Positions 1-64,000 of a DNA stretch of 64,000 bases are shown here, piece by piece; the stretch's first letter is position 1, and each line of letters begins with the position of its first letter. The notes under the pieces are model-generated. The model was not told the DNA's origin. It worked only from the letters and a program-made list of their open reading frames with translations, and did not search any database. The stretch lies in NCBI GenBank assembly GCA_963827165.1, contig CAWGZR010000004.1, positions 96,001 through 160,000 on the forward strand, written 5' to 3'. This DNA comes from Candidatus Bathyarchaeota archaeon. Its GTDB lineage: Archaea; Thermoproteota; Bathyarchaeia; Bathyarchaeales; Bathycorpusculaceae. A program made the translations under genes and the position numbers.

Positions 1-60
1 GTGGCAGTTTATCAGCTAGGTCAACTGGTTTAAAGAAAAAACAGAGTAGTATTGCTGCTT

Positions 61-288
61 CTATGCGATTACCATTTCTTTTATTAAATGTACCTTCCGA
101 TAATTTGCAGTGAACTCTTCCCAAGATTTGTCTGAATCGTAATAGGCTTCAATAGTAGGGTCAAATGAAGAATTCTGATGACAATTATCACAGGATGCGA
201 TTATTATTTTCTCATATGTTTTCCGATGAAATGTCAAATTTTGTTTACCACAATTAGGGCAAGAATAGAATTTTTCTGAAAGTAACAA
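61..288 (-). CDS. Small zinc-ribbon protein, Elf1-like
   Basis: 75-aa ORF with CPNC...CDNC, size and spacing similar to the Elf1 family. Confidence 0.45.
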   Translation of the reverse strand: MLLSEKFYSCPNCGKQNLTFHRKTYEKIIIASCDNCHQNSSFDPTIEAYYDSDKSWEEFTANYRKVHLIKEMVIA

Positions 289-423
289 AACATCACTCTT
301 CTACTTTCTTAATATTTAAGAAGAGTAGTTAACTGTTTGCTACATAAATCAGAGAGCACATGTTCGATTCGATAATTTTATCTCTCTATAAAGCACCAAC
401 AAATTGGCATTACTTCCATGCAG

Positions 424-861
424 TTAGTTTCTAATTTGAAGGAGTCTTTTTTCAAAACAAATTTTGCAAAGTCTACGCTTGCACTTCATTCTGCTGTATT
501 GTTCGAATTCTTTGTGGCAACAACTGCAAAACAATTGAGGTCTCTCTAACTCAAGAGCCTCAAGTCTCTTTTTGAGCTCTACTTTGACTTTTTCATCATT
601 CTCTTGCTTGAGTGCATCCTTTAATAAATCAATGGCTAACTCAGAACTTTTCTGCCCAAATATTCTGCCGAATTCACTTAGAGGCTTTCCTGAGTCAAAG
701 ATTTTTTTAGGCAAGATGCACACAAAGTTTGCCGGGTAACCGCTCAGCTTATGAGGGTCGATAACTGCAAAGCGATATCTTCTCGACCAAGCATTTTTGT
801 AGTTGGGCTCAAAGACGACCTGTAACTGATAATCGGACACCATATTGACACTTAGAAACAT
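424..861 (-). CDS. Hypothetical protein with C-terminal zinc ribbon
   Basis: 145-aa ORF ending CSCC...CKIC. Confidence 0.55.
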   Translation of the reverse strand: MFLSVNMVSDYQLQVVFEPNYKNAWSRRYRFAVIDPHKLSGYPANFVCILPKKIFDSGKPLSEFGRIFGQKSSELAIDLLKDALKQENDEKVKVELKKRLEALELERPQLFCSCCHKEFEQYSRMKCKRRLCKICFEKRLLQIRN

Positions 862-948
862 TCAAAACATGAATTTGCCTAATATTGCTTGTCAACGTAT
901 AATCTATAGAGCTTTATTGATTATTGTTGCAATGGCCCAAAATACATG

Positions 949-1275
949 TTAAATCGGGATTGCTCCCTGCAGGACTTTTTTTGTTAATGATTGACTTAGA
1001 TAACTCTTCGATACCAAGTTCACTACCGTACCGAGTTTGTTTTGTAGAAATTTAGCTAGTTGACATAATTCTGTGGAGTCTAATGGTTCAGTGTATGTAA
1101 CTAACAAGCTAATTTCACTTTCCTCATCGGCTTCACCTTTTGCGTAACAACCAAACAAGTCTATGGTAGCTACGTTGAAGTGCTCAACTAAGAAGGATTT
1201 CGATTCACGTAATTTCTGGATGATTTCTTCCTTATCTTGCGTAAGTCCGTCTCCTTCTCCACAAAATACTCGCAT
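949..1275 (-). CDS. Minimal nucleotidyltransferase (MNT)-like protein, degenerate, no HEPN partner
   Basis: LFGCYAKGEADEESEISLLV resembles the MNT motif FGSyaRGe..SDiDllV, with the catalytic Asp residues altered. Confidence 0.65.
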   Translation of the reverse strand: MRVFCGEGDGLTQDKEEIIQKLRESKSFLVEHFNVATIDLFGCYAKGEADEESEISLLVTYTEPLDSTELCQLAKFLQNKLGTVVNLVSKSYLSQSLTKKVLQGAIPI

Positions 1276-1338
1276 TCAATTAGCTTAAAAACTTGTTTAA
1301 GGAAAATGTGAATCTTGATGGAATAATGAAGGGAGAAT

Positions 1339-1797
1339 TTACTTCACAAGATTATAAGCGAACTCTTCTGCCAGTTTGAGGTCTTCAACGTTTGGTCTGT
1401 TTTTGTTTAATCCACCGACCACCTTAAAAAATTTGTTAGTGTTTAGACCAGCACAGTTAAACTCATCAACAATTTCATAGCCTTTATGTTGCAATTTTTC
1501 CCTAAGTGTTGAATGGTCTTTAGTAAGTTTCTTTTCTCCTGTCATTCCACTTGTTGAGAAAATGAATGCTTTCTTGTTGGTGACTTGAGGGAGTTTATCT
1601 GCAAGGGCAAGTAGAGTCTCGTGGTGTTTTCCATCGTATATTCCTGACCCAAAACCTACCAAGTCGTATTTTTGAGGCTTTTGGGGGTGAGTATGTTGTG
1701 CTGGCTTTATCTTTGCATTGAGAGCTTTCGCCATAGCCTCCGCTACTTTTTGAGTGTTGTTATGATGGTAAGAATAAAAGACTATCAAAGACTTCAT
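1339..1797 (-). CDS. Flavodoxin family protein
   Basis: FYSYHHNNTQKVA and GFGSGIY motifs; start placed at MKSL (1797). Confidence 0.8.
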   Translation of the reverse strand: MKSLIVFYSYHHNNTQKVAEAMAKALNAKIKPAQHTHPQKPQKYDLVGFGSGIYDGKHHETLLALADKLPQVTNKKAFIFSTSGMTGEKKLTKDHSTLREKLQHKGYEIVDEFNCAGLNTNKFFKVVGGLNKNRPNVEDLKLAEEFAYNLVK

Positions 1798-2122
1798 GGT
1801 ACAACCCTTTAGAAATTGAGTTGGACTACGATACATAAGAGATTTACATGCATAATCTCTATATCTCTACTAAACCACTTCACCCAAATTACACAAATAG
1901 GTAAAATAATTAGACTACTTGACGGTGCATTAACTATAAAGATAACGCAAAAAAGGCGGTTTTCGCTGATTACCTTTTAGAGCTTTCACTCTGAGAAGCC
2001 TGCTCTGCACACATAAATCCCTATCCAAGGTTATCTCATGCCGAGAAAGACCAAATAAATATTGATTGGGTAGCGTGGTTCAGGCTTCCAGTGAAAGCAT
2101 CTAATTTAATTCACCACGTTTG

Positions 2123-2377
2123 TTAGTTTATCGTTTTAGCTGCTTCTCTATTTCGTTGGACGTTGCGGTTCTTTCGTGCTTTTTGCCAAACTGTAAAGGT
2201 CATAAGAGCCAGCACAAGTACGACTACGATTATTGGAGCTAAGTATGTGGAATTGCGCAGAAAATATGCGACCGCTAAGATGATGACTACGCCCAGCGCC
2301 AGCACGGGGGAATCGCCTACTAAGAAGTCCTTCCAGAACTCAAAGAAGCCTTTTACAGCTTTCCAGACTGAGTTCAC
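2123..2377 (-). CDS. Small two-TM membrane protein coupled to the upstream membrane gene
   Basis: FWKDFLVGD followed by two hydrophobic helices; 4-bp overlap with 2374..3141. Confidence 0.6.
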   Translation of the reverse strand: MNSVWKAVKGFFEFWKDFLVGDSPVLALGVVIILAVAYFLRNSTYLAPIIVVVLVLALMTFTVWQKARKNRNVQRNREAAKTIN

Positions 2378-3141
2378 TGTGGGAAAGCCTCCGCTTCAGC
2401 TTTGCGAAGCCTTTCAAAGTATGTTATCAAACCGATTGTTGACAGGAAAATTATTGCCAACAGCACCAGCAGGAACGCGTCGCCCATCGGCCACATTACG
2501 CCGACTCCTTCGCCCATCCAGAACATACCAAAAACCGTGAGCAAGCAACCTACACCCAACTTCATGTAGTTTTCAGGCACTCTGGTTAACGGCTTAGCAA
2601 GCGCCGCGGCGACCGCCACCATCACGGCAACACCGACAAAAGCCCCTAAAGAAGCAGTCACAAGTTGATTCCCACTTCGAGTCGCCAGGCCAAAACTGAT
2701 GACGATCATGACGACTTCCATGCCTTCCAAAAGCACGCCTTTGAAGCTGACCGCAAATCCCAAGGAATCCCTTTTCCCTTTGATTCCCGCGTCTTTAGAT
2801 AGAACCGCAACTTCTTTGTCGTAAATGTCGTGTTCGTTATGCTCTGCTTTGAAGCCTGTTTGGCGCAGTATAGCTTTTGTCAGCCACTGCAACCCAAAAA
2901 TAAGCAGCAGCATACCTACGACTGTTCGCAAAATGTAAAGTGGGACATAATTGATCAGGGCGGTGCCGACTGCCAAAACAATTAAGGCTAAGATAGCTAA
3001 AGCAAGCGCCGCACCTTCAAAAGTGGAGCGCCAACCCCTTGTAATACCTGAAGCGAGCAGGATAGTTAGAGCCTCAGTTGCTTCAACCGCACTTGCCACC
3101 GCCACCGTAATAAACAACAGAACCGTACTTTGATCAATCAT
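2374..3141 (-). CDS. COG4280-like (GDT1/LysE-type) membrane protein, possible metal transporter
   Basis: Two internal repeats (VEATEALTI, LLEGMEVVMI), about 6-7 TM helices. Confidence 0.65.
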   Translation of the reverse strand: MIDQSTVLLFITVAVASAVEATEALTILLASGITRGWRSTFEGAALALAILALIVLAVGTALINYVPLYILRTVVGMLLLIFGLQWLTKAILRQTGFKAEHNEHDIYDKEVAVLSKDAGIKGKRDSLGFAVSFKGVLLEGMEVVMIVISFGLATRSGNQLVTASLGAFVGVAVMVAVAAALAKPLTRVPENYMKLGVGCLLTVFGMFWMGEGVGVMWPMGDAFLLVLLAIIFLSTIGLITYFERLRKAEAEAFPQ

Positions 3142-3318
3142 ACAAAATCAGAGTTCCCATGCAAGAATAGCGGTTCGGTCGGTTTTGCGCAGCCGTTTTG
3201 GTTTCACCGTTTCTCAGACGATCAAGTTCTGCCGCATTCAAATATAAGCGTTTCAGGGGTTTCTAAGAGAAATTGCCGAACAAACCGGATTTGGCGATTT
3301 GAAACAACACGCCTTTCC

Positions 3319-4938
3319 TTAGGGTTTCTTAAGTACATAAATCGCCGCTGCAAGTTCAGCAAACGCGACTGCAGCCATGGCTAAAAGTGAAAAATCGTGG
3401 TTAAACGTTGCAAGGAACCCCACCGCATAGACAAAAAGAGGAGCCAGTATGACCGCCACTCCGACAGTTAATTTTTCAAAGTCATTTAGCACCGAGGATA
3501 TTTTGCCTCTTGCAGCGTTTCTTAGGAAAAGTTTGATTTCAAAGATGCTTGCAGAAGCCACTGGCAGAATTATCAAGAATGGAATGAGGATGGCAGATGA
3601 CGAAGTTAACGGCTTAAAGAGTGATAAAACGGTTAAGGCTAAGGGTACGGGAACGTAGGTTGCGGTGGCTACGAGCGCTTTGGGAACAATGATTCTTTGG
3701 GAGTTAATTGGCAGTGTCTTGGTGTATTCTAACCCTTTTCCTTCGGAACTAAGTAGGGCGAGGGGCAGAAAAAGGGCGAAAACTGCGCCCAGCGATGTGC
3801 CGGTAAGCATAAGGGATGTTCTAAGGACGCCAATGTTGGAGTCAAGCAAGGTGATAATGATTGTTTCGAGAACGGGCAATGCGAAGAAGAAGGCGGTGGC
3901 GGGATTCCTAGAAGCCACTTTAAGATCTTTCGTAATGTAACCCAGTAATGGACCACGAGGATTAACAGAAAAATCTTTAGCCGTAACCCTCGCAGCGTTC
4001 ACACCAACACCCTGCGAAACGCGTCTAACGGTTCCTAAACTCCATTTTCCAGCGAAAAACGCAAGCGAAACGTACCCGACCATGGCAGCTGAAGACACAA
4101 ACAAGGTTGCGAATGTAACGGTGGAAACAGAAGCGGTTATGACGATGCCGGTTGAGAAGGGGTAAAGAAGACCGAGTAGTATGCTCCATACGTGCCCGGC
4201 GCCGAGCAGCGTGCTCTGCAGGTTAGGAACAATGTATAATGGGATGCTAAAAAGGAAACCAACGGCGACAAGCAGCAGACCCCACGTCAAAATGAAAAAC
4301 AGCCGCAGGACCGTGTTGGTTTTTGAGCGTCCTCCCCGCAGCATGTTCTTTTGGAATATTCTTGAAAACCAGAGCGCGACGGCAACGGCGAAAACCGCGT
4401 TCATTGCAGATGCTGCAAGCATGATTAGGGTTGCTATGGGAGAAGCCGTTAGGTATGCGACCAATATGACTTGGCTTACGATTGATCCGATTACCATGTA
4501 GTCAAAGGATCGGATAAAAGAAAACAATGTAACTAAAGAAAAATCATCCCGGTCAATGGGCATAGTTGAGAGCAGGGCTGAAGATTCGGGGCTCATAAAA
4601 GACGAAAGGGTCTGGATTGCATACAGTGCCGTGAAGCCGAAAGTAACTGCCAAGCTTAGCGAGATGGCGCTTGTTAATCCTAATCCTGGGCTTCCCAGAA
4701 ACAGCGAGGCAAATGGAGCTAACGAAACGATGACGTTGAAAAACGCAACGACGCCTTTGTCGAACTTGGCAATTCGCAACGCTCGCTTGGTTAATTCTAG
4801 GTCGTCTTGCGATTCTTTGCCTTGGCGGTCACGTCCAAACGCGCCCCACCACATCCGTCCCCGCTCATCAGCTAACGAACGGTAAATCATTTCGCGGTAG
4901 CATGTCTTGCTGAGACGCCAGGCTTCACTTAGGTTCAT
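3319..4938 (-). CDS. ABC-2 type permease
   Basis: About 12 TM helices; overlaps the ABC ATPase gene. Confidence 0.75.
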   Translation of the reverse strand: MNLSEAWRLSKTCYREMIYRSLADERGRMWWGAFGRDRQGKESQDDLELTKRALRIAKFDKGVVAFFNVIVSLAPFASLFLGSPGLGLTSAISLSLAVTFGFTALYAIQTLSSFMSPESSALLSTMPIDRDDFSLVTLFSFIRSFDYMVIGSIVSQVILVAYLTASPIATLIMLAASAMNAVFAVAVALWFSRIFQKNMLRGGRSKTNTVLRLFFILTWGLLLVAVGFLFSIPLYIVPNLQSTLLGAGHVWSILLGLLYPFSTGIVITASVSTVTFATLFVSSAAMVGYVSLAFFAGKWSLGTVRRVSQGVGVNAARVTAKDFSVNPRGPLLGYITKDLKVASRNPATAFFFALPVLETIIITLLDSNIGVLRTSLMLTGTSLGAVFALFLPLALLSSEGKGLEYTKTLPINSQRIIVPKALVATATYVPVPLALTVLSLFKPLTSSSAILIPFLIILPVASASIFEIKLFLRNAARGKISSVLNDFEKLTVGVAVILAPLFVYAVGFLATFNHDFSLLAMAAVAFAELAAAIYVLKKP

Positions 4939-5743
4939 TCTTGAAGAATGCCTCCCTGAGCATCCTCATCGTGTCGGCGACTTCGTCTTCTTCATGCGTC
5001 AACTTGAGGAAGACCTCTTCTAGCGTACCGTCCTTGCCATCTGTTTTGCTTCTGAGCTCAGCCAGGGTTCCTTCAGCTATTACTTTGCCTTGATAAATTA
5101 TACCGATTCTATTGCAGACCTGCTGAGCAACCTCCATGATGTGAGTTGAAAACAGAACGGCGCCGCCTTTTTGCGCATGAATCGCAACCAGCTCTTTGAC
5201 TATTCGGCTGCTTTTAGCGTCTAGACCGTTGAGGGGTTCATCTAGCAATAGGACGGGGGGTTGATGGATAAGTGAGGCGATCAGGGCGACTTTTTGCTTC
5301 ATGCCCAGCGACAGGGTTGCGATGGGCGAGTCAAAATATGGGGCCATGTCAAAAGCTGAGGCAAGTTGAGCGGTTAATTCGTTGGTGGATGCTCTGTCGG
5401 TTTTCCTGATGGATGCAACAAACTCGAGAAAATCCCGGGGCGACAAGGAATCGTAAACTATGGGGTTTTCGGCGACGTAGCCGATTTTTGATTTAACTTC
5501 GATGGGGTTTTTCGCAGGATCCAAGCCTACGACTTTGATCCAGCCGGAAGTTGGCTCTTGCAAACCTAGGATTGTTTTGATGGTTGTTGTTTTGCCTGCG
5601 CCGTTGGGTCCCAGCAGTCCGTAAACTTCTCCAGGCATTACACGTAAATTCACATTCGACAAGGCTTGAAATGAGCCGAATTGCTTGGTAAGATTGGATG
5701 TTTCAATCAGGGGCTCGGAGGATGAGCTAAATGTTTTTTGCAA
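4925..5743 (-). CDS. ABC transporter ATP-binding protein
   Basis: GPNGAGKTT, LSLGMKQ, LLLDEP, H-loop STH. Confidence 0.92.
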   Translation of the reverse strand: MQKTFSSSSEPLIETSNLTKQFGSFQALSNVNLRVMPGEVYGLLGPNGAGKTTTIKTILGLQEPTSGWIKVVGLDPAKNPIEVKSKIGYVAENPIVYDSLSPRDFLEFVASIRKTDRASTNELTAQLASAFDMAPYFDSPIATLSLGMKQKVALIASLIHQPPVLLLDEPLNGLDAKSSRIVKELVAIHAQKGGAVLFSTHIMEVAQQVCNRIGIIYQGKVIAEGTLAELRSKTDGKDGTLEEVFLKLTHEEDEVADTMRMLREAFFKNEPK

Positions 5744-5887
5744 CCAACCATCGCCTGCTTGGGAACCAACCTCTAGTCTTGTGGGTAAACAAATTATATC
5801 TTACTAATCCTCAATCCACAAATCCTCAAGAGTTTACTGCCAACCTGTTCTTCTGGCTAGCTAGATTCCTAATCTTTAGGTGTCGTT

Positions 5888-7165
5888 CTATTCGCTTAGC
5901 ATTTGTACTCCGTCGATTTGGCCATTGTCTGCGAAGATGCCGACGGTGACTTCATTTACGGCACCTGGATAAACCCTGTCAAGGCCAAGTATCACGTACC
6001 AGTAGGGGATCAGAGCGTCGGAGCCGGTTCGAGGATGCGGAACCATCTGAACTGAAATGGGCGTATCAAGAACCGGAAAATCCGTGTATTTTGTTCCGTT
6101 GAAATTCCAAGTCAAGGTTGAAACATAGTTTTTAGACATGGTGACCGCTTCCGACTGTGAAATGGTCAAATCGGTGCTTCCCACGGTGAACAGATAGTAG
6201 CCATCAGTCATAGTAATGAGGATGTTGTTCTGGAATTCCATCATTACGCCTTTAGCCTGATAGTCTATACCGTTCTGCGTGTACATCCACATGAACTCTG
6301 TGTCGCCGCCTGAAACGGTTATTTGAAGCGTCATGTTACCCTGCGTAACTGATGTAGGGCCGCTTGCATTTACAGCGTCTATAAGGTTAGCCATCTGGCT
6401 AAGATACGGAAAGCCAGTGAATGCCTGATACCGCTCAAGCACACCTTTGGCGGCTTGCACAACGTCATTGGGCTGGGTCTCCGTGAAAACAGGTGAGCTT
6501 TCCCCCATGTCAAGTTGGTAACGACTGAACTCATTATTTCTGAACCGCAGGTCAACATTAAAGGTATATGGTCCATTTGTTAAAGAATATGTGAGCAATT
6601 CCTCAGCCGCATCAAGTTCCGTGTTATACTGAAGAGTGTTACTGAGCAGAGAAACCGTGTATTGACTTGTGTCTATTTGAGTTACGTTCTGCAGAAAATC
6701 AGCCACTTTATTGGTGCCTATCCCCCAGGAAAGCAACTGCTGGTTTTCCGCAGCTAAGGCATTTTGTTTGCTGGACAGGTGATTCATAGACGTATATTCG
6801 ATGGTAGAAATGCTGGCTAAAATCAAAACCGCAACTAGCAGCACTGAAACCGCGGCTTTCCATTTAAAAGACAAGTGAATTCTGCGTTTAGGCTCGATTT
6901 CCGGAGCATCTTCAACACCCTTCATAGCACTTACGGTAGCCAACCCGAAAGTTGACAGCTTATACTGCCCATTATCCATCTTGTTAACAAGGTCGCCGAG
7001 GCTTTCAAGATGATAAGTCAAATTAGAAGTAGAAATATCCAGCTCTCCAGCAATATCCATAAAAGTCATAGGTTTGAGGGAAAGCATACGTATAATTTTG
7101 CGGCGAACCGGATGCTTAAGCGACGAGAACATGGTCGAGTAGATTTCATCTTCTGAACTGGCCAC
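5888..7165 (-). CDS. Membrane-anchored ArsR-type winged-HTH regulator with large extracellular domain
   Basis: N-terminal LKHPVRRKII...LTYHL, single TM, polar C-terminal domain. Confidence 0.75.
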   Translation of the reverse strand: MASSEDEIYSTMFSSLKHPVRRKIIRMLSLKPMTFMDIAGELDISTSNLTYHLESLGDLVNKMDNGQYKLSTFGLATVSAMKGVEDAPEIEPKRRIHLSFKWKAAVSVLLVAVLILASISTIEYTSMNHLSSKQNALAAENQQLLSWGIGTNKVADFLQNVTQIDTSQYTVSLLSNTLQYNTELDAAEELLTYSLTNGPYTFNVDLRFRNNEFSRYQLDMGESSPVFTETQPNDVVQAAKGVLERYQAFTGFPYLSQMANLIDAVNASGPTSVTQGNMTLQITVSGGDTEFMWMYTQNGIDYQAKGVMMEFQNNILITMTDGYYLFTVGSTDLTISQSEAVTMSKNYVSTLTWNFNGTKYTDFPVLDTPISVQMVPHPRTGSDALIPYWYVILGLDRVYPGAVNEVTVGIFADNGQIDGVQMLSE

Positions 7166-7335
7166 TGAAGCACCCGCGTAAAGTACATGGTGGTCAATCC
7201 TTAAAAAGCATATTTAAAATAACCGTAAAAAAAGTTCAAGAAAATATTTGCGGAATTTACAGCCCGCATATGCGTTATATTTTTTTAAAAAAAACAAAAA
7301 AAGAAAGAAGTTGATTTTGTAGTCGTTTGTTCGCT

Positions 7336-10062
7336 TTATGGTTTCTTTCTGAGCATAATCAACGCGAGCACTGCGCCGATTATTATTACGACAATGATGA
7401 CTGCTGCGATACCGTATTCTAAGCTTGCAGTGGATGCTATGCTTGTGAGTGGTGTAGCAGTTGGTGCTGTAGTTGCTGGAGCGCTCATAATGTTAAAGCT
7501 GCTTTCTGAGGCTGATGGCCAGTAAGCGTATGTGCCGCCGAAGTGGGCATAGACTGTGTAGTTACCTGTGATGCTTGGTGTCCATGTTAGCGAATAATGG
7601 CCGCTCTCGTCTGTTGTGGTTGTGCCTACGACGTAGGTGTTGTGGTTAGAGTCAGTTACGCCTATTGTGACTGGAACGCCGACGAATGTGGCTGGTGCTG
7701 GTTGCTGCTGGTAAACGTATCCCATCCACTGAGTCATGATCGAGTCAGCTGCGCATGGAACTCCGTTTGCAAAGTTGCCTGCCTGTTCAGTTTGTTTTGT
7801 GCCTGCGGCTACATCCATTACTGTGCCCGATATGACTACGTTGCTTCCAAGGGTTGTGGCCTGTGGTCCAGCGTTGACTGTTGTTGAGCTTGGTCCTCTG
7901 CCGACGCTGTAGATCTGGTTGTCGTAGCCGTTGAACATTATTGAATAGCCGTCTGCGATTGCGTAGCTATTTGTCAGGAATTCGCCTGTGTAATCGGAAA
8001 GTGCCCAGATTTGTAGTCCGGTTGTTGCGTTGATGCCGCGTGATACTGCGCCTTTGAAAATCGGTGTTTCTTCAGTGTGTTCGGTTGTGACAGTGTATAT
8101 TACTCCTGAACCGATTGCATTTACGAATGTTGGGTAATTGCCGAAGGGAGTTTCAAGACCTGCATTTGTGCTGTTGTCTGATCCTACTGGGCCGTTGCCG
8201 AAGGTCCATAGTAGATTTCCAGTTAGATCGTTGTAGCAGTAGAGTATTCCTGCGTAGGCGGTGCTGTAGATGTTGCCGTAAGCAATTGCGTCGCTTATAC
8301 TGCCTGACCCGTCTGAGCCATAATAGTCAAGTGACGCTTGTGGTACGGATGGTCCCCAAATTTGCTTGCCTGTATGCAAACTGTAGCCGACAAATTGAAG
8401 ACTTTCTCGGTAGTTTTCGACAAAGACGTTGTTAACAGGGTCGATTCCAGCCCACAGTACAGTAATGTTTCCTGCTGGTGGTTGAATCGTGTTTGACCAT
8501 ATCTGCGAGCCCAGTGTACCAGCGGTTGAGTTGAGGTTGATGCCGTAGTAAGTGTATGGAACGTCGCTTGATCCGCCAAAGAAGAGGTTTTCGCCAGTTG
8601 AGGGATAATTGCCAGCGCGCGCAAGCAATATGTCACCTTGGACACCTGCGGAAATAGTTAAGCCTGCTGCTGAGGATCCTATGAGAGCACCGTTGAGTGT
8701 TGCAGTGTTGAGCCACGGTATTGAAATGTTGAAGTCGTATAAGCTTGGTTCAAAAGTGGTTCCTACAGTGCCGCCTGTCCAAGCTCCATTGGTTATTGGC
8801 GGAGGTATAGTTGGCGTTGTTGATGGACCATTGTATAGGTTGTCCCAAAGCCTAGATGAATTCCATTCATACATGTACCAATTTGGCGCTGCTGCGGTTC
8901 CGTAGTTGTGGAGGGATATTGACAGATATTCGCCGTTCGGACCCAGCATTGATGTGCCCGAGGGAGGGCTCGTCATGTTAAAGAGTGCGGTTCCTGTGAA
9001 AGCATCATAGAAATTCCATTGACCAGATACACTAGCAACTAGCATTGGTGGCCAAACTCCGTGCTGATTGGCATCTTCCGGATCGTATACGTAGGCGAAA
9101 GATATTGCGGGCATGGTGGAGCTGATCCAGATTTGTTGTCCAGTTTGCAGGTTATAGCAGACGGTTGGTCCACTTGATGGTTCGGTTTGGCTGATTGGTT
9201 CTTTGAAGATGAGCATTCCGGAGACAATGATTGGATTTTGGAATTTTTGGTCGTATGCAGACCCTTCGGCGTAAGTGTTTCCAGGTATTGTGGTTGCAGT
9301 TTGTCCGACGACTCCTCCAGTGGTTAAGGGCAATGTCCACATAACGTGAGAAGTCAATGGTCCAACGTTTGTCGGTGAGCCGAATTCTTCCCCGTTGCCT
9401 CCCAAGTTAGGTCCGCCGCCGAGCGCTATGTAGCCAGGTGAACTGAAACCTAACCAGTTTGATCCGAGCGTGTACCAGGCGGTGTTTTCACCGTATATGG
9501 GTCGCGTCCAGTACGCTGTCGGAAGTGGTGTTTGTGGAAGTCCAGCTATTGGGTTTGTCTGAACAGTCAGGGTTGTCGATGCTGTTGCTGATGTATAGGT
9601 ATCGTTTATGAGTGCTGAGGCGGGATCGTTGGCGGATGTTACTGTTGTCGCTGGAAAGTTGAAGGTGAGAGTGTACGTGCCGGTCGTGGTTGGAGTGAAG
9701 AAGTAGTCGTAGTCAGATGTTGTGCTTTCAACGAGACCTAAGGTTTCCGTTGTGTTTGTACCATCTGGAGCAGTAATAACGAGTACCCAACTTGGATCGG
9801 TGGCAGTTCCTTCGCTGAATCGATAATTATTGGGTATTTCGGCATTGTTCCCGAAAATTACTTGAACCCACATGATAATTTCGACGCCTTGACCGACGCC
9901 TGTAGGATTGGGTGCCGCACTGATGTATGCATACGTTGGAATATCATACGCCGCGTGAACAGCTGGAATTAGAATCATTGAAGCGGTCATTGAAAATGCT
10001 AAGACTATCGTGATGGCAATAGCAAGAGTTCTGTTTTTACTAATTTGCAATTTTTTGTTCAT
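7336..10062 (-). CDS. Large cell-surface protein with PQQ-like beta-propeller repeats
   Basis: Signal peptide, repeated TG..xW motifs, Thr-rich linker, C-terminal TM plus RKKP. Confidence 0.75.
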   Translation of the reverse strand: MNKKLQISKNRTLAIAITIVLAFSMTASMILIPAVHAAYDIPTYAYISAAPNPTGVGQGVEIIMWVQVIFGNNAEIPNNYRFSEGTATDPSWVLVITAPDGTNTTETLGLVESTTSDYDYFFTPTTTGTYTLTFNFPATTVTSANDPASALINDTYTSATASTTLTVQTNPIAGLPQTPLPTAYWTRPIYGENTAWYTLGSNWLGFSSPGYIALGGGPNLGGNGEEFGSPTNVGPLTSHVMWTLPLTTGGVVGQTATTIPGNTYAEGSAYDQKFQNPIIVSGMLIFKEPISQTEPSSGPTVCYNLQTGQQIWISSTMPAISFAYVYDPEDANQHGVWPPMLVASVSGQWNFYDAFTGTALFNMTSPPSGTSMLGPNGEYLSISLHNYGTAAAPNWYMYEWNSSRLWDNLYNGPSTTPTIPPPITNGAWTGGTVGTTFEPSLYDFNISIPWLNTATLNGALIGSSAAGLTISAGVQGDILLARAGNYPSTGENLFFGGSSDVPYTYYGINLNSTAGTLGSQIWSNTIQPPAGNITVLWAGIDPVNNVFVENYRESLQFVGYSLHTGKQIWGPSVPQASLDYYGSDGSGSISDAIAYGNIYSTAYAGILYCYNDLTGNLLWTFGNGPVGSDNSTNAGLETPFGNYPTFVNAIGSGVIYTVTTEHTEETPIFKGAVSRGINATTGLQIWALSDYTGEFLTNSYAIADGYSIMFNGYDNQIYSVGRGPSSTTVNAGPQATTLGSNVVISGTVMDVAAGTKQTEQAGNFANGVPCAADSIMTQWMGYVYQQQPAPATFVGVPVTIGVTDSNHNTYVVGTTTTDESGHYSLTWTPSITGNYTVYAHFGGTYAYWPSASESSFNIMSAPATTAPTATPLTSIASTASLEYGIAAVIIVVIIIGAVLALIMLRKKP

Positions 10063-10417
10063 TTTTCTCTTTTCCTCTATTTTTTAATTTTTGGTCAGGA
10101 AAAAGCAAATTTGATAAAACACTCTTCAAAGAAGAGTGACTAATATCAAATGACAACTACCTTTATCCTAACTGCTCAAAATTATTCTCTTTCGGGGCTA
10201 AAATAGTTTATGCCAAATGAATTTTTAGTTCTAAATTAGCAACTACTATCAGTTTGTGATTGGAAAAGTTAGTTCAGAGAGAGTGACAAAAACAAATCTA
10301 AGAAAATGATTCAAACGCGTAACTTCATCGGAATAATCGGCATAAGCATGTCAAATTGTTTTAATAACACGGTTTTCAATAGTTACGAACGCTCAGTTTA
10401 GAGGCATAGAATAGTTA

Positions 10418-12343
10418 ATGCTAATCCAAGAAGTTATACTTGAAAATTTCATGAGCTATGAGTATGCTAGGGTGCCCTTCAAAAAGGGGGTAAATGTGAT
10501 TGGAGGACCCAACGGCGCAGGGAAATCCTCTCTTTTGTTGGCAATATCTGTGGGGCTGGGACAAACTTACACTGAACGTTCACGAAAACTGAGCGACCTG
10601 ATCAGGTGGGGAAAAGACCAAGGCCGAGTCACACTTATTTTAGATAACAGCAAACAGGGCAACAAGCGCCCGGTTCAAAAATACTCCAAAGATCAGCTGT
10701 TTCTCACGCGAACTCTGCGACGTGACGGCAAATACGGGTTTGAACTTGAAAACCGAGCCGTTGGCAAACAGGACGTTGAACGCTTGCTCGGCAAATTCGG
10801 CGTTGACCCTGACAACATGCTAATTATCATGCATCAAAACATGGTTGAACAATTCACCGTGTTGAGCAACATCGAAAAGCTCCGGATGGTTGAGGCGGCA
10901 GTCGGGTTGGAACCCTTCCGCGAAAACGTTGTTCAAGCAAAAACCAAGCTAACAAGAATCCTCACACAAGAGGAATCTGTGACAAAACTGCTTGAGCAAG
11001 CTCAGCAGACCCTCAATTACTGGCGCGAACAATACGATAAGTACCAAGAAAAGAAGCAACTCCAGATCAAAAGGCGTTTTCTCGAGCGAGTACTTACGTG
11101 GGCTGAAGTTGAAAAACGGGAAAGCACACTCAGAAACCTAAAGATGAACCTGACCAAAAACCAAGAAGCCATAGCCAAAATCGAAACGGAAAAAACAGAC
11201 ATACTCAACGAACTCACCACACGGCAAAACCAAAATGAAACGCTGAAAGGGAATCTAAAAGCCATTTTCGACGAGCGACTCAACATAGAACACGACATCG
11301 CCCAAAACCAATCCACCAAATCACTAATTACCCAGTTAATTGAAGAATCTCAAATACTTCAGCAAGCAATCCAAGCCAACAAAAACCAGATAAAAATTCT
11401 TAGAAACGAGAACCTCAAGGAAATGCTCAAAAACTCAGAGCTGGAACTCTCAAGCGCCAGCGAACGGGTTAAGCAGAACCAAGCGGAAATGAATTATTTG
11501 CAAGAGTCCACTGGGAAAGCATCCGATGAGATGCTTGAACAAAGGGTGAAGTTGGCTTTACTTGAGTTCAAGCGGGCAAACGCGATCGTCAACCTTAAGG
11601 AACTTGAAAAATCTCTTAAAGAAGCCCAAGAAAACTTGGATTCACTAATTGAAAAAGCCCGAGAGACAGGTGAGCGAATTGCGGCTGCAAAAAGCGCAAG
11701 CGACATCCAAGACGAAATCCGCTTAACAGAAGGGCATTTGGCGGCGCTCTCCGACGTTTCAGAGGACATTGAACGCCAGTACGAATCATACTCAAAACTT
11801 TATTTGGAACTCAAAGAAAAAGTGCAGCTTGTAGCTGAAAACCGCGAGAAAACACTCGAAGAAGTCAAAACTCGAATGCAGTCATGGAGAACCGTCATGG
11901 AAAGCCTACTTGACCGAGTAAACGTAGAGTACCAGCGAATCATGACCCAAACCTTAGCCACAGGCACTGTGCAACTTTCAAGCGCCCAAGATATCGAATC
12001 AGCCGGCTTAGAAATCGCAGTCGGATTCAAAGGCAGCAAACCTGTAGCTCTTGACGCATATACCCAAAGCGGCGGGGAACGTACAACAGCAACCATGAGT
12101 TTTCTTTTAGCGCTGCAACAACACGTGCGCTCGCCGTTCCGCGCAGTCGACGAATATGACATTCACATGGACCCTAAAAACCGTGAAATGATCGCGAAAA
12201 TCCTCCTCGCTGTCATCAAAGACGCAAACGCCCAGTACGTCGTCATCACACCCAGTCAAATCACCTTCGCCCAGCAAGACGCCAACGTTATCACCGTACA
12301 AAACACCGAGGGGAAATCAATTATCCGTGAGGTAGTTGCTTAA
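10418..12343 (+). CDS. SMC-family ATPase, Smc5/6-like, short and apparently hinge-less
   Basis: ENFMSY, Walker A GPNGAGKSS, coiled coil, QSGGERT signature, SPFRAVDEYDIHMD. Confidence 0.85.
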   Translation: MLIQEVILENFMSYEYARVPFKKGVNVIGGPNGAGKSSLLLAISVGLGQTYTERSRKLSDLIRWGKDQGRVTLILDNSKQGNKRPVQKYSKDQLFLTRTLRRDGKYGFELENRAVGKQDVERLLGKFGVDPDNMLIIMHQNMVEQFTVLSNIEKLRMVEAAVGLEPFRENVVQAKTKLTRILTQEESVTKLLEQAQQTLNYWREQYDKYQEKKQLQIKRRFLERVLTWAEVEKRESTLRNLKMNLTKNQEAIAKIETEKTDILNELTTRQNQNETLKGNLKAIFDERLNIEHDIAQNQSTKSLITQLIEESQILQQAIQANKNQIKILRNENLKEMLKNSELELSSASERVKQNQAEMNYLQESTGKASDEMLEQRVKLALLEFKRANAIVNLKELEKSLKEAQENLDSLIEKARETGERIAAAKSASDIQDEIRLTEGHLAALSDVSEDIERQYESYSKLYLELKEKVQLVAENREKTLEEVKTRMQSWRTVMESLLDRVNVEYQRIMTQTLATGTVQLSSAQDIESAGLEIAVGFKGSKPVALDAYTQSGGERTTATMSFLLALQQHVRSPFRAVDEYDIHMDPKNREMIAKILLAVIKDANAQYVVITPSQITFAQQDANVITVQNTEGKSIIREVVA

Positions 12344-13167
12344 TGCAGAAGGTTAAAGAAACCAAAGCGTTGGGCAAGGAAAGGCTAGAACGCATTATTG
12401 AAATGTGTCTCGCTATTGAAAACCGCACGGTCGAACCTTTCACGCTAAACATCGACGAAATAATTCAGGTTGTTAAGGAGTATTTTCCCCAGTGGCAAAA
12501 TCCAGAGGAACTCAGGCTTGACGCTGAAACGCTACATCACTTAGCCACGGTTATTAAAATGCAGAGCGAATGGGTGAAGCAGAGGTCAACGGCGCTCTAC
12601 ACGGATCCGTTTCTTTTGGAAGAAAAAATCCTGCGGATAGGAAAGCAAGAGATGGTTGAGGTTTTTCTGCGGGCGTGGAACCCGATTTTGGAGTTCGAAC
12701 AAATCAGCCTTAACACTTTGGCCCAGGGACTACTTTACTGGGAAGCATTGGCGCCCATCAGCGAAAGATGGAAAGACTTCGAAGCCGCGGAGGTCTCTAA
12801 CAGCTACACAAGTAGAGACGAATTAATCAAGCAACGCATCCTAAGCGACAAAGAATTCTCAGTAGAACTCAGTACTCTCTGGCAGGAACTCAAAGAATGC
12901 GTAGTTGCAAAAGGCAAAGAAGGCAAAATCGACTACTGGGACTTCATCGGCGCAGACACCTACGAACAAACCGTCCAAAAAGCGTTCTTAACAAGCTTCC
13001 TAATTACCTATGGGTTCGCAACCTTAGAAATCGACCGCCTCGAAGAGCTTGTTTTCATTGTTCCATTCCAAGAACCAAGAATTGAACCCTTAACCCAACA
13101 GTCAGAATCCGTAGCCATCGCCGTTTCAGTGGAAGACTGGCGCAGATGGAAGGAGGCCAATTCATGA
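12343..13167 (+). CDS. Kleisin-like subunit (ScpA/Nse4-like)
   Basis: Coupled to the SMC gene; N-terminal EPFTLNI; C-terminal YWDFI...QTVQKAFLTSFLITYG resembles the Nse4 C-terminal winged helix. Confidence 0.6.
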   Translation: MQKVKETKALGKERLERIIEMCLAIENRTVEPFTLNIDEIIQVVKEYFPQWQNPEELRLDAETLHHLATVIKMQSEWVKQRSTALYTDPFLLEEKILRIGKQEMVEVFLRAWNPILEFEQISLNTLAQGLLYWEALAPISERWKDFEAAEVSNSYTSRDELIKQRILSDKEFSVELSTLWQELKECVVAKGKEGKIDYWDFIGADTYEQTVQKAFLTSFLITYGFATLEIDRLEELVFIVPFQEPRIEPLTQQSESVAIAVSVEDWRRWKEANS

Positions 13168-13781
13168 GCAAAAGAGGCGTCTATGGCAGTAAGATCAAGA
13201 AAGCAACTCAAATGCTCTTTTACAAACGCCATCAGAAACCAGGTGTCAGAGGCGCAGAACTCCACAAAGCATTAGGTTCAGACTATCCTAAGGTACTTGA
13301 TCTTCTCGACGACTACCTCAAACCACTGGATCTGCAAGTCAAAACCATTTTCGAAGAAGAAGAAACCTCTGAGAAACCAACTATAGAGGAACTGGACAAG
13401 GCAAGATTCTACGTGGCGTTGAGGGGCGATTTGGCGACGAAAGATAAGCTGATTGGCTGGCGTATCGATGATTTGGCAGGGTTGGCGATTACGATTTCAT
13501 TCATAATTAGTAAGAAGGGGCAAGCTTCGCGTAAAGACGTTGAGAAACTTCTTGGCGAGAAGATGGCTAACTGGAAAATCGGGTTGAACCTTGATCGCTA
13601 TGTCCGCTATGGCTATTTGGCGCAAGACGACAATGGACAGCTGTTTCTTGATTGGCGGACAAGGGCAGAAGTAGACCAGAAAGCGTTGATCAGCATGCTG
13701 CTATCAAGTGAAGCGCAAAAGGCAGAAGTTGCCGCGCCTAAAGAAGAGGCAGAAGAAGAGTCGCCAGAGGAAAACGAGTAA
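13164..13781 (+). CDS. KITE-like (Nse1/Nse3/ScpB-type) tandem winged-helix subunit
   Basis: Third coupled gene (ATGA overlap), ~205 aa, ends GYL...LFLDWRTRAE, acidic tail. Confidence 0.5.
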   Translation: MSKRGVYGSKIKKATQMLFYKRHQKPGVRGAELHKALGSDYPKVLDLLDDYLKPLDLQVKTIFEEEETSEKPTIEELDKARFYVALRGDLATKDKLIGWRIDDLAGLAITISFIISKKGQASRKDVEKLLGEKMANWKIGLNLDRYVRYGYLAQDDNGQLFLDWRTRAEVDQKALISMLLSSEAQKAEVAAPKEEAEEESPEENE

Positions 13782-13915
13782 AACGCTCAAGTCGGAAGCT
13801 TGCAGGGCTATGGTTTAGTTTTGTTTTTGCATACGTGTTGTACGGGGGCGCAGTACTACATCTTAAGTCGTAATGTTTAATATACACTGCAACCCATGTT
13901 CCGAATCAACCCGAA

Positions 13916-14404
13916 GTGAAAAAAATGAGCAATGAAAAAAGATCAAAAAAAATACTCATACTTGCAACGGCATTGATGTTAGTTGCATTAGGCGCAGTCA
14001 TAGCAGTTTACGCCACCTCAATCCTCGGAACATTCACAGGTGGAAACGTTACTGTAGTGCAAATAGGAGCTCAAGTCAATTATAGCACCGACAATGACCC
14101 ATTAGGCACATGGACCACAACTCTTACAACCGATCCAGGTAGCAACTGGTACACTGAACTTGCAATCACATCAGGCTACACTGGCTCAGCAACAGTAACC
14201 TTCCAGTTACAAGAGCTAAGCGGAAGTAACTGGCAAAACACAAGCAACGGAGCCTTCACGACTGGCACAGTATCATTTACGGGATCAGCTCAGACTATTT
14301 ATGCAACATCCAGTGGCGGTAACAGCGGCAACTTAGACTGGAGCACCATCGCAACAACAGGAGGAACCTACCGAGTAGTTGCAACAGTTAATTCAGCGTC
14401 ATGA
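13916..14404 (+). CDS. Secreted or membrane-anchored Thr/Gly-rich protein
   Basis: Basic N-terminus, hydrophobic helix, beta-rich domain. Confidence 0.65.
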   Translation: MKKMSNEKRSKKILILATALMLVALGAVIAVYATSILGTFTGGNVTVVQIGAQVNYSTDNDPLGTWTTTLTTDPGSNWYTELAITSGYTGSATVTFQLQELSGSNWQNTSNGAFTTGTVSFTGSAQTIYATSSGGNSGNLDWSTIATTGGTYRVVATVNSAS

Positions 14405-14465
14405 TATTGATGCTGAATCAACAACTTTTTTTAATCAACCAGCCAAGTAGGGTTTAGGGGTACTC

Positions 14466-14969
14466 TTGATTCCGCTTGAATTCGACGCCGTCACCGCAAT
14501 AGCCGTTGTCTTAGTCGCCGCGATTCTGGCTGTTTACCTGTCAGTGCTTAAAAGGACAGGATGGATAGGTCACGCCGTCAGTTACCAAAGCAAACCTAAT
14601 TCACAAGAAAATGTACCTTTTGGCTCGATTGATAGCATGGCTTTAGAGACGGGTAAGGGAAATCTGGAGCTTGATGAAGAAATTGAGAATGGTACTCAGG
14701 TTGATGAACCAGAAGAAAATGTGGATCTCGAGGCAGAAGAACAGAAAATAATCTTAAAACAGAAGCTTGCCCAAAAACTGATTGAAGCACAACAATATTC
14801 CGCAATGGAGAACGCTTCGCCTCAATGCACACACAAATTTGGTTACCTGTCCGCTCTAAAGAAAAAAGCAGAGATACCCGATGAATGCTACTCTTGCACC
14901 CAACTAATTCAATGCGTCAAAGAACCAAAAAATGTGCCTCAAGAAGAAAAAAATGTTGACCGCAGCTGA
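14466..14969 (+). CDS. Membrane-anchored protein with C-terminal Cys/His motif
   Basis: N-terminal TM, acidic linker, CTHKFGYL...IPDECYSC...C. Confidence 0.6.
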   Translation: MIPLEFDAVTAIAVVLVAAILAVYLSVLKRTGWIGHAVSYQSKPNSQENVPFGSIDSMALETGKGNLELDEEIENGTQVDEPEENVDLEAEEQKIILKQKLAQKLIEAQQYSAMENASPQCTHKFGYLSALKKKAEIPDECYSCTQLIQCVKEPKNVPQEEKNVDRS

Positions 14970-15130
14970 TTTTGATTTTTCGGGTTCGCCTAAAGGGATG
15001 TAACAAAGTTTAAAAGCGCCTTTTCCGTTTCTGGTTGGCTCTACAAGAAGTAGCGGAAGGCTCATGACCGAATTTTTGCGGAGAGCTTGTCCCAAAAAAA
15101 TTATAAATCACAATAATAGGAGGAAAAGAA

Positions 15131-15256
15131 ATGTTGTCAAGAGACTGCGACGGATGCTCGCAAATGAAAGCCTGCATTAGACGCTTCTGTATCGTTGAAA
15201 AAGGCAGCTGTGTTTACTGCCCAGACGGAACAGCTCACCTAGTAGATGGAATTTAA
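15131..15256 (+). CDS. 41-aa Cys-rich small protein (absent from the ORF track), paralog of 27526..27723
   Basis: AGGAGG upstream; MLSRDCDGCSQMKACIRRFCIVEKGSCVYCPDGTAHLVDGI. Confidence 0.75.
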   Translation: MLSRDCDGCSQMKACIRRFCIVEKGSCVYCPDGTAHLVDGI

Positions 15257-15341
15257 GACCAAAATTTTGATTTTAAGCAACCGTCTTCTTTATTTCTTTT
15301 TGTTATCTCAAATTTTGGGATAGGTTTCTGCTAAAAGTGAC

Positions 15342-15953
15342 CTACAGAATAGCAACACGTTTTTTCCTGTTCAATCGAAGATATGTTATGCCTATTGCTG
15401 ATGTTGCCACAATCGCCATGACCGCAATAAAGACATAATCGGAAGATAAACCTGTATTGAAAAAGCCCTCTTGTGAAGAAGGCATAGATGGAGGATGATT
15501 AGTTGCAAGATATGTTTCAGGGACCGCAATCCATGAGGCATTGCCTGCATACACATAGATATCATATATCTTGGGCGTAAACGCCACTGGACCCATAAGA
15601 GCAGGAGAATTGAGAAGAGTGCAGTTTACGATACCGCTACCAGTTAAACTGTTATTGACAACCTCGGAGTATTCTGCGCCTCCACTCTTTTCGTTGTTCT
15701 CTATTTCTTTTGCAGTCGGAAGGTTTGGCCACGCCGACTTAATTTGGCTATTAGTTAAAGGAAAAGTCTGGTCCATACTATAATTGACGTGAGGTGGAAA
15801 TAGAGCGAGGTACGTCAATGGCGCTATGAGTAGAGCTACAATTTCCACAAACAAAACTCCTGCAATTATATGTGAAGATAATCTTGCAAAGTTTGCTGAC
15901 GCTGGATTTTTTGGTTGGGGGCACCATCTTCGGAGTCTTCTTAGGATTCTCAT
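15342..15953 (-). CDS. Two-TM membrane protein with N-terminal RRWCPQ motif
   Basis: MRILRRLRRWCPQP, TM-loop-TM, basic tail. Confidence 0.65.
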   Translation of the reverse strand: MRILRRLRRWCPQPKNPASANFARLSSHIIAGVLFVEIVALLIAPLTYLALFPPHVNYSMDQTFPLTNSQIKSAWPNLPTAKEIENNEKSGGAEYSEVVNNSLTGSGIVNCTLLNSPALMGPVAFTPKIYDIYVYAGNASWIAVPETYLATNHPPSMPSSQEGFFNTGLSSDYVFIAVMAIVATSAIGITYLRLNRKKRVAIL

Positions 15954-17383
15954 TCACTTTTACCTGCTATTCTTAGTGGCGTTTTTTTGAGTCTTTTTTG
16001 AAGAATTAAGAGAACAGTTGTGGCGAGAATAAGGATCGCGACTACTACGCCAACTGATATGGGCAGAGTGTTGAATTGCTTAGAATGCAAAATAGTTGCG
16101 GGTGAAACTCTTAAAGCAAAAATGTTGTTGCCGCTGCCCGCGTAGAGCACTCCGTTGGCAATAGTCGGAGAATCAACTGCGCCGCCGGTAGGGTAGCTCC
16201 ATAGTTCGACGCCCTTTGTGGCGTTCAAAGAGTAAATGTTGTCATCAGTTGAACCTATGTACATAACTCCATTGACGACACTTGGAGTCGACAGAGTTCC
16301 GTCGCCAATAGTACAGTTCCAGATTATAGCGCCGCTGGATGAATTGAAAGCGTAAACATTGCCATAATCTGAGCCTAAGTACACGATGCCGTCAACAACG
16401 GAAGGAGACGAATCGACGTTATCGAGAAAAACTCCGTTTCCGGTGCCCGTGTAAACGGGGGTGTAGTTCCAGATTTCTGCGCCGCTCGTGGCGTTTATTG
16501 CATGCAAGTTATTTTCTTCTGAGACGTAGTAGACGATCCCGCCGGCAACGACTGGAGACGACCAACCGGAGTAGTCTGTGTTGTAATTCCAGATTTGGGC
16601 GCCGCTTTTGGCATTGAAAGCGTAAACGCCATAGCAAATCTGGGCTATCGGATAACCAGGAGGAATCGCCCAGCCAAACGCGCCCTCGGCACCTACGTAG
16701 ACTGTCCCGTTGACGATTGTAGGCGATGGATTAACGCGAGCGTAGCCAACTAAGGATGAAGTACTCCAAAGTGTTTTGCCGTTAGTTGCGTTTATAGCAT
16801 AAACATTACAACAACCATTGTTTGAAGAGTTGGTCGTACCAGCATAAACGATCCCGTCGGCAACAGTAGGAGTAGAGAAACCAACGGGCACATCATATTG
16901 CGGCTCGTTGCGCCAAATCTGCGTACCATCAGTAGCATTCAAGGCGTTGATGGAAAAGTCCGTGCTAACAAAAACTACACCATTGGCGACTGCAGGCGAA
17001 GAAGGCCACTCCCCTGTGTAGTAATCCCAGAGTTGGGAGCCATCTGTTGCGTTTAAAGCATAAACGTAGTTGTTCTCTTCGCTTGTATAAACAACGCCAT
17101 TGACAACTACGGGAGAAGAGCCCCCGTAGAATTCTTCCATTACACTTATGGTGTGTTTCCAGAGTAATGTGGGAGTTTCTGAAACAGGCGAATTAACTAA
17201 AGGAACGATTGGAGCAGATGGCATTAAGCTAGATGAAAATACGAATAATGATATGGACAAGATAAGTGTAGCCGTAACAACAGCAGCGATAGGCATCGAG
17301 TAACGTTTTAATTTAGTAGGCAAACGGTCTGGCGTCTGAGGACACCAATCCCTAAAATCCTTAAGTCTCTTACGCACACCCAT
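15950..17383 (-). CDS. PQQ-like (BamB-type) beta-propeller membrane protein with N-terminal RDWCPQ motif
   Basis: Repeats SSPxVxNGxVY...ALNATxG..W between two TMs. Confidence 0.8.
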   Translation of the reverse strand: MGVRKRLKDFRDWCPQTPDRLPTKLKRYSMPIAAVVTATLILSISLFVFSSSLMPSAPIVPLVNSPVSETPTLLWKHTISVMEEFYGGSSPVVVNGVVYTSEENNYVYALNATDGSQLWDYYTGEWPSSPAVANGVVFVSTDFSINALNATDGTQIWRNEPQYDVPVGFSTPTVADGIVYAGTTNSSNNGCCNVYAINATNGKTLWSTSSLVGYARVNPSPTIVNGTVYVGAEGAFGWAIPPGYPIAQICYGVYAFNAKSGAQIWNYNTDYSGWSSPVVAGGIVYYVSEENNLHAINATSGAEIWNYTPVYTGTGNGVFLDNVDSSPSVVDGIVYLGSDYGNVYAFNSSSGAIIWNCTIGDGTLSTPSVVNGVMYIGSTDDNIYSLNATKGVELWSYPTGGAVDSPTIANGVLYAGSGNNIFALRVSPATILHSKQFNTLPISVGVVVAILILATTVLLILQKRLKKTPLRIAGKSE

Positions 17384-17385
17384 TT

Positions 17386-17847
17386 TTACTCACCTGCAAT
17401 TTTGGAAAATAGTGCTTCTGCCAATTTAGAGGGCAAAATCTTGCGGGTATCGTCGAGTATGAGAAAGTTACGGTCTTTGGCTTCTGCGAGGAGGGTTTCT
17501 CGGCAGGTTTGGAGTTTGCTGCATTTTTCGCAGTCACCTTCATGTTTGTACCAGACTTGTACTCCATTTTTGGCGGAGAATGTGATGAAGGCTGCTGTTT
17601 TGAAGTGGCTACTGTAGCCGAGCAGAAAGCCTTTGTCTGGGTTAATGGTTTGGACGTCAATCTTGTTTATTTTCGCTGTTTCTTCTAATGCTTCGCCGAT
17701 TTTTGTGTTGGCTGTGTCGAGGGCTTGGTGGATTGTTTGGCGTGTGACGTTTAATTGCCTCGCGATGCTGGCTTCTTGCTGTCCTCTGGTTTTTAGGTCC
17801 CATATCATTTTTTGTTTAGGCGTTAAGTATCCGAGGCTGAGGGTCAA
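17386..17847 (-). CDS. HTH regulator (sigma region 4-like) with C-terminal HxxxCxxCx5C motif
   Basis: LTPKQ..IW...IARQLNVTRQTI; HEGDCEKCSKLQTC. Confidence 0.7.
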   Translation of the reverse strand: MTLSLGYLTPKQKMIWDLKTRGQQEASIARQLNVTRQTIHQALDTANTKIGEALEETAKINKIDVQTINPDKGFLLGYSSHFKTAAFITFSAKNGVQVWYKHEGDCEKCSKLQTCRETLLAEAKDRNFLILDDTRKILPSKLAEALFSKIAGE

Positions 17848-18009
17848 TTTTGGTCAAACCAGTAAGGCTCAACTACCTTACATAGTAAGCATTAGCTCCG
17901 AACTATTTATTTCTTTTCCAAATCAGCACTGAAAAGGCGTGCGTACAGGATTTGGAGCTGAAAACGCATTAACAAGTATGTTGGTCTTATTCCCATTGTT
18001 GGCATAGCA

Positions 18010-18741
18010 TTGGCATTAGTTATCGAGCTTGCTTTGGGTTTGCGCGGGCAGTACGTGTTTAATCCTCCTTACCTGATTTTAGGACTAAATATTGCGATTG
18101 TCGGCGGAGTCAGCTTCATAGTAGCGTATCTTTCCGGAAAAGGGTACTTGGCTACGGGATCGCTAACGCTTCTGCTCATTACTCTGTCGTTTATCGCGAT
18201 TGGCACCATGGATTCAGTAAGCGGGTGGTACGCAAATTTTGTGCCTAATTGGGCTGTAACCACGGCAGCCATTGGATTGCTTTTGTTTTCTGTTTTGCAA
18301 ATATTTGGTTCATTTCAGGGTTCTTTTCGCTCAGTCCCAATTGGCTCTGAACATCGAAAAACAAGATTGACGATAGCCTGCTTAGTCGTGTTTTTTCTAA
18401 GTGTAATATTGTCGTTATTGATTGGGGTAAATGTTTTTCCAGCTTTTTTCGTAAATGGAGTCGGAGTAACTTTAACTGATCGGATAGTTTATGCAGTCGT
18501 TATTTTCTTGTTTTCATTAAATTGTGTGCTTTATCTGAGGCTTTATTTTAAGACTAAATCAAACGTGCTGTACTGGTATGCTTTAGCTTTGGGGTTGAAT
18601 GCGATTGGTTTGTATGGGCTTACTTTGCAGGTGCGTTTCAGTGATGTTGCGGTTTGGACTGGGAGGCTTGGAACTTACATTGCAACAACTTATTTCTTAA
18701 TTGCTCTGTTAAGCACAAGAAAAGAAAATAGTGAGGTTTGA
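18010..18741 (+). CDS. Multi-TM membrane sensor protein (MASE-like)
   Basis: About 7 TM helices directly upstream of a histidine kinase. Confidence 0.55.
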   Translation: MALVIELALGLRGQYVFNPPYLILGLNIAIVGGVSFIVAYLSGKGYLATGSLTLLLITLSFIAIGTMDSVSGWYANFVPNWAVTTAAIGLLLFSVLQIFGSFQGSFRSVPIGSEHRKTRLTIACLVVFFLSVILSLLIGVNVFPAFFVNGVGVTLTDRIVYAVVIFLFSLNCVLYLRLYFKTKSNVLYWYALALGLNAIGLYGLTLQVRFSDVAVWTGRLGTYIATTYFLIALLSTRKENSEV

Positions 18742-18827
18742 GAAATTTCTTATTGATCTCAAAAATAAAGCGTGTTTTTATATTTCAGAGTACGGTATCT
18801 TTGGTAATTTAACGGTGAGGCCTTCTT

Positions 18828-20771
18828 ATGTCAGCTGACGTTTTAGCGGGTGGATGGGCTAAGGTTCTTGGCGGCGATCGGAAACAGTTTAACATGTTTA
18901 TTGAGAAAATGCTAGATGGCTTTGCCTACCACAAAATCGTTCTTGACAAAGCAGGTAAACCGATTGATTATGTTTTTCTTGAGGTCAATTATGCCTTTGA
19001 AAAAATGACGGGGCTAAAAAGAGCACAAATTATAGGTAAGAAAGTAACCGAGGTCCTTATGGGCATTGAAAAAGATCCTGCGGATTGGATTGGAGTTTAT
19101 GGCCATGTTGCTTTGACGGGTGAGCCTGTTGAGTTTGAGAATCATGCAGTGCCTTTAGGGAAGTGGTACAGGGTCTCGGCTTATTGTCCAGAGAAAGGTT
19201 ATTTTGTCGCTTTATTTGAAGACATTACTGAGCGCAAGAAAGCTGAAGAAGCGATGGCTTTCCAAGCTAACTTGTTATCCAGGGCGCGTGAAGCCATTTT
19301 TGGCGTTGATTCAAAGTATAATATTACCTACTGGAATAAAGGCGCCGAGGACTTGTTCGGCTACACTAAAGAAGAAGCTATGGGGAAAAATTTCCAAGAA
19401 TTAATTCCAATAAAGCTCGAGGGTTCGTCACGTGCAGAAGAATTGGCTAAGCAAGAAGCAACTGGTTATTGGGAGGGCGAAGTGCAATATCGTCGCAAGG
19501 ATAGTTCATATGTTTTAGTTGAGCTCAATTCCGCTACTCTCAAAAGCCCAACCGGAGAACTGCTGGGCGTAGTGACAGCTGCTCGAGATATTACTGAGCG
19601 CAAGAAAGCCGAAGAATCCACGGCAAGGCAGGCTGAACTTATCGATCTTAGTCCCGATGCTATTATTGTTAGGAAACTTTACGGCACTATTACTTTTTGG
19701 AGTAAGGGCGCGGAGAAACTGTACGGTTGGACAAAAGACGAAGCAATAGGGCAAGACATGAACAGCCTACTGAAGCCGGAATTCTCCCAACACCTTGAGG
19801 AGATAATAGACCAGCTTAAGCTTGAGGGCAAATGGTCTGGTGAAATCGTTCACCTATGTAAAGATGGAAGCAAGGTTGCTGAGCAGAGTTTTTGGTTGGC
19901 GCGGTTAGGAGTCGACGGCGAGATATTTGAGGTGGTGGAATCGAATGTGGATATTACTGAGCGGGTTGAGTTGCAGGTTAAGCTTGAGGAGTCTGCTGTC
20001 AGGGTTGAAGAATACGCGAATCAAATGGAGGAGCTCGCAGAAAAAAGAGCTGCTCAGTTGAAGGATGCTGAGCGGTTAGCCACCATAGGCGCTACTGCTG
20101 GCATGGTTGGGCATGATATTCGAAATCCGTTGCAGGCTATAACCGGCGACGTTTTCCTGGCTAAAACAGATTTAATAGCGATTCCTGAAAGCGAAGAGAA
20201 AAAGAACATCCAAGAAAGCCTATCGGAAATTGAAAAGAACGTTGATTATATTAACAAGATTGTCGCGGACCTACAAGACTTTGCCAGACCTCTGCGACCT
20301 AATGCGGAAGAAACCGATCTAAAACTCATAATTAACGATTTATTGAAAAAGAATGGGTTGCCAGAAAACGTCAAAGTAACCGTTAAAGTGGAAACTGATG
20401 CAATAAAAGTTGTAGCTGACTCCACTTTCATAAATCGCATCATGTACAATTTGGTCACTAATGCGGTTCAAGCAATGCCAAATGGCGGGAAACTGACCAT
20501 ACACGCCTACAAAGAAGAAAAAGATATCCTAATAGCTGTCAAGGATACCGGCGTTGGCATACCTGAAAAAGTTAAAGGAAAATTGTTTACTCCAATGTTT
20601 ACAACTAAATCCAAAGGTCAAGGCTTCGGCTTAGCAGTAATCAAACGCATGAGTGAATCATTAGGCGGCACCGTCACGTTCGAAAGCGAAGAAGGCAAAG
20701 GAACAACATTTATCATACGTTTGCCCCCCCCCAAGGAGCTGAACGGTAAATTGGCCTACAAGCAAACATAA
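18828..20771 (+). CDS. Multi-PAS sensor histidine kinase
   Basis: Three PAS/PAC units (DITER), H-box GHDIRNPL, N/G1/F/G2 boxes. Confidence 0.9.
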   Translation: MSADVLAGGWAKVLGGDRKQFNMFIEKMLDGFAYHKIVLDKAGKPIDYVFLEVNYAFEKMTGLKRAQIIGKKVTEVLMGIEKDPADWIGVYGHVALTGEPVEFENHAVPLGKWYRVSAYCPEKGYFVALFEDITERKKAEEAMAFQANLLSRAREAIFGVDSKYNITYWNKGAEDLFGYTKEEAMGKNFQELIPIKLEGSSRAEELAKQEATGYWEGEVQYRRKDSSYVLVELNSATLKSPTGELLGVVTAARDITERKKAEESTARQAELIDLSPDAIIVRKLYGTITFWSKGAEKLYGWTKDEAIGQDMNSLLKPEFSQHLEEIIDQLKLEGKWSGEIVHLCKDGSKVAEQSFWLARLGVDGEIFEVVESNVDITERVELQVKLEESAVRVEEYANQMEELAEKRAAQLKDAERLATIGATAGMVGHDIRNPLQAITGDVFLAKTDLIAIPESEEKKNIQESLSEIEKNVDYINKIVADLQDFARPLRPNAEETDLKLIINDLLKKNGLPENVKVTVKVETDAIKVVADSTFINRIMYNLVTNAVQAMPNGGKLTIHAYKEEKDILIAVKDTGVGIPEKVKGKLFTPMFTTKSKGQGFGLAVIKRMSESLGGTVTFESEEGKGTTFIIRLPPPKELNGKLAYKQT

Positions 20772-20891
20772 TGCTGTAAGCTTTGTCATTGCTTGGAGAT
20801 TATGCAATAGCCTTTTTCTATGTAAAACTATTAGGTGCTATTTTTTAACTAGATTAATGGTCCTATTAACTAGTTTATGATAAAATATTAA

Positions 20892-23800
20892 TTGTACTAT
20901 TACATATTTTTAAATGAATCATGTTACTTAGCTAACATGCTTTTGGATGTGGCTCTTACGGGTGCAAATGGAAAAAGCGGTTCGAGTAAGAAAAGTCATT
21001 TTGAAAGCGACATCCCTTTTGACTTTCCGATTGTAGGTATTGGTGCTTCTGCGGGAGGCCTAGAAGCTTTTAGAGCCTTGCTCGAGTATTTGCCCGTTGA
21101 TACAGGTTTGGCTTTTGTGATAATTCAGCATCTTGCCGCAGGTCAAGAGAGCATGTTGACTGACATTCTCTCAAGATTCACTACGATGCCGGTTCTTCAA
21201 GTTGAGGATGGACTGAAAGTTGAGCCAGACAACGTTTATGTTATTCCGCCAGGATCAACCATGACCCTGACCGAAGGCACTCTGAAACTAAACCCAAAAG
21301 GCAAATCTCTTAGACCCATAGACGATTTCCTAAGATCACTCGCCATTGAACGGAAAACTCAAGCCATCGGAATTGTACTCTCGGGAACTGGAGCAGATGG
21401 AACGGAAGGGCTCAAAGCCGTTAAAGCTGATGGCGGAATTACTTTTGCGCAAAAACCTGACTCCGCCCAATATGCAGGCATGCCGCAAAGTGCAATATCA
21501 GCCGAGGTCGTCGATTTTATTCTGACTCCAGACAAAATCGCAAAAGAACTTTCAAAAATCGCCAAAAATCCACATTTGGTTCGTTCGGAAATAATCTCTC
21601 AAGAGCCCGAAAATACTAAAGAAACGGGTTTGCGAAAAATCTTCACGCTCCTAAAGACTTCGTTCAGCGTAGATTTTAGCCACTATAAAGACACGGTTAT
21701 CAGTAGACGGGTCACTCGCCGAATGGTAATCAACCACATTGAAAACATAACCAATTACGCGGAATACTTAGAAACCAATCACACTGAACTAAAAGCACTC
21801 TTTCATGACATGCTAATCGGCGTAACCAGCTTCTTTAGAGAACCCAAAACATTTGAGACTTTGAAGGAAAAACTGTTACCTGAACTTTTAAAAAATCGAG
21901 AACCCAAAGAACCCTTGAGAATATGGATCCCAGGCTGCTCCACAGGTGAGGAAGCGTATTCTTTTGCCATCGCAATTCAAGAATTCCTCGAAGAAAACGG
22001 CCCTTCAGATGTGCAAGTTCAGATTTTCGGAACCGATGTAAATGAAAAAAACGTCGACAAAGCCCGTCAGGGAATATACCCCAAGAGCATAGAAACGGAC
22101 GTCTCGGAAAACCGCCTTAAACGCTTCTTCACAAGCTTTAATGGAAGTTATCAAATAGCTAAATTCATCCGCGACAAGTGCGTATTTGCTAAACAAGACC
22201 TAACAGCCGATCCGCCCTTTTCCAATCTGGACCTTATCAGCTGCCGTAACATGCTCATCTATTTTGATTCTCAACTTCAGGAAAGAATAGTGCCCATCCT
22301 CCATTATGCGTTGAAACCAGACGGTTTTCTAATATTGGGCGAATCTGAAAGCATAGGCAAATTTACCACCCTTTTTGAACCAGTACACAAGAAAAGCTTT
22401 ATTTATACTAAAAAAGCCGACCAGTCACGCATTAACTTTGGCGTTAATTTCGGGTTTGAACCATCTGCTCCTCATAACAGAAAAGCCCTTCTAAGAGAAC
22501 CTCTCAAAAAAGACGCAAGCGCTCTTCTGCGTGACAAAGTTGATCGTCTTCTAATCACAGAATATGTCCCCGCCACAATGTTAGTCAACAGTAATCTAGA
22601 CATTCTTTTCTTCCGTGGCAACGTTTTACCCTATCTTTCGCCTGAATCAGGGCAAACAAGTTTGAACATTACAAGAATTCTCCGCAAAGATTTGCGCTCC
22701 GAAGTCCAAACACTAGTTTTTAGGGCTAAGAAGGAGAACAAAACAGTTACAGAAGAGGCAATACGTTTTCAGTTTGGTGAACTAGAGAAGACAGTGAATA
22801 TTCAGGTTATCCCCTTGCCGGATGAGGAGTCATTCTTTCTTGTGTTGTTTGAAGATGTAAGTGCCGCCGCTGAGCATCTGCGTAAAACGATTGAGCTTAC
22901 AGCTTCGCCAAAAGGGCGAGAAGACGTCAAAGATACCCAAATTCGAGAGTTAAAGGAGGAATTAGATTCTTCTAAACAGACTTTGAACACCATCGTGGAA
23001 AATCAAGAGGCAACAAATGAAGAGCTGCGTTCAGCGATGGAAGAAGTGCAATCTAGCAATGAGGAGTTACAAAGCACAAACGAGGAATTGGAGACCGCCA
23101 AAGAAGAGTTGCAGTCAACCAATGAAGAATTAACCACTTTAAATGACGAATTAAAGAATCGGAATCAAGCTCTTGGCATACTAAGCGATAACCAAGCTAA
23201 CTTAAATAAAAACGTTGATCCGGCCGTTGTTATGGTCGATGGTAGCTTGAAGATTAGGCTTTTCACGCCCTCTGCCCAAACAATTCTCAACTTAGTTCCA
23301 TCTGACGTTGGGCTACCATTATCAAATATACGTCTTGCAATTTCAGTTCCTGACTTAGAGAAAACAATCCTTGGGGTCGTAAAATCGCTTGGGTCAGAGA
23401 CTATGGAGGTTAGTGACGAGAAGGGTCGTTTCTATGAACTAAGAATTCGACCTTACGTTACCGAGGGCAACAGAATAGACGGCGCTGTGCTATCTTTCAT
23501 AGACGTCAACGAATCAAAGCGGCACGAAAACCAATTGCAGCTAGAAGAGATAAAGTACAGAACGCTGGCAGAAAACTCGCCAGATATCATCGCTAGGCTT
23601 GACAGAAACTCGCGGTACTTGTACGTTAATATTGCTATCGAAAAATTAACAGGAATACCTGCTGCAAACTTCATTGGCAAAACAGACCGGGAAGTTGGCA
23701 TGCCTAAAAATCTGGCTGAAGCATGGAATAAAAGTATACAAAATACAATTAAAACTGGCGAGATTGGAAAAGGTGAAATGGAAGTTCCAACTCCAAAGGG

Positions 23801-24050
23801 TCCGAGAATTGCCCAGTTTGTTATAGTTCCAGAATTTTCCGTGGCTGGCAATGTTGAAACAGTGCTGGTCATCTCCAAAGATATAACAGTAAGTAAAAAA
23901 TTGGAAGATAGGCTCAAAGAGAGTGAGGAACGATTTCTCTTTGCCTTAAAGACGGCGCCAGTAACCGTAGGCAACCTGGACTGCGATTTACGCTTCACAT
24001 GGGTGTATAATCCGCAGGCAGGTTACACCTCGAAAGATATGATAGGTTAA
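20892..24050 (+). CDS. CheB-CheR fusion with coiled coil and PAS domains (5' part of a disrupted hybrid kinase gene)
   Basis: GASAGG, IQH, LSGTGADG (CheB); GCSTGEEAYS, CRNMLIY (CheR); NEELQS heptads; stops within a PAS domain. Confidence 0.88.
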   Translation: MYYYIFLNESCYLANMLLDVALTGANGKSGSSKKSHFESDIPFDFPIVGIGASAGGLEAFRALLEYLPVDTGLAFVIIQHLAAGQESMLTDILSRFTTMPVLQVEDGLKVEPDNVYVIPPGSTMTLTEGTLKLNPKGKSLRPIDDFLRSLAIERKTQAIGIVLSGTGADGTEGLKAVKADGGITFAQKPDSAQYAGMPQSAISAEVVDFILTPDKIAKELSKIAKNPHLVRSEIISQEPENTKETGLRKIFTLLKTSFSVDFSHYKDTVISRRVTRRMVINHIENITNYAEYLETNHTELKALFHDMLIGVTSFFREPKTFETLKEKLLPELLKNREPKEPLRIWIPGCSTGEEAYSFAIAIQEFLEENGPSDVQVQIFGTDVNEKNVDKARQGIYPKSIETDVSENRLKRFFTSFNGSYQIAKFIRDKCVFAKQDLTADPPFSNLDLISCRNMLIYFDSQLQERIVPILHYALKPDGFLILGESESIGKFTTLFEPVHKKSFIYTKKADQSRINFGVNFGFEPSAPHNRKALLREPLKKDASALLRDKVDRLLITEYVPATMLVNSNLDILFFRGNVLPYLSPESGQTSLNITRILRKDLRSEVQTLVFRAKKENKTVTEEAIRFQFGELEKTVNIQVIPLPDEESFFLVLFEDVSAAAEHLRKTIELTASPKGREDVKDTQIRELKEELDSSKQTLNTIVENQEATNEELRSAMEEVQSSNEELQSTNEELETAKEELQSTNEELTTLNDELKNRNQALGILSDNQANLNKNVDPAVVMVDGSLKIRLFTPSAQTILNLVPSDVGLPLSNIRLAISVPDLEKTILGVVKSLGSETMEVSDEKGRFYELRIRPYVTEGNRIDGAVLSFIDVNESKRHENQLQLEEIKYRTLAENSPDIIARLDRNSRYLYVNIAIEKLTGIPAANFIGKTDREVGMPKNLAEAWNKSIQNTIKTGEIGKGEMEVPTPKGPRIAQFVIVPEFSVAGNVETVLVISKDITVSKKLEDRLKESEERFLFALKTAPVTVGNLDCDLRFTWVYNPQAGYTSKDMIG

Positions 24051-24374
24051 AAGTTCGGCACTGGTTTGAATTTGGAAGACGAAAAAGGTATAATGGAATG
24101 TCTGAATGAAGTTACTTCAAAAGGCATCCCTGCACGGCGAGAGTTAAGAGGAAGAGGACCTTTAGGCGAAGTAATCTTTGACCTCTACCTTGAACCAAAA
24201 AGAAACGCCCAAAATGAAATAACTGGCTTAAGTTTTACAGCTCTAAACATCACTGAACGCAAGAAAGCTGAAGAAGCGTTGGCGGAAAGCGAGCAAAAGT
24301 ATCGTACAATTGTAGAGACCGCAGCGGAAGGTATAGTTATCGCTAAACTTGACGGTAGCACACATTTTTGTTAA
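24051..24374 (+). pseudogene. In-frame PAS continuation after a premature TAA, ending at a frameshift
   Basis: Same frame as the CheBR ORF beyond TAA 24048-24050; PAS sequence LDGS|HIFVN switches frame near 24360. Confidence 0.7.
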
Positions 24375-27279
24375 CAATAGGCTGTCTCAAATGTTCGGCT
24401 ACTCAACCGATGACCTTCTTAAAAAATCGAGCTTTGAACTCATGTCTAAAGAAGAACAAAAAAGGCAAGCTTCGCAGATGAGAAAAAGCCTCGAAAATGA
24501 GCTGATTCAGTATAGGGAATTTGAGTTCCGCCGCAAAGACGGGTCTACTCTATGGGCAGCTTGCAATGCATCACCATTATTTGACGAGAACGGAAAACAT
24601 GTTTCTAACATAGCGCTTTTTAGCGATATTACTGAACGTAAGAAAACTGATGATGCATTAAGGAAAAGTGAGGCAGAGTATAGCTCTCTTTTCGCTAACA
24701 TGATAGACGGCTTTGCTTATTGCCAAATGATATTTGATGATGCAGGCAAGCCTATCGACTTTGTTTATCTTCAAATTAATGATGCTTTTGAAAGAATAAC
24801 GGGATTAAAAAGAGACCTAATTGTTGGAAAAAAAGCATCAGAGGTAATTCCTGGAATCAGGGAAGATAATCCCGAGCTTTTTGAAATTTACGGCAGAGTA
24901 GCGCTTACGGGTCAAAAAGAGAAGGATGAACATTTCCAAAAATACCTAAACGTATGGCTAAATGTTTCAGTTTATTCTCCTGCAAAAGGTTATTTCGCTG
25001 CAGTCTTGGAAGACATCACCGAACGCAAAAAATCTGAAACTGAACGCGAAATCATGGTTGAATTCCTTAAAATAGCTAACGCAAATATTGGCACTAGTGA
25101 CTTAATTAAGGGGGCGTTGGCTTTCTTCCAGAAACAATGTGGCTGCGAAGCAGTCGGCATCAGGCTCAAAGAAGGGGAAGAGTACCCTTATTACGTAACT
25201 AGAGGGTTCCCGCCTGAGCATGTGCGACTGGAGAACCAGATATGCGCAAGAGATGATTCAGGGTACATTGTCCGAGATTCTAAAGGTAACTCGATTATCG
25301 AATGCATGTGCGGAGCCGTGGTATCGGGAAAGTTTGACCCAAGCAAAGAATTCTTCACGGAAAAAGGAAGCTTCTGGACAAACAACACCACATTACTCCT
25401 CGCAACAACAACCGCTGAGTCACGTGGAAAAACACGAAACTGTTGCAACCGCGAAGGCTACGAGTCAATTGCCCTGATTCCCTTGGCCATCGGAGACACA
25501 CGGTTGGGGTTGCTTCAGCTAAATGATAAACGAAAAGGCATGTTTACTCTTGAAATGATTCAGATGTGGGAGCGAATAGCTGACCGTTTGGCATCGGCTC
25601 TTTCAAGGACCGTTGCTGAAGAAGCCCTTGAGCAAAACGAAGTTAAATTCAGAACGGTCGCTGATTTCGCTAACGATTGGGAGTACTGGATTGCACCCGA
25701 TGGTCATATGATTTATGTTTCGCCGTCAAGCAAAAGGATCACAGGCTACGATGCTGACGAGTTCATCAAGGACCCCACACTTCTCACCGGAATCATCCAT
25801 CCCGAAGATAAATCAATTGTCGGTTCACATTTTGATTTGATAAGTTCTGAAGAGATTCACGCCGTTGATTTTAGAATCGTAACCCGCGATGGACAGACAC
25901 GTTGGATTTCCCATTCATGTAAAGCTGCTTTCGACGACAACGACGAATGGATAGGCCGCCGCGCCAGTAACCGCGACATCACAGAACGTAAAAAAATGGA
26001 GCAAGCCTTATCAAATTCACTTGAAGAATCCTACAGACGAGGCTCCGAGATTTCAGCGCTCTTGACGGCATCACGAGCAGTTCTCCAAAACAAGGAATTT
26101 CCGGATTCCGCGCGTGCAATATTTGACACCTGCAAAGAACTAATCGGAGCGACAGCAGGTTACGTTGCCCTCTTAAGCAAAAATGGAAAAGAAAACGAGG
26201 TTTTGTTTTTGGATTCGGGAGGGCGACCCTGCACCGTTAATCCTTCGCTTCCTATGCCCATTCGGGGACTTCGCGCAGAAGCCTACAAATCTGGGGAAAC
26301 AGTAGTTGAAAATGATTTTCCACAAAGCAAATATGAGAAAATCATGCCTGAAGGTCATGTGCGACTCAAAAACGTTCTGTTTGCGCCCTTGATTATCAAT
26401 CGGCAGGTGGTCGGAGTGATCGGTTTAGCAAATAAACAGGGCGGATTTACTGAACGGGACGCCCAAATGGCTGAAGGTTTTGGAGAAATTGCTTCGGTCG
26501 CCCTGACCAATAGCAGGATGCTTGAAAAATTGGCAGAAAACGAAAACGAGTTAAAGACTTACTCAGAACATTTGGAGTCACTTGTTGAGGAACGTACTAA
26601 GCAGCTTAAGGACTCTGAGCGGTTGGCGGCTATCGGCACAGTAGCTGGTATGGTGGGGCACGACATTCGTAACCCGTTACAGGCTATTACAGGCGATTTA
26701 TATTTGGCTAAGACAGATTTGGCATCTACTCCAGACAGTGAAGAGAAAAAGAACGTACAAGAAAGCCTGACAGAAATTGAAAAGAATGCAGAGTACATTA
26801 GCAAAATAGTTGCTGATCTTCAAGACTTCGCTAAACCTTTAACGCCAAAAATCGAAGAGACTACCCTTGAAAAAATAGTTACCGCCGCCCTTGCCACCAT
26901 TAGCATCCCTGAAAATGTAACAACTATTTGTAGTCTCTCAAAAGATCTATCGAAAATAAAATCTGATCCAACTTACTTGCAAAGAATACTGGTAAACTTA
27001 GCTAACAATGCTATTCAAGCTATGCCTAAAGGAGGAAAACTTACGATTTCGGCAATCAGCAAAAACGGCAAGGCAAACATCGTTGTTCAAGACACTGGAG
27101 AGGGCATACCTGAAAACGTCAAAAGCAAGATATTCACTCCATTAATAACAACAAAAGCGAAGGGACAAGGTTTTGGCTTAGCCGCGGTTAAAAGATTCAC
27201 TGAGGCAATGGGTGGAACCATAACGTTCGAAAGTGAAGTTGGTAAAGGAACAAAATTCATAATCGAACTTTCCACCTAA
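24349..27279 (+). CDS. PAS/GAF sensor histidine kinase (3' part of the disrupted gene)
   Basis: PAS, two GAF domains, GHDIRNPL H-box, HATPase motifs. Confidence 0.85.
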   Translation: MTVAHIFVNNRLSQMFGYSTDDLLKKSSFELMSKEEQKRQASQMRKSLENELIQYREFEFRRKDGSTLWAACNASPLFDENGKHVSNIALFSDITERKKTDDALRKSEAEYSSLFANMIDGFAYCQMIFDDAGKPIDFVYLQINDAFERITGLKRDLIVGKKASEVIPGIREDNPELFEIYGRVALTGQKEKDEHFQKYLNVWLNVSVYSPAKGYFAAVLEDITERKKSETEREIMVEFLKIANANIGTSDLIKGALAFFQKQCGCEAVGIRLKEGEEYPYYVTRGFPPEHVRLENQICARDDSGYIVRDSKGNSIIECMCGAVVSGKFDPSKEFFTEKGSFWTNNTTLLLATTTAESRGKTRNCCNREGYESIALIPLAIGDTRLGLLQLNDKRKGMFTLEMIQMWERIADRLASALSRTVAEEALEQNEVKFRTVADFANDWEYWIAPDGHMIYVSPSSKRITGYDADEFIKDPTLLTGIIHPEDKSIVGSHFDLISSEEIHAVDFRIVTRDGQTRWISHSCKAAFDDNDEWIGRRASNRDITERKKMEQALSNSLEESYRRGSEISALLTASRAVLQNKEFPDSARAIFDTCKELIGATAGYVALLSKNGKENEVLFLDSGGRPCTVNPSLPMPIRGLRAEAYKSGETVVENDFPQSKYEKIMPEGHVRLKNVLFAPLIINRQVVGVIGLANKQGGFTERDAQMAEGFGEIASVALTNSRMLEKLAENENELKTYSEHLESLVEERTKQLKDSERLAAIGTVAGMVGHDIRNPLQAITGDLYLAKTDLASTPDSEEKKNVQESLTEIEKNAEYISKIVADLQDFAKPLTPKIEETTLEKIVTAALATISIPENVTTICSLSKDLSKIKSDPTYLQRILVNLANNAIQAMPKGGKLTISAISKNGKANIVVQDTGEGIPENVKSKIFTPLITTKAKGQGFGLAAVKRFTEAMGGTITFESEVGKGTKFIIELST

Positions 27280-27428
27280 ATTTTTCCAAAGTTCTTAAAA
27301 GTCATAGTCTGTAACGAATAAGAACAATTTGAGCGCACCTCTAACGAAATTATTTGGATTTAAACCCATTTCTTGAGTTTTAGCCTAAACCGCAAAACAG
27401 GCAAAAATTGGATTTATTTTGTCGAAAG

Positions 27429-27442
27429 CGGGCCCGGTGGGA
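27429..27442. repeat. att-like direct repeat of the tRNA-Arg 3' end
   Basis: CGGGCCCGGTGGGA versus CGGGCCCGGTAGGGA at 40745-40759. Confidence 0.6.
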
Positions 27443-27525
27443 CTATATCCAAAAAGGGGGCGGAACAGTTACTTAAAATCACTAACTTCTGAGAAAAACG
27501 CTGGAAAAACAATTCACAGAAGGTA

Positions 27526-27723
27526 TCATTTGGCGAGTTGCTTCCCTTCTAAACTAACAGCGTTTAGGTTTACGCCTTGAGGTGTGGAGGAATCATCAAT
27601 TAGATGCGCAGTTCCATCCGGGCAATAGACTTTATCACCCTTGAAGGCTTTTTGGTAACGCCTGGCACACTCTCTTAATCGGGAGCATCCGTCACAATCT
27701 CTTGACAGTATTTTTATAATCAC
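27526..27723 (-). CDS. Small Cys-rich protein, last gene of the nif operon
   Basis: GTGA overlap with DUF364 gene; SRDCDGC..C...CPDGTAHL shared with 15131..15256. Confidence 0.7.
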   Translation of the reverse strand: MIIKILSRDCDGCSRLRECARRYQKAFKGDKVYCPDGTAHLIDDSSTPQGVNLNAVSLEGKQLAK

Positions 27724-28526
27724 CTCTTTTCCTTTTTTGGAACCACGTGATTAACGAACCTTAGACTAACTTTTTGACCCGTAGAGTATATCCTGTTGTT
27801 TTCTTGACCTGAGCAAATACGAAAAGCTTTTTCGCCATCCTTAATGACAAAGCCAGACAAGTTCTTAACACCAAATTGTGAAAGAACTGGCGCTAATGGT
27901 GTAGAGGGTCCAACGATAACCACATGTGCCTGTTTTGAAAGATTCAGGAAGCGGGGCAATGACTTGTCTACGAGGGAACTGCATGTGATGAAAACGTAGT
28001 CACATTCTGGGAGGATGTATTCTGCTGCGGTGTAGGGGTATTCGCCTTCTTCTGGTTCGCGTCCGAGAATTGAAAGATCACAGACAGGCTGAAACAGTGG
28101 CTCCAGATAGGGAAAATGCTCAATGACAGCGACTTTTTTGTTTCGAATGGCGTTTTGGTATGAAATGAAAGGGTCGTAAACTCTGTCTTCTATAAATTTG
28201 CTGTTGGAGATGCAAACGCCGTTTTTTCTGGCGACAGGCAGTGAATTGTAGTATGCGTTGATTGCTGCTTGGCCTATGCTTGCCTCGATAAGATTCCATG
28301 ATTTTATGCAGGCTGCAAGGTCTCTTAGCTTCATGCCGGGCAGTTTATTTGTAGTAGTGGGGGGCAAGTTATCTTGATATATCACTACGCAAAAGCCATA
28401 GCCTTCTCCGCTTCGGACAAGGGCACTATGCGCTCCGCATACTAACTCATCCACTATACATTCTTTGGGTATCCCTTCAATTAGAGAGTCATATAACTGC
28501 CACATACTGATTTTCCCCGATTTCAT
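27720..28526 (-). CDS. DUF364 (Rossmann-like, putative heavy-metal chelation) protein
   Basis: SWN..EASIGQAAINA, FITCSSLVDK, VGPSTP. Confidence 0.75.
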   Translation of the reverse strand: MKSGKISMWQLYDSLIEGIPKECIVDELVCGAHSALVRSGEGYGFCVVIYQDNLPPTTTNKLPGMKLRDLAACIKSWNLIEASIGQAAINAYYNSLPVARKNGVCISNSKFIEDRVYDPFISYQNAIRNKKVAVIEHFPYLEPLFQPVCDLSILGREPEEGEYPYTAAEYILPECDYVFITCSSLVDKSLPRFLNLSKQAHVVIVGPSTPLAPVLSQFGVKNLSGFVIKDGEKAFRICSGQENNRIYSTGQKVSLRFVNHVVPKKEKR

Positions 28527-29538
28527 CTTGCATTTCCTTCAATACTATGATATCACCTGAACGCAGTTGCTGACGAATTGACATTAAAACAGTAGTCAAT
28601 CTTTGAATGTGGACTAAGCTTTCTTTCTCTTCAGCTGACGTCTCAATGATTTTGTATATTCCGCCGTTTTGTATGACAATTCTCTTATCGGCGCTCAACG
28701 CCAAAAGTGGGTCATGTGTAGAGATGAGCACGATTTTATCTTTATTAGCCAACAAACTGACTGCTCGTTTCCAGTCAATGCCCGCGTTTTCAATTTCATC
28801 TATGAGCACGATAGGAGAAGCGCTTAAGTAAGCTGTGTCAGCGATCATAAGCGCTCTTGATTGACCTCCCGAAAGCTGAGTCACCTTGGTTTCCGACATG
28901 AATTTCTCGCCTACCAATTCATTTGCGCATACAAAACATTGTTTTATAATTTGGTCTGAGTTTTCGCGCAGCCGGCTTTTGGCGTGCATTTCAAGGAACT
29001 CTAACACGCTCAGGTCCATGACGAAATTCATGTTCTGCGACAGCTGAGCCACAAGTTTGCCGTCCATACTGAAGCGGTCTTTATCGCTGAGTGCTTTTCC
29101 GTTAATTAGTACCTGACGTTTTGTGGGCGTGTCTCGCTGAGCAATACATTCGATATCATTTAAAAGCTGGCTTTTACCAGATCCGGTGGAACCGACGATA
29201 CTTATAATCTGTCCTGCCTTTATGGTAATACATGCAGCTTCACGTTGCCCGAATTTGTTTCGCCCGCCAAGTATCGTGATAGAACGAATCTTATCATGCT
29301 GTACATCACTTTCAAGCATGGTGTCGAGGAACATCGTGAATTGATTGACGATATCGGCCCTCGAAAATCCGAACTCGGCAAGCTTGTCTTCATTGGCCTG
29401 GGCCAGTACTGTAGCAAGTGGACCCGTTCTTGGCAGATTCTCAAGATTATAATCAACAAAAAAATCCCTTGCTACTGGGTAAAGTGCCAGGATTTCTTGT
29501 ATGTTTTTGGTTTCGACCAGTTTTTTAAAATCTATCAT
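28489..29538 (-). CDS. ABC-type ATPase with N-terminal extension, no permease
   Basis: GSTGSGKS, LSGGQ, LIDEIEN, STHDP. Confidence 0.8.
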   Translation of the reverse strand: MIDFKKLVETKNIQEILALYPVARDFFVDYNLENLPRTGPLATVLAQANEDKLAEFGFSRADIVNQFTMFLDTMLESDVQHDKIRSITILGGRNKFGQREAACITIKAGQIISIVGSTGSGKSQLLNDIECIAQRDTPTKRQVLINGKALSDKDRFSMDGKLVAQLSQNMNFVMDLSVLEFLEMHAKSRLRENSDQIIKQCFVCANELVGEKFMSETKVTQLSGGQSRALMIADTAYLSASPIVLIDEIENAGIDWKRAVSLLANKDKIVLISTHDPLLALSADKRIVIQNGGIYKIIETSAEEKESLVHIQRLTTVLMSIRQQLRSGDIIVLKEMQDEIGENQYVAVI

Positions 29539-29541
29539 AAT

Positions 29542-30228
29542 TCACCTGAAATCAATTTTCTTCATCATGCCCATCTGATGTTTTTTGCCTATTCGCGTCT
29601 CACCTGTGCAATAGGAACACACAGACGCTGGCGTAGTGAACCGCATTCGCCTATTCTGCAACGTTGTAATATCGACCGCATCAATTATCTGCTTACTCAA
29701 CATGAACGCACCCTGCCCGGTAATGCCATTGATAAACAGAATATTCGCTCGGTTGTTTGCTTGGCGAACGTTAAATCTGAACACCTCTCGCTCTGCCTGT
29801 GACACGATGTCACTCTTAGTAATCACTATTATATCTGCAAGTTTTAACATCGGCCCAATCTTTCGAGGCGTCTGAATCCCCGAAAGATTATCAATTATAC
29901 AAATTGCGGGAATACCGCTGATATGGGGAGAACAGCGGTTACAAAGCCCAGCGCTTTCAGTAATAAGAATATCCAATCTTTCCCGTTTTCCCCACTGCAC
30001 CGCGTCTTCGATGTTGCTAATAAAGAAATGATCAGGACAAACTTTACCTGAAACCCCCACCTGAACTAGAATTCTCGCCTCTTGATAACGTAGCTGATCA
30101 AAAGAAGTGAGGCAGTCAAATTTCACAACTCCAATTTTAATATTTTTTTCCTTTAAGCATGCCGCCAGTTGAATAATCACAGAAGTTTTACCCGATGAGG
30201 GCGGTCCCGCCACAGTGATAAAGTTCAT
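29542..30228 (-). CDS. G3E (HypB/UreG-like) GTPase, putative metallochaperone
   Basis: GPPSSGKT, CPDH, ESAGLCNRCSP, TKSD, CSYC. Confidence 0.8.
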   Translation of the reverse strand: MNFITVAGPPSSGKTSVIIQLAACLKEKNIKIGVVKFDCLTSFDQLRYQEARILVQVGVSGKVCPDHFFISNIEDAVQWGKRERLDILITESAGLCNRCSPHISGIPAICIIDNLSGIQTPRKIGPMLKLADIIVITKSDIVSQAEREVFRFNVRQANNRANILFINGITGQGAFMLSKQIIDAVDITTLQNRRMRFTTPASVCSYCTGETRIGKKHQMGMMKKIDFR

Positions 30229-30230
30229 GC

Positions 30231-31496
30231 TTATCCTCCTATCACAAAAATAGGCAAATCAGATTTAATGTATGCAGTTTCTTTTTCAGGCAATAATTTT
30301 GAGCCTTCAAGAATCTTCTTGAATTCCTCATCTTTCAGCGAGCCTTTTTTACCGTTTGCGTAAACTGCTTTAACCTGGTTAACCACTCCTGATATGGTAT
30401 CGTTGCTTGGGTAGTTTCCGGTTATTTCGATAATTTTGTGTTTGATTATGCTTTTGCCGGATTGTTTGCCTATGGTTAAATGTCTTACGTTACCAACCAG
30501 CTCCGGAGGATATGGCTCATAAGTCCAAGAGTCGTTGAGGACGCCGTAGGTGTGGATACCCGATTCATGTGCGAAGCCGTAGTCGCCCACAATGGCTTTG
30601 TTGAGTGGAACGACGAAGCCGGTTGCTTTGCTAATAAAGTCTGCTGCCTGTCTGAGCTTTTGAGTTTTTCCCTCGAACTTTTTGATGCCGTGATGCAAGT
30701 ATAAGTTAAGGACAACTTTCTCGGTTTCCGCATTACCTGCACGCTCCCCAATGCCCAAATAGGTTGTATTTATGTAGATTTTGTCCCATACCCCTGATGC
30801 TGCACGTATGGCGGCCATAGTGTTTCCTAAGGCGTTGCCTAAGTCGTCGTGGGCATGAATCTCCAGCGCCTTAATTCGTGTTTCCTTCTTGAGCGCAACC
30901 ACTTTAGCGGGAATGCCAATTGGCAAAGGTGCGTCCAATTCGGGAAGCCCTATCCCCACCGTATCACAAACACGGTAACATTCTGCCCCAGCATCCGCCG
31001 CCGCGTTAACGAATTTCTTTTCGAAAGCCCAATCCGCACGCGTAGCGTCCTCGCCGTGAACAAACGTTCGTAACCCATGAGTTTTAGCGGCATATTCTAC
31101 AACATCCACCAAATTAGCTAAGAGTTCCTCAGTTGTTTTATCAGGCCATTTTGCCCGCAAATGAATATAAGATACTGGATGCGAGATGCCAACTTCCTGA
31201 AAGTCCAAGTCGATAGCGCTGTCAATATCTTTTTTGACTGCTCTGCACCAGCCAGCAACTCTGCAATCCAACTTCATGCGGTGGATGAGTTTCGCTGCTT
31301 TTTTATCGGGTTCTTGATAATGAAACAGTTCGATTCGTTCAGCACCTATTTCGCAAAGCAAATGCGCGATTTTTGCGGCGTCTTTAGGTCTAGTAGCTAA
31401 GCCGGGCATTTGCATGCCATCGCGAAGAGTGGTGTCATCGATGATGGGTTCGGTTTTGAGGGCGGGCATTTTGAAGAAAAAGTCGTTTAGTTCCAT
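30231..31496 (-). CDS. nifV: Homocitrate synthase (DRE-TIM family), NifV-like by context
   Basis: DTTLRDG, HAHDDLG, GIGERAGNA, HESGIH; directly after nifK. Confidence 0.7.
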   Translation of the reverse strand: MELNDFFFKMPALKTEPIIDDTTLRDGMQMPGLATRPKDAAKIAHLLCEIGAERIELFHYQEPDKKAAKLIHRMKLDCRVAGWCRAVKKDIDSAIDLDFQEVGISHPVSYIHLRAKWPDKTTEELLANLVDVVEYAAKTHGLRTFVHGEDATRADWAFEKKFVNAAADAGAECYRVCDTVGIGLPELDAPLPIGIPAKVVALKKETRIKALEIHAHDDLGNALGNTMAAIRAASGVWDKIYINTTYLGIGERAGNAETEKVVLNLYLHHGIKKFEGKTQKLRQAADFISKATGFVVPLNKAIVGDYGFAHESGIHTYGVLNDSWTYEPYPPELVGNVRHLTIGKQSGKSIIKHKIIEITGNYPSNDTISGVVNQVKAVYANGKKGSLKDEEFKKILEGSKLLPEKETAYIKSDLPIFVIGG

Positions 31497-31513
31497 GTTG
31501 CGTCACCTTGTGT

Positions 31514-32842
31514 TTATGAGTCTTTAGCGTCCATTATTGCGTTGACTATTGTATCCAGGAGTTGTAAGGAACCTCTGAAGCCAACCATGCTTCGTCTTTG
31601 GTAGCCAAATCGGTCGCTTTGAGGGAAGCCTACTCGAATCAGCGGTATGCCTTCGTCTTTGGAGATGTATTTGCCTTTGCAATCTCCGATAATTAAGTCC
31701 ACGCGGGTTTCTTTGATTTTCTGGTGAAGGTCATACAAATCGCCGCCAACAATTATGTTCAGTTTCTCAGCGTCAGCTCCATACAATGTTGCCAGCGTCT
31801 GCATATCTTGAGCAAACTGGCTTCCTTCAAGCGTCGTCATCACGTGTACCGGCTGCATGCCAAGCTCGTAAACAAAGCGGGTGATACCTTGTACAATATC
31901 AGGGTCGCCGAACACTGCTACTTTTGTGCCAAAGGTAATTTGACTCGAATCAACTATGGCGTCAACTAGCAGGTCGCGTTCATCAATTAACGATTCAGGC
32001 ATGTTTTTCCCAGTTAGCGCGGTAAGGTTTGCAATGAACGTTTCTGTGGATTCAACGCCGATTGGAAGATCCCCAAACTTGGCTGGCATGCTGTATTTTT
32101 CCTGCAGATAGTTTGCTGCGCCTTGTCCTTCATATTTGCAAAGTGGTATTGTTCCCTGTGAGTTCGAGCAGTCAGCAATCTCCTGCACTGTTGTTCCTCC
32201 ACGGGGGAAATGTGGTTTAGGAAGACGCAGAGGTGCGTTGAGTGTTTGCGAGATGTCGGTGAGGTATAGGCCGGCGATACCCATTTCTGCTATGATATGT
32301 TTGATTTCTAAGACGTCGCCTGGGTTAAGCATGCCTGGGATAATGTTGACTTTGCCGTTGGGCACCGTTTTTGGTTCAGCAAGCTGGGTGACAAGCGCTT
32401 TTATGGCGTTGTCATAACCGATTATGTGGGTGCCGACGTAGCTGGGCGTGTGTATTCCGACTATTTTTGTGTGCTCGTTGTTTTCGGATTTAAAGGCTTT
32501 AATTATTCCGTGAATGTCATCGCCTGTTGTTTCGCTAAGGCAAGTGGTGATAACCGTTATTAATTCTGGGTGTTGACGGGAGATTATGTTGGCTAATGCT
32601 AGTTTTAGGTTAATTGCTCCTCCAAAGATGGTTGCTTTCTCATGCAGAGACGTGATGGCAACTTCTATGGGTTCGCGGAAGTGCCGGGACATCAAGTTGC
32701 GAGGAAATGTCGAGCAGCCCTGCGAACCATGTATAAGGGGTACGCTACCATGAATGCCTAGGGTAGCCCAGATTGCACCGATTGGCTGGCACATGCGTGG
32801 CGCGTTTATAGCGACACTTCTTTGTCTGTTAATTATCACCAT
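31514..32842 (-). CDS. nifK: Nitrogenase component I beta subunit
   Basis: CQPIGA, HGSQGC, TTCLSET and TPSY P-cluster motifs. Confidence 0.8.
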   Translation of the reverse strand: MVIINRQRSVAINAPRMCQPIGAIWATLGIHGSVPLIHGSQGCSTFPRNLMSRHFREPIEVAITSLHEKATIFGGAINLKLALANIISRQHPELITVITTCLSETTGDDIHGIIKAFKSENNEHTKIVGIHTPSYVGTHIIGYDNAIKALVTQLAEPKTVPNGKVNIIPGMLNPGDVLEIKHIIAEMGIAGLYLTDISQTLNAPLRLPKPHFPRGGTTVQEIADCSNSQGTIPLCKYEGQGAANYLQEKYSMPAKFGDLPIGVESTETFIANLTALTGKNMPESLIDERDLLVDAIVDSSQITFGTKVAVFGDPDIVQGITRFVYELGMQPVHVMTTLEGSQFAQDMQTLATLYGADAEKLNIIVGGDLYDLHQKIKETRVDLIIGDCKGKYISKDEGIPLIRVGFPQSDRFGYQRRSMVGFRGSLQLLDTIVNAIMDAKDS

Positions 32843-32844
32843 AG

Positions 32845-34221
32845 CTAATCTGCATCCCGTGTTTTGATAAACTTCCATGCGGGGCTGTAGATTGACTTAT
32901 AAATGTCTCTTGCAAAACGTACAAAGCCTTTGAAGACCATGTAGCCGCCTTTGCTTTCGTATGTGTGCCCGTTTAAGAAAGGCACGCCATACTTGTAAGC
33001 CAAATATTTTTCTTTGGTACCGGAGATGAACAAATCTGGTTTGTATTTAACCATCATTTCTTCCAGTTCAGGCGCGTTGGGGTTATCAATTAACAGGGTT
33101 CCATTTTTTACTCGGCTCACGATTTTTTCATAGTCATCTTCATGCCCAAATGTAGTTGCGACAACGTTGAGTTCCATGCCCAGTTCCTCCATGGCTCTTG
33201 GCCAATGCCAACTGCGCGGTCCGCCCTCGTAAATCATCACTTTTTTGCCTTGCAATTTTTCTCTGTAGACATCCATCTCACATTTTATGTCTGCCATTTC
33301 TTTTGCGATGACTTCTTCGGCTTTTTGTTCCAAACCGAAGAATTTTGCAACGGTCCGCAAATCGTCAGCAGTCTGTTGCATGCCGTATAAATCCACTTCA
33401 ACGAAGGGTGTGCCATACTTTTCCTCCATCATTTTAGCTATATACATGGCTGACCGTGCGCATCTTACGACGTTTAGTTTTGCATGGTGCATTTTTGCTA
33501 TGTCGTGGATGGAAGAGTCACCTGTGAAAGTACACACTACCCGAAGTCCTATAGCTTCCAGCAGCGGCAGTATAAGCCAGTCATCTCCTCTGATGTTGTA
33601 TTCTCCGACAAGGTTTATGTCATAAGGCGTCTTGTTCTGGAGTTCTTCTGTGCCCACAACCTTGTTAAACAGAACCTCGTTACCAACGTGGTGCCCTAGA
33701 CTTTGGCTTACGCCGTGAAAGCCCGGGCAGTTGAAAGCTACCACTGGTTTTCCTATGGCGGCGGTTGCACGTTTAGCAACAGCTTCTATGTCGTCGCCTA
33801 TTAACCCGGCAACGCATGTTGAGTAAACGAATACTCCTTGTGAGTTTGGGAAAGCCTTGTTTGCTTCAAGTATGGATTCGTAGAGTTTTTTTTCTCCTCC
33901 AAAGACGATGTTTGATTCGCGCAGGTCTGTGGAGAAAACGTTGACCAGTTGAAAGTTTGTGTCTTTTGCAAGGTTTGGTCGTACGTCCCAGGGATAATAG
34001 CAGCAGCCTATGGGGCCATGTTCCAGTTGAATAACGTCTTTTACTGGTCCACCGACGACGCCTCTGCAGCCAGCGTAAGTGCAGCCTCGCTCAGTCATGT
34101 CGCCTGGGATGGTTGCTACGTTGCAGGCTGGAATGTGGCATTCGTCTTTGTCATCTTTCAGATAGCAGTGTTTTTTTCTGTCTGGCACATGCTTGTCGCA
34201 TTCTGGCAAGATAAATGGCAT
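32845..34221 (-). CDS. nifD: Nitrogenase component I alpha subunit
   Basis: RGCTYAGC, HGPIGC, TCVAGLIGDD, SQSLGHH, CARS, GGPRSWHW, NGHTY. Confidence 0.85.
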   Translation of the reverse strand: MPFILPECDKHVPDRKKHCYLKDDKDECHIPACNVATIPGDMTERGCTYAGCRGVVGGPVKDVIQLEHGPIGCCYYPWDVRPNLAKDTNFQLVNVFSTDLRESNIVFGGEKKLYESILEANKAFPNSQGVFVYSTCVAGLIGDDIEAVAKRATAAIGKPVVAFNCPGFHGVSQSLGHHVGNEVLFNKVVGTEELQNKTPYDINLVGEYNIRGDDWLILPLLEAIGLRVVCTFTGDSSIHDIAKMHHAKLNVVRCARSAMYIAKMMEEKYGTPFVEVDLYGMQQTADDLRTVAKFFGLEQKAEEVIAKEMADIKCEMDVYREKLQGKKVMIYEGGPRSWHWPRAMEELGMELNVVATTFGHEDDYEKIVSRVKNGTLLIDNPNAPELEEMMVKYKPDLFISGTKEKYLAYKYGVPFLNGHTYESKGGYMVFKGFVRFARDIYKSIYSPAWKFIKTRDAD

Positions 34222-34231
34222 CTACTTCACC

Positions 34232-35128
34232 TCAATCGCTGGATCGACCATAACCACTGAAATGTGTACCGCAGGTTTCCTCCCCAGGCACTCCCATGGC
34301 GTCGGCTCTGCATTGGACGCAGTTGTGAAACTGGAATAGCATGCCTTCGCACAGGTGCCGGATTCTTTGAATTTCCTGCAGAGACGGAGCTGGAATGTAG
34401 GCGAATTTAGCTTGGGGAATCAGGGGCATAATGTTCATTATGTAAGCGCCCATGTCACGTACAGTTCTGGCTACGTCAACTACATGTTCTGAGTTTACGC
34501 CTGGAATGAACACTGAGTTAACTTTGACGACTATACCTGCGTCAGCGGCGGCTCGTAATCCGTCGAGTTGATTTTTGCTAAGGATCTCGAACGCTTTTCT
34601 ACCCAAGTATGTCTTGTTTTGGTAGCGAACGAAAGAGTAAATCTGCTCACCTACCTTGGGGTCTACTGCGTTGATAGTAATTGTGAGGGCTGAAACGCCG
34701 ACCTCTTTTAGTTGGGCAAGTTTTTCTGGTAGCAGCAGCCCGTTTGTTGAAACGCAACGGGTTAAATGTGGAAACTCCTTTTTCACTTGGCGAAGAGTGT
34801 CAAATGTGACGTCGCTGCTAAGTGGGTCGCCTGGGCCAGCAATGCCTACGACACGCAGCCGAGGGTCTTTTTGCACTGCAAACCGCACTCGCTCTATCGC
34901 TTCTTCAGCCGTTATCACTTTGCTTGTAACGCCGGGACGGTTCTCGTTCGCGCAGTCGTATTTTCGAACACAATAGTTGCAGCCTATGTTACATGTTGAT
35001 ACTACGGGAAGATGTAGTCTGCCAAACTTGAAATGCGCTCCGGAACCGTAACAGGGGTGCTCTTGCACTATTTGAGAGCAAATCTTCTTGCGTATCTCTG
35101 ATTTTTCATAGCTAACCATCTTTTTCAC
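34232..35128 (-). CDS. nifB: NifB radical SAM cofactor-core synthase (no NifX domain)
   Basis: HPC, CNIGCNYC, ENRPG, AGPGDPL, CVQCRADA. Confidence 0.9.
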   Translation of the reverse strand: MKKMVSYEKSEIRKKICSQIVQEHPCYGSGAHFKFGRLHLPVVSTCNIGCNYCVRKYDCANENRPGVTSKVITAEEAIERVRFAVQKDPRLRVVGIAGPGDPLSSDVTFDTLRQVKKEFPHLTRCVSTNGLLLPEKLAQLKEVGVSALTITINAVDPKVGEQIYSFVRYQNKTYLGRKAFEILSKNQLDGLRAAADAGIVVKVNSVFIPGVNSEHVVDVARTVRDMGAYIMNIMPLIPQAKFAYIPAPSLQEIQRIRHLCEGMLFQFHNCVQCRADAMGVPGEETCGTHFSGYGRSSD

Positions 35129-35983
<855 letters not shown>

Positions 35984-36054
35984 TTACTTCTGTTTTTTTC
36001 AAATTTCTTTTCACCTTGATGTTTTTTCTACTTTCTCAGCTAATGTTTCCGCGT

Positions 36055-36094
36055 AATTTAAAGCTGGTTATGATTTGTTCAGAAAACTTCTGAA
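36055..36094 (-). promoter_or_regulatory. nifH promoter: TTC-N11-GAA palindrome plus TATA box
   Basis: TTCAGAAGTTTTCTGAACAAATCATAACCAGCTTTAAATT; one of five aligned copies. Confidence 0.7.
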
Positions 36095-36271
36095 AATATA
36101 ATCAAATATCATAGTTTAGCTTATTCAACATCAACGATTGTCGCAGTATTTTTATTTTACTTAGACGTTTGTTGTCATCAAAATATCGTTAAAAATAATT
36201 CCGCTAACGATTACCTGTTTAATGTAAGCTAATGAATACTGTTTACCAAAAAATGAAAGGATGTGATTGAC

Positions 36272-36826
36272 TCACATTTTCTTAGTTGGCTGAGTGCGAA
36301 TGTTTATTTTTGATAGATTTTCTTTTAATTCAGCTTTTATCCCTATCTCAGAAAAGTATCCCTCAAGAAAAAATATTATAAATTTTTTAGTCAATTCCGA
36401 TCTTAAGATCAAGGTAAAATTGTTTTCAGAGGTTTTAATTACCTTAAAGAAATTGCATACTTCTAGTCTATTTAATAAGTCCTCAACTGTTACCACTGTG
36501 TTCTTAAGCTGTCCACCATGAGAACGAGCGACTTCTCTATGCTTCGTCCAGAATGTTTCCTGGTTTTGTGAAGACTCAATAAAATTAAGGAAGAGAAACC
36601 AGTGTTCTATATCTATTATAACGTGTTCTCCATTCGAAAGCAAATTCAGGTATGTTTTCATGTTTTCTGTTGAGATTGCTCTGTTTTCTTGATAAAAATT
36701 TAGGGCTCGTCTTATGATTTCGCTATATGACAGATCGTCTTGTGCACTGATTTTTTCAAGGAAACTTATCATCGCGCCGTCAAGGGCTGCAGTTATCCTT
36801 TTTTGTTTTTTCAAAGTGATCGCCAT
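36272..36826 (-). CDS. Ribbon-helix-helix (CopG-like) regulator with C-terminal domain
   Basis: KRITAALD...SYSEIIRRAL. Confidence 0.75.
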   Translation of the reverse strand: MAITLKKQKRITAALDGAMISFLEKISAQDDLSYSEIIRRALNFYQENRAISTENMKTYLNLLSNGEHVIIDIEHWFLFLNFIESSQNQETFWTKHREVARSHGGQLKNTVVTVEDLLNRLEVCNFFKVIKTSENNFTLILRSELTKKFIIFFLEGYFSEIGIKAELKENLSKINIRTQPTKKM

Positions 36827-36849
36827 GCAACGTTATTTTTTCTTTCTCA

Positions 36850-37311
36850 TCATTTAATTACACAAAGTGAAGCAGCGTCTTCTTTTATTATCTCGAGGGT
36901 AACACTAGGAACAATTCTGTGAATACCATTGATTTTTTGTAACTGCTTGACAAAGGAGACTATTTCCGAGTTCTCTTTGAATTTTGCTGTTAAGATGATG
37001 TCAAAATCTCCTGTTATCTGGTAAACTGATATGATATTAGACATTTTTGATATTGTGCTTTTAATAAATTCAACGCGTCCACTAGTTTGAATAAGGATTA
37101 CTGCAGTGTGGGTATAGCCCAGCTTTGTTGGATCCAGAATAATGGTATATCCCTTTATGATGCCCTCATTCTGTAGCTCTGCTACTCGGTTTATTACGGT
37201 TCCCGGTGCTTTGTCAAGTTTTATTGAGACCTCGCGAAGACTTAACCTACCGTCATCCTTTAGCATATTTAGGATTTGGACGTCTAGCTTATCGATTACT
37301 CCTTTTCTCAG
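36850..37311 (-). CDS. Lrp/AsnC family regulator (start uncertain; frame open to CTG 37311)
   Basis: IDKLDVQILNMLKDDGR...GIIKGY...YQITGDFD. Confidence 0.85.
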   Translation of the reverse strand: MRKGVIDKLDVQILNMLKDDGRLSLREVSIKLDKAPGTVINRVAELQNEGIIKGYTIILDPTKLGYTHTAVILIQTSGRVEFIKSTISKMSNIISVYQITGDFDIILTAKFKENSEIVSFVKQLQKINGIHRIVPSVTLEIIKEDAASLCVIK

Positions 37312-37513
37312 GGTTTGTCACTTCGGTTAATGAATTGTTTTTTTTCTGACTTTTCGTCTCTATTCTTACTAACTTCAATAAACAATGGTACGTGGTCGAA
37401 CGTAACCAAGGATTTCCCAAACGCCTTATTCGAAATATTTTTTACATTAAACATTTGTTAAACTTCACGTTCCAAGTTGTTAACGATATATGCGCTTCTT
37501 AGACACAAAATGT

Positions 37514-37553
37514 GATATAAGCATAGTTGTGATTTGTTCAGAAGTATTCGGAA
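37514..37553 (-). promoter_or_regulatory. Palindrome plus TATA promoter facing the lrp/RHH genes
   Basis: TTCCGAATACTTCTGAACAAATCACAACTATGCTTATATC. Confidence 0.65.
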
Positions 37554-37608
37554 GAAAGCAACGTTTGTCTTGAATAAACCGATTTTTATCAAGCATATGT
37601 CTTAATTT

Positions 37609-37648
37609 TTCTGAAATTATATGAACAAATCACAACCACACTTAAATC
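37609..37648 (+). promoter_or_regulatory. Palindrome plus TATA promoter facing small ORF 37680
   Basis: TTCTGAAATTATATGAACAAATCACAACCACACTTAAATC. Confidence 0.65.
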
Positions 37649-37679
37649 CTTTCTTAAGTATTTAGCTATTAAGAAAAAA

Positions 37680-37856
37680 ATGAGTGAAGCGGAAAAATTG
37701 GAAACAAAAGAAATTTGCTGCACATTATTAATAAAAAATAAGGTGCGCTCAAATCTGACGAGAAGACAGAAATGCCCTGTTCTTTCAGAATTCGCAAGAA
37801 GTATTCTATCAAAAAGTGTCGTTGATGCGGAACTTTGGTACTTCACTCACATATAA
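37680..37856 (+). CDS. 58-aa small protein (absent from the ORF track)
   Basis: ATG about 30 nt after the TATA box; MSEAEKLETKEICC...QKCP...WYFTHI. Confidence 0.4.
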   Translation: MSEAEKLETKEICCTLLIKNKVRSNLTRRQKCPVLSEFARSILSKSVVDAELWYFTHI

Positions 37857-38051
37857 AAAAATTAGAGGTGAAAAACGAAGAGTTCGCTAGAAGAAGAGGG
37901 TAAAAAAGCCTTACAATAAATAAGAATATTTAAACAAGAAACGCCCCATTTTTTTTCTCAACAAGAGAAGTCAAGTCTGACGGGGGATTGTTGCAGGCAA
38001 CATAGATGTTGATTCAAGTAATCTTTAAAATGGTGTTCGATCGTTCAACTA

Positions 38052-38091
38052 TTCATAATATTTATGAACATTTCTCAAATCATCTTATATA
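38052..38091 (+). promoter_or_regulatory. Palindrome plus TATA promoter upstream of cobQ
   Basis: TTCATAATATTTATGAACATTTCTCAAATCATCTTATATA. Confidence 0.65.
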
Positions 38092-38359
38092 ATGAAATAT
38101 TAATTTAGTTTTAGAGCCAAAACAAAAAATTGGGTGAAAAAGAGTTGAATTTGGGAATCTTTGTATGCGCAGGTTCAGACTTTTTTATCCCACCTTTTAC
38201 ATCATGAGGAATAGGAGTTCGTTCGGGTGCAACAAGTTATAAGAGTAAAGATCAAAGAGGCTTGACTTAAATAGCACAATTGTTTTGGTTGCCAATTCCA
38301 TGTAGAAGTTCAACGGTTATGCAGAAAAGTTGTTTAGTATACCCATGTGGGGTTTAGTA

Positions 38360-39919
38360 ATGAAGAAAGCAAAGACTCTGATGATTCAAGGTACAGGCAG
38401 CCAAGTTGGGAAAAGCATAATAGTTGCAGCGTTCTGCAGAATTTTCGCCAAAGATGGGTACAAGGTTGCCCCATTTAAGTCGCAGAACATGTCCCTAAAT
38501 TCCTTCGTCGCCAAAGACGGTGAAATGGCCAGAATTCAAGTTCTGCAGGCATTGGCCGCCTGCGTAGAACCCACTGTTGACATGAACCCGATCCTAGTGA
38601 AACCGAAAGAAATAGGAAAAGACATTCAGTTGATAATACACGGAAAGCCGTACTGCGATGTCGCGGTTGATGACTATTGGCAGCATGGAAAATTTGCTAC
38701 GCTGTTGACCAGAGTGATTGAGGAATCCCTTGAGCGACTCAAGTCAGAGTCCGACGTAGTAGTCATTGAAGGAGCGGGATGCCCCACAGACGATTACTTT
38801 AATGTAAGCGTTGTTAACATGAAGACGGCAGAAATAGCTGAGGCTCCTGTTTTATTGGTTGCAGATATAAACTGCGCCAGAGGAGGGGCTATGGCTTCCG
38901 TCGTAGGCATCCATGAGTTGCTCGATAAAGACGGCAGAAACAGAATCAAAGGAGTGATAATCAATAAATGGGAGGGACGAAAAGATTTTCTCAAGCCATG
39001 CTCTTCAATTATCCAAGAGAAAACTGGATGGCCCATAGTTGGAGCAATTCCTCGCATTGAAGGACTTGTCCTCCCTGATGAAGATTCAATAGGACTAATG
39101 GAAAAAACTGTCACGCACACCGGAACAAATGTCGAAATCGCCGTTATCCGTCTTCCCATGATTTCAAATTTCACGGATTTCCACCCGTTAGAAATCGAAC
39201 CAAATGTAAAAGTGAACTTTGTCGGGTCAACACGGGAATTGGGCTCACCGGATGCCATTGTCATACCTGGAACCAAGAACACTATCCAAGACTTTCTCTG
39301 GCTGAAACAGTCTGGGTTCGCAGAAAAAATCGTTGCCCTTGCAGGGAAAGGTGTTCCAGTGATAGGTGTTTGTGGCGGATTCCAGATGCTCGGTAAAGAG
39401 CTGGTGGATGAAAAGGGAATTGAAGGAGGCCTTCCCACAACTATTAGAGGGCTAGGGCTGCTCGACGTCTCAACAAAATTCGATTTCTACGGCAAGACCA
39501 CCAATCAGCTTGAGGCCGAGATAATAGGATCGGGCCATATATTTGATCAAGTGAGGGGGCAAAGGATTGTAGGTTACGAAATCCACATGGGTTCAACTGT
39601 ACTTGGCGAAAAAGCCAGTTCGATCTTTAAGGTAGTAAAGCGTGACGACAACACATTCGAGAGACTTGACGGCGCATGTGATAATGCTGGCGTTGTCTTT
39701 GGTACATATCTTCACGGTCTCTTCGATGATCCACCGCTAAGGCGGGCTTTAGTTGGGTTTCTGTCTAGAAAAAAACAGCTAAAGACAAGTTTTCACCGTG
39801 AAAAAAACATTGAGAAGATCTGGGAAGAAAATTTGGATAAGTTAGCCGAAATCGTAAGAGCAAATACAGACATGAAGAAGCTTTATGAGGTTACCGGTCT
39901 GTCGCCAGTCAAATGTTGA
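38360..39919 (+). CDS. cobQ: Cobyric acid synthase (divergent)
   Basis: QGTGSQVGKS, APFKSQNM, DMNPILVKP, ISNFTD, GVCGGFQMLG, GYEIHMG, GTYLHG. Confidence 0.85.
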   Translation: MKKAKTLMIQGTGSQVGKSIIVAAFCRIFAKDGYKVAPFKSQNMSLNSFVAKDGEMARIQVLQALAACVEPTVDMNPILVKPKEIGKDIQLIIHGKPYCDVAVDDYWQHGKFATLLTRVIEESLERLKSESDVVVIEGAGCPTDDYFNVSVVNMKTAEIAEAPVLLVADINCARGGAMASVVGIHELLDKDGRNRIKGVIINKWEGRKDFLKPCSSIIQEKTGWPIVGAIPRIEGLVLPDEDSIGLMEKTVTHTGTNVEIAVIRLPMISNFTDFHPLEIEPNVKVNFVGSTRELGSPDAIVIPGTKNTIQDFLWLKQSGFAEKIVALAGKGVPVIGVCGGFQMLGKELVDEKGIEGGLPTTIRGLGLLDVSTKFDFYGKTTNQLEAEIIGSGHIFDQVRGQRIVGYEIHMGSTVLGEKASSIFKVVKRDDNTFERLDGACDNAGVVFGTYLHGLFDDPPLRRALVGFLSRKKQLKTSFHREKNIEKIWEENLDKLAEIVRANTDMKKLYEVTGLSPVKC

Positions 39920-40320
39920 AAAGCTCAAAGACCCCCCTTGAATGATGAGGCGAATCTCACCTGCATTTTTATTTAAATCTGTCTTCTTAACAAGTTTGTG
40001 AAGCGTATTAAGCTCTTATATTAAAAGGTTGATTACCTCGTGGCCTTGTTGCATTGCCAAATAATACGCATAGCAACTTTCTTTTCCGCCGCTCCATGCA
40101 GCAACACCTTTCATTTGGTTTTTACTCTCCGTAAGTTAATTTGTTTGTCAGATTTTTAGCCCATTTTTTCTTGGTTGAGCTGCAATGACCACCAAAGGTT
40201 TGCTAGAGCGAATTAGTGGACGCTTCTTGCGTGCAGTGCATGTTTTGAAAACGATGCAGTTCTCCGAGCAGGAGATGGCTGTTTTGGTTTGGCAATCCAA
40301 AATTATCGTACTATACAAGT

Positions 40321-40446
40321 TTAAGCCACCTTGCCCGATGTTGCTTTTAGCGCCCGTTGGATGCATGAACTGCCATACCCCGTAAATATGAAGGGTAAGG
40401 TAAACAAACTTAAACACGTTAATAACAGGATTGCCAAATCCAACAT
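40321..40446 (-). CDS. 41-aa hydrophobic small ORF (or sRNA) behind the fifth promoter
   Basis: MLDLAILLLTCLSLFTLPFIFTGYGSSCIQRALKATSGKVA; homologous DNA at 38145-38270. Confidence 0.35.
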   Translation of the reverse strand: MLDLAILLLTCLSLFTLPFIFTGYGSSCIQRALKATSGKVA

Positions 40447-40497
40447 GCCATATCATCCTATTTTGTTTTGCTCTAAAAAACAAAAGTGTTAGGATAA

Positions 40498-40537
40498 AAT
40501 ATAAAGCGATTTGAGAAATGTTCACAAATGTTAAGAA
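40498..40537 (-). promoter_or_regulatory. Palindrome plus TATA promoter (fifth copy)
   Basis: TTCTTAACATTTGTGAACATTTCTCAAATCGCTTTATATT. Confidence 0.65.
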
Positions 40538-40744
40538 TAACTATGCAAGTGTCATGCTCTTCGCAGAAAAAATAAAAAACAAACCAAGGAAACATGTTTT
40601 CATCACTGGTGAGTTGATGAAATTAGGCCAAAAATAGCGCACAAGCAAAACCGCTGCGAAGTCAAGCTTGGTAAGCCTCTTGGGTACCACACCCAAAAAG
40701 AGAAACGAACGCGGCCCAACCCTTCACGGGGGCGGAACTTGTAA

Positions 40745-40821
40745 CGGGCCCGGTAGGGATTTGAACCCACGATCTCCGGCTCCGAAGGCCGACACCTTAA
40801 TCCGTGCTAGGCTACGAGCCC
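40745..40821 (-). tRNA. tRNA-Arg(TCG), with a 1-nt bulge in the T-stem
   Basis: Cloverleaf GGGCTCG/CGGGCCC, anticodon loop CT-TCG-GA, GGTTCAAATCC. Confidence 0.9.
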
Positions 40822-41091
40822 TTTTTCCATATGAAAACACTAGTTCACGGTGTTAAAGGTGATGCTACGGTTTTATTTAGCTTTTACATTGCTTATTACT
40901 CCGTCCTAGGTGCAATTTTACGGGGTAACGTTTTTTCGGCGGCTAATTCGGGGGTTTAATGGGAACCAAAAATTATGTCAAACTCCTAAGGGCTTCACCT
41001 CCGCAATGGTAAATCCAGCTCGAGTCCCTAGCAAGCGCGTTTGAGGAAAGCTTTTAAGAATGATTCTTTAAGAGTCATCCCCGACTGAAAA

Positions 41092-41322
41092 TTGGAAAAT
41101 GAAATTGTCGTAAAGAAGAAAGGTCAAACTACTATACATGTAAAAATCAGAAAGAAGCTGAAAATTGAGGAAGGAACAAGACTAGAAGTAATAAAGACAG
41201 AAGAAGGTGTACTTTTAAAACCTAAAAAATCCTTCTGGGACACTATAGGCTCAGGATCAGAATTTGCCACAGTGGAAGAAATGAATAAGCTGCTAGATAA
41301 GCTAAGGCATGAAGATGAATAA
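41092..41322 (+). CDS. AbrB/MazE-family antitoxin
   Basis: KKGQTTI...IRKKLKIEEG. Confidence 0.85.
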   Translation: MENEIVVKKKGQTTIHVKIRKKLKIEEGTRLEVIKTEEGVLLKPKKSFWDTIGSGSEFATVEEMNKLLDKLRHEDE

Positions 41323-41698
41323 AGCAGTCTATGATACCAGATTCTTTGTCGAATTCTACTACTCGACAAACCAGCCTTTTCGGCGGAAAATAGAGCAGGA
41401 AAAAAGGCGCAGGGACAAATATGTTTCAACCGTGGCAATTCACGAAATATACAACATCACACTTGCCCGCGAAGGGCGGGAAACCGCAAAACTAAGAGCT
41501 ACTCTAATACCGAAGGATTTTCAAGTGATCCCTGTTGACGAGCAAATCGCTCAAGTTTCCGCGGAGCTAAGGTACAAATACAAGTTGTCGATGGGGGACA
41601 GCATGATGGCTGCGACAGCATACACACTTAAAGCTACCTGTATTTCAGACGATCCTCACTTTAAACAAATCAGCGAAATCGAAACAACCTGGACATAG
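41309..41698 (+). CDS. vapC: PIN-domain (VapC) toxin
   Basis: VYDT, HE, SMGDS, SDDPHF; overlaps the antitoxin. Confidence 0.85.
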   Translation: MKMNKAVYDTRFFVEFYYSTNQPFRRKIEQEKRRRDKYVSTVAIHEIYNITLAREGRETAKLRATLIPKDFQVIPVDEQIAQVSAELRYKYKLSMGDSMMAATAYTLKATCISDDPHFKQISEIETTWT

Positions 41699-41868
41699 GA
41701 AAAGCGGCTGCCTCGCAAGCAGCAAGCCGAGAACGCGCAAAGGTGGGAAGCGGGTTAAGAAATTTTTTTCCGCGTGACTCAAAAGCTAACTGAATATCGT
41801 TTGAAAGTTCGGGATCACTGGCATTTCAACGGATTATGAGTGGAGCAAGGGCCGAGCTAGTTTAACTG

Positions 41869-42534
41869 TTACTGAGAAGTGCCGTCACCAAAAGTGACAG
41901 TAAAGTTGAATGAATTTTTAGAGTTGACAGCCGCCTGAACATTATTTATTCTTTGTTCTATAGTTGGATGGGTATGAGGAAGTAATTTGAAAAGCAAACT
42001 TGTTTTTTGTGGACGAAGCGTCGCCAAGGCGGATATAACGGCGGCTGCACCGACGAACTCGGCGGCACTTAGGTCGGATTCAGTTTCTTGTTTTCTAAAC
42101 CATTTAGCGTTAACATAATACGAGCAAAACAAAAAGAAAATGAAAGACAAAACCACTGCCGATGCCATGTACAGAAATGAGGCAGAGTCAATTAAAAACA
42201 GGTAACCTATCACAACAGCGAGTACCGCTGCGGGAAGAACCGTTCGAGGTAGCCTCTTTGCAATATGCCGTTTTGCTATGTGGTTAAATTCGTGGGCGCC
42301 AATTGCGAGGACCTCATCGGGCGAGAGCATTTGGTAATAATTGGAGTTGAAGACAAGTGCGTCGGAGTAGGCTAAGCAGGGAATGGGAAGAATACTTGAT
42401 TTGTAATAGCGTTGGAGCTTATTTTTTTTGAGGATTGATGTTGCTTTCATACTCTCGGCTAGTGTGTCGAGTGCTTGCATTTCAAATGGTTGTGCTCTAA
42501 GCAACCGCACCATAATGGAGCTCATAAATCCCAT
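41869..42534 (-). CDS. M48-family zinc metallopeptidase
   Basis: AHEFNH, E..SD, THP..EQR, TM hairpin. Confidence 0.75.
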   Translation of the reverse strand: MGFMSSIMVRLLRAQPFEMQALDTLAESMKATSILKKNKLQRYYKSSILPIPCLAYSDALVFNSNYYQMLSPDEVLAIGAHEFNHIAKRHIAKRLPRTVLPAAVLAVVIGYLFLIDSASFLYMASAVVLSFIFFLFCSYYVNAKWFRKQETESDLSAAEFVGAAAVISALATLRPQKTSLLFKLLPHTHPTIEQRINNVQAAVNSKNSFNFTVTFGDGTSQ

Positions 42535-42606
42535 TTTCCATCATCCAAACGATTGATGGCTACTATAATGGGTCTTGACTTTTAAGAGCGTACGTGTGTT
42601 ACAACC

Positions 42607-42744
42607 TTACCTATACTTATGAGAATTAGATAAAACACAAACCCTGTTGTTGACAAAGTCCTTCTCAGTGAGATCCTTAGTGAATTCTTCTAATTCGCTA
42701 ATAGCATCATAGATATCTTTGAAATACAACTTGAGGTTTCTCAT
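42607..42744 (-). pseudogene. Truncated HEPN (DUF86/HepT) toxin
   Basis: MRNLKLYFKDIYDAISELEEFT coupled to MNT, stops after 45 aa. Confidence 0.65.
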
Positions 42745-43046
42745 ATGGGCGTGGCTTCTTGCAGAATTTGATCTCGAATGCTGCTTTTTATCGAGTCTTT
42801 GGGAACAAGATCTACCTTTTTGTGTAATCTCTTGATCAGGAATTCCTTAAGGTCTAGGAACTCCCAAAGGTCATAAGGCGCAGAAAAAGATACTATGAGA
42901 TCAATGTCACTGTTATTTGTCTGTTCCCCTCGCGCATAGGAGCCGAATATTTTTATCGATTCCACTTTGAAACACTCTTTAAGCGTAGGTTCCAGAACTT
43001 TGAGTTGGCATCTAATTTGATCAACTGATTTTGGCGTTTGTTTCAT
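42741..43046 (-). CDS. Minimal nucleotidyltransferase (MntA-type antitoxin)
   Basis: FGSYARGEQTNNSDIDL, KKVDLV. Confidence 0.88.
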   Translation of the reverse strand: MKQTPKSVDQIRCQLKVLEPTLKECFKVESIKIFGSYARGEQTNNSDIDLIVSFSAPYDLWEFLDLKEFLIKRLHKKVDLVPKDSIKSSIRDQILQEATPI

Positions 43047-43121
43047 TTAGCCTACCTATTTTACTAGCTTATTCTAGTTGTTTATCCTTAAAACGCTTTC
43101 ACTTAATGATTTCTTCGCGAT

Positions 43122-43322
43122 CTAGGCAATTAGATGCGTATGACAATGCGGCCCTATGTCCTCTTTTTTCAAATCGGGATAGTCTTCTAATATTTCAGTT
43201 TCCGTGGCACCGTTCGCTAAGAGTTGAGTAATAAGATTAACCGTGATGCGAGTACTTTTGATGACTGGCTTGCCAACCATTATTTCAGGGTCTATAATGA
43301 TCCTGTCCATCAGCTCGTCCAT
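43122..43322 (-). pseudogene. DUF433 antitoxin, frameshifted near the C-terminus
   Basis: RIIIDPEIMVGKPVI..TRI; the expected AALSYA lies in another frame. Confidence 0.7.
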
Positions 43323-43760
43323 TCAAATCACTTGTTCTTATTGACGTTATCAGAGAATGTCTTATCGGCTGGGAAATATATGAGGATATACAAGAATGTT
43401 AATATTTCCGAATTTAAAGAGCCATTGGCTACCCAGAGTCAAAAAACCTTCCCGAATGCCGCAAAAAAAGGAACGGCAAACCAAATAATTGGAGTCTTTT
43501 AGCCGAAGCCAAAACTTGACTTTACATCACAATTCCAACGTAGGTGTGCTTGCGTTTGCGCCTCTCAAAGGAAACTAAAAAGGATAGGTGTTGTCGTTGG
43601 CAGCAGAAAACTTAAGGGCGATTTCACCGTAGCGGATGAATGACGTGATAGACCTCGAGCCCAATGCTCAACCTTACAAAGGGGGGATGGGGGCGCGTTA
43701 AAGCGTTCACGGCAATTCTTATAAACTAACAGAATATTTAACTTCAGTGCTCGATTAGGT

Positions 43761-43838
43761 GGGCCGGTAGCTCAGCACGGCTGGAGCGTTCGACTGATAA
43801 TCGAAAGGTCGGCAGTTCAAATCCGCCTCGGCCCACCA
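43761..43838 (+). tRNA. tRNA-Ile(GAT)
   Basis: GGGCCGG acceptor, TTCGA-CTGATAA-TCGAA, GTTCAAATC, encoded CCA. Confidence 0.93.
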
Positions 43839-43848
43839 CTTTCAATAA

Positions 43849-44172
43849 TCATTTGCTGATCTTTTTTATTTGTTCATGGAATTTGTTGGCGATGTAATCA
43901 TATTCATGCGAGTCGGCGAACCTGTACCATTGGTTCCAGTAGTAGCTGTTTGCTTTTTGCTGCAAGTCTTTTCTGTGCGATAGTTCTTCCCGCGTCAGGG
44001 GGTTTTTAAGGAAATGGATTTTTCGGTTCAGTCTGTAAAGTTCCAGAAAAGTCAGTAACAGTAGAAAAGCTCCTATAGGGTAAGCTTTCGCGGCAAAACA
44101 AAGATAAGCGAGAGCTATTTCTATGAGAAGATACAGTGCGCTAAGAAAGAACGATGTTTTGATGTGCCGCAT
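43849..44172 (-). CDS. Hypothetical two-TM protein
   Basis: 107-aa ORF with hydrophobic N-terminal half. Confidence 0.5.
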   Translation of the reverse strand: MRHIKTSFFLSALYLLIEIALAYLCFAAKAYPIGAFLLLLTFLELYRLNRKIHFLKNPLTREELSHRKDLQQKANSYYWNQWYRFADSHEYDYIANKFHEQIKKISK

Positions 44173-44266
44173 AGCCTATCCTGTTGTTGTCATATGTATT
44201 TATTTTTTTAGCACCCAGCCATTTCCAAATCTGTCAGCGAATCGATGAACATCTTTGCCGACCTAC

Positions 44267-45184
44267 TTATTTCTCAAGGTCTCTTAGCGTTGGACTAATC
44301 GGCTTCTCTAAAGGCATAATCTGTATGATTACAGGTTTTTTTGAGCGCGAGCCAAAATTTATAGCGTAAACTTTTGATAGCTCAGCTCCGAAGAATGCGA
44401 TTTGGTTGAGGATGTAAATCCACAGCAAGATGATAAAGAGTGAGCCTGCGGCGCCGACGATTGTGGTCACGGTGAAGGTTGCAATGTAGGTTCCGATGAT
44501 ATAGTTTGTCACTGTGAAAGCTCCTCCCGCGACCAAGGCCGCCAGGGTTACGTCTTTCCAGCGGACTTTAGCCTCGGGAATCATTTTGTATACAATGGCG
44601 AAAAGCAGTGTAGATAGGGCGAACGAAACGATGACTTGGGCAAACATGAGGGAAATGTGTGTTAGAACGATATTTATCGATAACAACCGTATCGCGTCAA
44701 ACAGGAAAGTGGCGATCTGCGCTGAAGCCACCACGATTAAACCAAGAGAGGAGACAAGAACAAACGGACCAATCCAACGTCTAATTTTGCCCGTTAATCT
44801 TCTGCTCCGCAGCGGCTTGTACTCCCAAATAGTGTCCATCGTGTCCCGTAAAACCGCAAAGGCTCCTACTCGCACCCCCAAAGAAAAAGCCACAACGGTA
44901 ACGGAAGTCCAAAGAGACATAAATGGCGATGAAGCATTTGCAAGCAAAACCCTAAATAATTCTGCGATTGCGGGTCCAGCGAATGCACTTATTTGTTGAA
45001 TCAACAATTGGAAGGCTTGAGCTTGCCCATAGAATAACGAGAAAATCGAAACCACAATTAGCAACAACGACGGAAGGGGCAGAATTATGAAAAAAGTCAA
45101 TGCCGCGGCTCTAAGCGGTATGCTGTCTTCTCGCCAATCCCTAAGAGAAGTACCGAACAATTGCGTTACGTCTTTTCGGTTCAT
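44267..45184 (-). CDS. YihY/BrkB family membrane protein
   Basis: AAALTFF, DTIW, IYKMIP, LLWIY...FGAE. Confidence 0.88.
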   Translation of the reverse strand: MNRKDVTQLFGTSLRDWREDSIPLRAAALTFFIILPLPSLLLIVVSIFSLFYGQAQAFQLLIQQISAFAGPAIAELFRVLLANASSPFMSLWTSVTVVAFSLGVRVGAFAVLRDTMDTIWEYKPLRSRRLTGKIRRWIGPFVLVSSLGLIVVASAQIATFLFDAIRLLSINIVLTHISLMFAQVIVSFALSTLLFAIVYKMIPEAKVRWKDVTLAALVAGGAFTVTNYIIGTYIATFTVTTIVGAAGSLFIILLWIYILNQIAFFGAELSKVYAINFGSRSKKPVIIQIMPLEKPISPTLRDLEK

Positions 45185-45371
45185 GCAACTATCCTAAAAC
45201 CTAATTAAAATACCCTCTCAGGTTCACCAACCATTGTAGCGTGTATATTTCTATGTGGGAGTAAAAGCGCAACCACAAACATGCAAGAAAAGGATCCATC
45301 CACTGAACCTAAAGCTGAAATTTAACCTCCAAAAAAGCGGTTGCTTCGTTAAACTCAACAATTTTGAGTGG

Positions 45372-46529
45372 TTAGCTTGACTTTTCATCTTTCTTTTTCT
45401 TACGGCCAGTCTTAATGATGACGCTCACTTGGACACTGCCAGCTTCAGGCTCTTCTTGTTCCGACGCCGCTTCGACTTTCGCAGAGGATGAATCCTCACT
45501 TTTGGCTGCGTTTTCATTATTCCCAGATGGAACAATCGCGGATTGCTTGAACTCCTCAATCACCGCAGCCGTTTCCGCTTTTTCTTTCGTTTCTTCAGTC
45601 AGACCCTTTGTCGCCACTTCAATTTGCTCGTCGACCTTCTCGAAAGATTCCAAGAGTTTCTCCGCTTTCCCGGATAAATGGAAAGATGGGTGCGGCCCCA
45701 CTGTTGTTGCATAGACTTTGGAGATTTCGGCGCCGAAAAGCATAATCTGATTTAGTATGTATATCCAGAGAAGAATAATCAAGAGCGAACCCGCGGCGCC
45801 AGCGATTGTTGAGACATGGAAAGTTTGAATGTACCAACCGAGTACGTAATTGACTACGGTGAATGCAACGCCAGCCAATATCGCGGGGAAAGCCACATCT
45901 TCCCAATGCACTCTTCTTTCTGGAAGAACCTTGTAGATTATGGCGAAAAGCAGAGTCGATAAACCAAACGACAACAAGATCTGGGTTGCAGTAAGAGTAA
46001 TCAACGTTAGCGTTCCGTTTATTGAGTAGAATTTGATTGCGTCAAACAAAGCTTCTGAAATAACCGTTCCCGCGATGACAACCAATCCGAGAGAAGAAAC
46101 CAGCAAGAACGGCCCGATTGTATCCCTGACTCTGACGGAAATCTTCTTTGTTTGAGGCAATTTAACCGCCCAAACAACATTCATTGTGTCTCTTAAAATT
46201 GCGAAGGTGCCGATTGCTCCAGCTAAAGAGAATCCAACCACAGTGATCGCTGCCCAAACAGAGGTGAAAGGCGACGTCGCACTTGCCAAGAGTTCATTGA
46301 ACAATTGAGCGACGACGGGTCCTGCAAGCGAACTTATTAGCTGAACTAGTTGTTGGGTTGCTTGGCTTTGACCGTAGAACTGCGCAAGAAGAGTCACAAC
46401 AATCAGCAAAAGAGACGGCAGAGGCAAGATTATGAAGAAGGTTAAAGCAGCTGCCCGTATAGGTGCGTTGTCACCCGCCCATCCTTTGAATGAAGTTAGA
46501 AACAAGTCAACAAGCTGATTTCGATTCAT
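45372..46529 (-). CDS. YihY/BrkB family membrane protein, tandem paralog with acidic tail
   Basis: Same motifs and extensive identity to 44267..45184. Confidence 0.88.
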   Translation of the reverse strand: MNRNQLVDLFLTSFKGWAGDNAPIRAAALTFFIILPLPSLLLIVVTLLAQFYGQSQATQQLVQLISSLAGPVVAQLFNELLASATSPFTSVWAAITVVGFSLAGAIGTFAILRDTMNVVWAVKLPQTKKISVRVRDTIGPFLLVSSLGLVVIAGTVISEALFDAIKFYSINGTLTLITLTATQILLSFGLSTLLFAIIYKVLPERRVHWEDVAFPAILAGVAFTVVNYVLGWYIQTFHVSTIAGAAGSLLIILLWIYILNQIMLFGAEISKVYATTVGPHPSFHLSGKAEKLLESFEKVDEQIEVATKGLTEETKEKAETAAVIEEFKQSAIVPSGNNENAAKSEDSSSAKVEAASEQEEPEAGSVQVSVIIKTGRKKKKDEKSS

Positions 46530-46699
46530 AATTTAACCTGAAAACTCTTTAAAAAACGTCTAAATTCTCAAGTACCTTCGGCGCTTATATTTATATTGCG
46601 GTAAAAGGGCAGGCATGGAAGCCCTGTTTCCCGGTTTATTAGGAACCGAAAGGCTTAAAATAAAAAACAAAAGAATAATCAATTAAGGAGTTTTTTGTT

Positions 46700-47080
46700 T
46701 TGACATCAGATGATGAAATTCTTGCAGAGTTAAAGAAAATTAGAGAAGCCGTTGAAAAGGGTCCGCCTCCAACGCCGCCGAAAGGATTATGGAACGAGTT
46801 CAAAGAATTTCTAAAATCGTACAAAGTTCTTGGCTTAGCAGTTGCGTTCGTCTTGGGTTTGTATCTTGGCGCTTTGGTTCAATCAGTCGTTAAAGACTTC
46901 ATAATTCCGCTCTTGGGCTTAGCGATTCCAGGCTTGACAAACTTAGCTACCTATATGACTTCAGTTGGGAAACAGTCGTTTGGCATCGGCGACTTTCTAG
47001 TGGCGCTGATCACTTTCATTATAGTGGCACTAATAGTGTTCCTAATAGTGAAAATCGCCAAAAGAATGAAAATCGACTAA
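46700..47080 (+). CDS. mscL: Large-conductance mechanosensitive channel family protein
   Basis: EFKEFL..VLGLAVAFVLG...LVQSVVKDFIIP...GDFL.ALITF. Confidence 0.85.
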   Translation: MTSDDEILAELKKIREAVEKGPPPTPPKGLWNEFKEFLKSYKVLGLAVAFVLGLYLGALVQSVVKDFIIPLLGLAIPGLTNLATYMTSVGKQSFGIGDFLVALITFIIVALIVFLIVKIAKRMKID

Positions 47081-47254
47081 ATTCGAAATCTATTTTTCCT
47101 TTTCTTTTTTTTGAAAATCAACGGCGCGCGAATTTTTTTAGAAAAATCGTCGATACTGCATTCTCTAAAGTGCTCAACAGGCTCAAGGTAACGGTCAAAT
47201 TTCCAAGATTTTGGGTCTTTCTCGCCGACTTTAACGGTACTCTATTAAGCATGG

Positions 47255-48280
47255 ATGAAAGTTCTTAGACTGAAAAGCATGCCTCAACCCTCACCCGAAA
47301 CAGTCTGGGAATCCAGCAAAAAAGAACTTTTAGCCATGCTGGAATCGGGTTCTTTATCCCCTTTAACCCAGGAAATCCGTTTCTACGCGCCCAGCTTTAC
47401 CTACTACAAAACAAAGTATTTTTGTTCGTCGTCATCGAGTTTCCCGACGATTTCTGTGACAGGCACGAGCTGCGCTTTGAATTGCAAACATTGCGGAGGC
47501 AAAGTTCTTGAAACCATGCAGGCTGCACTTCAGCCAGACGAATTATTCGAATTATGTTCCAATCTTAAACGGGATGGGGCTAGGGGCTGTCTTGTCAGTG
47601 GCGGATGCTTGCCCGATGGATCTGTGCCTCTTGACAGGTTCGTGGAAGCGCTTGGGAAAATCAAGAGGGAACTCGGCTTAACCGTTTTCGTTCACACAGG
47701 AATAATAAAACCTCAAACAGCCGCTGAACTCAAAAAGTCGGGGGTCGATGCGGCTTTGATTGATGTCATAGGCTCTGAAGAAACGACTAGAAAAGTCCTC
47801 AATCTAAACGTAACCCCAAAAGACTACGAGGATTCTCTGTTCGCTCTAGAAAAGACAGGGATCAATTTTGTGCCGCATGTTATTGTTGGGCTAAACGAAG
47901 GCAAATTAAACGGCGAATTAGAATCCCTCAAAATGATAGCTGCAGTTAAGCCCTCTGCTTTGGTCATAATAGCGTTTATGCCCATTCATGGAACAGCCAT
48001 GGAGAAAACTGCGCCGCCAAATCCTGAAGACATAGCCAGAGTCGCCGCCACGGCGCGACTAATGTTCCCCAAGACGCCGCTGATTCTAGGCTGTATGAGG
48101 CCCAAAGGCAAAGCTTGTGTTGAAACCGATGTTTTAGCGTTGAAAGCGGGGGTGGACGCGGTAGCCTTCCCGAGTGAAAACGCGGTTGAATATGCTCGAA
48201 ACAAGGGGTGGAAGACTTCGTTTTCATCTTTTTGCTGCGCACAAATGTATTTGTATGCAGCTGGGAAAGCAGAAGAGTAA
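47255..48280 (+). CDS. Radical SAM protein
   Basis: CALNCKHC, LVSGG, LGCMRP, terminal CC. Confidence 0.85.
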   Translation: MKVLRLKSMPQPSPETVWESSKKELLAMLESGSLSPLTQEIRFYAPSFTYYKTKYFCSSSSSFPTISVTGTSCALNCKHCGGKVLETMQAALQPDELFELCSNLKRDGARGCLVSGGCLPDGSVPLDRFVEALGKIKRELGLTVFVHTGIIKPQTAAELKKSGVDAALIDVIGSEETTRKVLNLNVTPKDYEDSLFALEKTGINFVPHVIVGLNEGKLNGELESLKMIAAVKPSALVIIAFMPIHGTAMEKTAPPNPEDIARVAATARLMFPKTPLILGCMRPKGKACVETDVLALKAGVDAVAFPSENAVEYARNKGWKTSFSSFCCAQMYLYAAGKAEE

Positions 48281-48883
48281 TCAATCTTTGGTTTGCTTTA
48301 GGATTCTGTAGCCGACGGCGATGGCCCATGCTGAAACAGCAAGTGCTGAAATTGTTTCTGGAATCGCTACATTCGGGGCATACCGGAATGCTGCCAGTAT
48401 TATCCATGGCATAGCGGCGATAATCCCGACGGCGAGAGTGGAAAACGCTGATCGTTTCTGATGTGAAAGGGCAAAAGCACATGTAATAATGAAAAGTGAA
48501 ATTGGAGTTAAAACAAAGAATGCGACTGAAAAGGCGAAGTGGGTTCCAGAGAAGCTTTCGTTAAAGATGCCGATGCAAATAAGGGCCACGGTAGCTGCGG
48601 CAAATGTTAAGGCGCCTGCTTTGCCAACAAGGGTTTTCCCAAGATAGCCGTATAAACCAAAAAGCGCAGAAACTAACCCCAAAAAACCGCTTGTATAGAG
48701 CCCGAAGTTGAAAAGCGGGCCAGTGAAGCCTTTTACCACGCCTAAATCGCTTAGGGCATTGTTTGTCCAGCTGAACGAGGGGTAAGACGCGATGGCTAAA
48801 AGAATGCAGGTGAACGCGAGCACAGGAGCTAAAATCCCCGCTACAGCACCCAACTTTTGTCTACCCTTGTTCCCGAAAACCAA
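48281..48883 (-). CDS. DUF998 membrane protein
   Basis: FSWTNNALSDLG, IGIF.E...H, AIPE. Confidence 0.75.
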   Translation of the reverse strand: MVFGNKGRQKLGAVAGILAPVLAFTCILLAIASYPSFSWTNNALSDLGVVKGFTGPLFNFGLYTSGFLGLVSALFGLYGYLGKTLVGKAGALTFAAATVALICIGIFNESFSGTHFAFSVAFFVLTPISLFIITCAFALSHQKRSAFSTLAVGIIAAMPWIILAAFRYAPNVAIPETISALAVSAWAIAVGYRILKQTKD

Positions 48884-49262
48884 CTTGAATCCCTAAGCAA
48901 CTTTAATGGCGGCAAACTGCTTTAAGAATTTGCGCCCCTCCACAGCTACATTGGATACCAAATTACCCGCCCGTAAAACAAGCAATAATCCAACGCAGTC
49001 GGCGAGACTGAGAATTCACTGAAAAAGAAACCAAGCTGATGCTGCAAGGCACATCTCCCGCATAACTTTGTGCAGACAAAGTTGAAAGATAAAAACTCTC
49101 AGCCTCACGGAATATATCAAAGAATAGCCACGTAATCTAGGCGCACTTCTCAACAGGAGATAACATAAGGAACCACAAAAGCCGCGGAAAAAACAGCCTT
49201 TTAAGCAGCTTTTTGCAAACCAAAAGCGAAAGGTTAATAATGGAATGTTTAGGTGTAATGTT

Positions 49263-49386
49263 TGGTTTGCCGGTCAAAGGGCACGGGTTCCACCTGATCC
49301 CATTCCGAACTCAGAAGTTAAACCGTGTTCCGTTTCCAGCTGTAGTGTGGTCTTCGGCCATGTGAACCTGGGAAAGCTGGCAACCA
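49263..49386 (+). rRNA. rrf: 5S rRNA (stand-alone)
   Basis: CACCTGATCCCATTCCGAACTCAGAAGTTAA core, terminal helix TTGCCGG/CTGGCAA, upstream TATA, T-rich end. Confidence 0.92.
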
Positions 49387-49468
49387 CTTTTCTTCCTAAA
49401 ATTATGTGGGTAGATTTGGCATAGCTTTATAACTGAGATTTAATGTTTTTTGAGAAGTGGTGTAATAA

Positions 49469-50638
49469 TTGAGTCTTATTCCTATCATCGACGCGTTTAC
49501 GCGGGTAATGGCTGTAGCGCTACCGGTTCATGCAAGTCAACTCGGTGGCAGCTCAAATACATGGCTCACATATCTGAGTCTTCTCTCATACGTGTTCTTC
49601 ATCGTTCTGATCTTCTATGGTCAAAGAATCCAAATGTACGTTATGATCCGCGAGGTAGAAAACTCGCTTCATAAACTCAAGTACATCAAGGAAGAAGGCC
49701 GAAAAGCCACTATAGAAGCCATTAAAGAAATCGGCAAACCAACCGAAGATCCATCCGCACGCGTAGACCGATTCTTAGAGTACTTCACCATTGGCCCTCA
49801 AGGCATGGATCCAGCCGGGGTCGTCTACAAGCTCGATCACATCCTTGACGTCAGAGACGAACGCATGAAAGATGAAGTCAAACTCATGGCTCCATCAAGC
49901 GACGAAGTCCAAGTAAACAATTTAGAAAACACTTTGGAAGCCGCGATGGCTCTCAACTTCATCTACAAAGTAGTGAGACATTACTACATCCAAGGCAAGA
50001 AAACCCTAAGCCTCTACGTCATAATGCAGCTACAAATGATATTGCCCATGGTCATGAAAGAAGCCGAAGCATACGCAAGTGCACTTAAAGCCTTCGCCTA
50101 TGGACAACCAATCGGAGACGGAGCGGGCCCACTGATAGCGGCAAAACTCATGCGCGGCTACGAAACACGCAAAGTACAAAAAGACTGCGTTGTGGCAACT
50201 GTTCCATTCGCAGGACGCACAGCCTTAGTCTTAAAAGCTGAAGGACCAGGCGGCAACGTCGGCAAGCCAGGTGACGCCGTTGAAACAGTCATAGAGGAAA
50301 ACGAAGGCAAAATCGCAATGCTACTAATGATTGACGCAGGCTTAAAGTTGGAGGGCGAAGACGTCGGCGAAGTTGCAGAAGGAATCGGAGCGGCAATCGG
50401 CGGACCAGGCGTTGACCAATACAAGATAGAAGAGAAACTTACAAAATACAAGATTCCAAACTACGCCATAATAATCAAAGAAGACATCGGCGACGCAGTT
50501 TCACCAATGCGCAAAGAAATCAACGATGCAGTAGACAAAGCCATCGAAAGGATAAGAGCCGTTGTCCTGGAAAGAACCAAAGAAGGCGACAAAATCATAA
50601 TCGTCGGCGTCGGCAACTCCATCGGAGTCGGACAGTAA
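49469..50638 (+). CDS. DUF1512 family protein
   Basis: MDPAG, QPIGDGAGP, KAEGPG, IDAGLKLEGE, GVGNSIG; near map. Confidence 0.8.
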   Translation: MSLIPIIDAFTRVMAVALPVHASQLGGSSNTWLTYLSLLSYVFFIVLIFYGQRIQMYVMIREVENSLHKLKYIKEEGRKATIEAIKEIGKPTEDPSARVDRFLEYFTIGPQGMDPAGVVYKLDHILDVRDERMKDEVKLMAPSSDEVQVNNLENTLEAAMALNFIYKVVRHYYIQGKKTLSLYVIMQLQMILPMVMKEAEAYASALKAFAYGQPIGDGAGPLIAAKLMRGYETRKVQKDCVVATVPFAGRTALVLKAEGPGGNVGKPGDAVETVIEENEGKIAMLLMIDAGLKLEGEDVGEVAEGIGAAIGGPGVDQYKIEEKLTKYKIPNYAIIIKEDIGDAVSPMRKEINDAVDKAIERIRAVVLERTKEGDKIIIVGVGNSIGVGQ

Positions 50639-50651
50639 GGAGGAGAAGCAA

Positions 50652-51107
50652 ATGACACAAAAAAATCAACCATCAGCATCAACCCGAAAAATCTCAAATT
50701 ACATAACCATGATCGTCGTAGTCGTTATTGCGCTCGCCGCAGTAGCGATCATACTGGCAGCCAGCCTATACTACACTGGAACAACAGCTACCGGCTCAAC
50801 ACAATCAGGAGACTACGCAGCAGCAGGAGTCCTAGCAGTCATCGGCGTAATCGCTCTTTCAATGTCTACGTTCACGTTTTTCCAGTCAAGAAAGCAAGTA
50901 GCAGAAATGAAAATTGACATTCCCAAAGTAATGACAACTATCGGATGCACAACTGTAGGATGCGACGCAAAAACTATGCGGGAATTCCAGCGCGGAGACT
51001 ACGTCTACAAAGAACTTGACTCTCCATGTCAAAAATGCTCAGGCAAACAGATGATAACCGCTGTCTACAAAGAAGTCAAAGACAAAGAAAAGAAATACGC
51101 AGTCTAA
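50652..51107 (+). CDS. Two-TM protein with C-terminal zinc-ribbon-like domain
   Basis: C..C, REFQRGDYV, CQKC; AGGAG upstream. Confidence 0.7.
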   Translation: MTQKNQPSASTRKISNYITMIVVVVIALAAVAIILAASLYYTGTTATGSTQSGDYAAAGVLAVIGVIALSMSTFTFFQSRKQVAEMKIDIPKVMTTIGCTTVGCDAKTMREFQRGDYVYKELDSPCQKCSGKQMITAVYKEVKDKEKKYAV

Positions 51108-51113
51108 CTTAAC

Positions 51114-51374
51114 CTAAACTTTTTTGTTTTTTCTTTTTGTAAAACGAATCCCATACTTTTCTTCATCTATAGTTTTTGTGCGGCTGTCAACAAGCCCTTG
51201 TGCAATCGCTTCTCGGACGGCTTCGTTGAAAGACACGGGCTGAGGATTCGCACACTCCTTTTTTGTTAAAACAACCCATATCTCATGGTACTTCTCTTTG
51301 TTGATCTTCAGAAATCCAGCTAAATCTTCAACAGTCTTAGGCTCGTAGGAGATGGACCCTTCAGCGGATGTCAT
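51114..51374 (-). CDS. YdeI-like N-terminal domain small protein
   Basis: EIWVV..KK...EAV.EA...G.VDS...RFTKR. Confidence 0.6.
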   Translation of the reverse strand: MTSAEGSISYEPKTVEDLAGFLKINKEKYHEIWVVLTKKECANPQPVSFNEAVREAIAQGLVDSRTKTIDEEKYGIRFTKRKNKKV

Positions 51375-51383
51375 TTCAGCCGC

Positions 51384-52298
51384 CTAAGTTAAGATTTCGC
51401 AGCCCCCTGCAGTCAGGAGCACGGTGTGTTCGGCTTGGGCTACAGGTTTCTTGCTGACTTCAACAAAAACGGGGTACTTCATTATTGCTTTTGAATCAAG
51501 AAGCTCCTTGAAAGACGGGCCATGCTGCTCTTTTGGAAGAACTCCGATTAGCCACCTTTCGGCGAACGGCAAGGTCCTAAAATTTGCTTCTATGTATTTG
51601 AGCAGTTTTTTGGCAGATTCTGTTTTAACGGATTTTGCTTTAAGAAGCCGATAAATGGTGTACTGCGGGCTATCGTCAACACGACCTACTGCGTCGGGTA
51701 AGGTAACGAAGGGTTCGATGGCGTAAACTTCTCCGGCTCTAACTTTGGCAAGCGACATTGTTTCAGCCACGTTTGGAATGGACAAGCCGGCGTGAATCAA
51801 GTATCGTCCAACGGAATGTCCAGTTAGGTTCGAGATGGGTTTGAAGCCACGGTTTCTAATCGAGGTTTCTATTAAGCTACCTATTTTTCCTATTCCCATA
51901 TCTCCATGGATATTTTCGATGGCTACTTTCAAAGCTTGCTCGGCTGTATTAGCCATTGCCTTGCCCTCAGGGTTAAAACAAGCCGTGAACGCAGTATCGG
52001 TGACGTAGCCGTCAACTTGAACTCCCAGATCAACCTTGACTGTGCAGGCTTCGGGAATACGTGATGTGTCGCCTGGTGGCGCTGTGTAATGCGCGGCAAC
52101 CTCATTTATGCTTACGTTACAGGGAAAAGCAGGTTTCCCCCCTTTGGCTCGGATCAGTCCCTCAGTTTTTTCGCAGACATCGATAATCAGCATGTTTTCT
52201 TTAACGACGGTTCTCATTTCTTCCCGTGTTTCTCGCAGAATCCGACCTGATATCCGGAATTTTTCGATTTCTTCCCTATCGTATGCCATGCCGTTCAC
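51384..52298 (-). CDS. map: Methionine aminopeptidase type II
   Basis: AFPCN, AAHY, DLG..VDG..DTA, NLTGH, AIEPF, QAEHT. Confidence 0.95.
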   Translation of the reverse strand: MNGMAYDREEIEKFRISGRILRETREEMRTVVKENMLIIDVCEKTEGLIRAKGGKPAFPCNVSINEVAAHYTAPPGDTSRIPEACTVKVDLGVQVDGYVTDTAFTACFNPEGKAMANTAEQALKVAIENIHGDMGIGKIGSLIETSIRNRGFKPISNLTGHSVGRYLIHAGLSIPNVAETMSLAKVRAGEVYAIEPFVTLPDAVGRVDDSPQYTIYRLLKAKSVKTESAKKLLKYIEANFRTLPFAERWLIGVLPKEQHGPSFKELLDSKAIMKYPVFVEVSKKPVAQAEHTVLLTAGGCEILT

Positions 52299-52393
52299 TT
52301 TTTCGCTGTTTGGAATTACGCAGTAGATGCTTAAATGCCTAACCTACTACAAAAAAGGGTTTTCTGAAAAGGAGATGCGACAGCCTAGGCGCC

Positions 52394-52954
52394 TTAGGGT
52401 TTGTAGGTTTTAGGGTCAAGCAACGCGAAGTTGTTTCCGCCAACATGATAGAGCACGCGGGCTTTTTTGAGGTCATAGCTTTCAGCGAAGACGCCCATGT
52501 CAGCGTAGGCTTCCACGATTTTGCCTACGAACACCGTGTGGTCGCCCGTTATGAATTTGTCTTCAACAGTGCATTCGATGTGCGCTATGCATTCTCGGAT
52601 TGCGGGGGCCTTCACTTTTTTGGCAGGCATCGGCGTCAAATTTGTCTTTTTGAATTTGTCAAAGCTTCTTCCAGTCAAGGAGCCGCATGCGTAGACGGCT
52701 TGAAGAATTTCCAACGTCGGAACGTTGATAACGAATTCGCCTGACTCTGCAATTAGCAAGTGGGAATGCCTTGTTGGAGCGAGGCTGATGGCCACAAGCG
52801 GCGGGTTAATTGAAGTCGGCATCGCCCACGCAAGAGTTGTAATGTTGGGTTTGCCAGCTTTGCCGACACATGAAACAAGAACAGTATGCATGGGATGAAG
52901 AAGCCGATAAGCTGAGGATATGATTACTTGAGTTTTCGCAGACACATAAACCAC
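52394..52954 (-). CDS. Flavin reductase (flavoredoxin-like) protein
   Basis: NITTLAW, GEFVINVP, CGS..GR..DKF, GDHTVFVG. Confidence 0.85.
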   Translation of the reverse strand: MVYVSAKTQVIISSAYRLLHPMHTVLVSCVGKAGKPNITTLAWAMPTSINPPLVAISLAPTRHSHLLIAESGEFVINVPTLEILQAVYACGSLTGRSFDKFKKTNLTPMPAKKVKAPAIRECIAHIECTVEDKFITGDHTVFVGKIVEAYADMGVFAESYDLKKARVLYHVGGNNFALLDPKTYKP

Positions 52955-53039
52955 CTTTTACATCTAAAAATAACGCTGCGTTTTACTTATTTCTTTTTTC
53001 TTTTCAGAAGTATCTTAGTCAATAAAACTACATTTTGCT

Positions 53040-53128
53040 CTTCCAACAAAATGAGTGAAGCCGCCAGGGGTTTCCATTTTCTATGATACCAGAAACTAAA
53101 ACATAGTGTCGACAAATACACGAAGCAT
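53040..53128 (-). pseudogene. PIN toxin remnant
   Basis: MLRVFVDT, then a frameshift, then VLVSGI..NGNP, directly after AbrB. Confidence 0.55.
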
Positions 53129-53129
53129 T

Positions 53130-53462
53130 TCATGTGCCTTGCTTGGCTCTCTTCTCGCGCCTGTACGCTTGAATATCTTCTAAGATTTCTTTTTCCGTTA
53201 ATTTCTCTTTTCCTTTATTCTGTTCGTCAACTTCCTTGAAAAATTCCTTTAGACCGCTTAAAGCTGGAAGGTTGAGTTTTACTACCACTAGTTTATCATC
53301 TCTTCGGTAAACGCAGAGTTTGGTGTTTGGCGTTATTGCTAATTCTTTTCTAAGTCGTTGAGGAATAACTATCTGTCCTTTGGTTCCTACTACGGCAATT
53401 TCGGGTTCTTCGTTCATTTTCATCAACTGATTAATCGTCTGTTTAACCAGTATAACTTTCAT
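53130..53462 (-). CDS. AbrB/MazE-family protein
   Basis: VGTKGQIVIPQRLRKEL. Confidence 0.85.
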   Translation of the reverse strand: MKVILVKQTINQLMKMNEEPEIAVVGTKGQIVIPQRLRKELAITPNTKLCVYRRDDKLVVVKLNLPALSGLKEFFKEVDEQNKGKEKLTEKEILEDIQAYRREKRAKQGT

Positions 53463-53554
53463 ACCGCGATGAGATAAGCTTTTCCTTTCCGATGAATTCT
53501 CTTTTCGAAAGTTTTATCTTAATGGTTCATATTCACCCAGCGAATAGTGAAACG

Positions 53555-53974
53555 ATGAACAGTGTCGGTCAGGTTCTGCTTGGCGCTTTCGCAGGCTTCA
53601 TTTTATCATTGGTGATTGGGATTCCTCTTGGAGTGCTTTTGCCTTTCATCGGCGTCTTAGTTGGCATGTTCATCGGCGGGTTTGCGGCTGGAGCCATATC
53701 AGGAGGGGTTGTCCGCGGTTTAATAGCGGGTTTGTTGGCTGGATTGCTTGGTGCAGCGGTAATCGTGGTACTTACCCTTGTTGGCGCTGCATTGCTGGGA
53801 GGATTTTTCAGCCTCATCATCCATGGCTCTTTCGGCGGCTTAGTGGGAGCAGCCATCGGAGTTATTGGCGGCGTTCTTGCAACCTTAGGAGCCATCCTAT
53901 CTGCGGTTGCAGGCCTAATTGGCGGGGCACTCACAAGAAAACGGTCGACCACCTACTACACATGGTACCCATAA
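53555..53974 (+). CDS. Gly-rich multi-TM membrane protein
   Basis: Repeated GxxxG helices. Confidence 0.65.
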   Translation: MNSVGQVLLGAFAGFILSLVIGIPLGVLLPFIGVLVGMFIGGFAAGAISGGVVRGLIAGLLAGLLGAAVIVVLTLVGAALLGGFFSLIIHGSFGGLVGAAIGVIGGVLATLGAILSAVAGLIGGALTRKRSTTYYTWYP

Positions 53975-54153
53975 ACGTCGGGTAGCCGGTACAACTTCAA
54001 GATACAATATCAGCATTCTGATGAATACAGCAGCTGCTTCTTAATTCTTGATCGAAAAACCTCTTACGCGTCTAAAATAATGATAAGAATGCAAAAAAAA
54101 TAAAATAAACTACGGATTGACTTTGCCTTTTCTCGCTCAGTCTTAGACCATTT

Positions 54154-54315
54154 TTATCTTATGGCTTGGTCAATTTTAGATTCTCTTTTGATGCTGGTGA
54201 CTTCTTTGAATAGTTCCAGACATTCTTTCTTGCTTGGTGCCTCAACGCTTATGGCGCCGTAAGCCCCAATGTCAATGCGGTAATTCTTATCTCTGTTTTT
54301 ATTTGTACTCGTAAT
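54154..54315 (-). CDS. Candidate 53-aa protein with ATT start
   Basis: GAGGGGG 5 nt before ATT; NYRIDIGAYGAISVEAPSKKECLELFKE. Confidence 0.35.
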   Translation of the reverse strand: MTSTNKNRDKNYRIDIGAYGAISVEAPSKKECLELFKEVTSIKRESKIDQAIR

Positions 54316-54427
54316 CTGATCCCCCTCTTGTCCCCTCTAAAGGCTTCCGGCTATTATATCCTTAATGGCGAGCAGCCGATAGGAGGCATACCCCAACAGA
54401 TCCAAAAAAAACACTGTTGCTTGATCT

Positions 54428-55537
54428 TTATCCTCTTTTTATGTGGTATTGGTCTATTACGTCCTTGGCTTTCTCTCGTTTTTCTCTATGTGCTTCGAGG
54501 AACTTGTTGAGTTTTTCAGCTATGTCTTTTTTGCATTCGCCACAGAGCATTTCGCCGCCTCGGCATCTGCGTTCCCGCTCAGCGAGTTTGCCATGGTCTT
54601 CCTCAAAAAGGTAAAAGTAATATTGGAAAATGCTGCATACCGTTGGGTCGGCACCTTCTTTGCGCTGCTCTGCCGCAGTGCCTTTGCCTCCTGTGAACGC
54701 GTTCCAAATCTTCTTCTTGACGACGTCAGGCGGATCTATTGTGAAGATGCTGGTTTCAGGCATAGATGCACTCATTTTTCCTCCAGCGCCTAACCCAGGA
54801 AGGAAGCGGCAATGGATCTGTGCGGGTTTGTAGTAGCCGAGTTTTTGCGCTATGTCTCGGGTTACTCGCCAGTAGGGGTCTTGGTCGATTGCTGCTGGGA
54901 TGAGTGCTGGGACGTTTTCGCCTGTGAGTTTTTTGTGGATAAAGCAGGGGGCGGCTTGGATAGCGGGCCACATGACCCAGCCGATGTTGGTGCTGTCTTG
55001 GAAGCCGAAGCTGCTGCGTGCCGTGCTGTAAGTAATGCGTTTAGCCACTTCAAGTGTGATGTCGTAGAGCAAGTCGATGTCTTTGGTGTCGTAAATGATA
55101 AATGTGTTTTCAGGTTTGAAGCCGAGGGCGATTAGGTCCAAGGCGTTTTCGTAAGCAAACTTGCTTGTTTCTTTTAGGCTGGCGTCGTCGCCTATGAGGA
55201 ATTTTTCGTCGTCGGTCATTTGGAAATAGAGTCGCGTGTTGAATTTCTGCTGGATATGAAGCGTGAAAATCCACGGGACAAGGTGTCCGATGTGGACGGG
55301 TCCTGAAGGTCCTCTTCCTGTGTAGAGGACGAATTTGATGCCTCTGTCGTAGAGGTCAAGCACGACGTCGAGGTCGCGGTGGCTGAAGAAAATTTGTCTT
55401 TCAAGTTGCAGATGCAGCTTGTCAGTGTGCTTCTCGACTCTGGCGAGCAATTCGGGGGTGATTGGTTGCGTGCCGAACTCACGGATCAGTCGGTCATAGT
55501 CTACTTTGCCTTTTACTTCCCACGGAGTAACAACCAT
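54428..55537 (-). CDS. trpS: Tryptophanyl-tRNA synthetase
   Basis: VTPW, YTGRGPS, HIGH, IDQDPYWR, KMSAS. Confidence 0.96.
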   Translation of the reverse strand: MVVTPWEVKGKVDYDRLIREFGTQPITPELLARVEKHTDKLHLQLERQIFFSHRDLDVVLDLYDRGIKFVLYTGRGPSGPVHIGHLVPWIFTLHIQQKFNTRLYFQMTDDEKFLIGDDASLKETSKFAYENALDLIALGFKPENTFIIYDTKDIDLLYDITLEVAKRITYSTARSSFGFQDSTNIGWVMWPAIQAAPCFIHKKLTGENVPALIPAAIDQDPYWRVTRDIAQKLGYYKPAQIHCRFLPGLGAGGKMSASMPETSIFTIDPPDVVKKKIWNAFTGGKGTAAEQRKEGADPTVCSIFQYYFYLFEEDHGKLAERERRCRGGEMLCGECKKDIAEKLNKFLEAHREKREKAKDVIDQYHIKRG

Positions 55538-55719
55538 TTCATTGTTGTTTTCTGCTGCGTTAGATGAAGCCGTCTTAATTCACCAGGACCTTTCCAAAAA
55601 CAGTGGCGCCTAAGTCATATATGCTTTTTCCGCAGAGCGTGGCTCCTCAGGATTAGGAAGTGTCAAAAAGTTTCCCGAAAGAGCGGGGTTTTTTCTTTTT
55701 AATACACAGTTTTGGCAGT

Positions 55720-55825
55720 GGACGGTAAAGGACGCTAGAGGACGGCTGTGGACTTTAAAGGACGGTAAAGAACGGTAAAGGACTTTAGTAGACGGTAAAG
55801 GACGGTAATGGACTTTAAAGGACGG
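55720..55825. repeat. Tandem array of about 10.5 copies of a 10-bp unit (GGACGGTAAA consensus)
   Basis: Exact 10-bp period; GGACTTTA variant recurs every 30 bp. Confidence 0.9.
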
Positions 55826-55954
55826 ATGCTGCAGATGATTCAAGCTTTTCCACAAGAAAGTAACTTAAAACACAAAGGAAAAAAAATAAAACTTTCCTTC
55901 TCTCACCACCCTTTGTGCAGCGTAAAAGCCTTAAGCCGTGATGTGCATCCAAGT

Positions 55955-56022
55955 TTGGGATGATGAGCACTAGAGTCACTGAGCCTATGCGGTGATATTG
56001 ACTCGACGGGCGAACTGACTAA
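55955..56022 (+). ncRNA. C/D-box guide sRNA candidate
   Basis: ATGATGA 55960, CTGA 55979, GTGATAT 55992, CTGA 56015; guide CGACGGGCG. Confidence 0.7.
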
Positions 56023-56036
56023 AACCGTTATCATAG

Positions 56037-56834
56037 ATGAAGCGGAGAATGGTGGAAAACGGCAAAATCGATTTGATCATGTGGACTTACAACAGCGCCA
56101 AGCTTCTGCCAACAGTGTTGCAACGAATTAACGAAGTTATACCCATCGAATTGGTTAATAGAAGAATCATAAGCGACGATCACAGCACTGATCAAACCGT
56201 TGAAATCTCCTGGAAGCTGGGCTGGGAAGTTCACGTTAACAAGGGTATGGGGCTACAGGACAACAAGCAGAACGCTCTTAGCCTCGTTTCGACGCCTGTA
56301 TTCGCTTGTTTTGAGCATGATGTCCTTTTGAGCCGAGACTGGTGGCGCAAAGCCTCCGAAATCATGAGGGATCCGCATGTAGGCGTCGTTCAGGGTATCC
56401 GGCTCTCCACCGAACCTAGACTACGCAAGTTGGATTCCTACGAGTATGCGAGAAGAAGCGACAAACGCAGCGTAGACAACAACCTATGCAGAACCGATGT
56501 AGTGCGGAAATTTGGTTTCGACGAATCAGGCAGCCCTGGAAGAATGAGACAAGACGGTTTTAGGTGGGCAGTCATGTGCGACGTCGTCTCCGACCACATA
56601 ACAAGAGCCAATCTGGTCGAAACCGTCCAGCATGACATGAGAATTCACATGCTTTCGCTGCCGAGCTACACAATAAGCGAGAAAGTTGGCTGCTTCAAGA
56701 TTTTCGTACACAGCCCCATCCGAGCTTTAGATGTCGTCCGAAAAACTCGAACCTACTCCATGCTAATCTTCTATCCCATTGATAGGCTAGCCATTTTCTT
56801 CGCTTATTTCACGAGAGACCGAAAAATAGAGTAA
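56037..56834 (+). CDS. Glycosyltransferase family 2
   Basis: TYNS, DDHSTDQT, EHD. Confidence 0.75.
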   Translation: MKRRMVENGKIDLIMWTYNSAKLLPTVLQRINEVIPIELVNRRIISDDHSTDQTVEISWKLGWEVHVNKGMGLQDNKQNALSLVSTPVFACFEHDVLLSRDWWRKASEIMRDPHVGVVQGIRLSTEPRLRKLDSYEYARRSDKRSVDNNLCRTDVVRKFGFDESGSPGRMRQDGFRWAVMCDVVSDHITRANLVETVQHDMRIHMLSLPSYTISEKVGCFKIFVHSPIRALDVVRKTRTYSMLIFYPIDRLAIFFAYFTRDRKIE

Positions 56835-56964
56835 ATCAGAATCGTTTTCATGGCTTTTCGGGGGCTGTTATCTTGTTGGGAGCGGAAAACTTATCTGTGA
56901 AGCAACTGTGAAGTGCATGATTAAACTCAAGCTTTAGGCGCACATAATCGAGGTGAATTGAAAA

Positions 56965-57264
56965 ATGGTTGAAACCAAAACTGTTGAGATGAAGGTTGAC
57001 GCATCAGAACTTAAAGGCGAAAAGCAAGACTTGATTTCGAAGCTCGCAGATTTCTTGAAGGAAAAAACAGGCGGCGAAGTATCTACAGCATCTGAGATGG
57101 TGACGATTAAGGGTCAAGGAGAAGCCCTGAGCAAGAAGTACATTCGAATAACGGTAAAGAAGTTCCTGCACAGACACGAGCTTACTGAGAGGTTTAGAGT
57201 AATCGGCGGCGAAGAAAACCTCCTGAAAGTAAAACAAAGAATAACGGGAGAAGAAGAGGACTAA
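56965..57264 (+). CDS. Ribosomal protein eL22-like
   Basis: LSKKYIRITVKKFLHRHELTERFRVI resembles the eL22 core; GAGGTGA SD. Confidence 0.7.
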   Translation: MVETKTVEMKVDASELKGEKQDLISKLADFLKEKTGGEVSTASEMVTIKGQGEALSKKYIRITVKKFLHRHELTERFRVIGGEENLLKVKQRITGEEED

Positions 57265-57420
57265 GCCACCTTCCCTTTTAAACAAATACAAATTTAATTT
57301 TTCTTGTCTAAAAAACGTTCAGTGTCAACTTTGTCCTACTATCTGAACACCCTGTTCTAATGCGTAGGATTAAATCAAAAAACGCCCTCTTAGCCATTAC
57401 AGCAGGCAAGGGAACAGAAC

Positions 57421-57597
57421 GTGAGCCACAAAACAATCGCGGTAAGCACAATAATCATTATTTCACTCGTAACCTTGACCGCACTTTTCATAGAAAGCTC
57501 CGCGGCGCTACAAAGCATAAACCCAGTAGCCGTATTGGCAGCGGCGACCGTCATCGTAATCGGTTTGGCTTGGTTCAAAAAAGCAAACAAATCCTAA
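57421..57597 (+). CDS. 58-aa two-TM small protein (absent from the ORF track)
   Basis: GTG start; MSHKTIAVSTIIIISLVTLTALF...VLAAATVIVIGLAWFKKANKS. Confidence 0.5.
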   Translation: MSHKTIAVSTIIIISLVTLTALFIESSAALQSINPVAVLAAATVIVIGLAWFKKANKS

Positions 57598-57705
57598 AGA
57601 AAGAAGACCGGGTGCCTGCATTTCAGGATATTTTTGAAAGCTCACGTTTAGTCACAGCCATGAGAGCCCTAAGTCGAAATGTTTACTAAAAATGGTTAAA
57701 AACGG

Positions 57706-59901
57706 CTATTTGATTTTTAACTTCTTATAGATATAGGAAAATACTTTTTCGCCTTCCGCAACAGGTTCCTTGAACCTGACAGAAACCTCGGCTGCTGAAA
57801 GTGAAGCCCTGATTTCCCCTGCAACTCCTGATGCGGTAACAACTTTTGTTCCTACGAATTTGGAAGCAGCTTCCGAGGTGCTAAATAGACCCTTCACGGA
57901 ATATTCGTTGGCTTCTCTTTTTTGTTTTACAGTTCCTTCTTTGGTCTTTTTTGAGAAGAATTCTAATTTGCTGTTTGTTTCAGTAATTCTTCCGCCGCCG
58001 ATTATTCGAAATTCGCGGGCTTGGAGTCCAGGGTTCATCAAGAGGACTTGGTCGCCTCTTTCCGCCACGACTTGTTGTCTGAGTTCAATGTAAACTAAAC
58101 ATTTTTCAGAAGCCTTCACTGAGGTCTTCACAACGAACTTGCCTTCTTCCATGACCCCGGGCACGACGTTTCCCAGCACCTCATAAGAACCGACAAACAC
58201 GTCTACATCGCTATAGGGCGTCAACGTACGCAGATAGTATTTGTCCACTTCTAATTCGATTATTACACGGTGGGTAGAGCTTATGGAGCCTGGAGAAACT
58301 GCTACGTAACCCCTGTGAGCGTCATCAGGTTTTACGTCTTTGACGGCAACGCCCACCCTGTCTCCAGCGATAGCTTCCTCCTTGTCCTCACCGAATGACC
58401 GCAGTGAACGCACCTGACCTTTTTTGTCGATGGGTTTGATTTCAATGATATCTTTAACCTTTACTTTCCCGCGGTGTATCGTCCCTGTTAAAACAGTTCC
58501 CACTCCGACTATGGTGAATGCGTGGTCTATGGGCATCTTGAATGGACCATTCCATTGGCGAATAGGCGGACTGATAGACTCCTGTAGTGCACTTTTGAGT
58601 TCATCAATTCCTTTGCCCGTTAATCCTGAGACCTCCACGATCTTTGCGTTCTCATATGGAGTTCCTTTGAGAAGAACTGTGACTTTCTTCTTGACTTCCT
58701 CAATTCGCTCTGGAGAAGCCAAATCGACCTTGTTTATAGCAACTACAAGATTCTTTATTCCAACGTCTTTAATTATTGAGAAATGCTCCACGCTCTGAAC
58801 CTGGAGGCCGAGATCGGCGGCCACAACCAGCACAGCAGCATCAATTATGTTAGCACCCGCCACTGCATGCCTAACCAAACTGAAGTGTCCCGGCAAGTCA
58901 ACTAGAGTAGCGAGATAGGGACCTAACGTGAAAGCGGAGAAGCCCATATCCAATGTCATTCCCCGCCTGGCGGAGTCTGGTGCCTTATCCAGAGCTGCTG
59001 TCGAAGGTTTTTCAGTTAGCTGCCGGGCAAGCATTGTTTTGCCGTGGTCAACATGCCCGAACAGACCAACATGAACGGGAATGAGCCCCTTGCCCTCAGT
59101 CATAGCGTAACTTTTTGCGACTACATTGGCTTCTCTTAGGAATAATTCAACCGCGTCCACAGGCTTCGAACCGTCTTCAAGAGCCTTCTTCACCACTTCT
59201 TTTCTGATTCTTGAAAGAGAAATGCCCAAGTCCGGATTCTTGTATCGCGTCATAACCTCCATCATGGACTTTCTGGTTTCCCTTTCGATGCCTCTTGCTC
59301 TTAGTGACTTCTCGTTTTCCACAACTTTTCTGGGCTTGGACCTGATCGGTTGTTCAAGTCTCTTGAGAACTGCGGTAACAATGAGGCTTGCAATCTCTTC
59401 GATGCTTTGCTTACTTGGGTCGACAACAACAAGGGGAGTGTCCCATTTGTAATCGCCTTTTGGCGCGTCAAGTTTCTGATTGATTTCCTCAATGAGCGAT
59501 AATGGAATCGGCGATCCGCGTTCTTGATTCCATGCAATGGCTTGTTCAACGGGAGTGTCAACAAAAACTATGTCATAGTCAGAGCATAACCGTTTGGCAA
59601 TCTGCCTAAGCTCGCTCCTCATCGACTTGTAGTAGTTTAGGTCATCGCTAATTACGAGAAAACCATTCTCCAAACCGGTTGCAATAGCTTTCTCATAAAG
59701 AGTCTTGACAGATGCTTCCCGTTCAGGTTTGAATCCTTTGGAGCTATACGAGAGCATGTCCCGAAAATCGTCAGAGCTGACCACCATGGTTGAAACGTCA
59801 TGTTTGTCCTCGAGCAAGGAGGCGACGTTTTTGCAGATGGTTGTCTTTCCTGAAGAAGGCAATCCGCATAGTATAAGCAGGTAAGGAACGCTCTGTGACA
59901 C
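57706..59901 (-). CDS. selB: Fusion of O-phosphoseryl-tRNA(Sec) kinase (PSTK) and Sec-specific elongation factor SelB
   Basis: N-terminal GLPSSGKTT, DDLNYYKSMR, WD; C-terminal GHVDHGKT, RGMTLDMGF, DLPGH, NKVD, IDHAF..GVGTV.TG. Confidence 0.88.
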   Translation of the reverse strand: MSQSVPYLLILCGLPSSGKTTICKNVASLLEDKHDVSTMVVSSDDFRDMLSYSSKGFKPEREASVKTLYEKAIATGLENGFLVISDDLNYYKSMRSELRQIAKRLCSDYDIVFVDTPVEQAIAWNQERGSPIPLSLIEEINQKLDAPKGDYKWDTPLVVVDPSKQSIEEIASLIVTAVLKRLEQPIRSKPRKVVENEKSLRARGIERETRKSMMEVMTRYKNPDLGISLSRIRKEVVKKALEDGSKPVDAVELFLREANVVAKSYAMTEGKGLIPVHVGLFGHVDHGKTMLARQLTEKPSTAALDKAPDSARRGMTLDMGFSAFTLGPYLATLVDLPGHFSLVRHAVAGANIIDAAVLVVAADLGLQVQSVEHFSIIKDVGIKNLVVAINKVDLASPERIEEVKKKVTVLLKGTPYENAKIVEVSGLTGKGIDELKSALQESISPPIRQWNGPFKMPIDHAFTIVGVGTVLTGTIHRGKVKVKDIIEIKPIDKKGQVRSLRSFGEDKEEAIAGDRVGVAVKDVKPDDAHRGYVAVSPGSISSTHRVIIELEVDKYYLRTLTPYSDVDVFVGSYEVLGNVVPGVMEEGKFVVKTSVKASEKCLVYIELRQQVVAERGDQVLLMNPGLQAREFRIIGGGRITETNSKLEFFSKKTKEGTVKQKREANEYSVKGLFSTSEAASKFVGTKVVTASGVAGEIRASLSAAEVSVRFKEPVAEGEKVFSYIYKKLKIK

Positions 59902-60105
59902 CGTTTTCCCCTATTGTCTATCCCGTCTGGGTTTATAATGGTGTCGAACATTAGACTTTGATCATTAATTCCATAATATCATGTTGGATTTAACTCCAAG
60001 ATCCCCAAACTACCAATTTATATACGGGGAAAGACAACTCGGGAACTATACAGGAAAACCAGAAAATGTTCTCGAAGCAAGGAAACATTTCTTCTTATCT
60101 AAGGG

Positions 60106-61452
60106 TTGTTCTTGCCGACGGCACCAGAGGTATGTTTCATGTTACCGTTTGATAAGTTAAAAGATACTATCCCAAAGAGCATACTTGAGAGAGGCCTAAC
60201 AGTGTTAGGCACAGAGTCACAGCCGATAAAACTGCTTTTCGAGCAAAGAAGAATACCCCAAGAAGGCTGGAAAGACAGCCAAATCGAAGAATTCCTGAAT
60301 TTGCTGTCTACAATGGATTCGGACAAGGACAGTAAAGCAGTTTTTGTAGGCGAAAGAGAAGGCAGGGTTGCATCCCCAGCAGTTTCAAAGCTGGCAAGTG
60401 GATTTCACCACGGGATAGGAAGGTCAGGTGACTTGACTGAAGCCCAGCCTAAGGCGGCAGGTGGATCTCTCATGTATTATTTTGCTAACAAATTAGCAAA
60501 TGACGCCATGAAAAGGTTCGGACTCCCAAACATCAAAAAGACAGTGGTCTTTCCTGTGGCAACGGGAATGACGCTTGCTCTTGTCTTATGCGCCGCAAGA
60601 AACCACGCCATGGGAAGAGAGGTGGTTTACCCACAGATTGACCATAAGACCCCTTTGAAGGCAATTCATCTTGCCGGTCTTCAAGAGAAAATAGTTAAAG
60701 GAGAAGTCGATGGAGACGCAGTAAACGTTTCCACTGAAGAGATAGAAAAAGCAGTTAATGAAAATACAGCTGCGATCCTTTCAACAACCACCTTCTTTTC
60801 ACCCAGAGAACCAGATAAAATCAAAGATATTGCAAAGATCGCAGAGAAGAAAAAAGTCCCACATATTATAAACAACTCCTTCGGAGTGCAGAGCCGCGAG
60901 ATCATGAAACTCATAAGAGGCGCAGTCGACGCAGGACGTGTGGACGCAATAATCCAAAGCACCGATAAGAATTTCCTAACCCCAGTAGGAGGAGCAATAG
61001 TCGCTTCACCCAACGAAGAATTCTTAGACGAAATATCTGAAACCTATGCAGGGAGGGCAACAGCCGCTCCCGTAGTGCAATTCCTAGCAGCTGCACTGTC
61101 GATAGGATTAGAAGGCTACGAGAAACTGAGAACCCAGCAAGAAGAAAACAAGAAGTTCCTTGAATCATCCTTGAAAGAGGTTGCAGAAAGGCATTCGCAG
61201 CGTATTCTCAACGTTTACAATCCAATATCGGTGGCTATGACACTGGAGGGAAGAAACGCCAAAAAAATAGGTCAAGCCCTCTATACGGCAAGGGTTAACG
61301 GAGCAAGAGCTTTAGAAAAAAATGATTTCGGAGTATGCTGCCCAGAATACATCTCATCTTACATCAACTTCGACGCCAGCATAGGAATACAAAAAAACGA
61401 AATCACTCTAGCAACAGAGAGGTTAGACACCGTTTTGAAGACTGCGTCGTAG
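60106..61452 (+). CDS. spcS: O-phosphoseryl-tRNA(Sec) selenium transferase (SepSecS)
   Basis: MDS, GEREGR, HGIGRSGD, QPKAAG, QSTDKNF (PLP lysine), YAGRA. Confidence 0.93.
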   Translation: MFLPTAPEVCFMLPFDKLKDTIPKSILERGLTVLGTESQPIKLLFEQRRIPQEGWKDSQIEEFLNLLSTMDSDKDSKAVFVGEREGRVASPAVSKLASGFHHGIGRSGDLTEAQPKAAGGSLMYYFANKLANDAMKRFGLPNIKKTVVFPVATGMTLALVLCAARNHAMGREVVYPQIDHKTPLKAIHLAGLQEKIVKGEVDGDAVNVSTEEIEKAVNENTAAILSTTTFFSPREPDKIKDIAKIAEKKKVPHIINNSFGVQSREIMKLIRGAVDAGRVDAIIQSTDKNFLTPVGGAIVASPNEEFLDEISETYAGRATAAPVVQFLAAALSIGLEGYEKLRTQQEENKKFLESSLKEVAERHSQRILNVYNPISVAMTLEGRNAKKIGQALYTARVNGARALEKNDFGVCCPEYISSYINFDASIGIQKNEITLATERLDTVLKTAS

Positions 61453-61542
61453 TGGCGGCGTCCAAGGGGAATCGGACCCCGAGACCTTGCGGGCTCACCG
61501 GATTTGAAGTCCGATGCTAGGACCACCTAGCCGTGGGACGCC
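61453..61542 (-). tRNA. selC: tRNA-Sec(TCA)
   Basis: 90 nt; 9-position acceptor, 6-bp D-stem with 4-nt loop, CT-TCA-AA loop, long variable arm, 4-bp T-stem, G discriminator, CCA. Confidence 0.93.
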
Positions 61543-61725
61543 CTCAACGATGTTCGACAGTTGAATAATTTGTCTCGAAGCGCGATTTCTGTATTCACTC
61601 GGCAAAATAAACATATTCCGCCCTGAACACCCTAGACTAAGCTTGTGCAACATGCATTTTGACGTATCTTTCCGAGTTTTCATCTTGTTTTTGACAATGA
61701 CATATTCAAACGCCCATGTCTTTTA

Positions 61726-62244
61726 GTGAACTTGAAGCAATTTTCCATCATTTTATTAAGCTACAGCCACAATGTTCTTGCGGGACGGATTAGCTTGGCT
61801 ATTTTGTTTAAAGTCTCAAAATACGTTGTGGCTCTTTTAGTGGCAGGTGGGCTCGCGTGGCTTATTGCAGGATTGTTCTTTGGAGGATCGGTTGCGATCT
61901 CTTATTTTTCAAGTGGTTCTCTCGCGAACGCAGGCATCGCGACTCCTGGCTATCCAGCCGGTGCTGTGCGCCAACTTGCTTGGGACCAATTTTATATCAA
62001 CCTTTATTCCGCAGTAATCGGGTTGTTCGCAATCATCATTGGTCTCACCGCGTTCAGACAAGGGGAAAAATGGGCGTGGTATGCAATATTGGTCCTTGTC
62101 CTAAACGGGTTGATTACAAGCGTCTTTGATTATTTGAGCTGGGGAGGTTGGTACACTGTATTCGCTACTTCTTTACCGATGCTTCTTGCTTTGTTGTTTT
62201 CTGCCAAGAGCTTCTTCTCAGCTGCACGCCAAACGTTAAATTGA
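61726..62244 (+). CDS. Four-TM membrane protein
   Basis: AFRQGEKWAWY between TM helices; true start probably near 61795. Confidence 0.6.
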   Translation: MNLKQFSIILLSYSHNVLAGRISLAILFKVSKYVVALLVAGGLAWLIAGLFFGGSVAISYFSSGSLANAGIATPGYPAGAVRQLAWDQFYINLYSAVIGLFAIIIGLTAFRQGEKWAWYAILVLVLNGLITSVFDYLSWGGWYTVFATSLPMLLALLFSAKSFFSAARQTLN

Positions 62245-62355
62245 TTGACGGGTTAATTACGAATTTAGTGAGCATACTGTGTGCTCCCAGGCAAATAGCA
62301 AGCGCCAGCATCATAACCTCGCCTAACGGTAAAGGCTAAGGAACAAATTCTTTTG

Positions 62356-64000
62356 TTACTTCGCCGGTGCTTTGTCGGCGGGTTTAGCTGCAGGAGCTGA
62401 GGCTGCCGCTTTGCGTTTTAGCATGTTCTCTAAAGTTGGACGAAGCTTGGCGTTTTCGGCCAGTATCTTTTCTTTTCCCAGTTCCTTAAGTTGGCCGCTC
62501 ATTTCCTTGACTATATTGACAAATTTCTCTCCTTCAGCCGACGAAACATAGTCAACCCTTAGTCTTTCCGGGCTCAATCCAAGCTTCTGAAGCATTCCAC
62601 CCAAAGCATCCATGCGCACTTTCATCCTAACGTTTCCAGAGATATAGTGGCAGTCGCTGGGAAGATGACAAGCGGTAATCAACACGCCTCCGACTCCCAG
62701 CCTAAACGCTTCCATAACAAAGTCCCGATCTACCCTCCCAGTGCACATTACCCGTATCGCCCTTGTAGTAGGAGGGTATTCCAGCCGGCTCGTCCCCGCT
62801 CGGTCCGCGCCGGCATAACCTCACCAATTACACATAAACGTCAGTATCTTGTCCTCAGGATCCCTTTCCAGAGCAGCTCTGATTTGCGAGGTTATTTGCT
62901 CATCCGTAAAATGCATCTGAGTTATAGCATCTTGTGGGCATTCAGCAACGCATGTTCCGCACCCATGGCACTGGGCTGCATTAATCTGAGCTGGTTTCCC
63001 CTCAACTGCAGTTATGGCACCAAATGGACAGCTTTTCACGCACACCCCGCATCTTGCTTTTACGTTTCTGCATTTTGCGATGTCAACTATCGAGACTATC
63101 GGTTCTATCGTCCATTTGGGTTGAGAAAGGATCGTTGCCGCCCTTGCTGCCGCACCGCTTCCTTGGGCAACGCTATAGGGTATGTCTTTTGGTCCCTGGC
63201 AAGCACCCGCCAAGAATACTCCGTCCATAGGTGTGTCCATTGGTTTGAGTTTTGGGTGACTCTCCATGAAGAACCCGTCTGATCCTCTCGTTATATGGAG
63301 GATGCCAGCCAATTCTTCGGCTCCCTTGCTGGGTATAGCCGCCGTGCTTAGAACGGCCATCTCCACTTCGACTTCGATGGGCTGCCCCAGCGTCGAGTCC
63401 TCTGCTCGGATAACCAAGTTTTTGGTCTTTGGGTCTTCCAGTATTTGAGATGGCTTTCCCCTGACAAAGATAACGCCCATTTCACGGGCTCTTCGATAGA
63501 ATTCTTCATAACCTTTGGAGGGAGTTCGTATATCAATGTAGAAGATGTAGACTTCCACTTCATTATGGTAGTGTTCTTTCAGAAGGATGGCCTCTTTGAG
63601 CCCGTACATGCAACAGAAACCTGAACAGTATTCGTACTTGTTTACATCCCTTGAACCGACGCATTGAATTATAGCGACGCTCTTCGGTCTTTTTCCATCG
63701 GATGACCGGATTACATGTCCACTTGTTGGGCCGCCCGCTGTGATGAGTCTCTCAAACTCCAAAGCCGTAATTACGTTATCGTATTTTCCGTAGCCGTACC
63801 TTGCATCCTCATATGGTAGATAAATGTCACAGCCCGATGCTACTACGATTGCCCCAACTTCTAAGTCAACTTCTTCTGGCTTTTGGTTAAAGTTAATGGC
63901 TTCACGAGCGCCGCAGGCGTCCACGCATTTGAAGCACTCTATGCAGTAATCCATGTTAATCGAGTAGATGAGAGGCACTGCTTGATCGAACGGAATGGAG
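62356..64000 (-). CDS. hdrA: HdrA-MvhD fusion selenoprotein (5' end outside the window; Sec at TGA 62821-62823)
   Basis: HdrA motifs QCVGSR, CSGFCC, GACQGPKDI and ferredoxin motifs; reads CNW-TGA-GYAGAD...IRVMCTGRVD in frame into MvhD. Confidence 0.9.

What the first reader, a model, noticed from the sequence alone, without database searches (positions are those of the whole stretch)
57706..64000. Compact selenocysteine locus beside its own client selenoprotein in a Bathyarchaeia-like archaeon
Seen: PSTK-SelB, SepSecS, tRNA-Sec(UCA) and an HdrA-MvhD gene with an in-frame UGA all lie within 6.3 kb. Established: archaeal Sec uses Ser-tRNA to Sep-tRNA (PSTK) to Sec-tRNA (SepSecS), and is best known from Methanococcales, Methanopyrus and Asgard archaea. 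Inference: this host appears to be Bathyarchaeia, and the tight clustering looks like a portable recoding cassette. SelD is not in the window.
Basis: partly seen in the sequence, partly recalled or inferred. Interest (0 to 1): 0.9.

Follow-up and report, generated by a model that had tools for sequence, protein, structure and literature searches.

The report
Bathyarchaeial selenocysteine locus with UGA-adjacent hairpins
This soil archaeon carries a complete, already published type of selenocysteine gene cluster beside its only detected selenoprotein gene, and each of that gene's two UGA codons is followed by a conserved RNA hairpin inside the coding sequence, a position known from bacteria but not from archaea.

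Summary
A PSTK-aSelB fusion gene, SepSecS, tRNA-Sec and an HdrA-MvhD gene with an in-frame TGA lie within 6.3 kb. A second in-frame TGA lies just beyond the window end. selD (Cys type) is elsewhere in the genome.

The novelty claim fails. [quoted passage not shown] 2022 (PMC8762117).

The "portable cassette" reading is not supported:
- GC content is ordinary and synteny is conserved.
- Bathyarchaeial SepSecS forms one clade.
- Sec-type and Cys-type HdrA are sister clades, which points to old inheritance with repeated loss (SepSecS in 10 of 120 congeners).

Two things appear unreported in the papers I could search:
- Both UGA codons are followed, after exactly 6 nt, by strong stem-loops (z -6.2 and -3.2). 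These are nearly invariant at synonymous sites in all Sec-type orthologues and absent from Cys-type genes.
- No canonical 3'-UTR SECIS was found. The conserved 3' sequence is a decayed Cys-type MvhD fragment.

The hairpins are candidate local recoding signals, like a bacterial SECIS or a eukaryotic SRE. Their function is inferred, not shown. The scan had not noted this on other DNA.

The parts
57706..59901 (-). PSTK-aSelB fusion gene (731 aa). The N-terminal O-phosphoseryl-tRNA(Sec) kinase module spans about residues 1-260. The Sec-specific elongation factor spans about residues 261-731.
   Evidence: The ORF comes and the Pfam and NCBIfam domains. The P-loop GLPSSGKT and the GTPase motifs GHVDHGKT, DLPGH and NKVD can be read in the translation. 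PSTK and SelB lie in one uninterrupted frame in 23 of 35 other loci that hold both parts. These are all the Bathyarchaeia-clade loci except L024, which is frameshifted, plus one Archaeoglobaceae locus. None of the 11 Asgard or unlabelled loci is fused.
60106..61452 (+). SepSecS (O-phosphoseryl-tRNA(Sec) selenium transferase). The likely start is the ATG at 60139, giving 437 aa.
   Evidence: TIGR03531 scores 488.6 bits against a cut-off of 224.85 and Pfam PF05889 gives E 4.6e-116. The Lys of the STDKNF motif is invariant in alignment A1. The closest relatives are 81-91% identical and come from Bathyarchaeia MAGs.
61453..61542 (-). tRNA-Sec (UCA). It has a 9/4 acceptor/T fold, a 6-bp D stem, and a C:U mismatch at the 8th acceptor pair. 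G73 and CCA are encoded in the genome. Its 3' end abuts the SepSecS stop codon.
   Evidence: ARAGORN, Rfam RF01852 at 64.5 bits, the fold and the sequence read. In relatives the same pair is U:U in 9 rows and C:U in 4 rows of the 13 clade rows. This matches the U6:U67 mismatch reported in PMC8762117.
62270..62355 (-). Decayed fragment of a Cys-type MvhD-domain coding sequence, lying directly after the HdrA-MvhD stop codon. It is a pseudogene relic and has not been shown to be a SECIS.
   Evidence: The sequence is conserved in 10 loci. Covariance model R1 hits only this site in the own genome (40.7 bits). In Sec-less congeners R1 hits fall inside the Cys-type coding sequence; 4 of 4 inspected encode AREFVLEALRLGAG. 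tblastn with MvhD domains shows relic alignments containing stops and frameshifts, and these are closer to the Cys type.
62356..64000 (-). 3' two-thirds of the HdrA-MvhD selenoprotein gene. The whole gene is G000:C4:158356-160863, 835 aa, with Sec at residues 211 and 681. Sec211 and its hairpin (C4:160185-160233) lie beyond the window end.
   Evidence: Translation. NCBIfam HdrA2 scores 474 bits, below its cut-off of 1100, and Pfam FlpD gives E 1e-27. FlpD matches across the TGA.
62821..62823 (-). UGA codon read as Sec681 (CNW-U-GYAGAD).
   Evidence: It aligns with TGC or TGT in 6 of 6 Cys-type genes and with TGA in 14 of 14 Sec-type loci. Contigs from 3 DNA runs show no variant here.
62784..62814 (-). 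Hairpin 2. It starts 6 nt after the UGA and has a 6-bp GC stem, a 2-bp stem, a tandem G-A internal loop, a 2-bp stem and a 5-nt loop.
   Evidence: The free energy is -22.1 kcal/mol, z -3.16, with 2 of 200 shuffles folding as well. Column identity is 98% over 14 loci, and every variable column is unpaired. It is the lowest-divergence 14-codon window of the gene. Cys-type genes have no such fold, with z between -0.5 and +0.05.

Best explanation
This is the working selenocysteine (Sec) system of a peat/soil Bathyarchaeia archaeon. It is of the published 'PSTK-aSelB fusion' type and sits beside the only selenoprotein gene I could detect.

How it most likely works:
1. SerRS charges tRNA-Sec (UCA) with serine.
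2. The PSTK module of the fusion protein phosphorylates the serine.
3. SepSecS, using selenophosphate from the unlinked Cys-type SelD, converts it to Sec-tRNA(Sec).
4. The aSelB module delivers the Sec-tRNA to two UGA codons in an HdrA-MvhD flavo-iron-sulfur protein (Sec211 and Sec681).

What is shown: the genes, the tRNA, the two conserved UGA codons and their Cys counterparts.

What is inferred:
- Each UGA is marked locally by a stable stem-loop that begins 6 nt downstream, inside the coding sequence. These hairpins, rather than a canonical 3'-UTR SECIS, are the recoding signals or at least necessary enhancers. My estimate for this part is about 0.55.
- The cluster is an old, vertically inherited trait of this family that most species have lost, together with the Sec-type HdrA. 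It is not a recently acquired cassette. My estimate for this part is about 0.65.
- This genome has instead lost the Cys-type paralogue, of which a decayed fragment remains after the stop codon. That makes its HdrA-MvhD dependent on selenium.
For: Machinery:
- Family scores are, the tRNA, and selD.
- SepRS and SepCysS are also present (477 and 553 bits, both over their cut-offs). This fits the setting in which PMC8762117 proposes that the fusion shields Sep-tRNA(Sec).

UGA codons read as Sec:
- TGA is kept in 14 of 14 loci at site 2 and 13 of 13 at site 1. Six of 6 Cys-type genes have TGC or TGT.
- The coding sequence is conserved on both sides of each TGA, and Pfam FlpD matches across the TGA.
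- The assembly is sound, and an RNA library holds four 151-nt contigs at 99% identity or more on SepSecS and HdrA.

Hairpins:
- Both start at nt +10. Free energies are -26.9 and -22.1 kcal/mol, with z -6.15 (0 of 200 shuffles) and -3.16 (2 of 200).
- Column identity is 95% over 13 loci and 98% over 14 loci, against a gene-wide divergence of 0.163 per site.
- The two lowest non-overlapping 14-codon windows of 843 sit on the two UGA codons (0.022 and 0.059).
- Synonymous difference is 0.023 in the lowest window, which spans UGA2, and 0.084 and 0.082 in the windows starting 3 codons after UGA1 and UGA2. Gene-wide it is 0.315. Cys-type genes score 0.34-0.46 in the same windows against 0.467 gene-wide.
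- Variable columns fall in the spacer third position, loops, the bulge or the outermost pair.
- Cys-type genes do not fold here (z -0.5 to +1.2), including the tandem copy in L019, a Sec-using genome.
- Of 5152 open in-frame TGA sites in the genome, the two HdrA sites rank 5th and 14th by fold energy. Of the 12 sites that fold better, 10 lie on contig C10, 9 of them in its GC-rich first 26 kb. The translations of C10:369753, C9:326798 and C5:54521 do not look like proteins.
- Hairpin 2 with its UGA occurs in 15 of 401 sampled genomes of the order, all in one family and in 4 genera. In the own genus all 7 other holders have SepSecS.
- Metagenomes: 40 of 43 pattern hits keep hairpin 2, and 23 of 23 site-1 hits fold alike.

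No canonical SECIS:
- A GAA_A descriptor and a Loki-type descriptor gave no hit from -4.2 kb to +0.9 kb in 14 of 15 loci.
- No Rfam match of any SECIS family appeared at E <= 10.

Inheritance:
Against: - No experiment shows Sec insertion here.
- The hairpin stems are almost invariant, so there is no compensatory covariation. The case rests on suppressed synonymous change and on thermodynamics.
- Two of 12 distinct site-1 variants in metagenomes carry a stem mismatch. One of 43 contigs has CNW-UGA followed by Cys-type-like sequence without a hairpin.
- The aSelB part has no bacterial-type mRNA-binding extension; no SelB winged-helix Pfam domain was found. No binder for the hairpins is known.
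- My SECIS descriptors are crude, so a non-canonical distal element could exist. L030 has a Loki-like hit in the spacer that this genome lacks.
- Generality is untested. Five genomes of other fusion lineages showed no TGA in FlpD or HdrA matches.
- PSTK TIGR03574 scores below its cut-off.
- No relic of the Sec genes was found at the syntenic site of a Sec-less congener, which holds ABC transporter genes instead. Loss is therefore inferred from trees, not seen directly.
- The selenoproteome search was not exhaustive.
- The RNA evidence is four contigs from one library that may contain DNA.
Confidence: 0.7

Rival explanations
1. The hairpins are only efficiency enhancers, like the eukaryotic selenocysteine codon redefinition element (SRE) of SEPN1. 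A separate, non-canonical SECIS that my searches missed specifies Sec.
For: SEPN1 has a stem-loop downstream of its Sec UGA that stimulates read-through (PMC2248747, passage read). I recall that it starts 6 nt after the UGA; I did not read that detail. All described archaeal SECIS elements are in UTRs (PMC4989117, PMC9499178). L030 has a Loki-like AUGA/GA-type hit in the Sec-to-Cys spacer.
Against: No conserved UTR element was found. The only conserved 3' sequence is a pseudogene relic. The spacer that carries the L030 hit is deleted in this genome and in most relatives, which still keep both UGA codons. Descriptor searches and Rfam were negative.
Confidence: 0.3
2. The cluster is a mobile recoding cassette that recently entered this genome by horizontal transfer, bringing its own client gene.
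For: The layout is very compact, with machinery and client adjacent. The distribution is patchy: SepSecS is in 10 of 120 congeners, and hairpin 2 is in 4 genera of one family. No relic of the Sec genes was found at the syntenic site of Sec-less G003.
Against: GC content is 0.42-0.51, like the rest of the genome. Neighbours are conserved among the 14 related loci: polyferredoxin in 13, L22e-like in 4, and TrpRS and GT2 in 2; other flank ORFs were not annotated. The polyferredoxin gene next to HdrA is syntenic in Sec-less congeners too. Bathyarchaeial SepSecS is one clade. Sec-type and Cys-type HdrA are sister clades with short branches. A Cys-type relic lies behind the Sec-type gene. Transfer among close relatives cannot be excluded.
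Confidence: 0.15
3. The local nucleotide conservation after the UGA codons reflects something other than recoding. Possibilities are protein-level constraint plus codon preference, or an mRNA stability or antisense element.
For: Both sites lie in highly conserved cofactor-binding motifs, and the stems show no compensatory changes.
Against: Cys-type genes encode nearly the same peptides with ordinary synonymous variation and no fold. Two unrelated sequences both form hairpins at the same 6-nt offset from a UGA. Variation is confined to unpaired positions.
Confidence: 0.07
4. The TGA codons are true stops or assembly errors, and HdrA-MvhD is a split or broken gene.
For: Standard ORF calling splits the gene into three ORFs.
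Against: TGA is conserved in 14 loci and 40 metagenome contigs, with intact frames on both sides. A full Sec machinery lies next door. Contigs from two independent studies agree.
Confidence: 0.03

Closest known systems
Bathyarchaeota Sec-encoding system with the PSTK-aSelB fusion (Mukai et al. 2022, Front Genet, PMC8762117; earlier Mukai et al. 2017, PMC5424206; review PMC9499178)
   Same: PSTK and aSelB lie in one ORF. The gene cluster combines Sec machinery with Sec utilisation. The tRNA-Sec has a mismatch at pair 6:67. SepRS and SepCysS coexist in the genome.
   Different: The passages I read say nothing about SECIS elements; the word occurs 0 times in PMC8762117. The hairpins after the UGA codons, the Sec/Cys paralogue history and the within-genus census are not described there. 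I could not see the figures or the supplements. In this genome the mismatch is C:U rather than U:U.
Bacterial SECIS (a stem-loop in the coding sequence directly 3' of the UGA, bound by the C-terminal domain of SelB)
   Same: The position is the same: inside the ORF and immediately after the UGA. There is one hairpin per UGA. In both hairpins the apical loop begins about 19-21 nt after the UGA and starts with or contains G. I recall that these values fit bSECISearch-type criteria.
   Different: The machinery is archaeal (PSTK plus SepSecS, a 9/4 tRNA-Sec). The aSelB part lacks the bacterial winged-helix mRNA-binding extension. No Rfam SECIS model matches.
Selenocysteine codon redefinition element (SRE) of eukaryotic SEPN1
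   Same: It is a conserved stem-loop shortly downstream of the Sec UGA, within the coding sequence (PMC2248747).
   Different: The SRE acts together with a 3'-UTR SECIS. No such element was found here.
Archaeal SECIS of Methanococcales/Methanopyrus (GAA_A type) and the lokiSECIS of Asgard archaea (Mariotti et al. 2016, PMC4989117)
   Same: The client families are the same (HdrA, VhuD/MvhD). A single transcript carries several Sec codons.
   Different: Those elements lie in the 3' UTR, or once in the 5' UTR, and one element serves all UGA codons. Here no such element was found by descriptor in 14 of 15 loci, and each UGA has its own adjacent hairpin.
Sec/Cys isoform pairs of methanococcal hydrogenases and Hdr (recalled from general knowledge, not read here)
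   Same: Paralogous Sec-type and Cys-type versions of the same redox protein exist. They sit in tandem in L019, L030 and L042.
   Different: Here most species keep only one of the two forms. This genome keeps only the Sec form plus a Cys-type relic.

Membership tests
Archaeal/eukaryotic Sec pathway | PSTK kinase module | tested here: met
   Pfam KTI12 gives E 4.2e-35 over residues 8-219, and the P-loop is present. NCBIfam TIGR03574 scores only 141 bits against a cut-off of 290.5, so the name rests on Pfam, gene context and the literature.
Archaeal/eukaryotic Sec pathway | SepSecS with a PLP-binding lysine | tested here: met
   TIGR03531 scores 488.6 bits against a cut-off of 224.85. K288 is invariant in the 26-row alignment A1.
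Archaeal/eukaryotic Sec pathway | Sec-specific elongation factor | tested here: met
   TIGR00475 scores 275 bits against a cut-off of 242.25. PF21440 aSelB_III scores 30.3 bits against a cut-off of 19.
Archaeal/eukaryotic Sec pathway | tRNA-Sec with a UCA anticodon and a 9/4 acceptor/T arm | tested here: met
   The acceptor stem has 9 pairs with one mismatch, the T stem has 4 bp and the D stem has 6 bp.
Archaeal/eukaryotic Sec pathway | Selenophosphate synthetase in the genome | tested here: met
   TIGR00476 scores 232.6 bits against a cut-off of 125 at C3:248992-249867. The N-terminal motif has Cys, not Sec.
Archaeal/eukaryotic Sec pathway | Selenoprotein gene whose UGA aligns with Cys in homologues | tested here: met
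   Two sites.
Archaeal/eukaryotic Sec pathway | SECIS element in an untranslated region (GAA_A or Loki/eukaryote type) | tested here: not met
   The own locus and 13 of 14 related loci gave no descriptor hit from -4.2 kb to +0.9 kb. Rfam gave no hit at E <= 10. The descriptors are crude, so absence is not proven.
Bathyarchaeota PSTK-aSelB fusion system (PMC8762117) | PSTK and aSelB in a single ORF | tested here: met
   The ORF is 731 aa. The same arrangement is found in 23 of 35 other loci.
Bathyarchaeota PSTK-aSelB fusion system (PMC8762117) | SepRS-SepCysS present and the adapter SepCysE absent | tested here: inconclusive
   SepRS and SepCysS are present and over their cut-offs. SepCysE was not searched because I had no family accession for it.
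Bathyarchaeota PSTK-aSelB fusion system (PMC8762117) | tRNA-Sec with a mismatch at pair 6:67 | tested here: met
   The own genome has C:U. Nine of 13 clade relatives have U:U.
Bacterial-type SECIS | Stem-loop within the ORF immediately 3' of the UGA | tested here: met
Bacterial-type SECIS | SelB with a C-terminal mRNA-binding (winged-helix) extension | tested here: not met
   The 18 Pfam matches include no SelB-wing domain. The SelB part is 471 aa and ends in a short domain IV.
Bacterial-type SECIS | The hairpin is required for Sec insertion | not testable with these tools
   This needs a reporter or labelling experiment.

The most novel reading that the evidence does not exclude
In this Bathyarchaeia family, Sec insertion works in the bacterial manner although the machinery is archaeal. 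Each UGA is specified by its own hairpin 6 nt downstream in the coding sequence, and no UTR SECIS is needed. The fused PSTK-aSelB, or a partner protein, is tethered by that hairpin. If so, the fusion would be the long-sought link between the mRNA signal and the archaeal Sec elongation factor.
Probability: 0.35. Interest if true: 0.8.

Novelty: new variant of a known kind. Interest (0 to 1): 0.6.

Why it matters
How archaeal ribosomes tell a Sec UGA from a stop is unresolved. [quoted passage not shown]

A lineage with archaeal machinery but UGA-adjacent hairpins would offer a compact test system. It would comprise one fusion protein, one synthase, one tRNA and two 30-40-nt RNA elements. It would also show that the position of the signal (local versus distal) is not fixed by domain of life.

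The system is of practical interest for engineered Sec incorporation, where local signals are easier to transplant.

The Sec/Cys paralogue pattern within one genus (10 of 120 species) is a clean natural example of how a recoding trait is lost. Because machinery and sole client sit together, the trait can be lost in a single step.

Tried and rejected
1. 3'-flank element as SECIS. I first took the conserved 44 nt after the stop codon (E1, plus a small hairpin E2) for the SECIS. The two-hairpin model had 88.6% of cells paired but weak covariation; 29 of 500 shuffles reached it. Model R1 hit 31 of 120 genomes of the genus. The 4 hits I inspected in Sec-less genomes lay inside Cys-type coding sequence. 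tblastn showed the flank is a decayed MvhD fragment. I rejected it as a demonstrated SECIS.

2. Single-sequence folds of the 3' flank gave no common shape and no stability: z +0.37 for the window and no shared fold.

3. Loop-motif scan of the genome. One look-alike at C3:268465 is not behind a selenoprotein-like ORF. Rejected.

4. Selenoproteome screens.
   - A self-tblastn search for Cys/TGA pairs gave only off-frame artefacts and missed HdrA, because the genome has no Cys paralogue.
   - Two coding-potential screens were too noisy and did not recover the HdrA sites.
   - Family searches found a TGA only in HdrA-MvhD (FlpD). NiFe hydrogenase large subunits had no stops. No molybdopterin match was found. 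These are not exhaustive.

5. Other fusion lineages (G136-G140) showed no TGA in FlpD or HdrA matches, so hairpin generality could not be tested.

6. A search for Sec-gene relics at the syntenic site of Sec-less G003 found nothing significant.

7. The metagenome scan for more divergent Sec-type genes gave 43 contigs but almost no new stem variation, so no covariation test was possible.

8. The selenouridine synthase model TIGR03167 gave no match in the own genome.

9. Parts of the stretch without cover in runs X4 and X14 say nothing.

10. Literature. The searches 'selenocysteine + Bathyarchaeota' (24 papers), 'PSTK + SelB + fusion + archaea' (16), 'SECIS + Bathyarchae' (5) and 'archaeal SECIS / coding region / downstream of the UGA' (33) turned up no description of coding-region hairpins in archaeal Sec genes. 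I read only passages of PMC9499178, PMC13188914, PMC5424206, PMC8762117, PMC4989117, PMC11227280, PMC9723677 and PMC2248747. Supplements are closed and figures are not held. Fig. 9B and the supplementary figures of PMC8762117 may show more of this cluster than I could see.

Full report
**What is there.**
- The stretch 57706-64000 holds one 731-aa ORF on the minus strand. It joins a PSTK-like kinase (Pfam KTI12, residues 8-219) to a complete archaeal SelB: a GTPase domain, domain 2, aSelB domain III and a short domain IV.
- Divergent from it lies SepSecS, with TIGR03531 at 488.6 bits.
- A tRNA-Sec gene abuts the SepSecS stop codon on the opposite strand. It folds into the 9/4 shape with a 6-bp D stem and a C:U mismatch at the eighth acceptor pair. 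G73 and CCA are encoded.
- After a 172-aa membrane ORF, found in only two of the related loci, comes the 3' end of an HdrA-MvhD fusion gene on the minus strand.
- That gene reads through a TGA at 62821-62823.
- The whole gene is 835 aa, with Sec at residues 211 (DCSI-U-IEGP) and 681 (CNW-U-GYAGAD).

**Is it real.**
- Short-read contigs from two separate studies bridge the cluster. One covers the PSTK end, SepSecS, the tRNA, the membrane ORF and HdrA (59591-62784). The other covers 61239-63927. Neither shows a difference at the TGA.
- An RNA library holds four 151-nt contigs on SepSecS and HdrA. This is a weak hint of expression.
- Fourteen loci from other genomes (SepSecS 81-91% identical) carry the same cluster.
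- Site 2 is TGA in 14 of 14 loci. Site 1 is TGA in 13 of the 13 loci that reach it.
- A 68-72% identical Cys-type version has TGC or TGT at both places in 6 of 6 genes.

**Whose genome.**
- The assembly has 14 contigs, 3.13 Mb, and is 94.5% complete.
- The closest records are titled Candidatus Bathyarchaeota or Bathyarchaeia archaeon. Three are bins with evidently wrong labels.
- Two of these records share the flanking genes, with TrpRS 92-94% identical.
- Earlier notes of this scan on the same genome also call it a peat-soil Bathyarchaeia.

**Rest of the pathway.**
- selD lies on another contig and has Cys, not Sec, in its N-terminal motif.
- SepRS and SepCysS are present side by side.
- This is the setting in which Mukai et al. 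propose that the fusion keeps Sep-tRNA(Sec) away from SepCysS.
- I did not test for SepCysE.

**Already known.**
- PMC8762117, section 3.4.1 and the Fig. [quoted passage not shown] - It reports a U6:U67 mismatch in the tRNA-Sec of a wetland lineage. The review PMC9499178 repeats this.
- My loci agree. PSTK and SelB are in one frame in 23 of 35 other loci. These are all the Bathyarchaeia-clade loci except one that is frameshifted, plus an Archaeoglobaceae contig. None of the 11 Asgard or unlabelled loci is fused.
- The mismatch is U:U in 9 and C:U in 4 of 13 clade rows.
- The finding as written is therefore a new member of a published kind.

**Cassette or heirloom.**
- SepSecS is over its cut-off in 10 of 120 species genomes of the genus, counting this one.
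- selD is in 81 of 120, including all ten. selD is therefore not tied to Sec.
- In the Sec-less congener G003 the neighbourhood is syntenic: the L22e-like gene, then HdrA, then the polyferredoxin gene. There, HdrA is the Cys type and two ABC transporter genes replace the Sec genes, with no detectable relic.
- Three Sec-using genomes carry a Sec-type and a Cys-type copy in tandem.
- On a tree, the 12 Sec-type and 6 Cys-type genes form sister clades (SH-aLRT 94 and 100). The genes of the Sec-less congeners group with the tandem Cys copies. The duplication is therefore older than these species.
- All Bathyarchaeia-labelled SepSecS fall in one clade of 27 rows (SH-aLRT 98), next to Jord- and Freyarchaeia.
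- The GC content of the locus is ordinary.
- I read this as vertical descent with repeated loss. Transfer among close relatives is not excluded.

**The 3' flank.**
- A 44-nt sequence directly after the stop codon is conserved in ten loci. I first modelled it as a SECIS.
- It is not one in any demonstrable sense. In Sec-less genomes the model hits fall inside Cys-type coding sequence.
- Translated comparisons show that the flank is a decayed piece of a Cys-type MvhD domain, with stops and frameshifts. It overlaps the C-terminal tail of the Sec-type gene in another frame.
- This genome therefore once had the Cys paralogue and lost it. Its HdrA-MvhD now depends on selenium.

**The hairpins.** Aligning the nucleotides after each UGA showed something I have not found described.
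- Site 1: after a 6-nt spacer there is a 13-bp stem with one bulged A and an 11-13-nt loop. Free energy is -26.9 kcal/mol, z -6.15, and 0 of 200 shuffles fold as well.
- Site 2: also after 6 nt, there is a GC-rich stem with a tandem G-A internal loop. Free energy is -22.1 kcal/mol, z -3.16, and 2 of 200 shuffles fold as well.
- Column identity is 95% across 13 loci at site 1 and 98% across 14 loci at site 2. The gene as a whole differs at 0.163 of sites.
- In a sliding scan of 843 fourteen-codon windows, the two lowest non-overlapping minima sit on the two UGA codons (0.022 and 0.059).
- Synonymous differences are 0.023 in the lowest window, which spans UGA2, and 0.084 and 0.082 in the windows starting 3 codons after UGA1 and UGA2. 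The gene-wide value is 0.315.
- Cys-type genes, which encode almost the same peptides, have 0.34-0.46 in those windows against 0.467 overall. They do not fold there, with z from -0.5 to +1.2.
- The few variable columns lie in the spacer third position, the loops, the bulge or the outermost pair.
- Among 5152 open in-frame TGA sites in the genome, the two sites rank 5th and 14th by fold energy. Of the 12 sites that fold better, 10 lie on contig C10, 9 of them in its GC-rich first 26 kb. Three whose translations I read do not look like proteins. No further selenoprotein emerged.
- Hairpin 2 with its UGA is in 15 of 401 sampled genomes of the order, all in one family and four genera. In the own genus all seven other holders have SepSecS.
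- In metagenomes 40 of 43 pattern hits keep hairpin 2, and 23 of 23 site-1 hits fold alike. One contig has the UGA without the hairpin, and two site-1 variants have a stem mismatch.

**No canonical SECIS.**
- A GAA_A descriptor and a Loki-type descriptor found nothing from 4.2 kb upstream to 0.9 kb downstream of the gene's 3' end in 14 of 15 loci. The exception lies in a spacer that this genome lacks.
- Rfam gave no SECIS match at E <= 10.
- The reviews and primary papers I read place archaeal SECIS elements in the 3' UTR, or once in the 5' UTR.

**Reading.**
- Core, confidence about 0.9: this is a functional Sec system of the published Bathyarchaeia fusion type, serving a two-Sec HdrA-MvhD.
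- Inferred, about 0.55: the two hairpins are the local recoding signals.
- They resemble the bacterial SECIS in position and the eukaryotic SRE in spacing. The fold and binder are unknown, because the aSelB part has no bacterial mRNA-binding extension.
- Whether the fused PSTK module or another factor reads them is speculation.

**Weak points.**
- The stems show no compensatory covariation.
- There is no experiment.
- The selenoproteome search is not exhaustive.
- Generality in other fusion lineages is untested.

Noticed in passing
G000:C3:248992-249867 and the genus census: selD is over its cut-off in 81 of 120 genomes of the genus, but SepSecS in only 10 of 120. The own genome has no match to the bacterial-type selenouridine synthase model. 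What selenophosphate is used for in the Sec-less species is open.
   Followed up: partly
G000:C10:2000-28000: The first ~28 kb of contig C10 has a GC content of 0.54-0.65, against 0.43-0.47 for the rest of the assembly. It could be a foreign island or a binning contaminant.
   Followed up: no
L019, L030 and L042: the spacer between the Sec-type and Cys-type HdrA-MvhD genes: The ~300-nt spacer carries a TATA-like box and a conserved stem-forming segment in the 5' leader of the Cys-type gene. In L030 this segment also fits a Loki-type SECIS descriptor. It could be a selenium-responsive switch between the two isoforms.
   Followed up: no
window 61726-62244 (+): A 172-aa membrane ORF with no Pfam or NCBIfam match sits between tRNA-Sec and HdrA-MvhD. 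It is found only in this genome and in two related loci (L022 and L095, which is genome G123), so it is probably a passenger.
   Followed up: partly
window 56965-57264 (+): A small 99-aa protein with a weak ribosomal L22e match lies next to the cluster. It is also conserved next to the Cys-type HdrA in Sec-less congeners, so it is not Sec-specific.
   Followed up: partly
L023, L025, L026 and L067 (genome contigs records): Contigs carrying this Bathyarchaeia-type Sec cluster sit in bins labelled Sulfotelmatobacter, Nanoarchaeia, Limnocylindrales and Deferrimicrobium. These are likely binning or labelling errors in public MAGs.
   Followed up: no
window 61453-61456: The tRNA-Sec gene encodes G73 followed by CCA. 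The review I read says that archaeal tRNA-Sec genes do not encode CCA.
   Followed up: no
L028 = G087:C1 (SepSecS at 845802-847067; hairpin 2 at 1520402): One congener keeps SepSecS with tRNA-Sec about 670 kb away from its Sec-type HdrA. The cluster is therefore not compact in every Sec-using species of the genus.
   Followed up: no

What the first reader, a model, noticed from the sequence alone, without database searches (positions are those of the whole stretch)
57706..59901. Natural PSTK-SelB fusion protein
Seen: one uninterrupted 731-aa ORF with ~270 aa of PSTK (P-loop GLPSSGKTT, DDLNYYKSMR, helical C-terminal domain) joined to a ~460-aa archaeal-size SelB GTPase. Established: these are normally separate proteins acting before and after SepSecS on the same tRNA. 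Inference: the fusion could channel tRNA-Sec, or the PSTK tRNA-binding domain could give SelB extra tRNA or mRNA specificity. I do not know of a described example.
Basis: partly seen in the sequence, partly recalled or inferred. Interest (0 to 1): 0.88.

Follow-up and report, generated by a model that had tools for sequence, protein, structure and literature searches.

The report
Known PSTK–SelB fusion gene, confirmed
This archaeal gene really does join the kinase that starts selenocysteine synthesis to the factor that delivers selenocysteine to the ribosome, but the fusion was already described in 2022 and its purpose is still untested.

Summary
Window 57706..59901 (-) is one 731-aa ORF. Residues 1-262 are a complete O-phosphoseryl-tRNA(Sec) kinase, and an 11-residue linker joins them to a complete four-domain archaeal SelB. 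It is the only PSTK and the only SelB in a 94.5%-complete Bathyarchaeia genome. SepSecS, tRNA-Sec and a UGA-containing HdrA/MvhD gene lie beside it. The junction is not an artefact. Contigs from two other studies cross it without indels, and 118 of the 120 listed relatives carry both domains.

The claim of novelty fails. Mukai et al. 2022 (PMC8762117) describe this PSTK-aSelB fusion in "diverse Bathyarchaeota and one Archaeoglobus". They propose that it shields Sep-tRNA(Sec) from SepCysS.

New here:
- In 401 genomes of the class, all 14 PSTK genes (13 genomes) are fused.
- Only this genome also has SepRS/SepCysS, so shielding cannot be the general reason for the fusion.
- Fused PSTK domains form one clade.

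Most likely it is a bifunctional enzyme that keeps tRNA(Sec) tethered from phosphorylation to delivery. That mechanism is inferred, not shown.

The parts
57706..59901 (-). PSTK-aSelB fusion ORF, 731 aa, GTG start, stop codon at 57706-57708
   Evidence: Homologues start at the same position.
59347..59901 (-). [quoted passage not shown] It holds the P-loop G13-L-P-S-S-G18-K19-T20, the Walker-B equivalent D44, D86-D87-x-N89-Y90, and W124-N125-x-x-R128.
   Evidence: Motif definitions come from PMC2275090.
59116..59313 (-). PSTK C-terminal helical tRNA-binding domain (residues 197-262; helices 197-220, 223-243, 247-262). T209, R210, E215, R219 and R233 are invariant in the 33 fused homologues.
59083..59115 (-). 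Junction linker (residues 263-273). Its sequence varies among homologues but its length is nearly constant.
   Evidence: Bridged by independent contigs.
58567..59082 (-). aSelB domain I, the GTPase (about residues 274-445). G1 is GHVDHGKT at 282-289, G3 is DLPGH at 335-339, and G4 is NKVD at 390-393.
57709..58566 (-). aSelB domains II (about 446-540), III (about 541-643) and IV (about 644-731)
   Evidence: Pfam GTP_EFTU_D2 at 468-533, aSelB_III at 546-641, and eEFSec_4th at 645-718 (weak: 22.5 bits against a cut-off of 27). Alignment to 4ac9 up to chain position 455 of 482. The model is confident across these domains.
60139..61452 (+). SepSecS, transcribed divergently from the fusion. The probable start is ATG 60139, giving 437 aa like most listed homologues. 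The ORF lister begins at TTG 60106.
   Evidence: TIGR03531 at 488.6 bits against a cut-off of 224.85. Homologue lengths.
61457..61542 (-). tRNA-Sec (anticodon TCA)
   Evidence: ARAGORN. Rfam RF01852 at 64.5 bits against a gathering score of 47.
62356..63978 (-). HdrA/MvhD-type client gene with one in-frame TGA (residue 386, codon 62821-62823, context FMCNW-U-GYAGAD)

Best explanation
The gene encodes a bifunctional selenocysteine-pathway protein of a Bathyarchaeia archaeon.

The N-terminal 262 residues are a complete PSTK: a P-loop kinase domain plus the helical tRNA-binding domain. [quoted passage not shown] The C-terminal 458 residues are a complete archaeal SelB with a GTPase and domains II-IV. 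It should carry Sec-tRNA(Sec) to UGA codons. SepSecS, encoded next door, acts between the two steps.

Shown here:
- Both halves are full-length.
- Their catalytic and binding motifs are conserved across homologues down to 41% identity.
- They are the only PSTK and SelB in the genome.
- The fusion is the only PSTK form found in the sampled members of the class.

Inferred:
- The short, length-conserved linker keeps SelB physically attached to a module that binds tRNA(Sec) whatever its acylation state. M. jannaschii PSTK binds uncharged tRNA(Sec) with a Kd of 39 nM (PMC2275090 abstract).
- The scarce tRNA(Sec) would therefore stay on one polypeptide from phosphorylation to hand-over. SepSecS would visit the acceptor end, and the two activities would be made in a fixed 1:1 ratio.

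My confidence in the identity of the gene is about 0.97. The figure given for this explanation refers to the tethered hand-off mechanism.
For: Identity:
- Pfam and NCBIfam hits for both halves.
- Alignments to solved M. jannaschii PSTK across both of its domains and to M. maripaludis aSelB across four domains.
- AlphaFold2 model with mean pLDDT 85.8. The last PSTK helix is 247-262, residues 263-273 are unstructured, and the first SelB strand is 274-282.
- Foldseek top hits are 4ac9/4acb aSelB, then eEFSec.

Both halves are under selection. In 33 homologues of 41-91% identity these residues are invariant or at least 90% conserved:
- G13, P15, G18, K19, D44, D86, D87, N89, Y90, R95, W124, N125, R128
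- T209, R210, R219, R233
- H283, H286, G287, K288, T289, D335, P337, G338, K391, D393

The equivalents of M. jannaschii G14, K17, S18, D41 and R120, whose mutation lowers or abolishes activity (PMC2275090), are compatible here (S16, K19, T20, D44, R128).

The gene is needed and in use:
- There is only one PSTK match and only one SelB match above the cut-off in the 94.5%-complete genome, and both are this ORF.
- SepSecS and tRNA-Sec are adjacent.
- SelD is present.
- A client gene with one in-frame TGA lies 2.5 kb away.

The fusion is the standing form in this class:
- In 401 genomes of the class, all 14 PSTK hits in 13 genomes lie in frames joined to SelB. Thirteen frames are 706-771 aa. One is 555 aa and is broken inside SelB domain III, not at the junction.
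- In the 401-genome phylum sample, the only 3 strong PSTK hits are fused.
- Among the best 150 of 1.84 billion representatives, 7 are 704-737 aa with the match at their N-terminus, and no other long architecture appears.
- 22 fused PSTK domains form one clade with SH-aLRT 99, which is consistent with one old fusion event that has been kept since.
- The linker keeps its length while its sequence drifts.
Against: - No experiment and no structural test of hand-off exists. I obtained no inter-domain confidence for the model (pTM 0.66), so a defined PSTK-SelB arrangement is not shown.
- Other Sec-using archaea manage with separate proteins. The nearest stand-alone PSTKs, from Asgard-type archaea, keep the same motifs.
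- The PSTK module must not hinder SelB on the ribosome, and this could not be examined.
- A simple co-expression advantage would explain conservation of the fusion equally well.
- TIGR03574 scores 141 bits, below its equivalog cut-off of 290.5. However, 0 of 401 genomes of the class reach that cut-off while M. jannaschii does.
Confidence: 0.55

Rival explanations
1. Anti-crosstalk device (the published proposal). The fusion stands in for the SepCysE adaptor and keeps Sep-tRNA(Sec) away from SepCysS in archaea that also make Cys-tRNA through SepRS/SepCysS.
For: - Proposed by Mukai et al. 2022 (PMC8762117: abstract, sections 3.4.1 and 4).
- This genome does carry SepRS (477 bits) and SepCysS (553.5 bits).
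- No SepCysE- or SepCysSn-like ORF lies between or beside them.
- Its canonical cysS is in pieces, so SepCysS is probably essential here.
Against: - In the same 401-genome class sample, 13 genomes have the fusion and 42 have SepRS. The overlap is this genome alone.
- The other 12 fusion genomes (84-98% complete) have no SepRS at E<=1e-60 (G396 and G204 also none at E<=1e-20).
- They have no SepCysS either: 2 genomes at E<=1e-10 and 10 genomes at E<=1e-20.
- G396 and G204 have intact CysRS at 511 and 519.5 bits.
- So the fusion is kept where there is nothing to shield against. It forms one clade that is older than this genome's SepRS.
- Absence of SepCysE across the whole genome could not be tested.
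Confidence: 0.12
2. A fusion kept only for co-expression and stoichiometry. The two halves work independently, as the separate proteins do elsewhere, with no transfer of tRNA between them.
For: - Both halves are complete and canonical, and they align end to end with the separate solved proteins.
- The linker is short and not conserved in sequence.
- Split or broken variants occur in assemblies: P0124 is frameshifted near residue 250, and Sifarchaeia are reported to have the two ORFs split by a stop codon (PMC8762117 section 3.4.2).
Against: - Within the sampled class the PSTK-SelB junction is intact in 14 of 14 genes.
- The fused clade has persisted down to 41% identity. This suggests more than a neutral accident, although it does not prove coupling.
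Confidence: 0.25
3. Assembly or sequencing artefact, or a decaying gene: a missed stop or frameshift joins two neighbouring genes.
For: This genome shows a canonical cysS in three frames, so broken genes or frame errors do occur in it.
Against: - Independent contigs from two other studies cross the junction with no difference.
- 118 of the 120 listed relatives from many sources carry both domains.
- 14 of 14 PSTK genes in the class sample are fused.
- The cysS break recurs in a second genome, G683, so it looks real rather than an assembly error.
Confidence: 0.01

Closest known systems
PSTK-aSelB fusion of Bathyarchaeota and one Archaeoglobus species (Mukai et al. 2022, Front Genet, PMC8762117; repeated in the review PMC9499178)
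   Same: The architecture (PSTK at the N-terminus, aSelB at the C-terminus, one ORF), the host group, and the clustering with SepSecS and tRNA-Sec are the same. Relatives are named Bathyarchaeota or Bathyarchaeia by their sources. This gene is a member of that described set.
   Different: Nothing differs in architecture. This genome is unusual among the fused genomes sampled because it also has SepRS/SepCysS (1 of 13). Its tRNA-Sec has C6-G67, with a mismatch at pair 8, not the U6:U67 reported for a wetland lineage.
Methanocaldococcus jannaschii PSTK (PDB 3adb, 3a4l; biochemistry in PMC2275090)
   Same: The two-domain layout, the P-loop, the Walker-B Asp, the distal Arg of RNxxR and the helical C-terminal domain all match. 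The alignment covers residues 8-250.
   Different: - It is free-standing (259-260 residues in the deposited chains).
- The proximal Arg116 is Trp124 here. The same Trp is invariant in the 15 stand-alone relatives aligned, so it is not a feature of the fusion.
- Position G14 is Ser16 here.
Methanococcus maripaludis aSelB (PDB 4ac9/4acb)
   Same: The four-domain archaeal SelB matches. Sequence E is 1.9e-75. Foldseek E is 4.6e-45, with target-normalised TM-scores of 0.77-0.84.
   Different: It has no N-terminal kinase module.
Sifarchaeia (Asgard) PSTK and aSelB ORFs split by a stop codon (PMC8762117 section 3.4.2)
   Same: The gene order, PSTK directly before aSelB, is the same.
   Different: The two ORFs are reported as separate. 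I could not fetch those loci, so I could not test whether the nearest stand-alone PSTKs in my tree (P0272, P0273) are these.
SepCysE adaptor of the transsulfursome
   Same: It is only a proposed functional analogy: keeping a Sep-tRNA intermediate inside one complex.
   Different: It is an unrelated protein. The analogy is weakened by the lack of SepRS/SepCysS in 12 of 13 fused genomes.

Membership tests
[quoted passage not shown] | P-loop 11-GxP(G/A)xGK(S/T)-18 (PMC2275090) | tested here: met
   G13-L-P15-S-S-G18-K19-T20. G13, P15, G18 and K19 are invariant in 33 homologues. The G/A position holds S, A or C.
[quoted passage not shown] | Walker-B Asp (M. jannaschii D41) | tested here: met
   D44 aligns with D41. 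It is at least 90% conserved among the fusions and invariant in A2.
[quoted passage not shown] | 116-RNxxR-120 ATP motif | tested here: inconclusive
   The motif here is W124-N125-x-x-R128. The distal Arg, which matters more in M. jannaschii, is kept, and the proximal Arg is Trp. The same WNxxR is invariant in the 15 stand-alone relatives aligned. R116A keeps partial activity in M. jannaschii.
[quoted passage not shown] | C-terminal helical tRNA-binding domain shared only with Kti12 | tested here: met
   The alignment to 3adb runs to chain position 245 of 259. The model has three helices at 197-262. T209 and R233 are invariant.
[quoted passage not shown] | Closer to PSTK than to Kti12 or other P-loop kinases | tested here: met
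   The best PDB hits are PSTK at E 2e-27, and the next are APS kinases at 8e-6 or weaker. No chain named Kti12 is among the 8 hits at E<=0.001. TIGR03574 scores 141 bits against 70 bits for the eukaryotic PSTK model. The tree places the domain among archaeal PSTK-length proteins. That Kti12 is restricted to eukaryotes is taken from PMC2275090.
[quoted passage not shown] | NCBIfam equivalog cut-off (TIGR03574, 290.5 bits) | tested here: not met
   The score is 141-144 bits. None of the 401 class genomes reaches the cut-off, while M. jannaschii does. I read this as the model being tuned to methanogen sequences.
[quoted passage not shown] | Co-occurrence with SepSecS and tRNA-Sec | tested here: met
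   Both are adjacent in the window. The same holds beside the fusion in G204 (SepSecS) and G396 (SepSecS and tRNA-Sec).
[quoted passage not shown] | Ser-tRNA(Sec) kinase activity | not testable with these tools
   This needs an enzyme assay or complementation.
Archaeal SelB (aSelB/EFSec) | NCBIfam selB equivalog cut-off | tested here: met
   TIGR00475 scores 275 bits against a cut-off of 242.25, and 276.5 bits in the genome search.
Archaeal SelB (aSelB/EFSec) | Translational GTPase motifs G1, G3 and G4 | tested here: met
   GHVDHGKT, DLPGH and NKVD are present. H283, H286, G287, K288, T289, P337, G338 and K391 are invariant, and D335 and D393 are at least 90% conserved.
Archaeal SelB (aSelB/EFSec) | Domains II, III and the short archaeal domain IV | tested here: met
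   PF03144 and PF21440 score above their cut-offs. PF21131 is weak at 22.5 bits against a cut-off of 27. The alignment to 4ac9 reaches chain position 455 of 482. Foldseek gives a target-normalised TM-score of up to 0.84.
Archaeal SelB (aSelB/EFSec) | Specific binding of Sec-tRNA(Sec) and delivery at UGA | not testable with these tools
   The D459-H460 and R515 positions are kept (H460 and R515 are invariant). Their role in the aminoacyl pocket is recalled from the aSelB literature and was not checked in any call.
PSTK-aSelB fusion class (Mukai et al. 2022) | PSTK and aSelB in a single ORF in a Bathyarchaeota or Archaeoglobus genome | tested here: met

The most novel reading that the evidence does not exclude
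The fusion is not an anti-crosstalk patch. It is a single-origin, clade-wide 'tRNA(Sec) escort'. The PSTK C-terminal domain stays on the D-arm of tRNA(Sec) and acts as a built-in tRNA-specificity clamp for aSelB. One polypeptide then holds the tRNA from Ser through Sep to Sec and up to ribosome delivery.

A second, divergent fused paralogue in one genome (G736), whose GTPase switch I and G3 motifs are degenerate, may be a kinase-only or regulatory offshoot.
Probability: 0.25. Interest if true: 0.6.

Novelty: already known. Interest (0 to 1): 0.3.

Why it matters
How archaea recode UGA is still only partly understood. PMC9499178 says the factors that bring the 3'-UTR SECIS to the ribosome are not fully known.

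A natural protein that covalently links the first tRNA-bound step to the delivery step is a ready-made tool. It could be used to ask whether tRNA(Sec) is channelled.

The architecture is already in print, so this window adds only another member. The useful addition here is the census. The fusion is the only PSTK form found in 401 sampled Bathyarchaeia genomes, and 12 of the 13 genomes that carry it lack SepRS/SepCysS. The one published rationale therefore cannot be general, and the purpose of the fusion remains an open, testable question.

Tried and rejected
- **Complex prediction, SepSecS (A3, 437 aa) with the PSTK part (A1 residues 1-268).** The verdict was 'no answer', with scores of 0.00 and 0.00 against a mark of 0.32. 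I do not use it for or against binding.
- **Expression.** No RNA holder was listed for the stretch, so expression could not be examined.
- **The search for related loci on genome contigs with A1.** All 80 loci (L020-L099) cover only about residues 245-666 and none is a fusion. This gave no information on taxonomic spread and used the single scan. I therefore could not locate the Archaeoglobus or Sifarchaeia examples.
- **The look-up of encoding contigs was closed.** I could not view the neighbourhoods of the metagenomic homologues, nor of the nearest stand-alone PSTKs (P0272, P0273, P0269).
- **Idea rejected: W124 in place of M. jannaschii R116 marks the fused clade or an inactive kinase.** The same WNxxR is invariant in the 15 stand-alone relatives aligned.
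- **Foldseek of the whole model** listed only SelB/EF-Tu folds among the rows shown. The PSTK half was identified by sequence instead. I did not fold or search the N-domain alone.
- **SepCysE.** I only saw that no extra ORF lies between or beside SepRS and SepCysS.
- **** was a translation in the wrong frame, which was my slip. It was repeated correctly.
- **Inter-domain geometry.** The structure tool returned no inter-domain confidence, and ribosome compatibility could not be assessed.
- **Limits of the tree.** It is a quick LG+G4 search with SH-aLRT support only. It uses 22 of the fused sequences I held: 17 of the 33 rows of A1 plus 5 new representatives. It also uses 33 stand-alone rows of 230-330 aa and 10 distant rows. 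Two stand-alone candidates outside 230-330 aa were dropped. The root is uncertain.
- **Papers.** The figures and supplements of PMC8762117 (Fig. 9, Figs S2 and S3) were not available to me. I did not ask for the supplements, which were announced as closed. They may already list which fused lineages have SepRS.
Full report
**Observation**

The window holds one uninterrupted ORF on the minus strand, from 59901 (GTG) to 57706, encoding 731 aa.

The N-terminal part is a PSTK:
- Pfam places a KTI12/PSTK-family domain at residues 8-219 (122 bits).
- NCBIfam gives selen_PSTK at 141 bits over residues 8-241.
- Against solved structures, the first 274 residues match M. jannaschii L-seryl-tRNA(Sec) kinase best (3adb/3a4l, E 2e-27). 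The match covers chain positions 13-245 of 259, which includes the kinase domain and the C-terminal helical domain. The next hits are APS kinases at E 8e-6 or weaker.

The C-terminal part is an archaeal SelB:
- Pfam finds GTP_EFTU at 277-443, EF-Tu domain 2 at 468-533 and aSelB domain III at 546-641.
- NCBIfam selB scores 275 bits, above its cut-off of 242.
- The last 464 residues match M. maripaludis aSelB (4ac9, E 1.9e-75) over chain positions 20-455 of 482. Human eEFSec and EF-Tu follow.

An AlphaFold2 model built on 33 homologues has mean pLDDT 85.8 and pTM 0.66. It shows PSTK helices up to residue 262, an unstructured stretch at 263-273, and the first SelB strand at 274-282. Foldseek's best solved folds are aSelB 4ac9/4acb, then eEFSec.

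**Is the junction real?**

Yes, on three lines of evidence:
- Logan contigs of two runs from two other studies cross the linker with 0 differences and 0 gaps: X2 at 58907-59247 and X10 at 59017-59167. No indels or joints were reported.
- Of the 120 best relatives listed in the 5.8-billion-protein search, 118 carry both PF08433 and PF00009, and 116 are 683-741 aa long. Where their sources name them, they are Bathyarchaeota/Bathyarchaeia 'selenocysteine-specific elongation factor'.
- 33 homologues of 41-91% identity align through the junction without a break. The linker varies in sequence but hardly in length.

**Context**

SepSecS is transcribed divergently from the fusion (TIGR03531, 488.6 bits). 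Its likely start is ATG 60139, because most listed homologues are 437 aa. tRNA-Sec follows at 61457-61542. An HdrA/MvhD-type gene at 62356-63978 reads through with exactly one in-frame TGA.

In the whole genome (3.13 Mb, 14 contigs, 94.5% complete), this ORF is the only PSTK match and the only SelB match above the cut-off. SelD is present elsewhere. The organism therefore depends on this one protein for both steps.

**Are both halves functional?**

The sequence evidence says so, although activity is not shown. Across the 33 fused homologues these positions are invariant or at least 90% conserved:
- The kinase P-loop (G13, P15, G18, K19).
- D44, the equivalent of M. jannaschii D41.
- D86-D87-x-N89-Y90.
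- W124-N125-x-x-R128.
- C-terminal-domain residues T209, R210, R219 and R233.
- The GTPase motifs GHVDHGKT, DLPGH and NKVD.

Sherrer et al. 2008 (PMC2275090, passages read) showed that G14, K17, S18, D41 and R120 are essential in M. jannaschii PSTK, while R116A keeps partial activity. Here R116 is a Trp. I first took this for a mark of the fusion. It is not, because the same WNxxR is invariant in the 15 stand-alone relatives aligned.

**Is it known?**

Yes.
- Mukai et al. [quoted passage not shown] They show a typical Bathyarchaeota gene cluster in their Fig. 9B (I could not see the figures).
- They propose that the fusion protects Sep-tRNA(Sec) from SepCysS where SepCysE is missing.
- The review PMC9499178 repeats this.
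- My searches for 'PSTK-SelB', for PSTK+SelB+fusion+archaea, for Bathyarchaeota+selenocysteine+SelB+kinase, and for aSelB/PSTK/Bathyarchaeia found no experimental study of the fused protein.

*1. Distribution.*
- In 401 genomes drawn from the phylum, only three have a strong, full-length PSTK match (187.5, 153.1 and 144.4 bits; the next best is 68.7). All three lie in frames of 734-767 aa.
- In 401 genomes of the class, 13 genomes have 14 PSTK matches at E<=1e-25. Thirteen lie in frames of 706-771 aa.
- The fourteenth (G573, 555 aa) is broken inside SelB domain III, with the PSTK-SelB junction intact.
- No free-standing PSTK was found in those searched.
- The trait is patchy: 5 of 41 genomes of the window's own genus have it.

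*2. Global census.* Among the best 150 of 1.84 billion 50%-identity representatives, seven are 704-737 aa with the match at their N-terminus. All the others are 495 aa or shorter.

*3. Single origin.* A quick maximum-likelihood tree of PSTK domains used 65 rows: 22 fused, 33 stand-alone and 10 distant. It puts all fused domains on one side of a branch with SH-aLRT 99. They sit next to stand-alone proteins of about 260 aa, one of which is named Helarchaeota by its source. This is consistent with a single fusion event.

*4. A test of the published rationale.*
- In the same 401 class genomes, SepRS is present in 42.
- The overlap with the 13 fusion genomes is this genome only.
- The other 12 (84-98% complete) also lack SepCysS.
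- The two I checked (G396, G204) have intact CysRS.
- The fusion is therefore maintained where there is no SepCysS to guard against.
- The window's genome is the exception. There the proposal may still apply locally, because it has SepRS and SepCysS and no adjacent SepCysE-like ORF.

**Mechanism**

The best-supported reading is a bifunctional PSTK/aSelB. I infer that its short, length-conserved linker keeps SelB attached to a module that binds tRNA(Sec) tightly whatever its acylation state (Kd 39 nM for uncharged tRNA(Sec) in M. jannaschii, PMC2275090 abstract). The tRNA would then stay on one polypeptide while SepSecS converts Sep to Sec, and the two activities would be made 1:1.

This remains inference for three reasons:
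- I obtained no inter-domain confidence for the model.
- I could not model RNA.
- The one complex job, on SepSecS with the PSTK part, gave no verdict (see Tried and rejected).

A plain co-expression advantage is a serious rival. The anti-crosstalk idea is a weak general explanation for the reasons above. An artefact is excluded.

**Verdict**

This is a further member of a fusion class published in 2022. Interest is modest. The open point is why the fusion exists, and the census here shows that the only published answer cannot be general.

Noticed in passing
L012 2645-3999 (= G000:C11:20996-22374), next to SepCysS (L012 1456-2610) and SepRS (L012 1-1341): The canonical class-I cysS of this genome is in three frames (184.9, 165.1 and 117.9 bits, with one TGA inside the middle piece), directly beside the SepRS-SepCysS pair. 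G683 is the only other SepRS-bearing genome of the genus in the sample, and it has no PSTK. Its cysS is also in two pieces (209.1 and 253.5 bits). Three SepRS-lacking genus members and G204 have an intact gene (500-520 bits). It looks as if cysS decayed after SepRS/SepCysS was gained. A CysRS-like paralogue (about 280-313 bits, model positions 1-402) is present in all five genus members checked (G000, G396, G077, G318, G683).
   Followed up: partly
L103 1364-3556 (-) and L104 1243-3441 (+), both in G736 contig C1: One single-contig genome has two fused PSTK-SelB genes. One is ordinary (70% identical to the window's protein). The other, P0080, is 54% identical and has degenerate GTPase motifs: GHCKHGKT, VEMPGN in place of VDLPGH, and a changed switch I region. 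Its kinase P-loop and WNxxR motif are kept. It may be a kinase-only or regulatory paralogue.
   Followed up: partly
L102 1113-3310 (-) in G573: The fusion is split into 544 aa plus 182 aa inside SelB domain III, and the PSTK-SelB junction is intact. This is either a pseudogene or an assembly error.
   Followed up: no
protein P0124 (268 aa, 91% identical, on a 52.5-kb contig): This close relative reads out of frame after about residue 250 (after '...SKPVD') and ends there. It is a frameshifted or split form near the junction in one assembly.
   Followed up: no
window 62356-63978 (-), TGA at 62821-62823: An HdrA/MvhD-type gene reads as one 540-aa protein with a single in-frame TGA in the context FMCNW-U-GYAGAD. 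It is a probable selenoprotein client 2.5 kb from the Sec machinery.
   Followed up: partly
window 61457-61542 (-): tRNA-Sec abuts the SepSecS stop codon tail to tail. The Rfam alignment marks four non-standard pairs, including acceptor pair 8 (C opposite U). Pair 6:67 is C-G, not the U6:U67 reported for a wetland Bathyarchaeota lineage.
   Followed up: partly
L100 2743-9977 (G204 contig C92): In another family of the same order the layout differs. The fusion (6664-8862, -) overlaps SepSecS (5346-6671, -) by 8 nt, as in an operon. FdhD, a MobA-like transferase and a hydrogenase small subunit follow. A SelD-like AIRS/AIRS_C gene (283 aa) is divergent upstream. ARAGORN found no tRNA-Sec in the 15 kb held.
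   Followed up: partly
window 60106-60138: The ORF lister starts SepSecS at TTG 60106 (448 aa). Most listed homologues are 437 aa, and the family model matches from residue 22. The real start is therefore probably ATG 60139, which leaves a 237-bp divergent intergenic region shared with the fusion.
   Followed up: partly
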